This document shows positions 1-32,000 of a DNA stretch of 32,000 bases, piece by piece (positions within the stretch are counted from its first letter, which is position 1; the number at the start of each line of letters is the position of its first letter). The notes under the pieces were generated by a model, which worked only from the letters and a program-made list of their open reading frames with translations, was not told the origin of the DNA and made no database searches. The translations under genes were made by a program, and so were the position numbers. Source of the DNA: Candidatus Heimdallarchaeota archaeon (GTDB lineage: Archaea > Asgardarchaeota > Heimdallarchaeia > Heimdallarchaeales > Heimdallarchaeaceae); NCBI GenBank assembly GCA_030668875.1, contig DAOVER010000009.1, positions 30,001 through 62,000 of the forward strand, given 5' to 3'.

Positions 1-289
1 TAAATCTACGAATGAAAAACATAAATATTTGATAAAAAGCAGCCATTCTTTCATCAACATGAATAAATCTGAAATCATTGATTGGTCGAACATATTCTTT
101 TTCCCAATCTCTACAAGCTGCCTTCATTAATGCTTCTATTACATTTTCACTGAGATTTGGCATTGCTGTATGTATGCAATCCTGAAGTTTTTCTAATACT
201 TCAACTTGTCCCTTATTGAGCATTATCTTTCTCGAGCTAATAAGAGCCGAATTAAGTTTTCCTTGATCGAGCTCAAATGTAACACTCAT
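1..289 (-). CDS. Hypothetical protein, truncated at window start
   Basis: Manual translation from ATG at 289 is open for 96 codons to the window edge (MSVTFELDQGKLNSALISSRKIMLNKGQVEVLEKLQDCIH...). It is divergent from the gene at 453. No family recognised. Confidence 0.6.
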   Translation of the reverse strand, partial: MSVTFELDQGKLNSALISSRKIMLNKGQVEVLEKLQDCIHTAMPNLSENVIEALMKAACRDWEKEYVRPINDFRFIHVDERMAAFYQIFMFFIRRF

Positions 290-422
290 TACTAGGTAAG
301 CCTTCAAAGTTATCTATAAACTTTTGCTCGATATTGAAACAATATGTGACAAATAGTATCTTCTAATCATATCTAGAAACAACATAATCAGAGATTTCAA
401 ATAAAAGAACAATAGTAAAAAA

Positions 423-429
423 TTTTAAG
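423..429 (+). promoter_or_regulatory. Putative TATA box (TTTTAAG) of the 453 gene, probably leaderless transcript
   Basis: A-rich BRE-like run followed by TTTTAAG, ending about 23 nt before the ATG at 453. Confidence 0.45.
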
Positions 430-452
430 TCAGTTAATAGATACTGTAAAGC

Positions 453-1004
453 ATGTCAGTGCATTTTGAGAAACCTGGTGATCACACAGAAGAAGTACTC
501 AATTTAGTGCAACAGAAGGTGGATGAGCAAAAAATCTCTCAAGTTATAATCGCAACAACCAAAGGAGATACTGCTCTAAAAGCGGTTTCTTCCTTAAAGA
601 ACTGCAAGATTGTCATTGTAACACATCAGGCGGGTTTTAAGGAGCCTGGAGGAATGGAGATTGAAGAAAATATTATCAGAGAGATTGAAGCTAAAGGAAT
701 CAAGGTTGTAACTGCTACACATGCTCTTGCAGGTGTTGAAAGGGCTGTAAGAAAGAAACTAGGCACTTGGATGACTGTTGAAATCATGGCTCAAACGCTT
801 AAAATATTTGGACAAGGAACGAAAGTATGCGCAGAGATTGTAGCAATGGCTGCTGATGCTGGGGCAATTTCTCTAGATAATGTCATTGCAGTAGGGGGAA
901 CAGGTAGAAGTGCTGACACGGCTTGGATTATCAAACCAGTTCATACACATAATTTCTTTGACATGAAACTAATAGAATTAATATGTAAACCTAAAAACAA
1001 CTAA
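453..1004 (+). CDS. Pyruvate kinase C-terminal (alpha/beta)-like domain protein, conserved archaeal family
   Basis: Motifs HFEKPG..HTEEVL, IIATTKGDTA, VIVTHQAGF, FGQGTKVCAEI..MAADAG, AVGGTGRSADTA and LICKP are typical of this family. Confidence 0.8.
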   Translation: MSVHFEKPGDHTEEVLNLVQQKVDEQKISQVIIATTKGDTALKAVSSLKNCKIVIVTHQAGFKEPGGMEIEENIIREIEAKGIKVVTATHALAGVERAVRKKLGTWMTVEIMAQTLKIFGQGTKVCAEIVAMAADAGAISLDNVIAVGGTGRSADTAWIIKPVHTHNFFDMKLIELICKPKNN

Positions 1005-1006
1005 GC

Positions 1007-1711
1007 GTGAAAGCAATGTATTTTAATCCATCACAACTTAATTGGGTATTCGTTGTTGTGTCACTCATCGTCGTTTTTCTTACTTTGAGCTCAGTTTATC
1101 TGCTTGCTTATCTTAACTATAAACCATGGCAAGTTAGAAAAATAAGTCATATGATATTGCACACGGTTCTTGCTTTCTTTCCTTATTTCATAGACAATTT
1201 ATTTGATTTAATTATCACTTTAAGCATAACAATGGTTTTACTTCTTGTACTCTCTTTAATACCGCAAATCCAATTTCTTCCAAAAATCATTGAGAAATGT
1301 ACAAGGGAAGGGGATAGTAATATGCAAATGGTCATAAATTCTACAGTAACAAGTGTAGCTGTCCTACTAGTTTACGTACTTAACTTAGATAGACCTTATG
1401 TGTTTACAGCAGCTTTCCTATCAGTAAGCTTAGGTGATGGTCTTGGTGAAATGATAGGAAGACCATATGGAAAGATAAAATATCGCATTTTCGAAGAACG
1501 CTCCTTAGAAGGATCTATTGCAGTGTTTTTTGGAACAGCAGTTAGTATTTTTGTAGCCTTAGCTGTTAACCAAATGCTAGTAGTAGACATATGGTGGAAA
1601 ATAATTGTAATTGCACTAATAGGTACATTTGTTGAAGCATGTAATTACAGATTCATAGACAATGTTACATTACCTGTATCTATTGCTCTAATGATGTACT
1701 TGCTTTTTTAA
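1007..1711 (+). CDS. Dolichol/phytol (polyprenol) kinase family membrane protein, paralogue 1
   Basis: Multi-TM. RKISH motif, CTP-binding GDGLGEMIGRPYGK...RSLEGS and C-terminal DNVTLP. GTG start 2 nt after the upstream stop. Confidence 0.8.
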   Translation: MKAMYFNPSQLNWVFVVVSLIVVFLTLSSVYLLAYLNYKPWQVRKISHMILHTVLAFFPYFIDNLFDLIITLSITMVLLLVLSLIPQIQFLPKIIEKCTREGDSNMQMVINSTVTSVAVLLVYVLNLDRPYVFTAAFLSVSLGDGLGEMIGRPYGKIKYRIFEERSLEGSIAVFFGTAVSIFVALAVNQMLVVDIWWKIIVIALIGTFVEACNYRFIDNVTLPVSIALMMYLLF

Positions 1712-1760
1712 ATACAATTATTACAAATATTTTATAACCGGAATTTTCATTTGTGTACTG

Positions 1761-2470
1761 TTGGTGTACTTGATATTTGACCATACTCAAGCGAACTGGG
1801 TATTTGTTGTTGTGTTTTCCATTGTTTTTTATTCTATCCTCTGGATACCCTTCATACTAAAACAATTAAAAATTTCGAAGTGGTTAGCAAGAAAAAGTGG
1901 CCATATAGTGCTACATACAACTCTGGCACTTCTCCCTTTCTGGTTAACAAACCTTTTTGATTTTGTTGTAACAGTTGTTATACTTCTAGCTTTAGTCATT
2001 ATTACTTCTTTTATTCCTCAAATAAGAATGATAACTAAAGTCTTTGAAGGTAATTTAAGGGAGGGGGAAAAAAATTGTTTTTATCTATAAACGTTGTTGC
2101 AGCTATTGCAGCATTATTCATCATATTTTTTGTTTTTCATGATTCGAAATACATCATCATGGCGGTTTACCTTTCAGGTGCTTTTGGAGATGGAGCGGGA
2201 GAGATTATTGGAAGAAGATTGGGGAAAATTAAGTATAAGATATTTGTAGAAAAAAGTCTTGAAGGTTCTATTGCAGTTTTTGTTGGTGTAGTACTTAGTA
2301 TAGTTATTTCTTTTGCAATTTATGATATGATGACAATCTCTAACATATGGAAAATATTCGTTGCCTCAATAATTGGGACTGGGTTTGAAGCTTTGAATTA
2401 TGCTGGGTTAGATAATGCAACGTTGCCATTATCGGTAGCTGTTTCATTATATCTTTTCATGTTAATTTGA
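1761..2470 (+). pseudogene. Dolichol/phytol kinase family paralogue 2, split by a -1 frameshift at A7 (2068-2074): pseudogene, recoded gene or assembly error
   Basis: ORF 1761-2090 matches the N-half of paralogue 1 (NWVFVVV, RKSGH, NLFD, REG). ORF 2075-2470 matches the C-half (GDGAGEIIGRRLGK, KSLEGS, DNATLP). Adding one A gives a 236-aa protein versus 234 aa for paralogue 1. Confidence 0.75.
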
Positions 2471-3032
2471 GGCTCTTCTCAGCTGAAAGAAGATATGTTC
2501 CTCTTGTTAATCTCTTCCAATTCACAGAGAAACCAATTTCTTGACATTGATCTTTCAATTCTTGAGGAGAGAAAAATACACTTCCAAATCGCAATATTTT
2601 TTCGAAGATAAACAAGAAGATATTTCCGATATATTTCCTATCATATTCTCGTATAATCAATTTCCCATTTTCTTTCAGAACCAGATGACTCTCTTGGAGT
2701 GTTTCTTTCTGTTTCCGAATATGATGTAGAACATCGTTAACGAAAATCTGTTTAATAGTGTTTTCACGAAATGGCATAGAATCACCCGTACCTTGAACGA
2801 AGAGTAGATTGCGTGACTTGTTTTGAGCTTGCTTTAACATCTCAAAAGAACGATCAATTACGAGACATTCATTTACATAGTTTAAAAATAGAGTTGCCAC
2901 TCTGCCTGTTCCTCCTCCTAAATCCACGAGTAACTCCTCCCTAGAGTATGTTAAATCGTCAATAATCTTTTCTAAATCGAACCCTCTTATAATGCGGTCG
3001 TATCGTCCAGCTATTCGTGAAAAGAGATCCAT
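2457..3032 (-). CDS. Class I SAM-dependent methyltransferase (UbiE/MenG-like)
   Basis: MDLFSRIAGRYD N-terminus, motif I LVDLGGGTG, IDRSFEML, LHH, LKENGKLII. ATG at 3032 preferred because the longer ORF overlaps the adjacent gene on the same strand. Confidence 0.8.
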   Translation of the reverse strand: MDLFSRIAGRYDRIIRGFDLEKIIDDLTYSREELLVDLGGGTGRVATLFLNYVNECLVIDRSFEMLKQAQNKSRNLLFVQGTGDSMPFRENTIKQIFVNDVLHHIRKQKETLQESHLVLKENGKLIIREYDRKYIGNIFLFIFEKILRFGSVFFSPQELKDQCQEIGFSVNWKRLTRGTYLLSAEKSLKLT

Positions 3033-3084
3033 GTTAGAAAAGAAAATCACTATTTTAAAAAGAATAGGAAAAGACGAAAAATGT

Positions 3085-4068
3085 TTAACTAGCTTCTTCG
3101 TCCATTGTTGGCCAAGCTTCTTCCTTGTACCAGTAAGGCTTACGAATCCTTCCAAAAGCATTATGAGCAGCTATTGCGCCTTGTGCTACAGCAATAACTA
3201 TTAACTGGTATTGTGTTGCAATATCACCGATAGCAAAAATCCCTTCAATATTGGTTCGCATTTCTTTATCAACTTTAATGAATTTACCGTCGGTTTTAAG
3301 ACCAATATCATCAAAAAGCTCTAAGTTGGTAGACATACCAACAGCTAAAATACACTTATCTATGTCTATCTCTCTTTTCATGTGTGTATTAACATCTTGT
3401 AATATTGCTTTCTCTAAGAATTTATCTCCTCTAAGTTCAGCAATTTGATGTTCGTAAATAATTTCTGCTAAGTTGTCATCAACAATTTGCTTAACTTTTG
3501 TTTCTGCTGCTCTGAAACTATCTCTTCTGTGGACGAGATAAACTTTTTTAGCAATATCAGCTATCATGTGCACAGCATCGATAGCAGTGTCTCCACCACC
3601 AACAACTAGAACTTCCGAACCTTTGAAACGGTCAGGGTCAGTAACAAAGTTATAAACACCTTTATCTTTGATCTTGAATTTTCTTTCACCAGTTATTCCT
3701 AATTCTGCTGGTCTAGATCCTGTTGCAATTACTATACTTCTAAAATTATATCTGCCTTCATTTGTAACAATAGTTATTACATCATTTTTTTTATCAACAT
3801 TGATAGCTCTCTCATTTATAATTTCAGCTTGCACTTCACGAGCTTGTATGATAAACTCGTCAATTAATCTTTTACTTAGGATACTTGGGGTTCCAGGGTA
3901 GTTTTCCAGAATTTTACGACCATAGAGGGTAGTTACAATACCACCAAGACGACCACCTTCGAAAACTGTAACTTTGAGACCTTTGTAAGCAGCTATGATA
4001 GCAGCTCCTAGTCCACCAACTCCACCACCGATTATTCCTAAATCACCATAATAAACATCATCTGACAT
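3085..4068 (-). CDS. Thioredoxin-reductase-fold flavoprotein lacking CXXC, probably ferredoxin/flavodoxin-NADP+ reductase (YumC-like)
   Basis: GGGVGG FAD motif, ATG, GGGDTA, HRRDSFRA (NADP-type), GIFAIGD. The CXXC position reads YNFVTDPDRFKG. Confidence 0.75.
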   Translation of the reverse strand: MSDDVYYGDLGIIGGGVGGLGAAIIAAYKGLKVTVFEGGRLGGIVTTLYGRKILENYPGTPSILSKRLIDEFIIQAREVQAEIINERAINVDKKNDVITIVTNEGRYNFRSIVIATGSRPAELGITGERKFKIKDKGVYNFVTDPDRFKGSEVLVVGGGDTAIDAVHMIADIAKKVYLVHRRDSFRAAETKVKQIVDDNLAEIIYEHQIAELRGDKFLEKAILQDVNTHMKREIDIDKCILAVGMSTNLELFDDIGLKTDGKFIKVDKEMRTNIEGIFAIGDIATQYQLIVIAVAQGAIAAHNAFGRIRKPYWYKEEAWPTMDEEAS

Positions 4069-4127
4069 GTTAACCGGAAAACATAACTCACTAATATTTG
4101 TTTTGCATACGGCATTAGTTCAAAAAA

Positions 4128-5477
4128 CTAGCTTAAAGACTTCAAAACGTAGTCCTTAGCAATCATCAAAGCTTTACAATCATCGGAATTATAAGATATG
4201 GCTTTTTCCAAAGATTTTAGATCATTTCGTAGATACCAATTATCAAAGAGAATGATGCTTGTTGCACCATCAGTAAGAGGTTCATGCCATTGAAATCCTA
4301 ACCAATTGGCAACGTCTTTTAGTGTGTAAGTAAAAATGGGAAGAATTATGTTTTCCTTGAAGATATCAAAAAGATCTATTGAATGATTTTGAATTTTGTG
4401 TACTTTACTTCTAGGAAGATTATATTTATCTACAAGATTTGTAAAATATTGAGGTTCAGCTGCTGACCAGTGATAAAGAATATAGTCGTCATCTATGCTT
4501 GAAATAAAATCTAAAAATGCTACAATCATATCTTTTTCTTCTTCAGGAGAATTAGCTAAAAATGATTTATATTCAGTTTCACCATTTTTTCTAATTACGC
4601 AACCTATAATCCAAACAAAATCATGATGAGATGATCCTTCAACATCCACAAACAGTTCTATTTTGGATGTTGGAAAAGACATTTTTTTTCTGATTATTGC
4701 TTTCTTCTCCATTAAAGATTTAGCTTGCAGCTGGAAATATTCCAAATCTTTTGAAAGAAGAGCCTCGTCTTTTAAAATAGAAAGATCAGCTGTGGCTAGT
4801 GAAGGAATATCTGTGATATCATGAGAAAACAAGACTTTCTTAACCCTCTTTCCAATTCCACTTACCAGCGTTAAATCTAGCGTGTCAGCAGCAAGATTTC
4901 TACAATAGTATCTCCACTCACATACTCTGCAACCTCTTGTATAATTTGGAGATATTGATTGTTCTCCAGATTTAAGTTTGTAAATTAATGGGAGGTCAGT
5001 TGTGAGTTCAGAAATATAGCTTTCTACAGGATATTCAGTATCACCATTTTTTGATCGTATAATGAAATAATCAACTGGGTTATCATAAAAATCAGATAAG
5101 ATATAAGTTGCAAAAGTACCTTCCATCATCAAAGGTTTTCTTGCACGAGGATTGCTTCGAAAGAATGTTGGAATATAAATTGAAGCATGTGAAGGGGAGT
5201 TAATGTTGGTTTTTTCTAACTTGTCAACTTTGGAAGCATAACTTCTATTTCCAATCCAGCTTTGATTAATAACATGTTTCTCATTATCTATGGCTATGCT
5301 AGTATCTTTAATTCTGCTTGCTATTTGCTTAAATGTTAGTTCTTTACTCTGACTATCACGCTTACGTGTCTTCAAAATAGGATGCACACTCATTTCATCC
5401 TCAGGACCATGGTAGCTCAGATAAAGTAACATGGGACATTTGTAGAATAGGCGAATATCATAGTGAGTAATAAGCAT
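4128..5477 (-). CDS. TM0106-family RecB-like putative nuclease (Cas4-like N-domain, HhH, RNase H-like/DEDD C-domain)
   Basis: N-terminal CP and CRVCEWRYYC Cys pattern; HhH LTLVSGIG; C-domain FVDVEG, YHWSAAE, DLFD, YTLKDVA..LGFQW, YNSDDC. Confidence 0.8.
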   Translation of the reverse strand: MLITHYDIRLFYKCPMLLYLSYHGPEDEMSVHPILKTRKRDSQSKELTFKQIASRIKDTSIAIDNEKHVINQSWIGNRSYASKVDKLEKTNINSPSHASIYIPTFFRSNPRARKPLMMEGTFATYILSDFYDNPVDYFIIRSKNGDTEYPVESYISELTTDLPLIYKLKSGEQSISPNYTRGCRVCEWRYYCRNLAADTLDLTLVSGIGKRVKKVLFSHDITDIPSLATADLSILKDEALLSKDLEYFQLQAKSLMEKKAIIRKKMSFPTSKIELFVDVEGSSHHDFVWIIGCVIRKNGETEYKSFLANSPEEEKDMIVAFLDFISSIDDDYILYHWSAAEPQYFTNLVDKYNLPRSKVHKIQNHSIDLFDIFKENIILPIFTYTLKDVANWLGFQWHEPLTDGATSIILFDNWYLRNDLKSLEKAISYNSDDCKALMIAKDYVLKSLS

Positions 5478-5483
5478 TGAAGA

Positions 5484-5516
5484 AGGAAAAAAATTGCAAT
5501 CTTAAAAGATTTGCAA
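5484..5516 (-). terminator. Hairpin plus U7 tract after gatD, overlapping the TATA box of the next gene
   Basis: Minus-strand read TTGCAAATCT-TTTA-AGATTGCAA-TTTTTTT: an imperfect inverted repeat (one bulge) followed by a T-run, 11 nt past the gatD stop. Confidence 0.5.
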
Positions 5517-5527
5517 ATAGGAGAAAA

Positions 5528-6916
5528 TTAAAGATTCTTCATCATCTTATCTATTCCAGGTTCTACTCCTTGTAAAACTAAGTATCCTCTAGGTCCTTCT
5601 CTTGTTGTAATCTCACCTGCAACGTTGGTAAGCATAATATCTCTTACCTCGTCAACATTTCTAGTATGACCTAAAGCCCAACTAAGTTTTGTATAAGCTG
5701 CTGAAGGTAACATATTCTCACCTTCTATAACACCTCTTGCAAGCATGTCTCTCCCAGTCTCATAAACTCTCAATTGAGCAAAACCAAATAGAGGTTCAAC
5801 AACCATAATGACAGGAATTTCTTCTTCTTGACATCTTTCTAAAGCAGGATAGATGTCTGTGCCTACGTGGCTAAGCCCAGTACCCATTATCACGACGCCG
5901 TGATAACCGAGATCAACCATCGATTCTAACATGTCAGGATTCATTCCTGGATAAAAATACAGCATCCCTACGCGAGAATCTATCTTTGTATCTAGATGGA
6001 AGTCTTCTCTGTGTTTTCGAGGAGAAACATCATCTTTGAACCATGTGACACCAGTATCATCAATTTTACCTAGAGGGATATCTGATAATGTTCTAAAAGT
6101 ATCTCGTCTAGCGGAATGCATTTTTCTGCATCTAGTAGCTCGATGAATAAGATTGTAACTGTCACTAGGAGTTCCGTGCATAGCTATTACAACTTCCCCA
6201 AAATTTTCATAACCAGAGAGTCGTGCAGCATATAATATGTTTCTTGGTCCATCAGAAGATGGTCTGTCAGAGCTTCTTTGACTACCAACTAACACCACAG
6301 GTACAGGTAAGTTTCGGAGGAAAAATGACAAAGCACATCCTGTAACGCACATGGTGTCGGTTCCATGACCGATAATTATTCCATCAGCGCCTGATTCTAT
6401 CTCTTTTGCTATAGCTTCAGCTGTTTTAACCCAATACTCTGGTCTGAAATTTTCACTCAATATCTGGTAAAGTGTTTTTGGAGTCAGATTAACAGTTGAA
6501 ATTAGTTCAGGTACTGCAGAAAATAGTTCGTCAGGTGTAAAAGCAGGAAGAACAGCACCAGTTCTGTAATCCAATCTTGATGCAACTGTTCCACCAGTAC
6601 CTAGAAGTGTCACATTAGGTAAATCCTTCTTAAATTTCACATCAATATGAGGTAGCTTATAGTTTCCTTTATGAAATCCTATTTCTTTAATGGTTGCTTC
6701 TTCATCAATTAAGACACCTAAATTGTAACCCGTGTCAACTTTTAATGTTACATAATCATCATCGGTATGTTGACTACGAGGTAATAGTAATCCTTCATAT
6801 TCGGCATCACCTTTCTTTATGATGATTTTACTCCAAGTTCTGATTTTATCCTTAATCAATCTTTCACGCAATACTCCTCTGTACCCTTCAGGTTCCCCAT
6901 TACCATTGTTACCCAT
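5528..6916 (-). CDS. gatD: Glutamyl-tRNA(Gln) amidotransferase subunit D
   Basis: N-domain YEGLLLPR...TLKVDTGYNLG; asparaginase motifs TGGTVASRLDY, HGTDTM, GSQRSSDRPSSD, RKMHS.RRDTF. Adjacent to gatE. Confidence 0.96.
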   Translation of the reverse strand: MGNNGNGEPEGYRGVLRERLIKDKIRTWSKIIIKKGDAEYEGLLLPRSQHTDDDYVTLKVDTGYNLGVLIDEEATIKEIGFHKGNYKLPHIDVKFKKDLPNVTLLGTGGTVASRLDYRTGAVLPAFTPDELFSAVPELISTVNLTPKTLYQILSENFRPEYWVKTAEAIAKEIESGADGIIIGHGTDTMCVTGCALSFFLRNLPVPVVLVGSQRSSDRPSSDGPRNILYAARLSGYENFGEVVIAMHGTPSDSYNLIHRATRCRKMHSARRDTFRTLSDIPLGKIDDTGVTWFKDDVSPRKHREDFHLDTKIDSRVGMLYFYPGMNPDMLESMVDLGYHGVVIMGTGLSHVGTDIYPALERCQEEEIPVIMVVEPLFGFAQLRVYETGRDMLARGVIEGENMLPSAAYTKLSWALGHTRNVDEVRDIMLTNVAGEITTREGPRGYLVLQGVEPGIDKMMKNL

Positions 6917-6917
6917 C

Positions 6918-8864
6918 TTAATCGTCCTCCGTTACAAAAATCATTTGCTTAATTTTCTCGACCAACACTTTGCCCTCAAAATGGTAATTCAATTCCTTTA
7001 GAACTTCTCCCGTTATTTTACATAAAATTAATTCTTGATATTCTTTAAACTCTTGAATTTTGTTTAAATCATATTTGTCAATCTTTGACTGGATTAGATT
7101 TTCTACTTCCTTATTAGAAAGTTCAGGTAAGTCAAATTTTTCCTTAAGCTGCTCTTCTGTAGATTCAGGATTTTCAACCAGATAATTCAGAACTAAATCC
7201 ACTTGCTCTTTGAAGATAATTTTCTTAGATAAAACTCTTGCAAGTTTATCAATAATTTCAGTTGTTAGAAGGATATTCTTTCTCCTCTTCTCTCTAGGAA
7301 GGGCGATAAGAAGTTTGTAAGAGAGATTGCCATCCAACTGCAATTGCTCTGTATATTCAATAAATTTCTCTAATTTTTCATCTCTAATTAATAAATCGAC
7401 TTGTTGTTGATCTAAGCCATACTTCTCATGTAGTTCATTGAAAACCTCCCATGGTTTCTTACCAACACTTTTTGTCAATTCTTTAATTCTTCTTAATGAA
7501 ATAACAATAGGGGGAGTATCAGTATCAGGATAGATACGATCTTTTCCATGAATAACTCTCAAAAATTCTGAGTTACCATTGGTTAAAAATCTTCTAGTCT
7601 CTTGAGGTACTCCATCAATCGCCATCTTTACTCGTTCAACTATTTTCTTCATTGCATGTAAAGCACGTTTTTCAATCCCTTTAACTACAATGAAGGCATC
7701 GTTTTCTTTTGGATTAAGAACTGAACATATCTTGGAATACGTATCTTGAGTTATTGGCAGATCACTAGGATGTTCAGAATTTGGTCGCAATGAACCATCT
7801 TCAATTTCATCACTATGAAAATGATTTCTTCTAGGGATGCCTGATATCAGCATACTTTTTTCGAATATCTCAAGACCAAAATCCTTGTTTGGTTGCACTT
7901 CAGTTCCAAAAATACCTTTCATTTTTAGAAAAACTGTAGCAAATACTTTCTCATCAGTATCAAAAAATTGTGAGATATCAACATAAGTATGTTCAAAATC
8001 ATCTTTCTTTATACCACGTTTTAACATCTCCGATTTTATTTCTATGAGTGCATGTTGTCTTACAACTTCATGACGACACATTATATCGAATTTATCTAAA
8101 TCTTGAACACCTTTGATTTCTACTCGATCTCCTCCCGTAATGCTTATGTTAACGTCTTGTCTAGCAGCACCACTCCCTCTTCTACCAATCTTACTTATTC
8201 TTAACACTCGTCCAATTTGCTTTGCAGTTTCTAAAAGTTCTTCAGGATTATCTACATCTGTATATTCTGTTATAATTTCTGTTAATGGAACCCCTAATCG
8301 ATCTAAATTGTAATATACAGTTCTATTGGAAGTATCTTCCCAATTCACCCTTCTAGCAGCATCTTCCTCTATATAAACATTGGAAATTCGAACTTTTTTA
8401 CCATTAACTGGAACCCACCCATCTCTTGCACAAATAAAAGTTCGTTGGAAACCAGTTGTAATAGATCCATCTAGATACTGTTTTCTGTTAACAACTATTT
8501 CCTCAGCAAAAGCTGAGCAGTCAAAATAAGCAGAAAGAATGAAACCATTTTCTATCATTTCCATATCTGGGAAAAAAGGAGGGGTTTCATCCATATCATA
8601 GGTACATGTGTTCCGCTCGTTAGCAAGATAAATGACCTTGTAACCTTTCTCAAATTCTACAAGCATACCAGGATCAAAATCTCCCATCTCACCTAATACA
8701 GGACGGAAATATCGATAGAAACTATAATCCATATTTTCAGGATCTTCCTCTAGTATAGGAGGGCAATTACAGAACAGTTTTCTTTTGGATTTCAACTGGT
8801 GATGAACTTCAAGCCCAGCATGGAATCCTAATTTTTTGAAATCGAGATTGGAAGGGTCTAACAT
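6918..8864 (-). CDS. gatE: Glutamyl-tRNA(Gln) amidotransferase subunit E
   Basis: GLEVHHQL..RKLFCNCP, YLDGS..TGFQRT, EEDAAR, LDRLGVPLTEI, RQDVNISI, VPQETR, RIYPDTD. Confidence 0.95.
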   Translation of the reverse strand: MLDPSNLDFKKLGFHAGLEVHHQLKSKRKLFCNCPPILEEDPENMDYSFYRYFRPVLGEMGDFDPGMLVEFEKGYKVIYLANERNTCTYDMDETPPFFPDMEMIENGFILSAYFDCSAFAEEIVVNRKQYLDGSITTGFQRTFICARDGWVPVNGKKVRISNVYIEEDAARRVNWEDTSNRTVYYNLDRLGVPLTEIITEYTDVDNPEELLETAKQIGRVLRISKIGRRGSGAARQDVNISITGGDRVEIKGVQDLDKFDIMCRHEVVRQHALIEIKSEMLKRGIKKDDFEHTYVDISQFFDTDEKVFATVFLKMKGIFGTEVQPNKDFGLEIFEKSMLISGIPRRNHFHSDEIEDGSLRPNSEHPSDLPITQDTYSKICSVLNPKENDAFIVVKGIEKRALHAMKKIVERVKMAIDGVPQETRRFLTNGNSEFLRVIHGKDRIYPDTDTPPIVISLRRIKELTKSVGKKPWEVFNELHEKYGLDQQQVDLLIRDEKLEKFIEYTEQLQLDGNLSYKLLIALPREKRRKNILLTTEIIDKLARVLSKKIIFKEQVDLVLNYLVENPESTEEQLKEKFDLPELSNKEVENLIQSKIDKYDLNKIQEFKEYQELILCKITGEVLKELNYHFEGKVLVEKIKQMIFVTEDD

Positions 8865-8892
8865 TTGAACTGATTTAACGAAGCTAATGTGG

Positions 8893-8899
8893 TTTTAAA
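8893..8899 (-). promoter_or_regulatory. Putative TATA box of gatED
   Basis: Minus-strand GAAAA-TTTAAAA about 29 nt upstream of the gatE ATG. Confidence 0.45.
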
Positions 8900-9084
8900 T
8901 TTTCTTCAATGTAACATATTTTAAGGTAAATAATTTTAGTTAAGAAATTAATTAATAAGAAATTACCAAAAGGGGGCGTAAATAGATGTTAAAGGCGTTT
9001 CATACAGTTTAAGCAAAATAAAGTATCATCCGAATTATCAAAATAATTATAAGGAATAAGAATCAGAGTAGGATAGATACAACG

Positions 9085-9615
9085 ATGACAAGCTACAAGT
9101 ATACTTTCAAGATTCTATTACTCGGAGATGGAGCTGTTGGAAAAACAAGTCTAGTTCAGAGATTTATACACAACAAATTCCAATCTGGTTATCTTATGAC
9201 AATAGGAATGGAACCTTATTCAAGATTTGAAACTATCAAAGACACAAGAATATGCCTCCAATTATGGGATATTGCAGGTCAGGACCGTTTTGCTTCGATG
9301 AGACAAATCTTTTTCAAAGGTAGTTTAGGGGCTCTTGTCACATACGATATTACTCGACGTCAATCTTTTGAGAATCTTAAGACATGGATAAAGGAAGCTC
9401 AAAATGAAAGTCCTCGTATCATGCTTTTGCTCGTAGGTAATAAAAACGATCTAGAAGACCTTCGTGATGTATCAACTGAAGAGGGCAAAAAATTTGCTAG
9501 AGAATCTGGATGTATTGGTTTCATTGAAACTAGTGCAAAAAGTGGTACAAATGTCGCGGATGCCTTCATAACAATGGGTGAAGAAATCCTTAATGGAGTA
9601 GAAAGTCGAGACTAA
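9085..9615 (+). CDS. Rab-like small GTPase (Ras superfamily)
   Basis: G1 GDGAVGKT, switch I TIG, G3 WDIAGQ, G4 NKND, G5 ETSAK; Rab-like FFKGSLGALVTYDIT. No C-terminal Cys. Confidence 0.92.
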   Translation: MTSYKYTFKILLLGDGAVGKTSLVQRFIHNKFQSGYLMTIGMEPYSRFETIKDTRICLQLWDIAGQDRFASMRQIFFKGSLGALVTYDITRRQSFENLKTWIKEAQNESPRIMLLLVGNKNDLEDLRDVSTEEGKKFARESGCIGFIETSAKSGTNVADAFITMGEEILNGVESRD

Positions 9616-10136
9616 TCCCAATACATCTCATCTTTATTTTCTGTAAATTGTGTTTGATTATTAGAGATGGGTAGATCTATTTTTGCAAGTTGCTTTCTGA
9701 TTCTTCTAGAGCTAATTATTATCCCTTTCTCATCATAAACAAAGGGTACAACTAAGATAATTAACTGATCCAGTTTATTCATAGTTCTCAGTTTATTGAT
9801 ATCAACAGCTGTTGGGTATGTTTCTTCGGTTACAACAATACCTTCAGCATCAGGAGATGATAGTGCAAAACCATATCTATCATCAATAGCTATTATCTCA
9901 AATTTTTTACATCCTCTTGTGATAAGATATTTTCTTAGTGTTTCTTTTCTTGTTTCAATAGGTTGCATTAGATGAACATGTTTATCACTTCGACGCAAAC
10001 TCTTGGCAAAAACTTCTGTAGTGATTCCAATTCTTACAAAAAAACCAAAGGTAATAGCTGCTTCCAATAGTGCCCTGTGTCCCTGATGAAGATGATCAAA
10101 AGTTCCTCCCAGAATTACTTCATCAACCCATGGCAT
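9612..10136 (-). CDS. coaD: Phosphopantetheine adenylyltransferase (archaeal/eukaryotic type)
   Basis: GGTFDHLHQGH (HxGH), IVVTEET, INKLR, ISSRRIR. ATG at 10136 is preceded by SD-like GAAGGTGA. Confidence 0.88.
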   Translation of the reverse strand: MPWVDEVILGGTFDHLHQGHRALLEAAITFGFFVRIGITTEVFAKSLRRSDKHVHLMQPIETRKETLRKYLITRGCKKFEIIAIDDRYGFALSSPDAEGIVVTEETYPTAVDINKLRTMNKLDQLIILVVPFVYDEKGIIISSRRIRKQLAKIDLPISNNQTQFTENKDEMYWD

Positions 10137-10222
10137 ATTTTTCACCTTCTAATTATGTACTATAGATTCTAGCTTCGCTTTAAATCTTCCTTAAAGGCCA
10201 TGAGAATAATATAGTAAAATAA

Positions 10223-10310
10223 TGGTGCCGCGAGCCGGAATTGAACCGGCACCTAGGGAATTTTGCTAATCATCCACAATCCCCAACGCTAACCATTACG
10301 CCATCGCAGC
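10223..10310 (-). tRNA. tRNA-His(GUG) with a 13-nt intron at 37/38 (10261-10273) and encoded CCA
   Basis: Cloverleaf: acceptor GCTGCGA/TCGCGGC, D-arm GCGT-AATGGTTA-GCGT, anticodon stem GGGGA/TCCCT with loop TT-GTG-G[intron]T, T-arm GCCGG-TTCAATT-CCGGC, then A-CCA. Mature length 75 nt. Confidence 0.9.
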
Positions 10311-10410
10311 AATACAATACCTTCATTCTGCTACTCTTTTTTAAAAATTGTTGTTGGATACTAATCAATCTAATGGGTACGTTTTTATTTATTGCTTTTT
10401 TTCTTTCCTC

Positions 10411-10890
10411 ATGAGCACTGGAAAAATCATTGTTCAATTACATAACTTCAGTAGTATCAACCTTTGTCGAGAATTCACTAAGATTTCATTAGGTTTAGGT
10501 GCAAGAGATATAATTTTCACTAAGGCTGCTGGAACTGGTGCTACTACTGGTGTTCCAATTGCACAAAAGTTAGCACATGCGAAGAAAGCTAATGTTTTGT
10601 ATCTTCAAGAGATTGAAGATGCTATTGAGCTAACCTCACCTGACGAAGTGTATTTATTCATTAAACGACCTTTCTCAAAGGAAAATTTTAACGCTAATAC
10701 TATCATTGAAAATTATAAGGAAGGAAAAACTATTTTACTCATCTTTGGTGGAGCTGATCCTGGCATAACAAAAAGAGAGTTAGAATTAGGAGCCCCTGTT
10801 TACTTTAACAAGGTCAAAGAGCTAGGTTGTTTAGGAGAGGTAACCCTATCACTTTATTTATTAAGAAATCTAATTGAAGAAAAGGATTAA
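10411..10890 (+). CDS. SPOUT-superfamily RNA methyltransferase-like protein (COG4080-type archaeal family)
   Basis: IVQLHNFSS, FTKAAGTGATTGVPIAQKLA, EIEDAIEL..PD, knot-like LIFGGADPGIT. ATG at 10411 sits about 20 nt after a TATA-like TTTTTATTTA. Confidence 0.7.
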   Translation: MSTGKIIVQLHNFSSINLCREFTKISLGLGARDIIFTKAAGTGATTGVPIAQKLAHAKKANVLYLQEIEDAIELTSPDEVYLFIKRPFSKENFNANTIIENYKEGKTILLIFGGADPGITKRELELGAPVYFNKVKELGCLGEVTLSLYLLRNLIEEKD

Positions 10891-11423
10891 ATTATATCTT
10901 CTTCTTGAATGATTAATCTAACTAAGTTTGTGAATGCCATTTCTGTATTAGTTCCATTTTTTGCAGAGGTAAAAAGAAATTCTGCATTTGTGTGATCTTC
11001 AACTAATTGTTTCATATCATCTTCTTTGACTTGAAGTTCAGCTAAATCACATTTGTTTGCCAAGAAAATAACAGGTTTCACCCCTACTACCTCAATAAAC
11101 GATTCAACCCAAGATTTGAGGTTTTCATAAGTAGTCATATTTGATGCATCACAAACTGCAAGAGCACCTTTACTCCCAAAATAATACTTGCTTCTAACCT
11201 TTTTGAACACATCTTGGCCCCCTACATCCCAAATTGCTAAAGTTACCAAATGATTGAGATATTCTACTTCTTTTTTCATTATTGTTGTTCCTAGAGTTAT
11301 CTGATATGAAGGATCAAACATATTTGTAACAAAACGTCTAACTAATGATGTTTTACCAACTCTTGCATCACCAATAAGTACTATTTTACTTGTAGAATGT
11401 ATTTTCTTAGACACGAATCTCAC
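10887..11423 (-). CDS. Rab-like small GTPase (Ras superfamily), second copy
   Basis: G1 GDARVGKT, TLG, G3 WDVGGQ, G4 NKCD, G5 TSAK. GTG start uncertain (11423 or 11414). Confidence 0.9.
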   Translation of the reverse strand: MRFVSKKIHSTSKIVLIGDARVGKTSLVRRFVTNMFDPSYQITLGTTIMKKEVEYLNHLVTLAIWDVGGQDVFKKVRSKYYFGSKGALAVCDASNMTTYENLKSWVESFIEVVGVKPVIFLANKCDLAELQVKEDDMKQLVEDHTNAEFLFTSAKNGTNTEMAFTNLVRLIIQEEDII

Positions 11424-11475
11424 TTATGTTTAATATTTATCAATCTGATATTTATGTATGCTGATGTTTTTTCAC

Positions 11476-12330
11476 TCACTTTTCAGCATAGAAAGCAACT
11501 GAACCATATCCTACAACACTGCTTTTATCACCTGATGTATCACCTGAAGTAGCGTATTTTAGAAGTCTAGCTTTTTTTCTTCCCATTCTCTTTGCTGCTT
11601 CAATAGTACCAGCTATTGGTCCAATACCGCACATTGAAACGTTTAATCGATACTTAATATCATACATCTCTTTTGAATCCATTTGTTCAATAGTTTCCAA
11701 AATCAGATTATCCTTTTCAGTTGCGATGTTGTGAGATTCAAAATGAGTGAAATCACTACTTGCTATAACAAGAACATTTTTTCCATGGCACACTTTTGCT
11801 ATAATTTCACCCATCATCATACTTGCATCATAAACTTGATTGAGCATAGCAATTGGTACAAAATTAAACGGTTTATCGAAAATATACTGTAAGAAAGGAA
11901 GTTGAACCTCTATCGAATGCTCACGTGCATGAGAATCATCATTCTTTCGTATTAAGCTTGAACAATTTAATAGTTCCTCAATTAGTTCATGGTTAACCTC
12001 AATTTCACCTAAAGGAGTTCTCCAAGATTCAACCTTGTTTGGGACTCCTATATCAGCACCAAATCCAGTATGATTCGGTCCGAGGATTATTACAGTACTA
12101 GGACGAGGGTATTTGCTGAGTTCCAAATAACTCCATGCTGCAACGGGACCGCTATAGACATATCCTGCATGTGGGACTAAAAGGAAAGGAAATGGATCAG
12201 TTTCAACTGGTTCCTTATGAGGGAGCTGTTGAGGACCAAGAGAACATGTGAAATTGTTTTCAATTGATTCTTTGAGGTGATCTGAATTACCAGGATAAAA
12301 TGAACCAGCATATTGAGCGTTCCTTATCAT
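11476..12330 (-). CDS. MEMO1 family protein (AmmeMemoRadiSam system protein B)
   Basis: R.AQYAGSFYP, PHAGYVYSG, GPNHTG, EHSIEVQLPF, SSDFTH, MCG, YATSGD, VVGYGS. Confidence 0.92.
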   Translation of the reverse strand: MIRNAQYAGSFYPGNSDHLKESIENNFTCSLGPQQLPHKEPVETDPFPFLLVPHAGYVYSGPVAAWSYLELSKYPRPSTVIILGPNHTGFGADIGVPNKVESWRTPLGEIEVNHELIEELLNCSSLIRKNDDSHAREHSIEVQLPFLQYIFDKPFNFVPIAMLNQVYDASMMMGEIIAKVCHGKNVLVIASSDFTHFESHNIATEKDNLILETIEQMDSKEMYDIKYRLNVSMCGIGPIAGTIEAAKRMGRKKARLLKYATSGDTSGDKSSVVGYGSVAFYAEK

Positions 12331-12371
12331 ATGTTAACAAAGGAATAATGGAATAAAAAGTATGCCCTCAA

Positions 12372-14717
12372 CTAAGGTATGATATGAAAGTCTAGTTGCA
12401 TGTTATTCATAAGCGAGACTATTTTCTTCCCTTCTTCAGAACCTAGTGGAATACTATTAATCTGACGTATTCTTATTTCGTCTTTTCCTTTATCCTTCGT
12501 TTTCTTAAAATAATCTTGTATGGTACTTAAGATAAACATCATATTATGATCATCACTAAATTCAGGTAAAATTTCGATGTTGTTTATGTATTCAACTTTC
12601 TGTTGTTTCTTAAAGTGAAGAGCTGCGATAGGTTCTTCATTCTTAAGAATAAGTTCTGCAAAGTCTGTGGGCATAGATCTAAGAAAGAATGATCTAAGTT
12701 TGAAACGTTTAAGGAGATATTCTTTGTATAATAGAATTAACGGATCTGCTCTTGGTAAATAAACGAAATTCACTCCACTTTTATCATTTGGTTCTTCGCT
12801 TTTCTGATAAACATAAGCTGTTATTGACTTCTCTATTACCTTTGTTGTAAACTGCACATCCCTCTCTTCTTCGAGAAATCTTCCAGTTCGAACGTTCTTT
12901 GAAGCAATTAGCTCCTTAAGATATACTTCCAATTGAGTGTTAGAAAGACCAGTAAGGTTTGCTAATTGCCTAATAGAGAGTGGTAAATTAGAAGAGAGTA
13001 TTCTATAAATTATTTCTAACCATGCATCTCTTTGTGAATTTACAGATTTTGTTCTTAAATTATTCAAAAACTTAGGAACAGATAACCAAATTACTTGATT
13101 TGAAACATTCTTGGTTTGAATAATTTTGCATGCAGATTCTAGACGATGTAAAGTTGATAACAGCACTCTATCAGATAGATTCAGCGAGCTTTTCAGTTGT
13201 TTGAAATTCACTTTTTCCTTTTGCTTAATTGTATTAAGAGCTCTTTCCTCGAGTACACCTACGTTTCTCGCAGGGCTAAGTTTTGCATAATAGGAATAAT
13301 CTTCTGAATTGATTAATCCTCTAGGAAAACTGCTATACTTACCACGAACAATCTTTCTATCGATTTGCATCTCATTAAGAATGTGTTCTTTTCCAGTAGA
13401 GATACGAATCAGTAATGATTCATAGGATAGAGGGATACCAACAAAGGATAAGCTTCTAAGTAAATCAGCTTTCGTTGCAATTTGTTTGCTTTTAGTAAGG
13501 AATTGATTGTCTATAAGTAAAGGAAAGACATCTTGAATAGAGATAGATTCTTTGCTGCCTTCAGGTTTGGTCAATTTAGAACGATGATAAGTTAATCCAG
13601 AAGATCTTAGAACATAACCCCGTTGTTTTAGAGTATCAACAAAGGTACGAGATTGATTTACCAGCAGTTCAGACTGCATTTTGGGGAAAACAAGGATTTT
13701 TCCTTTATTCTCTGAAAATTCTTGTATTTTGTTTTGAATTTTTTCTTCAAGAGGAATGAATGCTGAATTTTTGATGAGATTAATCACATGTAACTTATCA
13801 CCAATTACTTTGTAATCAAATGTACAAACAGGTTTTCCAGAAACAAAAACAATTTCTTTTTGAATATCTTGTAGTACTGTAAAATCAGCTGAAGACCAAT
13901 AAATCGAATATGGATCTGTAGCCGGAAGAATCTCAATTTGATAGGATTTTTCCTTTGTTTCTTTTTCATCATACTCTTTTAAAAATTCTAATTCATCAGC
14001 AGCCAGAAACCCTTCATAACTGGAATTCTCAATGAAAGGTCCTCTAACTATCTTTTTACTCTCATATAATTCGATTATACTTGTACTTACTCTACTTCCA
14101 GATAAATTAAGGATGGACATAATCTGAGGTACAGTTATTGGACCAAAACTCTTTATGATTTTATAGATTAATTCTTGGATAGCAGACGATTGACTTTTGG
14201 ATTCTTCCTTAAGTAACATTTCAGAGCTGTAAATAGTCCAACGAGTACCATCGTAAAACATGAACACTTGAAAATTTATCCTTAGTTCAGAAAGTATATC
14301 CATTACTTCTTCTTTCTTCAATTTGAACTGTTCGATAATTCTTTGTCTTGTGGATGAACCATGTTCCCTAATGAATTCTAGAACATTTTTTGTCTGTGGT
14401 TTCTTATAATCTATTTCATCTGATAGATTGCTGTAATAAAGTAATTCAAGATTTTCTCTTCCAACGTAAGCTAGCTTTCCAGATATAAATGGTGCTTGTA
14501 TGAGATGTTTGTTTTTTATTAAAGAAGGAATTAAAGTATGAGAAAATGTTCGCATTCTAGCAAATAGTGATTCTGGGTCTTGAAATTGAACAAGATTATT
14601 CAATATTGATATCGCATGACCGTAATTGATCCCTTTGAACTCAGTGGATAAATTCTGTTTCTCAGATATGTATAGAGATAGTTCTTCGAGGTTTAATGAG
14701 ATTTGTGACACAGACAT
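12372..14717 (-). CDS. AlkZ/YcaQ (HTH_42)-like winged-helix protein with two tandem modules; putative DNA glycosylase partner of Lhr
   Basis: KQNL...LVQFQDPESLFARM (QxQ...LxxR signature), paired winged helices, LPATDPY and LPRADPL motifs. Same module architecture as the Lhr C-terminal region. Confidence 0.6.
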   Translation of the reverse strand: MSVSQISLNLEELSLYISEKQNLSTEFKGINYGHAISILNNLVQFQDPESLFARMRTFSHTLIPSLIKNKHLIQAPFISGKLAYVGRENLELLYYSNLSDEIDYKKPQTKNVLEFIREHGSSTRQRIIEQFKLKKEEVMDILSELRINFQVFMFYDGTRWTIYSSEMLLKEESKSQSSAIQELIYKIIKSFGPITVPQIMSILNLSGSRVSTSIIELYESKKIVRGPFIENSSYEGFLAADELEFLKEYDEKETKEKSYQIEILPATDPYSIYWSSADFTVLQDIQKEIVFVSGKPVCTFDYKVIGDKLHVINLIKNSAFIPLEEKIQNKIQEFSENKGKILVFPKMQSELLVNQSRTFVDTLKQRGYVLRSSGLTYHRSKLTKPEGSKESISIQDVFPLLIDNQFLTKSKQIATKADLLRSLSFVGIPLSYESLLIRISTGKEHILNEMQIDRKIVRGKYSSFPRGLINSEDYSYYAKLSPARNVGVLEERALNTIKQKEKVNFKQLKSSLNLSDRVLLSTLHRLESACKIIQTKNVSNQVIWLSVPKFLNNLRTKSVNSQRDAWLEIIYRILSSNLPLSIRQLANLTGLSNTQLEVYLKELIASKNVRTGRFLEEERDVQFTTKVIEKSITAYVYQKSEEPNDKSGVNFVYLPRADPLILLYKEYLLKRFKLRSFFLRSMPTDFAELILKNEEPIAALHFKKQQKVEYINNIEILPEFSDDHNMMFILSTIQDYFKKTKDKGKDEIRIRQINSIPLGSEEGKKIVSLMNNMQLDFHIIP

Positions 14718-17700
14718 TTATTTCACCAGAGTATATGCGTTTATACCATTTACCTTTTTGATAGAAACTATCGGGGTACTACTACCATGTGAGGGAGAAA
14801 TGGTTTCTATTGCATTAATTATATAATTGAAAGACCCCTCATTCTGAACCCATGGAGCAATATTTAAATCCTTAACAGTAAGTTGCTTTTCGTTACTTGA
14901 TTCAATTTTGCATTGAGCTGCTAATTTTTGGTTTAGCAGAATTAGATAGTTGTCTCCAGAAATATCGAATCTTTCAGGCATATTATTCCTTAACAAAGAA
15001 TGTGCTACATCTGTAGGATGTAGAACATAGAATCGTCCCCTATCCTTTTCTGAGGAATAATCTCTCAAAACTTCAAACTGTTTCTCATGCATAATTAGGT
15101 CATCATAATTCTTTGAAGTGATATAGTAAAAACTCAAATCATCCTCTATGAACCGTCCACCGAATATTTCTTCCTCTTCAATTAGAGCGGATAATATCTC
15201 TTTAATTTTTATCTTTGTTAAAATAACAGGAATAAATGCACGTTCAATTATCTGATTCTCAGAAGGTAACCCTAAGCTGGAAACTATATCTTTTACGTAT
15301 CTTCTTTTGATAACTGTTAAGTCATCATCAAATTCTGGAATGAAATTAGAGATATCCCAATACTCCTGAGGGAGATATGTGTTATTAATTGATCTTACTC
15401 CAATAAGCATATTCGTTTCTAATATCCGTAAAGAGGGTTTTAGCGCCGTACCAGGACCTGTCCACTTATGGGATAAATCTTGTAGATTTGAAGTTCCTTT
15501 TGTTATATGTTTCAAGAGTTCCTCATGTTCAATTTTGAGTTTTCTCCTTTTCCTCAAACCACTTTTTCTGTAACGAGCAAATGTTAAAGAGTATAATTTA
15601 CCATCTTGACAGAGAATTTTCTTTTCCTCTAATAATTTGTTAACTAAGAAGGTAATTATTGCGTTCATTGTCTCTGGAAATCTTGTAATAATCACCTCAA
15701 AACTTAGCACTCCAAAATGGTTGATTAGGGATAGTAAACTGGTTTCATTTATTGCAAGAGAATCTTTTCTTAACCAAACTTTATCCATAACATACTTTGA
15801 TACAATATTTTTTGAGAAGACGCGTGTGATTGTGTCTCCACCCACTAAAGTATCTTGAATTAGAATAAAACCTGTTTTAATTAAAGAATCTTTGATGAAT
15901 TTATTCACTGTTGAAAGGACGGATTTTCCATTTATATCCTCTATTTGTAAACTGAGTACGCGGTGGATTTTTCGAGTATAAGAAACAAGTTCCGATGCAA
16001 TTTTTTGAAGCAATAGGAAATTGTAAGCAACTATATCATCAAGCTGCAAATTATAGATCTGTAGATACTTCCCACGGTGAAGTTTGTACTCAACCGAGCC
16101 TACAACCTCACCATCCAAAAGAATAGGATCAATCTTTCCTTCTCCATAAACATCTCGGATGTGAAGTCTTAACCCTAATTTCGTAAATGGATCAGAACGT
16201 GGAAGGATAAGTGTTTTCTCATCTTCATGTAGAGAGAGGTTGATGAATTCTGCTTTTAGTTTACTAATAGTTTCAAAACGTTTATGAGTCAGATAGTAAT
16301 TAGTTTCTCTAGTTGTGAGTTTCTTTTCGATTATTTTCTTCTTCTTAATTAAATCACGGATATGTTTTTCAACATCACTATACTTGAATCCTGAGATGTG
16401 TGTAAGCTCAATCAAGGATACTGGTCCTAACGATTCTATCAGTTTATTCAAGATGAATTGGATGCTTTTATCATAATCAGGTAATTTATCAAATGTGAAA
16501 TACCTTGATGAGATATCATAAACATTCGGTACAAATTGTTTTGGCAGAAATGAATCAATAGCAACAGACTTTCTCACTAGATGAAGTGTTTTGTCAAGAA
16601 TCATGATGCTTTCTTGTATTATATCCTCGTCAAGATCAATATGTTCAACCAACTCTCTTCTTGTCATTGGTCCATATTTTTGAAGTGTGTTGAGAATTTT
16701 CTCCTCAACCTTAGACAATTCGAACTTTTCTCTGTATGCGACATAGTAATAGGGGAAATGCTCTCTACTCACATAAGACAATCTATTATGACTAAATCTT
16801 CCTTGAATGATTTCGTTTTTTTCAACAAGCTCTCTTACCCAATCAATATCGTAATCTTTAATTCTGAATGCCAAAGAACTCAAATCTGCAATAGAACCAA
16901 AGTCATCTAACAGATACAATATGCTTTCTTTTCCAATAAGAGCTTGTTTAAAATAAGAATCAACAGTGAAATAATAATGAACGAAATTTAGTTCTTCTGA
17001 GGTTAATAATAGTGAATCCTGTTTTCGATTACTCAAATTCCTTAGTAGTTCTCTATCTTCAAGTCTAATAAATTGAGGTTCGAGTGTGGAGGCAATAATC
17101 TGTCCTTTTAGAATCTTATTCTTTTGTTCTAACTCCATAAGAGTTCTTGAGATTTTCTCTTGATCTAGAAGAAGGTATTCAACTATATCACTTTCCGACG
17201 AAGGACCATTGGTTTTTAGATATCGTAGAACAATGTTCTCCAAACAAACTTCAGGATCAAGCTTCCTGGCTTTTACTCTAAACGATTCTGGAACAAAATC
17301 TTCTATTGAAATATATTTCCAAGTTGTTTTTCCTTTATATGTCTCAAAATCCATTCGAGTTATGAGAATAGCTCGTTCAAGCTTTTCAAGACTTAATTTA
17401 ACCTCTTGATTTGGAAGCTCTAAATCCGCTGAGATTTTTGTAGAAGATATAGGAAATTTTTCTTTGACTAAGTCAAGAATTTGTTTATCTTTTTCTGAAA
17501 GCTCAATTGACTGCAAATATATGTTCCAATAGAGGGGAAAATCCTCCAAAGAGATAGTTCTTCGTTCTGTTTGAGAAAGATAAATCTCCATGAACTCTTT
17601 ATTATTGTGTAAAGCAAAAGCCCACGATTTAATTTGTTTGGGGTCAGAAATACAGCGATGATATATGCTAGGAGGCACACTTTCTATTGTTCTTATTGGA

Positions 17701-20444
17701 GAAATAGCTTTAATAGCACGCCTCAGCTGTTTAAGAGAAGATATAGGAAGTTCTTCATTTCTGTAACTACGGTTATTGAATATACTGTCTACTAAATCCT
17801 TCCTGAAAAGTATCTCTTTGGTGCCTTCTTTTCCAAAAACCTTGGACAGAACCTGTTGGTGTAATTCTCTTAGTAAAGCACTTCTATCAGAAATCTGAAC
17901 GATATCCGCTATACCTAAAAGAACAATACCATGAGCAAAAGGGCTTGGAATATCTGTTAATGGAGCTATTTTATATGTATATTCTCCTTTTTCTAACTTC
18001 TTAATGACAGAGTGAGAATTTTCTAAATCCATATAGTCTCGCAAGATTTCTCGATATGTCTCCTTAATAACACAGAAAGAATCTTGCGTTTTTAGAGTTG
18101 GAAATAATCTTCGTGCGTACATGGTTTGTCTGGAAACAGGAATGTATTTGTTACCGCTCCTTCTTAAGATCATAAGAGCTCTATTTGCAACATGTCTAAA
18201 TCGTGTTTGGAAAAGTTCAGTGTTTATGATAGCTTGTTTAACAAGATTTTCCAAGTTATCTGAAGAAATCAAGTTTGGGATGACTGAAGTATCATAGATT
18301 TTGCCTGTTGGTAGCATCAATAAGAAACCGTTATCATTAACAGCTGAAGCTACATCAGCATTAATTTCTCTACCAATAGAAAAAGCAAATGCTCGTGCAA
18401 GAGTATCATTAACCCTCCTTCCAAAGTAAGCATGAAAAATGATAGTCATTCTTCCTTGAGGATCCAAAAATGACTCAATTAGGAGAGATTTTTCGTTTGG
18501 AATAATATTCAAAAAGAGTTGCTGTTCCTTCACATAATCAACAATCGTTTTAGCAATTATCTCATCAACTTTAAATGAAGCTTGAATCCATTCAACTGTT
18601 TCTTTGGCTTTCTCTTTCTGAATTCTCTGAGCAACAACATCAACAAATCTACCAATTTGTTGGGATAATTCAAATGATCGAGGTAGTTCTTCTCCAACCC
18701 AATTAGGTATTGTTGGTCTTCTTCCGAACGACTCCGAAACTACTACACGTAATCCAACAGTTCGTTTGAATTGGTAAGAATGGCTTCCTAATACAAAAAC
18801 ATCTCCAGGAGTAAGTTTTTCAACAAACTTTTCTGAAAGAACCCCTATTCGAGTCCTATAAGTTTCAAGTTCAACCCTGTAATTTGAATTTTCAGGAATT
18901 GTACCAATATTCGTATAAAATATTAATCGAGTATTCCTCTTCTTTCCAAACGCTTTTTCTTTATGATCATACCAAATCTTTCGGTAAACTTTCTTCTCTT
19001 CAATATCTAGATTATATCCACCCAAGTACTCTAATACATTAATGTAATCAACGAAACTAAGCGTTCTGTAATTATACGAGCGCTTAATCATTGTGTAAGC
19101 TTCATCTACATTCCATCTTTTTGTTATGGATATTCCAACTATAAACTGAGCAAGAACATCAAGACAGTTTTGAGGAATCTGAACTTTATCCAGCACATGA
19201 CCATAAGCACTTTTTGTCAGCACGGCGCATTCTATAGCATCATCTCTACCAGTAACAAGGAGCCTTCCACGTGCTATTCTATCAAGAGCATGACCACTAC
19301 GACCAACTCGTTGAAGATATTTTGCTACTGTTTTGGGTGAACCTATCTGTGAAACTAACTCAACGCTTCCGATATCTATCCCCAACTCTAAGGAAGTCGA
19401 AGTTACAGCTGCAATTAACTCATTATTTTTCAACCTGTCTTCTACATCCAACCTAATTTCTCTCGATAAACTAGAATGGTGTACAGCTATAAGAGGTGTA
19501 TATTCATCCCCTAGAAACTCTTTGAGTTTGAAAGCAACGCTTTCTGCTCCTTTTCTCGTATTTGTAAAAATAATTGATGTTTCATGATCTAATGTAAGAT
19601 CAGCTAAAACAGAATAAATCCCTTCTTGCACCGCAACATAGGGAGTATGAAGCAAATCTTTTACTGGGCTTAATACTTCAAGGTCTAGTTTTCTTTGCGG
19701 AGGAAGATTAGCTATGTAGCAGTCGTTTTCTACACCATTATCATCTCTTCCAACAAGAAACCGAGCTATTTCTTCTATAGGTGCTTGTGTTGCAGATAGT
19801 CCAATCTTAGTTAATTTTTTCTCTACAAGTTGAGTTTGAAGATATTCTAAAAATAAAGATAAAAAAACACCTCTCTTGTTTGAGCTAACTTCGTGAATTT
19901 CATCTAGTATAAGCCAGCGAACACTTCTCAGATGTTGTGAGAACTTTGGAGAAGTTAGGATTAAACCTAAGCTCTCAGGAGTTGTAATCAATATATGGGG
20001 AGGAGTTTTCAGCATCTTTACTCGTTGAGATTGAGGAGTGTCTCCTGTCCGAACATCAACTCTTATTTTAGGCACAACAATATTATTTGCAGCTGCAAGA
20101 TCTTGAATTCCTTGCAGAGGTTCTTCTAGATTTTTTCTGATGTCATTTCCTAAAGCTTTGAGGGGGGAAATATAAAGGACATATATCTGATCTTTCAATT
20201 TCCCCTTGGTAGACTCTATGTAAAGCTCGTTAATTGCGGCTAGAAAGGCAGCAAAGGTTTTTCCTGAACCAGTTGAACTAAAAATCAGTGTGTTCTTCTG
20301 CTCATGTATTAGTGGAATAGAGTATAATTGTGGAGGTGTAAAACCTGCAGGGAATCTAGAGGTAAACCAATCTTTTATTTCCTCAGCTAGAAAAGAGAAA
20401 ATAGAATCAGCTGTGGAGGGGTTATCTAGATAATGCAGAGTCAT
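14718..20444 (-). CDS. lhr: Lhr-family SF2 DEAD/H helicase with about 1000-aa C-terminal extension of winged-helix/AlkZ-like repeats
   Basis: TPPQ, motif I SSTGSGKT, YISPLKALGNDI, TTPESL, DEIH, SAT, HHSSL, TSLELGIDIG, QRVGRSGH, LDVLAQ, FRHVANR. The core ends near residue 870. Confidence 0.92.
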   Translation of the reverse strand: MTLHYLDNPSTADSIFSFLAEEIKDWFTSRFPAGFTPPQLYSIPLIHEQKNTLIFSSTGSGKTFAAFLAAINELYIESTKGKLKDQIYVLYISPLKALGNDIRKNLEEPLQGIQDLAAANNIVVPKIRVDVRTGDTPQSQRVKMLKTPPHILITTPESLGLILTSPKFSQHLRSVRWLILDEIHEVSSNKRGVFLSLFLEYLQTQLVEKKLTKIGLSATQAPIEEIARFLVGRDDNGVENDCYIANLPPQRKLDLEVLSPVKDLLHTPYVAVQEGIYSVLADLTLDHETSIIFTNTRKGAESVAFKLKEFLGDEYTPLIAVHHSSLSREIRLDVEDRLKNNELIAAVTSTSLELGIDIGSVELVSQIGSPKTVAKYLQRVGRSGHALDRIARGRLLVTGRDDAIECAVLTKSAYGHVLDKVQIPQNCLDVLAQFIVGISITKRWNVDEAYTMIKRSYNYRTLSFVDYINVLEYLGGYNLDIEEKKVYRKIWYDHKEKAFGKKRNTRLIFYTNIGTIPENSNYRVELETYRTRIGVLSEKFVEKLTPGDVFVLGSHSYQFKRTVGLRVVVSESFGRRPTIPNWVGEELPRSFELSQQIGRFVDVVAQRIQKEKAKETVEWIQASFKVDEIIAKTIVDYVKEQQLFLNIIPNEKSLLIESFLDPQGRMTIIFHAYFGRRVNDTLARAFAFSIGREINADVASAVNDNGFLLMLPTGKIYDTSVIPNLISSDNLENLVKQAIINTELFQTRFRHVANRALMILRRSGNKYIPVSRQTMYARRLFPTLKTQDSFCVIKETYREILRDYMDLENSHSVIKKLEKGEYTYKIAPLTDIPSPFAHGIVLLGIADIVQISDRSALLRELHQQVLSKVFGKEGTKEILFRKDLVDSIFNNRSYRNEELPISSLKQLRRAIKAISPIRTIESVPPSIYHRCISDPKQIKSWAFALHNNKEFMEIYLSQTERRTISLEDFPLYWNIYLQSIELSEKDKQILDLVKEKFPISSTKISADLELPNQEVKLSLEKLERAILITRMDFETYKGKTTWKYISIEDFVPESFRVKARKLDPEVCLENIVLRYLKTNGPSSESDIVEYLLLDQEKISRTLMELEQKNKILKGQIIASTLEPQFIRLEDRELLRNLSNRKQDSLLLTSEELNFVHYYFTVDSYFKQALIGKESILYLLDDFGSIADLSSLAFRIKDYDIDWVRELVEKNEIIQGRFSHNRLSYVSREHFPYYYVAYREKFELSKVEEKILNTLQKYGPMTRRELVEHIDLDEDIIQESIMILDKTLHLVRKSVAIDSFLPKQFVPNVYDISSRYFTFDKLPDYDKSIQFILNKLIESLGPVSLIELTHISGFKYSDVEKHIRDLIKKKKIIEKKLTTRETNYYLTHKRFETISKLKAEFINLSLHEDEKTLILPRSDPFTKLGLRLHIRDVYGEGKIDPILLDGEVVGSVEYKLHRGKYLQIYNLQLDDIVAYNFLLLQKIASELVSYTRKIHRVLSLQIEDINGKSVLSTVNKFIKDSLIKTGFILIQDTLVGGDTITRVFSKNIVSKYVMDKVWLRKDSLAINETSLLSLINHFGVLSFEVIITRFPETMNAIITFLVNKLLEEKKILCQDGKLYSLTFARYRKSGLRKRRKLKIEHEELLKHITKGTSNLQDLSHKWTGPGTALKPSLRILETNMLIGVRSINNTYLPQEYWDISNFIPEFDDDLTVIKRRYVKDIVSSLGLPSENQIIERAFIPVILTKIKIKEILSALIEEEEIFGGRFIEDDLSFYYITSKNYDDLIMHEKQFEVLRDYSSEKDRGRFYVLHPTDVAHSLLRNNMPERFDISGDNYLILLNQKLAAQCKIESSNEKQLTVKDLNIAPWVQNEGSFNYIINAIETISPSHGSSTPIVSIKKVNGINAYTLVK

Positions 20445-20470
20445 CTGATGATATCAAAAATACTTTTCAC

Positions 20471-20478
20471 TATAAATA
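20471..20478 (-). promoter_or_regulatory. Putative TATA box (TATTTATA) of the lhr operon
   Basis: Located 26 nt upstream of the lhr ATG with no SD, consistent with a leaderless mRNA. Confidence 0.5.
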
Positions 20479-20521
20479 TAATTTTATTACAAAGCAAATT
20501 ACAGTATCTGGAATAAGACCA

Positions 20522-21028
20522 TTACTTTGGTTCTAAAGACATCTCAGAACTTCCTTTCTTCCCCCATTCCATAACGAATGCAGATTCACCATCTTTGTAG
20601 TACTCTTTGTATTCCTTCTTGATGTAAAAACCTAGTTTTCTATACATTTCAATAGCAGCAACATTCGATACTCTAACTTCTAGATATACGGTTTCAACTT
20701 CATGATCAATCAGTTTTTTCAAACCATATTTCATGATTTTAATACCTAATCCTTTGCGTCTATATTTGGGTATAACAGCAATTGAAATGACATGTCCTTT
20801 TGCAGATTGTACTCCAAGAAAAGATGTAAATGGGCGTTCGATTCGCGAAAGAACATATCCTATTATTTCTTCATTCATTTCTGCTACAACACAAGCATAG
20901 CCAAAATCACTTAAAATGCGATAGAAAAAATCAAAAGAATAGTTTTCAGGAAGGCAAATCTTATTTATTTTCATGATTTCATTTATATCACTTAATTCTG
21001 CTTGTCTAGTAGTGTAGATAAGTTCCAT
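20522..21028 (-). CDS. N-terminal protein acetyltransferase, Ard1/RimI family GNAT
   Basis: LPENYS..FF, HVISIAV.PKYRRKGLG, LEVRVSN.AAI.MY.KLGF, YYKDGESAFVM. Confidence 0.9.
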   Translation of the reverse strand: MELIYTTRQAELSDINEIMKINKICLPENYSFDFFYRILSDFGYACVVAEMNEEIIGYVLSRIERPFTSFLGVQSAKGHVISIAVIPKYRRKGLGIKIMKYGLKKLIDHEVETVYLEVRVSNVAAIEMYRKLGFYIKKEYKEYYKDGESAFVMEWGKKGSSEMSLEPK

Positions 21029-21146
21029 CCTCGAGCCTTCTATTATTCAAGAACAAAGTTCTTTTTTCAATTTTTTGTTAAGACGATAGAATTAGACTAA
21101 ATTAAGAATATTCTTAAAGCTCAATTTAACATTTTTATTGCTTTAA

Positions 21147-22433
21147 ATGACTACTCCTAATGACTCTACAGATGACGACCTAATGCCGGATGAAATAATT
21201 GATAGATTTATGTATGATCCTTCATTACTGCATCGCTGGTTAGAGCAATTAGGAATCAGCTATACAATCAATCTACTTTCTTCTTTACGAAAACCCAATG
21301 ATTCAATTTGGGTACAAGTAAATAGAAGTAAAATTGATTTTGATTCTTTGCTAGACATTTTTGAAGATATGAAATTTAGTGCCAGCAAACATCCACTATT
21401 TGATGATATTATTCAAGTCAAAATTGGTTTGAATGATTTTGATGATACAGAAAAAGCGTTACCAATGATTAAAGTTGATAGAGAATCAACAACAAGTATA
21501 GCGCTAGGAAAAGATGTTAATTCAACAAATGTAACCGAAGTAAATCAGTTTTTTGCAGGTGATACAGTAAGAATAATAGATTTTATTGGGAACATAATTG
21601 CTGTTGGTATTGCAGAAATTCACAGTACAGAAGTAAAAGACAAAACTGTCAGAGTGGCAGCTAAAATCATCAAATCACTAGGTATTACTCCTCAACTAAC
21701 AGAATTAATGGTGTATCGAAGAGGGTATTTCAATATCCTTACTCCAACTCAAGTGTTAAGTGTGAAATCGACATATCTGAAACCCGAAGATAATATATTA
21801 GTCATGGCAGGAGATAAAGGGGACGTAGCTAGCTATATTGCTGAATTAACAAACAATAGATGTCCTATAACTTTTATTGTCAACAACAAGCTTCAACTAA
21901 AAGCTGCAAGAAGACAAATAGCAAGAACAAAAAGTAAAGCAATAAGAATCATAAGGCGTCCGTTTCTACAATTCTTAAATGAAAATCATGAAATTAAGTA
22001 TAGTGTTGTATTTTTAGAACCACCGAATTCAAGAACTGCAATAATGCCTACATTTTCATCAAATTTGGGTATATCAAAGCTAAAAATAATAGCTACAGCT
22101 CAACAGGAAATAATTACCAATCTCTATCGTTGTCTCTACGATTTAGCAACAATCACCTACTTCACTCATTCAGTTGATGTAAGTGAAAATGAAAATGCTT
22201 ACAATCATATTTTGAGTAAGGCATACTACGAAGATGATAAATTTACTGAAGAAATTAGACAATTACAAAAGAAAAAGATAATGTTTTATAGAGATCTCCC
22301 TGAAGAAACATATTCGGATTATACTTTCGAGCACAAGAATTCTACTATCTATATTGATCCCGTAAAAACAAATAACTCTGGTGGATACATAGCCAAGTTC
22401 AAGTTTGGAAAGAAAGACAAGAATGATAATTGA
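21147..22433 (+). CDS. RsmB/NOP2/NSUN6-like PUA-domain protein with degenerate m5C catalytic motifs
   Basis: N-terminal helical region, PUA-like GDTVRI...IAVGIA, then Rossmann region. Motif positions read VMAGDKGDVA, LEPPNS and YFTHS...ENE instead of D.CAAPGGK, DAPCS and YSTCS...ENE. Confidence 0.7.
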   Translation: MTTPNDSTDDDLMPDEIIDRFMYDPSLLHRWLEQLGISYTINLLSSLRKPNDSIWVQVNRSKIDFDSLLDIFEDMKFSASKHPLFDDIIQVKIGLNDFDDTEKALPMIKVDRESTTSIALGKDVNSTNVTEVNQFFAGDTVRIIDFIGNIIAVGIAEIHSTEVKDKTVRVAAKIIKSLGITPQLTELMVYRRGYFNILTPTQVLSVKSTYLKPEDNILVMAGDKGDVASYIAELTNNRCPITFIVNNKLQLKAARRQIARTKSKAIRIIRRPFLQFLNENHEIKYSVVFLEPPNSRTAIMPTFSSNLGISKLKIIATAQQEIITNLYRCLYDLATITYFTHSVDVSENENAYNHILSKAYYEDDKFTEEIRQLQKKKIMFYRDLPEETYSDYTFEHKNSTIYIDPVKTNNSGGYIAKFKFGKKDKNDN

Positions 22434-22435
22434 TT

Positions 22436-23005
22436 TTATCTCATCATCTGGGTATCAAGTTCATTCACTAACCAAATGAAAGCCTCTTTGATACCTTTGC
22501 CATGCAATATACTTGTGTCAAAAACAGCAAAAGTTCTATCTTTTAAATCAAGATGCAAGCCCAACATCTGAATGAGTAGAGGAGCTTCAACAGCACCAGG
22601 AAGATCTTGTTTATTTGCCATGATTAAAGTAGGAACATTTTCCATGTAAGGATTATTGAAAACATGAGTTTTAAGAACATCACGTGCTTCTGGAAGACGC
22701 TCAATGTCAGCAGCATCAATAACAAAGATAACTGCGCTGCAACCTGGGTAATGGGCTTCCCAGAGGAATCTAAAGTGAGATTGTCCGGCCACATCGATTG
22801 CTGTTATTGTCCAACCTTCAAATTCAAAGGATTCAATATTTTGTCCTATTGTTGGTGTAAGGTTTTCAGCGAATTTCCCAAACCTCATAAAACGTGTCAA
22901 AGTAGTTTTTCCAGCCGCATCTAACCCCAGAATCAGGATTTTTGCCTTTTGTTCCTTCTTAAGCTTTGTTCTTAACCAAGAGGAAAATGACCCAAACATA
23001 CTCAT
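22436..23005 (-). CDS. Arf-family small GTPase
   Basis: ILILGLDAAGKTT, PTIGQNIE, DVAGQ..FRFLW..HY, FVIDAAD.ERL.EA, NKQDLP. N-terminal amphipathic extension. Start at 23005 or 22999. Confidence 0.9.
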   Translation of the reverse strand: MSMFGSFSSWLRTKLKKEQKAKILILGLDAAGKTTLTRFMRFGKFAENLTPTIGQNIESFEFEGWTITAIDVAGQSHFRFLWEAHYPGCSAVIFVIDAADIERLPEARDVLKTHVFNNPYMENVPTLIMANKQDLPGAVEAPLLIQMLGLHLDLKDRTFAVFDTSILHGKGIKEAFIWLVNELDTQMMR

Positions 23006-23336
23006 TATCTGACAATCCGTTTTGTTATCTTACTTTTAGTAGACATTTTATAAGTGTTTTTTTTGTTATCGTACTATCTGATTCATTTGTTCTATTTCTT
23101 ATTTTAAAGTTTTTCCAGATATGCAACGATGTTTTAGGTATTATTTTCACTTATTGAAGTGTCTACACTCGATTTCTGATTTTTATGTCGGTATTAAAAA
23201 TATTTCTTTACCACTTTATTTTAAAATTTCTTCATTTCTCTACAATTGTTACTCTTTTTAGCCAATAAACTAAAGATTTTTAATATGTGTATTTGGGAAA
23301 AGAGTAGTTGAATTCAACATATTTTGGTGAGAAGTT

Positions 23337-23645
23337 GTGACACAAGGTTCTGGGGAAAATGAAAGCTTGGAAATAATTAACAAAAAAGTTGTTATAGGTC
23401 CTGATCGTTTAACAAGATTTGAACGAGCAAGAATTGTTGGCGCAAGAGCTTTACAATTAAGTATGGGAGCACCCGTCTTATTACCTCTTGAAAATTTTGA
23501 GGATAAATCCCCGCTGGTTATTGCTGAAATGGAGTTACGAGCTAAAGCCTTACCATTAAGCATTAGAAGAACGCAACCTAATAAAACCTATCAGGTCATA
23601 GCATTACAAAGATTAAGAGATATACAAGCTCTAAGAGAGATCTGA
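23337..23645 (+). CDS. rpo6: DNA-directed RNA polymerase subunit Rpo6 (K / RPB6)
   Basis: LTRFERARIVGARALQLSMGAPVL, PL.IAEMEL....LPLSIRR. Confidence 0.95.
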   Translation: MTQGSGENESLEIINKKVVIGPDRLTRFERARIVGARALQLSMGAPVLLPLENFEDKSPLVIAEMELRAKALPLSIRRTQPNKTYQVIALQRLRDIQALREI

Positions 23646-23718
23646 GAGAAAACTACTGACTGCTCATAGAAAGAAACAAATAAAAATAACAACCAAAGCA
23701 CTAAAGTGAGTGACGAAA

Positions 23719-24021
23719 ATGGTCAAAATTCCTGAATCAATGTTCAAATACTGCCCAAAATGCGGCAAACACGTCAATATGAAAGTGAAACAAGAGAAAT
23801 CTGCCAGAAGAGCGGGTGGATTTTCTGCGATGGCTAGAAGAGAGAAAAGGAAAAGACGAGGTTACGGTAATAAAGGAAGGTTTAGTAAGCGTCCAGTCAC
23901 TCAGACCAAGATGGCTTCTAAAACATCTAAGAAGGTTGATTTAAGATTATCTTGCCCTGATTGTGGCAAAAAATGGGTGCTTTCTTATCCAAGAACCAAA
24001 AGAATAGAATTCATCAAATAG
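23719..24021 (+). CDS. rpl44e: 50S ribosomal protein L44e (eL42)
   Basis: MVKIP....YCPKCGKH, RRKRRGYG, K..KKVDLRLSCPDCGK, RIEF. Confidence 0.93.
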   Translation: MVKIPESMFKYCPKCGKHVNMKVKQEKSARRAGGFSAMARREKRKRRGYGNKGRFSKRPVTQTKMASKTSKKVDLRLSCPDCGKKWVLSYPRTKRIEFIK

Positions 24022-24083
24022 ACGAATTTTTCATTCTTTTCTTACAATCATTTTTCGTTTTGTTTTTCATTCCCTACGAAATA

Positions 24084-24091
24084 TTTTATAT
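24084..24091 (+). promoter_or_regulatory. Putative TATA box (TTTTATAT) of sucCD
   Basis: About 23 nt upstream of the ATG at 24115. Confidence 0.45.
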
Positions 24092-24114
24092 ACTTTACAA
24101 TTTTGGCTTTCATA

Positions 24115-25257
24115 ATGAGCATGCTTTATGAATTTGAAGGAAAACTATTATTCAAAGATAGTAAAATTCCAATCCCTTGCATTAGTATTTATACGGATGC
24201 TGAAAGTATAAAGCAATTTGCAGAAGAGATTGGAAGCGACACAATGATGGCAAAGGGTCAAGCTCTAGCCGGAGGTAGAGGAAAAGCAGGATTAATCAAG
24301 AAAGTAACAAAAGAAACTGCTGAGGAATACATTAAGAGTATAATTGGTAGAGAGCACAAAGGAAAACCAGTAGCAGCTGTTATGCTAGAAGAATTAGTTG
24401 AGATCACTAAAGAATATTATTTGGCTTTGATGTTAGATAATAAATCAGGTTCATATCTTATGCTTGCCAGTACTATGGGAGGTGTAGATATTGAGGAAGT
24501 GGCTGAAAACCACCCTACTGAAATACACCGCACGTTACTTCCCATCAATGTTGATCCTCAGACATATCATTTCATGGAACTAGGCAAAGAGATGGGTTTT
24601 AAGGCTAAAACACTGACACAGTTTGCAAGTATTTGTGTTAAGATGACACAGATGGCACTCAAACATGATTTGACACTTGTCGAAATCAATCCACTTGTTA
24701 TCACTCCAGATGATAAGCTAATAGCAGCTGATTCTAAGGTAGTAATTGATGGAAACGCTTACTTTAGGCAGCCTTCCATAGCAGCATTGCAATCCCAAAG
24801 AGATCAACATACTGATTTGGAATTTGAAGCTACTCAAGCTGGAATTAGTTATGTTCAACTTGATGGTGACATAGGTATCATTGCAGGTGGTGCAGGGTTA
24901 TCTATGGCTACTTGTGATTTGCTGGAATTTTATGGTAGTTCTCCCGCTAACTTTCTAGATGTTGGTGGTGGAGCTAATGATGAGAAAGTCTACAAAGCTC
25001 TTGAACTTATATCAAAAATGGATGTTAAGGGGATATTTGTGAACTTCTTCGCTGGTATCACTAGATGTGATGATGTAGCCAACGGAGTAGTTAGTGCAAA
25101 TAAAAAACTAAACATCAAAGTACCTATAGTTATTCGAATGATTGGAACAAAAGATGCTGAAGGTATAAAAATCTTGGAAGAAAACGGAATACACGCTTAC
25201 AATAAAATGGAACCATCAGCTAAGAAAATTGTTGAACTTGTTAAAGGAGGAAATTAA
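24115..25257 (+). CDS. sucC: Succinyl-CoA synthetase (ADP-forming) beta subunit
   Basis: LYEFEGK, KGQALAGGRGKAGLI, GGVDIEEVA, EINPL, DSK, GGAGL.MAT.D, ANFLDVGGGA, NFFAGITRCD.VA.G, R..GT. Confidence 0.95.
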   Translation: MSMLYEFEGKLLFKDSKIPIPCISIYTDAESIKQFAEEIGSDTMMAKGQALAGGRGKAGLIKKVTKETAEEYIKSIIGREHKGKPVAAVMLEELVEITKEYYLALMLDNKSGSYLMLASTMGGVDIEEVAENHPTEIHRTLLPINVDPQTYHFMELGKEMGFKAKTLTQFASICVKMTQMALKHDLTLVEINPLVITPDDKLIAADSKVVIDGNAYFRQPSIAALQSQRDQHTDLEFEATQAGISYVQLDGDIGIIAGGAGLSMATCDLLEFYGSSPANFLDVGGGANDEKVYKALELISKMDVKGIFVNFFAGITRCDDVANGVVSANKKLNIKVPIVIRMIGTKDAEGIKILEENGIHAYNKMEPSAKKIVELVKGGN

Positions 25258-25258
25258 G

Positions 25259-26131
25259 ATGGCTGTACTATTAGATAAATCTACTGAAGTGATTGTACAA
25301 GGAATGACTGGAAAACAAGGTAGTTTCCATGCAAAATCAATGATAGAATACGGTACACAAGTTGTGGCTGGAGTAACCCCTGGTAAAGGAGGACAGGAAG
25401 TTTTAGGTGTTCCAATATATGACACAATGAAAGAAGCTGTAGAAGCAACACAAGCAACAGCTTCTGTTGTTTTTATACCAGCCCCCTTTGTTTATTCAGC
25501 TGCTCTTGAAGCAGTTGATTCAGGTATTGAACTTCTAACTATAATAACTGAAGGAGTACCAGTAAGAGACACAGCAAGAATCAGAAGAAGAGTATTTGAA
25601 CAAAATGCAACTTTAGTCGGTCCAAATTGTCCAGGCCTCATAACTCCTGGTGAAGCAAAAATCGGTATCATTCCAGGGGCTATTTGTTCTAAAGGAAATG
25701 TTGGAATTGTAAGCCGAAGTGGAACTCTTACTTATGAAATCATCCAACATCTCACATTGAGTGGTTATGGGCAATCTACATGCATTGGGCTTGGCGGAGA
25801 TCCTGTTAGAGGTATAGATTTCAAGGAAAGTCTTAGATTATTCGAACAAGATCCTGAAACAAAACACATTGTTTTAGTTGGAGAGATTGGTGGGACAGGG
25901 GAACAAGAAGCCGCTCAACTCGTAATAGAAGAAATTTCTAAACCCGTTTATGCTTTTATCGCCGGAAATGGTACATGGGTTAAGCCTGGAAAGCAAATGG
26001 GACACGCTGGAGCAATAGTACATGGTAAATCAGGAACTGCTCAAGAAAAACTTCGTATTTTGAATGAAGCAGGAATCTTAACAGCTAATACTCCTAGTGA
26101 AATTCCAAACAAAATTAAAGAAAATATGTGA
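25259..26131 (+). CDS. sucD: Succinyl-CoA synthetase alpha subunit
   Basis: VQGMTGKQG.FH, GVTPGKGG, IITEG, GPNCPG, SRSGTLTYE, GLGGDP, GEIGG, phospho-His motif MGHAGA. Confidence 0.96.
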   Translation: MAVLLDKSTEVIVQGMTGKQGSFHAKSMIEYGTQVVAGVTPGKGGQEVLGVPIYDTMKEAVEATQATASVVFIPAPFVYSAALEAVDSGIELLTIITEGVPVRDTARIRRRVFEQNATLVGPNCPGLITPGEAKIGIIPGAICSKGNVGIVSRSGTLTYEIIQHLTLSGYGQSTCIGLGGDPVRGIDFKESLRLFEQDPETKHIVLVGEIGGTGEQEAAQLVIEEISKPVYAFIAGNGTWVKPGKQMGHAGAIVHGKSGTAQEKLRILNEAGILTANTPSEIPNKIKENM

Positions 26132-26172
26132 TAATATCACATTTCTTTTTCATCTTTTATTCTGTTTTATAT

Positions 26173-27399
26173 TTAGTAAGGTAGAGAAGCATTGAATACA
26201 TCTTCATATTCACCAGGAATATCAGAACCAAATCTATAATAAATAGTATAGGTTATTTTGATTGTCAGGAGTAATGAGCTATTGTACTCATCTACGTTGA
26301 ATACTAACGTGCTTCCTATCAACAAATCCCCTTCTTTCTGATAGAACGAATACCAATACATGTGTCCTATTATTTTTCCATCTTGAATACCATATAGATC
26401 AAATGATTTCAATATTGCATCATATGAACCATCGTGTTTGAAATGAACATCCATTGGAAGATATACTATTCCTTCCCCTGAGAATTCATAGTTCAAAGGT
26501 TTAAGAGTAACACCATCAATTCCTGTTTCTACTCCAGGCGAGTTGATAATTGCATCTAGAATTGGTATTGCAATTATAATTGCTATGATTAATGAAGTGT
26601 ATATAATTAGTTTAGTTCTTTTTTTCTTAACTGTAAACAGCTCAATAAAATTCTTCTTGGTTTTCTCCCACCATTTAATCATTATCTCCTTGAAAGCAAC
26701 CACAAAGGATTTCTTAGATCCAGGTTTTTCCACTTTTTTATCTTCATCCTTTTCTGATGCTTCTTCTACAACTTCTGAAGATTTATTATTAGTTGTTTCT
26801 CTTTCTTTATCTTCATCTTCTTTCTTTTTATCTGGGACAAAGATCAAATAAAGAGCTACACCAATCAATAAACCTATGAGAAGATATCTAAAAACTGGGT
26901 ATTCTATTATCCAAAGTCTAAGATAACCAATTTTTGGAATAAGGAAAACCGTTTTCCCTATAACACTTTCATAAGGAATCAAAGATGTAGTCAAGCTAAA
27001 ATCATCTACCCAATCATTATTATCCCCACTTACTCTAAAGTAATATTGGTCTCCTTCTCCGCTTTCGACTATGGTGATATTCACCACGCGATGGATAACT
27101 AAAAGCGATGAAACTTCAGAATCATACACGATTACATCTCCAAGTTCAATATCTTCTGGAGCAGATTTGAGAAGGAGAAACATATCTCCTTGATCATATA
27201 CGGGACACATTGAAGAATTAGGACATGGTCCATTTTCAATTACCACTAACGAGATACCAAAGATACCTCCAAACATCATCTTAACAAAGAAGAACAAGAC
27301 CAGTGCCAAGACAATCATGTAAATGGATTCTTTAAGATTGATATTTTTCTTAATTTTATCTAGAGTAGAAGACATTGGGTGAGAGTAGGGGGAAGACAT
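26173..27399 (-). CDS. sec11: Signal peptidase I (Sec11/S26B type) with C-terminal extra TM and extracytoplasmic domain
   Basis: TM1, SSMCP (Ser63), GD, VIHRV (His103), GDNNDWVDD, IGK...IPKIG, TM2. Then about 220 extra residues. Confidence 0.85.
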   Translation of the reverse strand: MSSPYSHPMSSTLDKIKKNINLKESIYMIVLALVLFFFVKMMFGGIFGISLVVIENGPCPNSSMCPVYDQGDMFLLLKSAPEDIELGDVIVYDSEVSSLLVIHRVVNITIVESGEGDQYYFRVSGDNNDWVDDFSLTTSLIPYESVIGKTVFLIPKIGYLRLWIIEYPVFRYLLIGLLIGVALYLIFVPDKKKEDEDKERETTNNKSSEVVEEASEKDEDKKVEKPGSKKSFVVAFKEIMIKWWEKTKKNFIELFTVKKKRTKLIIYTSLIIAIIIAIPILDAIINSPGVETGIDGVTLKPLNYEFSGEGIVYLPMDVHFKHDGSYDAILKSFDLYGIQDGKIIGHMYWYSFYQKEGDLLIGSTLVFNVDEYNSSLLLTIKITYTIYYRFGSDIPGEYEDVFNASLPY

Positions 27400-27481
27400 T
27401 CTAAAATATTTCTATTCAAAGAGAAGGGTAGTTTTTGTAAGAATTCTCAAAATAATCAAATTTATATGGTATTTTCACCTA

Positions 27482-27802
27482 ATGTCACCCATGAAACCTC
27501 AATCACGATTAGCGAATGTAACTGAGATTAATGTGAAATCTAAAATTAGAGCTAAAAAAACCACCATTATAGAAATAAGAGGAAGACTAGGAGATACGGG
27601 ATGGCAGTTTTCGGAAGAAAAAGTATCAATTGATAAAAACAGCAATGTTCTTTCTATCACTTTAGGTATTTTCAAAAAGCCAGGCATGGCAGGAATGGAT
27701 GTTATAACTGAATTCGGAAGGGAAATTAATCTGATATTTCCACATAAAGGTAGTTGGAAAATTCGATGCAATAAACATGAAATTGATGTTGAAGTAAGGT
27801 AA
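27482..27802 (+). CDS. Hypothetical small beta-rich protein
   Basis: 106-aa ORF with alternating beta-strand pattern and plausible spacing from its neighbours. Weak resemblance to PrcB C-terminal-like domains. Confidence 0.6.
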   Translation: MSPMKPQSRLANVTEINVKSKIRAKKTTIIEIRGRLGDTGWQFSEEKVSIDKNSNVLSITLGIFKKPGMAGMDVITEFGREINLIFPHKGSWKIRCNKHEIDVEVR

Positions 27803-27876
27803 AATCATCACAAATTTAATGTTTCAACAAGCAATTGATACAAACGTTTAATATCTGTCGCGATTTTTGCCGGAAT

Positions 27877-28212
27877 ATGGAACGTGATAAACCTCTAATG
27901 GAATTATCATTGGAATATCTGAAAAACTTCGGTACACTCTCACATGATTTGTCATTAATAGATGGACCTCCTAAACATTCCATTGAATTTCTTATCATCA
28001 TCAAAGAACTTCTAGTTGGCGTATGGATACTAGACTGGAAAAGAAGTGTTGGAACAGATAAAATAATACATATTGAAAGGATAATTCAAAGATCTAACTT
28101 AAGTGGAGGTTTCATTATTGCTAACAATTTTTCACCTAATGCAAGAGAATTAGCTCTACAAACAGATACTCTTGAGTTGATAGAAAAGGCTGAAATTCTT
28201 TATCATACATGA
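27877..28212 (+). CDS. Restriction endonuclease (Mrr_cat)-like fold protein
   Basis: VWILDWKRSVG...I......NLSGGFIIANNFSPNARELA fits the Mrr_cat secondary-structure pattern. ATG at 27877 follows a TATA-like TTTAATAT. Confidence 0.55.
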   Translation: MERDKPLMELSLEYLKNFGTLSHDLSLIDGPPKHSIEFLIIIKELLVGVWILDWKRSVGTDKIIHIERIIQRSNLSGGFIIANNFSPNARELALQTDTLELIEKAEILYHT

Positions 28213-28220
28213 AAAGCTGC

Positions 28221-28925
28221 TTAATTCTGTTTACTCCCACAAAGAGGGCAATAGTAGGAATCTGAAGGAAGCCCATGTCCACATCTTACACAATATATCA
28301 TTGAATCATCACTCTTTTGTTGAACTGATGAGAGAATTTCAAATGTACGATGGATTAAATCAATTAATGCGAGAAAAGCATTCAATATATTCTCTTGATA
28401 ATTCTCGTTTTTTAGCTCTTTGTTATCTAGCTCAACTCTAGAAAAAGCGCAAAGATTAGTTGGTGTATTTGATATCTTAAGTTGTAATTCCTTTCTCAGC
28501 TTTGAAGGAAATTTGTCCCGATCACCAAGCATTACAGTCCCAAGAAACTTTCGATTAAGAAGAAGATCAGGATAACACGCATCAATAGTTGCATCAGATA
28601 GTAACTGATTCAAAAATGACTTAGAATCTGTTGATACATTGATTTTTGAGGATTTAGGTAGAAAAGTAACAAACTCATTACTTTCGATTTTTGAGTCATC
28701 GACCATCCAAATCATATCAATGATAGTGCTCTTCCCATCTTCATGTAACCTAGCAATTAATCTTGTTGGAATCACTTCACGGAGACGAAAACCATAGAAA
28801 GTATTTTTTTTATCATTATCATCAAAATACAAGGTTGGATAAAGAGCACTGCTGCTAATTGTTCCTTCATATATTGAGCTGATGGCTCTAAATATAATAT
28901 TAGCAGCGGTTTCCATTTGCTTCAT
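28221..28925 (-). CDS. Hypothetical protein with C-terminal zinc ribbon
   Basis: C-terminal CVRCG......YYCPLCG. Start uncertain (28943/28925/28916). The longer ORF is rejected because it overlaps the pilin gene. Confidence 0.7.
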   Translation of the reverse strand: MKQMETAANIIFRAISSIYEGTISSSALYPTLYFDDNDKKNTFYGFRLREVIPTRLIARLHEDGKSTIIDMIWMVDDSKIESNEFVTFLPKSSKINVSTDSKSFLNQLLSDATIDACYPDLLLNRKFLGTVMLGDRDKFPSKLRKELQLKISNTPTNLCAFSRVELDNKELKNENYQENILNAFLALIDLIHRTFEILSSVQQKSDDSMIYCVRCGHGLPSDSYYCPLCGSKQN

Positions 28926-29065
28926 ATAGTTAAGGACATACATCAATATAAACCATTGCGAATTTGCAAAAAGGGTGTTTTTAGAGAGGTTAAAAATTAC
29001 CACAAAAACAATCGCTATATTTTTAAACAATTTTCGACAAAGAGAAAAACAGTTCAAATAGTATA

Positions 29066-29494
29066 ATGGTGAATAAAAAAATGAAAAAGCGTGGTGTATC
29101 TCCAGTAATTGCAACAGTTCTTCTGATTGCATTAGTGACAGCTGCTGCTGCTATAGTATTTTTAGTAGTCATACCAATGCTTCAACCACCCCCCGAAGCA
29201 ATTATTAAAGGTGTGACCTATAATGATCTAGGTGATGGTAACTTCTCAGTTGCTATTACTGTTCTTGCTCAAGGAGCAGATATAGTATTCAATGGTACGG
29301 TAGAAGCCAATCCTACAGTAGTTTACCTTGTTGTTGACAGCACAACTCCGTTAAGTATTGGGAATGGTGTCCAAAAGATCATAACGGTCATAGGGTCATT
29401 CACTCCAGGACAAGCATATACTCTAACTCTAAGTTTTCTCGCTGGAAACAACGATGTTATAGGTATAGCTAGTTTCTCTCCTGTTGCAGCTTAA
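29066..29494 (+). CDS. Archaeal type IV pilin-like protein (class III signal peptide)
   Basis: Basic leader KKMKKRG, cleavage site G|VSPVIATVLLIAL, hydrophobic helix, small beta-rich globular domain. Confidence 0.88.
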   Translation: MVNKKMKKRGVSPVIATVLLIALVTAAAAIVFLVVIPMLQPPPEAIIKGVTYNDLGDGNFSVAITVLAQGADIVFNGTVEANPTVVYLVVDSTTPLSIGNGVQKIITVIGSFTPGQAYTLTLSFLAGNNDVIGIASFSPVAA

Positions 29495-29581
29495 TTAAAG
29501 TTTTTTTCCTTTTCTTCTTTTTCATTAAATCATATTCAAAAAGCACACCTTTATTTATAACAATAACATTTCTCATCAGCA

Positions 29582-30289
29582 ATGTTAAAGGAATTGTCGA
29601 AACCAGAAGCATCCACTGAACTAGAACAAATTGTAGCCAGACTGTATGGCGAACAAGTTTCTATCAAAGAGCTTATAGATTCAACAACTGCTTCAAAGAA
29701 AGCTTCTATTTCTCTTTTTTTGGAAAAGGAAGACGTTATAGGTTATTTAATTTGTATGCTAGAAATTGAAGTAGAGGAAGAAACAAAAGAAAAAATCAAA
29801 ACGTTGGTCATTGACGAAATTGTAATTCTACCTGATTTCCACAAACTTGAAACGGCTAAAGAACTAATAGTAGATATTGATAATCTATCAAAAAACAAAG
29901 AATGTTCAATGATAGAGATGACTTTGCCTAGCCAATCTTTCTGGATCATACCTATTTTCATACAAGAAGGAGAATATGTTACATCAGCATTAAGAGTAAC
30001 TAAAGAATTAGAAAAAAGAACGGAATTTGTTTCAATTTATAATAATGCAAATGAAAAAGTCAAACCAGAATTTACAGAAGTGATGGTATCTAAGAATGGT
30101 GCATATCAGCTAGAGATTATTGAAGAACCAACAGATTACAGAAAACTTCTGGAACAAGGTTTTAATCCTGAAATCATCAGTATGGTATTTTATATTGAAG
30201 ATGAAGCCATTGAGGAGAGTATGAAATTAATTAACAGTATAACAGAATGGCAAGAATATTCTATTTCATTAGTTAAAATGATAAAATAG
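29582..30289 (+). CDS. GNAT-fold domain protein with acidic C-terminal domain
   Basis: VIGYLIC...LVIDEIVILPDFHKLETAKELI follows GNAT beta4-alpha3 spacing but lacks the glycines of motif A. Confidence 0.55.
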   Translation: MLKELSKPEASTELEQIVARLYGEQVSIKELIDSTTASKKASISLFLEKEDVIGYLICMLEIEVEEETKEKIKTLVIDEIVILPDFHKLETAKELIVDIDNLSKNKECSMIEMTLPSQSFWIIPIFIQEGEYVTSALRVTKELEKRTEFVSIYNNANEKVKPEFTEVMVSKNGAYQLEIIEEPTDYRKLLEQGFNPEIISMVFYIEDEAIEESMKLINSITEWQEYSISLVKMIK

Positions 30290-30293
30290 AGTT

Positions 30294-31007
30294 TCATTGT
30301 TCTTTTGAATATAAGTTAATCATATCCCTCGTTTTTTTAGGACAGTCAGTAATTATTCCATCAACCTGTTTCTTAACAAGTTTTTGAATATCCTTTGGTC
30401 TATTTACAGTCCATGGATAAACTTTCTTCCCAAGACTGTGGTAATAATCTACATGAGAAGAAGACAATAAGCGATAATAAGGATTAATAGCAGAAATGAA
30501 GGAGTTCTTAGCCATCCTCTTTCCTTTTTTTGCAGGAAATAAGAATAGATATGCGAGAGCATAATCTAAAGCAGAATCACTTAGTCCAAACATCACATCA
30601 GAGAGAAAAGAACTTACAACGATTCGGTTAGAATCTGCACCTATATTGTTAAGAAAATCATCGAATTGATTTTTTGTCACAGAACACTTTATTTCAATAT
30701 TAAACTTAATTTTGGGGAGAAAACTCACTAGTACATTTTCCAGAAGTGGTATGTCATCCCCTGAGGGAAGCTTCATATTCTGAATAGCTTCTAGCTTTGT
30801 CTCTGCTATGACATATTCAAATTCTTCGAACTTAATTACTGGATCGTGATGAACTATAAAATTTCCATCACTTGTTAGATGAGTATCTAACTCTATCATA
30901 TCTGCTTTTTGTTGAATAGCTAGTTCAAAGGCTTTCATGGAATTCTGATAAGCATCTTCAGAAGCACCTCTGTGGGCGATTACTATAGGAGAATTATGAC
31001 CTGACAT
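30294..31007 (-). CDS. Glycerophosphodiester phosphodiesterase (GDPD/UgpQ family)
   Basis: IAHRGAS, NS..AF..A, IELD...TSDG..IVHHD, NIEIK, SSF, WTVN, DGIITD. Confidence 0.93.
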   Translation of the reverse strand: MSGHNSPIVIAHRGASEDAYQNSMKAFELAIQQKADMIELDTHLTSDGNFIVHHDPVIKFEEFEYVIAETKLEAIQNMKLPSGDDIPLLENVLVSFLPKIKFNIEIKCSVTKNQFDDFLNNIGADSNRIVVSSFLSDVMFGLSDSALDYALAYLFLFPAKKGKRMAKNSFISAINPYYRLLSSSHVDYYHSLGKKVYPWTVNRPKDIQKLVKKQVDGIITDCPKKTRDMINLYSKEQ

Positions 31008-31119
31008 CAAATTATATGAAATCAAACCATCTGATTAACTTTGTGCAAAATATCAAGTTTTTGTTTTTCTTATTCTCGATTCTCGACAGATTTTTAAAAA
31101 AATAAGTGGGGGAGTATAC

Positions 31120-32000
31120 ATGGAATATAAGATTAAAGACATTAATCTTGCCAATGAAGGCAGGAAAAAAATTGATTGGGCAGAATCAAGGATGCCTGTT
31201 ATGATGGAGTTAAGGAAAAAATTCAGTGAAACAAAACCATTAGCAGGAATGAAAGTCGCTGGCTGTCTTCATGTCACAAAAGAAACAGCTGTTTTAGTTG
31301 AAACACTCGTAGATGTAGGTGCGGAAGTTGCTTGGAGTGGATGTAATCCGTTATCAACAAAAGATGATGTCGCTGCTGCTTTGGCTGAAGAGAATATACC
31401 TATTTTTGCATGGTACGGAATGTCTACTGAAGAATTCTACTGGGCCATTGATAAAACACTTGAGATGAAACCAACACTAACACTTGATGATGGAGCAGAT
31501 CTTATTTTTAGGGTTCATTCTGATTTTCCTGAGCAAGCTGAGCAGATAATTGGAGGAACTGAGGAAACAACAACTGGAGTTCACAGATTACGTGCAATGG
31601 ATAGAGCAGGCAAATTACTGTATCCAGTTATTGCAGTCAATGATGCTGAGACTAAAAGTGATTTTGATAATGTATACGGAACTGGTCAATCAACTCTTGA
31701 TGGTATTTTAAGGTCAACAAACATCATTATAGCAGGCAAAATAGTTGTTATAGCAGGATATGGCCATTGTGGTAAAGGTCTAGCTAAGAATGCTTCGGGT
31801 TTAGGAGCTGACGTTATAATAACTGAGGTTGATCCCATTCAAGCTTTGAAAGCAGCTATGGATGGATTTCGTGTTATGCTAATGGATGAGGCAGCAAAGG
31901 AAGGGGATCTATTCATCACAGCTACAGGAATGAAAGATATTCTGGTTGAAAGACATTTCAAAGTTATGAAAGAAGGAGCTATTATCTGCAATACAGGCCA
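31120..32000 (+). CDS. ahcY: Adenosylhomocysteinase, truncated at window end
   Basis: Manual translation from ATG 31120: W...RMP, GCLHVTKETAVL, CNPLST.DDVAA, DDGAD, EETTTGV.RL, VNDA.TK..FDN.YGTGQS, GYGHCGKG, TEVDPI.AL.A.MDG, NTG. SD GGGGAG upstream. Confidence 0.97.
   Translation, partial: MEYKIKDINLANEGRKKIDWAESRMPVMMELRKKFSETKPLAGMKVAGCLHVTKETAVLVETLVDVGAEVAWSGCNPLSTKDDVAAALAEENIPIFAWYGMSTEEFYWAIDKTLEMKPTLTLDDGADLIFRVHSDFPEQAEQIIGGTEETTTGVHRLRAMDRAGKLLYPVIAVNDAETKSDFDNVYGTGQSTLDGILRSTNIIIAGKIVVIAGYGHCGKGLAKNASGLGADVIITEVDPIQALKAAMDGFRVMLMDEAAKEGDLFITATGMKDILVERHFKVMKEGAIICNTG

Follow-up and report, generated by a model that had tools for sequence, protein, structure and literature searches.

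A long Lhr helicase and its coupled partner gene carry tandem modules of predicted AlkZ/YcaQ fold in Heimdall-group Asgard archaea

Introduction

Lhr is a widespread and poorly understood repair helicase. The AlkZ-like tail of mycobacterial Lhr and the tetramer that it forms are essential for crosslink repair. The locus described here raises the question of what such a tail does in an archaeon, since a helicase gene of the Lhr type continues into a long tail of winged-helix units and the adjoining gene is made of further copies. Are these units glycosylases that a helicase delivers to damaged DNA, or do they have another task? A sequence-only reading of the locus had proposed a helicase-scaffold-glycosylase machine. 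It had also taken typical archaeal Lhr to consist of the core only, which is too strong a statement, as aLhr2 proteins with a C-terminal HTH_42 domain have already been reported from Methanomassiliicoccales (PMC8301817).

Organization of the locus

The window is a stretch of 32,000 nucleotides from a Candidatus Heimdallarchaeota archaeon, and all coordinates refer to it. Two open reading frames on the minus strand were found to abut where they had been placed by the sequence-only reading, whose approximate module limits also agree with the divisions listed here.

14718-20444, minus strand: Lhr helicase gene, open reading frame of 1908 aa
17826-20444, minus strand: Lhr helicase core, aa 1-873 (RecA1, RecA2, WH, domain 4), from PRK13767 and Pfam
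16995-17825, minus strand: L1, Lhr aa 874-1150, barrel-less winged-helix unit, from hhalign and the model of the C-terminal domain (CTD)
15810-16994, minus strand: L2, Lhr aa 1151-1545, full module of predicted AlkZ/YcaQ fold (three winged helices and a beta-barrel), from fold, hhalign and Pfam
14721-15809, minus strand: L3, Lhr aa 1546-1908, predicted second full module, from profile comparison and modelled secondary structure
14715-14727, minus strand: gene junction, with SD-like GGTGA at 14723-14727, TAA at 14718-14720 and the partner ATG at 14715-14717
12372-14717, minus strand: partner gene, open reading frame of 781 aa, adjoining the Lhr gene downstream
13563-14717, minus strand: N1, partner aa 1-385, predicted full module, paralog of L2, from fold and hhalign
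14580-14588, minus strand: Q44-F45-Q46 of N1, located where known enzymes have the catalytic Q-x-Q/D motif, from sequence reading and ortholog alignment
12375-13562, minus strand: N2, partner aa 386-781, predicted full module, paralog of L3, from fold and hhalign

The product of 14718-20444 is an Lhr helicase of the Lhr-core, PRK13767 type. Against NCBIfam PRK13767 its residues 1-873 reach 1046 bits (cut-off 849), Pfam detects DEAD, Helicase_C, WH_Lhr and DEAD_assoc, each above its cut-off, and motifs I (GSGKT), II (DEIH), III (SAT) and VI (QRVGRSGH) can be read in the sequence, which bears out the earlier claim of a core with intact SF2 motifs. We take this protein to be a 3'-to-5' SF2 DNA translocase. 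It is the sole DEAD_assoc match in the genome, and its 873-residue core is followed by a tail of 1035 residues. A Memo-like gene downstream was considered as a third member of the system and ruled out, as no match to it was present at the other loci searched (another genus of the family, genome G064; sister families f2 and f3; more distant lineages).

Predicted folds and paralogy of the modules

The modules L2, N1 and N2 are each predicted to form three tandem winged helices followed by a C-terminal beta-barrel, in the C shape of the HTH_42/AlkZ-like superfamily. The N1 model (residues 3-346) superposes on AlkX/YcaQ 9zd6_B with Z 26.9 and an rmsd of 3.8 over 326 residues, the N2 model (390-754) on AlkZ 5uuj with Z 23.5 and an rmsd of 4.7 over 326 residues, and L2 (CTD model 271-630) on DNA-bound AlkX/YcaQ 9zd6_A with Z 27.9 and an rmsd of 3.0 over 334 residues, as well as on AlkZ 5uuj with Z 23.2. 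Overall, these three modules match AlkX/YcaQ and AlkZ with Z 23-28 over 324-334 residues. L1 and L2 together (CTD model 7-658) align with MsmLhr-CTD 7lhl_C (894-1503) with Z 25.9, 527 aligned residues and an rmsd of 8.2, and Foldseek matches the CTD model to bacterial Lhr-CTD with E 1.3e-11. The relationship to AlkZ, AlkX/YcaQ and bacterial Lhr-CTD that had been supposed from the sequence is therefore recovered by superposition. In the structure alignment L1, whose model has winged helices and no barrel strands, is the counterpart of the WH2-WH3 subdomain of the bacterial domain. These models place the bacterial-type CTD arrangement, a winged-helix pair and then an AlkZ-like C-shaped subdomain, right after the helicase core. 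Since the C-terminal domain of bacterial Lhr is matched in full by L1 and L2, what is new lies in L3 and the partner.

L3, the least conserved module, is predicted to be full-length as well, from profile comparison and from a modelled secondary structure that repeats the pattern of three winged helices and a barrel. The sequence-only reading had counted about three repeats in the helicase and five AlkZ-like modules over the two genes. Two full modules in the helicase (L2, L3) and four over both genes (L2, L3, N1, N2) stand, whereas L1 is without a barrel and makes up, with L2, an ordinary bacterial CTD.

In profile-profile comparison (hhalign) on ortholog alignments the repeats stand well outside what chance would give. 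CTD residues 303-1032 match partner residues 36-760 with a probability of 99.7% (E 2.5e-25), and the partner is a paralog of L2-L3, the best pairs being L2-N1 (99.0%) and L3-N2 (97.1%). Matches were also obtained for L2-N2 (97.9%), N1-N2 (97.8%) and L3-N1 (95.3%), and for L1 with L2 (97.5%), N1 (96.4%) and N2 (96.6%). The direct comparison of L2 with L3 is weak (17.6%), and these two are connected via N1 and N2. L2 matches the canonical YcaQ-like proteins of Heimdall genomes at 97.2% (E 3.5e-11); the profile of those proteins compared directly with N1, N2 and L3 gives weak values (23.6%, 0.2% and 1.3%), and the three modules connect to it through L2.

In Pfam, AlkZ-rel matches Lhr within L2, at residues 1202-1272 (37.8 against a gathering cut-off of 26.5), and AlkZ-like also exceeds its cut-off in Lhr (27.7 against 25.9). 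For the HTH_42/AlkZ-like superfamily (PF06224, PF24741) the partner scores 23.0, below the cut-off of 25.9, and some of its orthologs carry precomputed PF06224 or PF24741 matches. When PDB sequences were searched with a partner-family profile, no AlkZ, YcaQ or Lhr chain came up, and the sole match was a Z-alpha winged helix (E 0.2); it takes a fold comparison, or the L2 profile as a link, to see the relationship of the partner to these proteins. All of the signature strings named in the sequence-only reading are present at their places, and L-P-x-x-D-P at the start of the beta-domain corresponds to the conserved P-L-D-P of canonical YcaQ-like proteins of the same genomes. In the search for counterparts of two features of active AlkZ/YcaQ enzymes, the DNA-binding loop with its conserved Tyr in the beta subdomain and the major-groove Trp, L2 showed a conserved R-L-H-x-R-D-x-Y-G-E-G string. 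N2, which is more basic than any other unit (pI 9.45, net +13), showed a conserved basic/aromatic loop of low model confidence at 673-685.

Catalytic motif

The catalytic motif of active AlkZ/YcaQ enzymes, (H/Q)-aliphatic-(D/Q), lies in a strand of WH1. The known enzymes of this type use (H/Q)-x-(D/Q) (PMC9040887), and in YcaQ/AlkX both motif residues are essential (PMC13303869). This motif is absent from L1, L2, L3 and N2. N1 of the source genome reads Q44-F45-Q46 at the corresponding strand position, and it is here that a helicase-glycosylase machine would have its active site: at least one module, N1, would be an active AlkZ-type glycosylase, which the helicase brings to crosslinks for unhooking or to bulky adducts for removal, and the remaining modules would be scaffolds. 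Besides its superposition on DNA-bound AlkX/YcaQ (Z 26.9), N1 has F45, Q46, D47 and E49 conserved or nearly conserved, with F45 invariant and Q46 being Q in 18 of 20 orthologs. However, at position 44 only 6 of the 20 orthologs have Q or H and the other 14 have a hydrophobic residue, N1 has a phenylalanine in place of the aliphatic residue of the motif, and distant partners read Y-F-S and M-F-A, without the motif. In addition, the genome already has a canonical enzyme, a YcaQ-like protein of 406 aa (contig C39 of G000, 71.6 bits against PF06224) with an intact Q-L-D, unlinked to Lhr.

Some catalysis may be possible, judging from the full Q-F-Q of N1 in the source genome and from a Glu that L2 orthologs retain near the motif position. 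A missing QxQ is also not proof of inactivity, because E. coli Lhr-CTD has been reported to excise uracil via an Asp outside the QxQ site (D1536, a residue identified from a Phyre2 model; PMC10953399). Nevertheless, with four units lacking the motif and the Q-F-Q of N1 not maintained in orthologs and distant partners, the glycosylase reading of the modules is weak, and we consider the machine that had been proposed from the sequence to be unlikely.

Conservation of the gene pair

The Lhr-partner pair was present in all 24 family genomes searched, across five genera, and the pair is found in diverged form in two sister families and two metagenome lineages; the two genes are kept together in related genomes. 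Neither this survey nor the superposition of the modules, both of which the sequence-only reading had named as ways to refute it, went against the observation. Sister family f3 retains a tail that corresponds to L3/N2, together with units p1 and p2 that correspond to N1 (97.6%) and N2 (98.8%), and in the two far metagenome lineages a long Lhr has a two-module gene directly downstream. The partner, with a dN/dS of about 0.06-0.10, is under strong purifying selection. In one lineage a fused relative comprises the core, L1 and three full modules in a single chain of 2345 aa, and stand-alone single-module and two-module relatives exist. The multi-module, two-gene layout was not found described in the literature searched, which agrees with the sequence-only reading, where it was not recognised as described in archaea.

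Perhaps the partner does its work apart from the helicase, for instance as a multi-winged-helix protein for DNA binding or regulation that has only operon and ancestry in common with Lhr and forms no stable complex with it. Its orthologs are labelled 'GbsR/MarR family regulator' in some sources, generic winged-helix Pfam families are the only ones above noise in the partner, and the stand-alone relatives are consistent with such a role. Against this, in every lineage examined in which a two-module partner could be placed in its context, it immediately follows a long Lhr, and in most cases the two genes abut or overlap; its whole fold is predicted to be AlkZ-like, unlike a simple repressor fold; and fused multi-module chains exist. 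We doubt that the partner acts alone.

Gene junction

The two genes are stop-start coupled (TAA-ATG), with the SD-like GGTGA upstream of the ATG. Among the 13 Heimdall-genus genomes examined, nine (the source genome and 8 of 12 others) have TAA abutting ATG in frame with zero bases between them, in three the first partner ATG comes after 24 in-frame bases without a stop, and one has a TAAaATG junction that places the partner in the +1 frame. ATGA overlaps were seen in sister family f3 (2 of 3 genomes examined) and in f2 (1 of 1), and the gap is 43-68 nt in far lineages. The junction sequence is identical across DNA contigs from four sequencing runs.

The shared frame at most of these junctions, including the three with open bases, could suggest a single gene for a 2690-aa five-unit protein, its stop being due to misassembly or to a recent nonsense mutation, or else being read through, but this is extremely improbable and was rejected, since all orthologs examined, down to 45% identity, have the TAA although they differ in frame and spacing, the four runs agree, and an SD-like sequence precedes the partner ATG.

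Discussion

Following these analyses, we favour a non-catalytic array for DNA binding and assembly on a repair helicase, encoded as a two-gene unit of Heimdall-group Asgard archaea, and we give this explanation as a whole a probability of roughly 0.6. What the analyses show are the predicted folds, the paralogy, the coupling of the genes, their conservation and the loss of the catalytic motif, whereas the binding of the two proteins to each other, their contact with DNA and their task in repair are inferred. The tail of the only Lhr of the genome starts with the bacterial-type L1 and L2 and continues with an extra module of predicted AlkZ/YcaQ fold, L3. The partner gene would have originated from duplication of the L2-L3 unit, and its product, translated off the Lhr message via the stop-start coupling, would bind the helicase tail. 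One motor would thereby carry four complete AlkZ-fold modules, which may bind duplex or damaged DNA, keep it at the motor and serve assembly. The role we propose for them is that of the tetramer-forming tail in mycobacterial crosslink repair, where resistance to mitomycin C and cisplatin depends on the tail and the tetramer (PMC9841417). Base excision, if needed, would fall to the canonical YcaQ-like enzyme, whose gene lies apart from this pair.

A bolder and rather less probable proposal is that the Lhr and partner chains form a pseudo-tetramer, in which L2, L3, N1 and N2 take the places of the four CTD protomers of the bacterial homotetramer. If this were true, the ring that in bacteria is assembled with four motors would here bear a single one, and the pair would be a natural example of a homo-oligomeric repair scaffold turned into tandem and paralogous modules, each able to specialise. 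One possible specialisation would be a lesion-processing site regained in N1.

In the preferred reading of a non-catalytic array, the module has been multiplied and partly split into a coupled subunit, with purifying selection on every copy and the motif dropped, and this argues that the conserved job of the AlkZ fold on Lhr is structural or DNA-handling, rather than base excision. The Heimdall pair would be a hetero-oligomeric, asymmetric version of the assembly and may lend itself more readily to dissection than the symmetric tetramer of bacteria. It would also give the Asgard lineage that is nearest to eukaryotes a further conserved pair of repair genes.

Among known systems, the AlkZ/YcaQ (AlkX) crosslink glycosylases (HTH_42, PF06224) have in common with N1, N2 and L2 the whole predicted fold of three winged helices and a beta-barrel. 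The P-x-x-D-P at the start of the barrel is also found in the Heimdall modules, and L2 is homologous at the level of sequence profiles. Unlike these enzymes, L2, L3 and N2 are missing the catalytic motif and N1 does not conserve it; the enzymes are monomeric and single-module, whereas the Heimdall modules stand in tandem and are tied to a helicase. The canonical YcaQ-like protein of contig C39 belongs to the same superfamily as the Heimdall modules, but consists of one module, in which V-Q-L-D and the long Gly-Tyr-Tyr loop region are preserved.

The closest resemblance is to the bacterial long Lhr (bLhr-HTH, as in M. smegmatis and E. coli) and to aLhr2 with HTH_42, which have the same Lhr core and the same start of the tail, a winged-helix pair and then an AlkZ-like unit of three winged helices and a barrel. 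The bacterial tail is without QxQ, and its AlkZ-type DNA surface is occluded (PMC8053096); the Heimdall Lhr tail likewise has no QxQ. In comparison with both, the Heimdall tail adds a second full module of predicted AlkZ fold (L3), and the coupled downstream gene adds two more. Bacterial Lhr brings together four AlkZ-like modules through its homotetramer, whereas in Heimdall four full modules are encoded by each gene pair.

Helicase core and repeated modules

Two open reading frames are analyzed here, in a window with a G+C content of about 34%:

14718-20444, minus strand: P0001, the long Lhr helicase, 1908 aa
12372-14717, minus strand: P0002, its partner, 781 aa, abutting P0001

The Lhr motor of P0001 is intact. 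Residues 1-873 form a complete core that scores 1046 bits against NCBIfam PRK13767 (cut-off 849) and carries the Pfam domains DEAD, Helicase_C, WH_Lhr and DEAD_assoc, and P0001 is the sole DEAD_assoc match in the source genome (3.2 Mb, 92% complete). The remainder was divided into units L1 (874-1150), L2 (1151-1545) and L3 (1546-1908), and the partner into N1 (1-385) and N2 (386-781).

Profiles were made from a shallow alignment of 20 partner orthologs (A1; 45-90% identity to P0002) and from a long Lhr alignment built likewise (A2). Tail residues 303-1032 matched partner residues 36-760 with a probability of 99.7% (E 2.5e-25), and one partner half matched the other at 97%, so the repeated modules that the sequence-only reading had seen across both genes are real. 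When the alignments were split into the five units and compared pairwise, the two best pairings were L2 with N1 (99.0%) and L3 with N2 (97.1%), with N1-N2 at 97.8%, L2-N2 at 97.9%, L1-L2 at 97.5% and a direct L2-L3 match of just 17.6%. By these two best pairings, the partner gene is a copy of the module pair L2-L3 in the Lhr tail.

Fold of the modules

AlphaFold2 models were obtained for the partner from A1 (pLDDT 80.7) and for the tail from its own alignment, A3 (pLDDT 85.9, pTM 0.69). The top Foldseek matches of both models were AlkZ (5UUJ), DNA-bound AlkX/YcaQ (9ZD6) and M. smegmatis Lhr-CTD (7LHL), with E values of 1e-11 to 1e-8, and generic multi-winged-helix proteins ranked far lower. 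Whole modules were aligned with VIA-align: N1 (model 3..346) to 9zd6_B (Z 26.9, rmsd 3.8, 326 residues), N2 (390..754) to 5uuj (Z 23.5, 326 residues) and L2 (tail 271..630) to 9zd6_A (Z 27.9, rmsd 3.0, 334 residues), with single winged-helix repressors next at Z 10-12. The proposed likeness to AlkZ, AlkX/YcaQ and Lhr-CTD is thus borne out for N1, N2 and L2 (Z 23.5-27.9), and the AlkZ-type fold predicted for L3 rests on profile links and on a modelled secondary structure repeating the L2 pattern. Profile-profile comparison also shows L2 to be homologous to the genomes' own canonical YcaQ-like proteins (97.2%, E 3.5e-11). The helicase passes the Pfam AlkZ-rel and AlkZ-like cut-offs; the partner falls below the Pfam cut-off (23.0 versus 25.9 bits).

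The ordinary bacterial Lhr tail comprises a WH2-WH3 subdomain and an AlkZ-like subdomain (PMC8053096). Because L1 and L2 together (tail 7..658) align to the entire MsmLhr-CTD (894..1503; Z 25.9, 527 residues), L1 corresponds to the former and L2 to the latter. Besides the motor, the pair comprises a bacterial-type tail and three further complete AlkZ-fold modules, over two coupled genes.

Catalytic motif

Known enzymes carry, in a WH1 strand, an (H/Q)-aliphatic-(D/Q) motif whose two residues are both required (PMC9040887; PMC13303869). When the canonical YcaQ-like family is aligned to L2 by hhalign, G-S-I-(E/A) occupies the motif position and a deletion comes next; comparison of sequences and orthologs found nothing comparable in L1, L3 or N2. 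N1 of the source genome has Q44-F45-Q46, the first two of which lie in a strand of the model. Among 20 orthologs, residue 45 is always F, residue 46 is Q in 18, and residue 44 is Q/H in only 6 and L/I/V/M/F/Y in the others. More distant partners have Y-F-S or M-F-A; given this and the variable position 44, the motif is neither ancestral nor conserved in the partner. At the sequence level the motif is lost or unstable across the units, and the glycosylase role that had been proposed for the modules is not supported. Its absence is no proof of inactivity, since E. coli Lhr-CTD is reported to remove uracil by means of an Asp that is not part of the QxQ site (PMC10953399).

A predicted canonical glycosylase is encoded elsewhere in the source genome, with an intact V-Q-L-D motif and orthologs in 16 of 23 other genus genomes searched:

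Contig C39, locus L023 1348-2568, minus strand: single-module YcaQ-like (HTH_42) gene, 406 aa, 71.6 bits against PF06224

Gene coupling and distribution

Among the 13 genus genomes examined, TAA is followed directly and in frame by ATG in nine, including the source genome; the frame is open 24 bases before the first partner ATG in three, and one has a TAAaATG junction, which puts the partner in the +1 frame. Five bases upstream of the partner ATG is an SD-like GGTGA, and the junction sequence agrees among contigs of four sequencing runs from one study.

The expectation that the two genes are co-conserved was confirmed: the pair is present in 24/24 genomes of the family (five genera), in sister families f3 and f2, and in two distant metagenome lineages. 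In f3, a helicase of 1670-1789 aa precedes a 724-759-aa gene, with an ATGA overlap in 2/3 genomes. Its Lhr tail matches L3/N2 at 84-94%, and its partner halves match N1 (97.6%) and N2 (98.8%) by profile, so the five-unit, two-gene layout predates the split of these families. In f2, an 1851-aa Lhr overlaps a partner gene truncated where the contig ends, and in the metagenome lineages an Lhr of 1946 or 1916 aa has a two-module gene of 814 or 774 aa directly downstream. Few proteins belong to the partner family: among 1.84 billion representatives, only 51 reach E 0.001. All units are under purifying selection, the dN/dS figures being those of the partner halves (0.06-0.10 in both; dS 0.34-0.52, versus close relatives). 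Homologs are labelled Heimdallarchaeaceae or Heimdallarchaeota, including AB_125 and Heimdallarchaeum endolithica; taxon names are database labels of homologs, and family labels (f1, f3 and the like) are anonymous.

Other layouts occur in Asgard lineages: core + L1 + L2 + L3 (Odin- and Asgardarchaeum-labelled), core + L1 + L1, and core + L1 + three full modules as one 2345-aa chain, in whose examined flanks the partner gene was not detected. Of the families searched, the two largest yielded no long form (0/59, 0/54). In another Asgard family (L056 in G067, L064 in G056, P0074), with a tail of L1+L1 only, inserts of ~515-575 aa split the core behind motif I and at the boundary of the two RecA halves; they are probably inteins, which some aLhr2 are reported to contain.

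Neighbouring genes

Window, 21147-22433, plus strand: RsmB/NSUN-like PUA methyltransferase homolog, adjoining the long Lhr gene
Window, 10348-10890, plus strand: DUF2122 "RecB-family nuclease" ORF, opposite in strand to the partner and ~1.5 kb downstream of it
Window, 9085-9615 (plus), 10887-11423 (minus) and 22436-23005 (minus): three small GTPase genes (two Ras-family, one Arf-family)
L069, 500-1981, plus strand: helix-hairpin-helix / Pol-lambda-finger-like protein, 493 aa, directly upstream of long Lhr in a distant lineage
L070, 5207-5980, plus strand: metallophosphoesterase, directly upstream of long Lhr in a distant lineage

The methyltransferase adjoins long Lhr in three different Asgard lineages (L066, L059, L070; 28-48% identity to the window copy), a neighbourhood with wider conservation than that of the downstream Memo-like gene. 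The upstream genes in L069 and L070 fit a DNA-repair context. The DUF2122 ORF did not recur near Lhr in other loci searched. GTPase genes, typical of Asgard genomes, lie on both flanks of the pair, and were not found beside Lhr in other lineages examined, save an Arf copy in a genome of the same family but another genus (G064).

Proposed working and known systems

The mycobacterial Lhr tail and tetramer are essential for mitomycin C and cisplatin resistance (PMC9841417), and the bacterial tail is without QxQ and has its AlkZ-type DNA surface buried (PMC8053096). We infer, with a probability of roughly 0.6, that the partner docks on the Lhr tail and that the modules would act not as enzymes but as an array for assembly and DNA handling, serving a helicase in crosslink or fork repair. 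N2 has a pI of 9.45, a net charge of +13 and a flexible, conserved loop of basic/aromatic character, and is the leading candidate to contact DNA directly. An attractive extension is that L2, L3, N1 and N2 may stand in for the four protomers of the bacterial Lhr tetramer; the pair gains interest if this pseudo-tetramer idea, or an active N1, is true.

Lhr with an HTH_42 tail is already known from bacteria and from Methanomassiliicoccales aLhr2 (PMC8301817), so the earlier statement that typical archaeal Lhr is core-only was too strong. The literature searched yielded no account of an Lhr bearing AlkZ-fold modules in tandem, nor of a conserved two-module paralog as partner gene. Existing Pfam AlkZ-rel and Lhr WH families already match proteins of the pair. 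Compared with bacterial MsmLhr, L1 and L2 equal its CTD, and L3 and the whole partner are additional parts beyond the ordinary bacterial tail.

Follow-up and report, generated by a model that had tools for sequence, protein, structure and literature searches.

A Sec11-type signal peptidase fused to a membrane-anchored beta-sandwich, found mainly in Heimdallarchaeia, as a candidate analogue of the SEC11-SPCS3 pair

In a stretch of 32,000 nucleotides from a Candidatus Heimdallarchaeota archaeon (Heimdallarchaeaceae; GCA_030668875.1, contig DAOVER010000009.1, positions 30,001 to 62,000 of the forward strand; hereafter the window), one gene encodes a Sec11-type signal peptidase whose chain continues after the catalytic domain and its closing helix through a charged linker and a third transmembrane helix into a C-terminal beta-sandwich. 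The whole architecture is kept in 57 database proteins, with 44 to 77% identity in more than 50 of them, and it appears to be undescribed, no description having been found in the searchable literature. The sandwich is probably an accessory domain acting in cis, which would stabilize or position the active site as a functional analogue of SPCS3, although homology to SPCS3 is not demonstrated. In the signal peptidase complex (SPC) of eukaryotes, SPCS3 (also Spc3 or SPC22/23; PF04573) is an accessory subunit and is essential.

The gene is an uninterrupted open reading frame (ORF) of 408 codons plus a stop on the minus strand (window 26173 to 27399), within which the span highlighted by the first-pass annotation of this DNA (26173 to 26610) corresponds exactly to residues 264 to 408 and the stop codon, i.e., to TM3 and the C-terminal domain. 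Because the aligned homologues and an identical database entry (P0002, 400 aa, 100% identical) begin at Met9, the true product is likely a protein of 400 residues that starts at window position 27375. The first eight codons (MSSPYSHP; window 27375 to 27399, minus strand) are probably untranslated, the homologues and P0002 starting at the second Met (MSSTLDKIKK). Residues are numbered below from the first codon of the ORF, and its features are as follows.

26173..27399, minus strand: whole ORF, 408 codons plus stop; likely start at 27375 from P0002 and the homologue alignment.
27271..27336, minus strand: TM1 (aa 22-43), putative N-in signal anchor preceded by a Lys-rich segment; helix in the model, hydrophobic stretch conserved.
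26899..27270, minus strand: Sec11 / S26B catalytic domain (aa 44-167), from TIGR02228, the SEC11A/C matches, the Foldseek match to 7p2p_A, and the invariant residues.
27211-27213, minus strand: Ser63 codon.
27091-27093, minus strand: His103 codon.
27022-27024, minus strand: codon of Asp126 (of the GDN box).
26839..26898, minus strand: TM2 (aa 168-187), which would lead the chain back to the cytoplasm; helix in the model, aligned with the C-terminal hydrophobic segment of SEC11A/C.
26611..26838, minus strand: putative cytoplasmic linker (aa 188-263), made of a K/E-rich disordered part (189-230, pLDDT <50), an amphipathic helix (232-256), and KKKRTK (257-262).
26545..26610, minus strand: TM3 (aa 264-285), putative type II anchor of the C-terminal domain; seen in the models and present in 36/36 aligned family members.
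26176..26544, minus strand: putatively extracytoplasmic, seven-strand Ig-like beta-sandwich (aa 286-408), from the models.
26353-26355, minus strand: codon of the invariant Trp349.

Judged by its sequence, the protein is a housekeeping type I signal peptidase of the Sec11 type (MEROPS S26B) with a Ser-His-Asp catalytic set, for which cleavage activity is predicted. Residues 23 to 176 match TIGR02228 (archaeal signal peptidase I) at 67.6 bits against a curated cutoff of 51.85, the score being 70.5 bits in the six-frame genome search, and this is the only TIGR02228 match and the only Sec11 homologue found in its own genome (92% complete). The family profile retrieved human SEC11A (E 7e-14) and SEC11C (E 1e-13), and the AlphaFold model matched SEC11A (7p2p_A) with a Foldseek E value of 1.8e-5 and a TM score of 0.65 by target; structures of human SEC11A/C are PDB 7P2P, 7P2Q, and 9RJB. 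Ser63, His103, Arg104, Gly125, Asp126, Asn127, and Asn128 are invariant across 24 homologues and Asp132 is conserved in at least 90%, and the Ser63-Met-x-Pro, His103-Arg, and Gly125-Asp-Asn-Asn motifs align with SM.P, HRV, and GDNN of human SEC11A. These results bear out the Sec11 identity given in the first-pass annotation. Its eukaryote-like GDNN..VDD motif, in contrast, is due to a small deletion in this one sequence, the relatives carrying GDNxxSNxxxD, an ordinary ER/archaeal-type box E. The likeness to archaeal and ER-type Sec11, human SEC11A/C included, covers the N-terminal 190 residues, with the putative N-in anchor and the Ser63, His103-Arg104, GDN (125 to 127), and Asp132 boxes, and takes in the hydrophobic helix that follows the catalytic domain, as in ER-type Sec11. 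Compared with ordinary archaeal Sec11, however, the Heimdall protein is ∼200 residues longer, with a charged, presumably cytoplasmic linker, a third TM helix, and a putative extracytoplasmic domain as extras, and the long forms score 60 to 80 bits with TIGR02228, whereas short Sec11 forms score 90 to 120 bits.

Every element of the layout read at first pass, namely, catalytic domain, TM2, K/E linker, amphipathic helix, KKKRTK, TM3 at 264 to 285, and beta domain, is present both in the sequence and in two models of the protein. The full-length AF2 model had a pLDDT of 73.6 and reached a pTM of 0.64 despite a disordered linker stretch of ∼40 residues (189 to 230), and the other model had a pLDDT of 82.4. 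The C-terminal block contains seven strands between residues 293 and 403 (pLDDT ∼74 to 93), and the order KKKRTK, TM3, sandwich, i.e., a type II single-pass anchor followed by a sandwich on the trans side, is found in the models and conserved in the family. In an alignment of 36 sequences (A3) drawn from across the Asgard lineages described below, the mean column identity was 23%, Trp349 was the sole invariant residue, and Gly357 was nearly invariant, while searches of Pfam and NCBIfam gave no family match for the C-terminal part. A signal peptidase has to expose its catalytic domain on the outside; TM2 would accordingly return the chain to the cytoplasm and TM3 would export the sandwich, and from this we infer the whole topology, which puts sandwich and protease domain on one side of the membrane, as had been proposed at first pass. 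Moreover, a sister clade (P0025 to P0029, 489 aa) carries a RING-H2 finger inside the linker (P0029 residues 233 to 276; PF13639, E 3e-8), supporting a cytoplasmic location of the linker and fitting the same-side arrangement. In other members, an N-terminal, putatively cytoplasmic extension of ∼110 residues without a Pfam match was observed ahead of TM1 (P0059, 524 aa; frames of 525 and 567 aa in genomes G013 and G020, respectively).

To describe the distribution of the fusion, a profile of the C-terminal part of the family (A2) was searched in 399 Asgard genomes and in 1.84 billion cluster representatives. The profile matched 48/399 Asgard genomes, always inside frames of ∼350 to 450 aa unless a contig end cut the frame. 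By family (numbered f1, f2, and so on), matches were obtained in 25/29 genomes of f1, 1/1 of f2, 9/12 of f4, and 11/12 of f7, with one marginal match in f33. Two families of the same class that A2 missed (f3 and f5) have Sec11 frames of 354 to 410 aa with a divergent version of the layout of TM2, charged linker, TM3, and beta-rich part, and the same divergent layout occurs outside the class in f24 and f33. The architecture is present in all seven sampled families of Heimdallarchaeia (a class assignment that follows the names given to database homologues) as well as in two Asgard families besides, and the survey of Asgard Sec11 architectures proposed at first pass found the long fused form mainly in Heimdallarchaeia. 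Every named full-length homologue (44 to 77% identity) is labeled Heimdallarchaeaceae, Heimdallarchaeota, or Asgard. Among the 1.84 billion representatives, A2 retrieved 28 proteins at an E value of ≤0.001, most of them matched at the C terminus of Sec11 proteins of 350 to 425 aa. Conservation in more than 50 database proteins, together with the divergent versions in other Asgard families, indicates that the architecture is not due to chance. Most other Asgard families (f9, f11, f12, f14, f19, f20, f27, and f31) have plain Sec11 frames of ∼190 to 260 aa, and the sandwich is therefore not a general requirement of archaeal Sec11. The long Sec11 of f8 (genome G001; locus L025, G001:C7:18000-21500) was considered as the same fusion and rejected, its 370-aa frame having an N-terminal extension with about five hydrophobic helices before the catalytic domain.

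No intact stand-alone copy of the sandwich was found among the database matches, the 399 Asgard genomes, or the 1.84 billion representatives. Several apparent stand-alone copies were examined and rejected, since P0061 lies on a 572-bp contig throughout which its frame stays open, P0077 on one of 629 bp, P0202 to P0204 lie on contigs under 1 kb, and P0205 is marked partial. P0065, which could have represented a two-gene state, was also rejected, because a Sec11 fragment precedes it, the two being separated by a frameshift and by a TAG where the conserved Trp codon is expected. A copy of the fused gene from a marine-sediment metagenome (L002, positions 3 to 840) has two lesions, a TAG where the "FWP" motif after TM2 has its conserved Trp and a frameshift in an A-run before TM3, and this copy is either a pseudogene or a low-coverage assembly error. 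Short-Sec11 loci in eight other Asgard genomes showed no adjacent ORF with a single TM helix and a sandwich.

The relation of the sandwich to the protease was addressed by complex prediction, in which residues 18 to 190 and 251 to 408 were supplied as separate chains with the family alignment and three controls. The ipSAE, which is the model's own confidence score, was 0.66 (runs of 0.69, 0.66, and 0.54), compared with 0.00 for the best of the three controls, a mark of 0.66 being reached by 58/80 solved complexes and by 2/110 mismatched pairs. Contact agreement among the docking runs was at least 93%, and partner pLDDT was at least 75. The two parts are thus predicted to dock, with the sandwich against the catalytic domain, in agreement with the contact anticipated in the first-pass annotation. 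Since no similarity between the sandwich and SPCS3 could be detected (see below), this result is less likely to reflect recall of the solved SPC structure. On the catalytic side, the predicted interface comprises residues 66-68, 85-87, 104, 106-107, 122, 124-131, 138-140, and 150-155, adjoining the Ser, His, and GDN boxes, and on the sandwich side it comprises residues 300-315, 346-353, and 359-366. Trp349 falls within it, next to the catalytic His103, and is predicted to touch Arg104, Gly87, and Asp126.

These predictions fit a mechanism in which the chain would enter the membrane through TM1 with its N terminus inside, place the catalytic domain outside, return through TM2, run along a charged cytoplasmic linker of ∼75 residues, and cross again through TM3, which would export the sandwich of ∼120 residues. 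The sandwich would then pack through the conserved strand 346-353, with Trp349, and strand 359-366 against the catalytic surface just after the Ser box (66-68), at the His box (104-107), and at the GDN box (122-131). So docked, it may stabilize the active site and position it at the membrane surface, a role that SPCS3/Spc3 plays in trans in eukaryotes. In the human complex, the lumenal domain of SPC22/23 is an extended ASF1-like beta-sandwich that embraces and stabilizes the SEC11 core and is required for activity, and the accessory subunits of the SPC are thought to have arisen with eukaryotes (bioRxiv 10.1101/2020.11.11.378711; PMC11579918). The Heimdall protein resembles SPCS3 in that a single N-in TM helix leads into an all-beta sandwich placed on the trans side, with predicted packing on the Sec11 domain. 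The two differ in that the Heimdall sandwich is always fused to Sec11, whereas SPCS3 is a separate chain in a heterotetramer with SPC12 and SPC25, and in that SPCS3 is ASF1-like, whereas the Heimdall sandwich is closest to GH2, LEA_2, and TMEM106B-type sandwiches. Some observations weigh against an accessory role in cis. Although the five best-conserved sandwich positions include Trp349, Tyr313, and Gly362, the interface residues as a set did not significantly exceed the remainder of the domain in conservation (Mann-Whitney p 0.19 and 0.055). Furthermore, the Ig-like sandwich is a very common fold that is uninformative on function, and the Sec11 frames of most other Asgard families (f12, f20, and f31, for example) lack such a domain.

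A less likely alternative, which we nevertheless regard as the foremost competitor, is that the sandwich would be an independent extracellular binding module that does not regulate the protease, its partners being envelope or S-layer components, a glycan, a lipid (in the manner of LEA_2/TMEM106B-type domains), or a translocon component. Such a module would be compatible with the poor conservation of most of the domain surface, as reflected in the low column identity of A3. The complex prediction with its clean controls argues otherwise, as do the location of the single invariant residue (Trp349) in the predicted interface and the failure to find an intact copy of the domain outside Sec11. Generic sandwiches of the Ig-like, GH2, and LEA_2/TMEM106B types ranked first in the fold searches, the best structural matches being Af_0446 (3BUT; Foldseek E 1.2e-4) and a plant LEA_2 cluster, which aligned with a TM score of 0.63 over 147 residues including the helix. 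Domains of the LEA_2/WHy and TMEM106B lumenal types are represented by PF03168 and PF07092 and by PDB 3BUT, 1XO8, and 8B7D. Profiles of LEA_2 (PF03168) and TMEM106 (PF07092) gave no match at E values of ≤10 in the 36 family members, nor did LEA_2 in the genome, and this too speaks against an independent module of that type. A generic LEA_2-type sandwich, which the first-pass annotation had offered as its own alternative, fits the fold data better than SPCS3 does, but the likeness lies in fold and anchoring, the sequence-profile tests having failed.

The other alternative, true homology, is improbable. According to it, the fused TM3 and sandwich would be the precursor of SPCS3/Spc3, or a descendant of that precursor, and fission between TM2 and TM3 would have taken place at eukaryogenesis. 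Several features are in keeping with such a history, including the plan shared with SPCS3 (a short basic cytoplasmic stretch, an N-in TM helix, and an all-beta trans domain of ∼120 to 145 residues), the predicted binding to the Sec11 catalytic core, and the occurrence mainly in Heimdallarchaeia, as the class is named on database homologues. Moreover, fission between TM2 and TM3 would yield exactly the two known topologies. The tests of sequence homology nevertheless went against it. The SPC22 profile (PF04573) had no match at E values of ≤10 in the ORF, in the 24- and 36-member family sets, or in the six-frame genome, and the family profile had no match at E values of ≤10 among PDB sequences for the C-terminal domain. 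For a profile-profile comparison, SPCS3 sequences were collected with a 52-residue seed, which proved to be 100% identical to database entries bearing both the name SPCS3 and the PF04573 domain. Sixteen of the collected sequences were aligned (A4), this alignment being vertebrate only (vertebrates among the 120 matches listed) with a Neff of 1.6. Against this narrow alignment, which may be blind to very remote homology, hhalign gave probabilities of 1.0% for A3 and 0.2% for A2. The sandwich and SPCS3 compared pairwise gave a BLASTP E value of 16 and a Smith-Waterman score of 25, below the shuffle mean of 27.9 ± 4.7 (z −0.6). The four SPCS3 motif pairs picked out by eye at first pass are collinear, yet this places them at chance level. 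Likewise, the 28 proteins matched by A2 among the 1.84 billion representatives included no eukaryote-type protein of ∼180 aa.

Structure comparison gave a similar picture. With the full model, SPCS3 (7p2p_B) was matched by Foldseek with an E value of 1.5e-2 and a probability of 0.85, which counts weakly in favor of homology, but it stood at rank 44, beneath ∼40 generic sandwiches, with a TM score of 0.29 and an rmsd of 10. When the isolated domain was used for fold searches (Foldseek PDB, VIA wide, VIA second look, and ESM Atlas), SPCS3 and ASF1 were absent among the matches listed, which were generic Ig-like sandwiches, and SPCS3 was absent from the best 50 of three of these searches. Of the structural match to SPCS3 sought at first pass, the weak one of the full model was seen among the matches listed. 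The best score of the ESM Atlas feature search was 0.79, within noise, and profiles of SPC12 and SPC25 gave nothing above noise in the whole genome. Homology of the sandwich to SPCS3 is therefore not supported, and nothing tested shows shared ancestry. The Rosetta-stone fusion put forward in the first-pass annotation stands as regards the fusion itself, its SPCS3-like architecture, and its occurrence mainly in Heimdallarchaeia, but not as regards descent in common with SPCS3.

That the ORF is an artifact, in which adjacent genes for Sec11 and a downstream membrane protein are read as one, is very improbable, for although a K/E low-complexity linker is prone to frameshift or misassembly and the metagenomic relative L002 is split there, the single frame recurs in dozens of independent assemblies, including the closed genomes G015 and G016, linker motifs (FTVKKKR) are conserved, and the break in L002 looks like the outcome of damage or error, not like two cleanly separated genes.

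Whether the sandwich is a homologue or a convergent analogue of SPCS3, a catalytic core of Sec11 plus sandwich would not be unique to eukaryotes, considering the predicted clamping of the two domains, and the Heimdall protein may serve as a prokaryotic system, in one chain, in which to ask why peptidases of the ER type require a partner of this kind. If the fused module were the direct ancestor of SPCS3, the SEC11 and SPCS3 core would already have existed as a single chain in the archaeal line from which eukaryotes arose and would later have been split by fission, the sequence similarity having been erased by the fast evolution of a small beta-sandwich. A further parallel is domain II of LepB (bacterial SPase I), likewise a beta-rich addition to the chain that holds the catalytic domain; in LepB, however, it is an insertion within the catalytic domain, whereas the Heimdall sandwich is a separately anchored C-terminal module, and LepB was not found among the domain-alone fold matches. 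In PMC11579918, which cites Fang et al. 1997, Spc3 is compared with part of LepB.

In the window, no link to secretion was seen among the neighbors of the peptidase gene (eL42, sucCD, an Lhr helicase, and an RsmB-like gene). Genes for eL42 (L44e) and then the beta and alpha subunits of succinyl-CoA ligase (sucCD) lie on the plus strand at 23710 to 26131, convergent with the peptidase gene and facing its 3′ end, the two ligase genes overlapping by 29 bases. Farther away on the minus strand (14718 to 20444), a large Lhr-type helicase of 1,908 aa was recognized (DEAD, Helicase_C, WH_Lhr, and DEAD_assoc), with AlkZ-like or AlkZ-related DNA glycosylase-type regions in its C-terminal half. On the other side, immediately upstream of the peptidase gene, the opposite strand carries a 106-aa ORF without a family match (27482 to 27802, plus strand), and it is followed at 28221 to 29132 on the minus strand by a gene for a protein of 303 aa, the only recognized part of which is a C-terminal zinc ribbon (PF13240).
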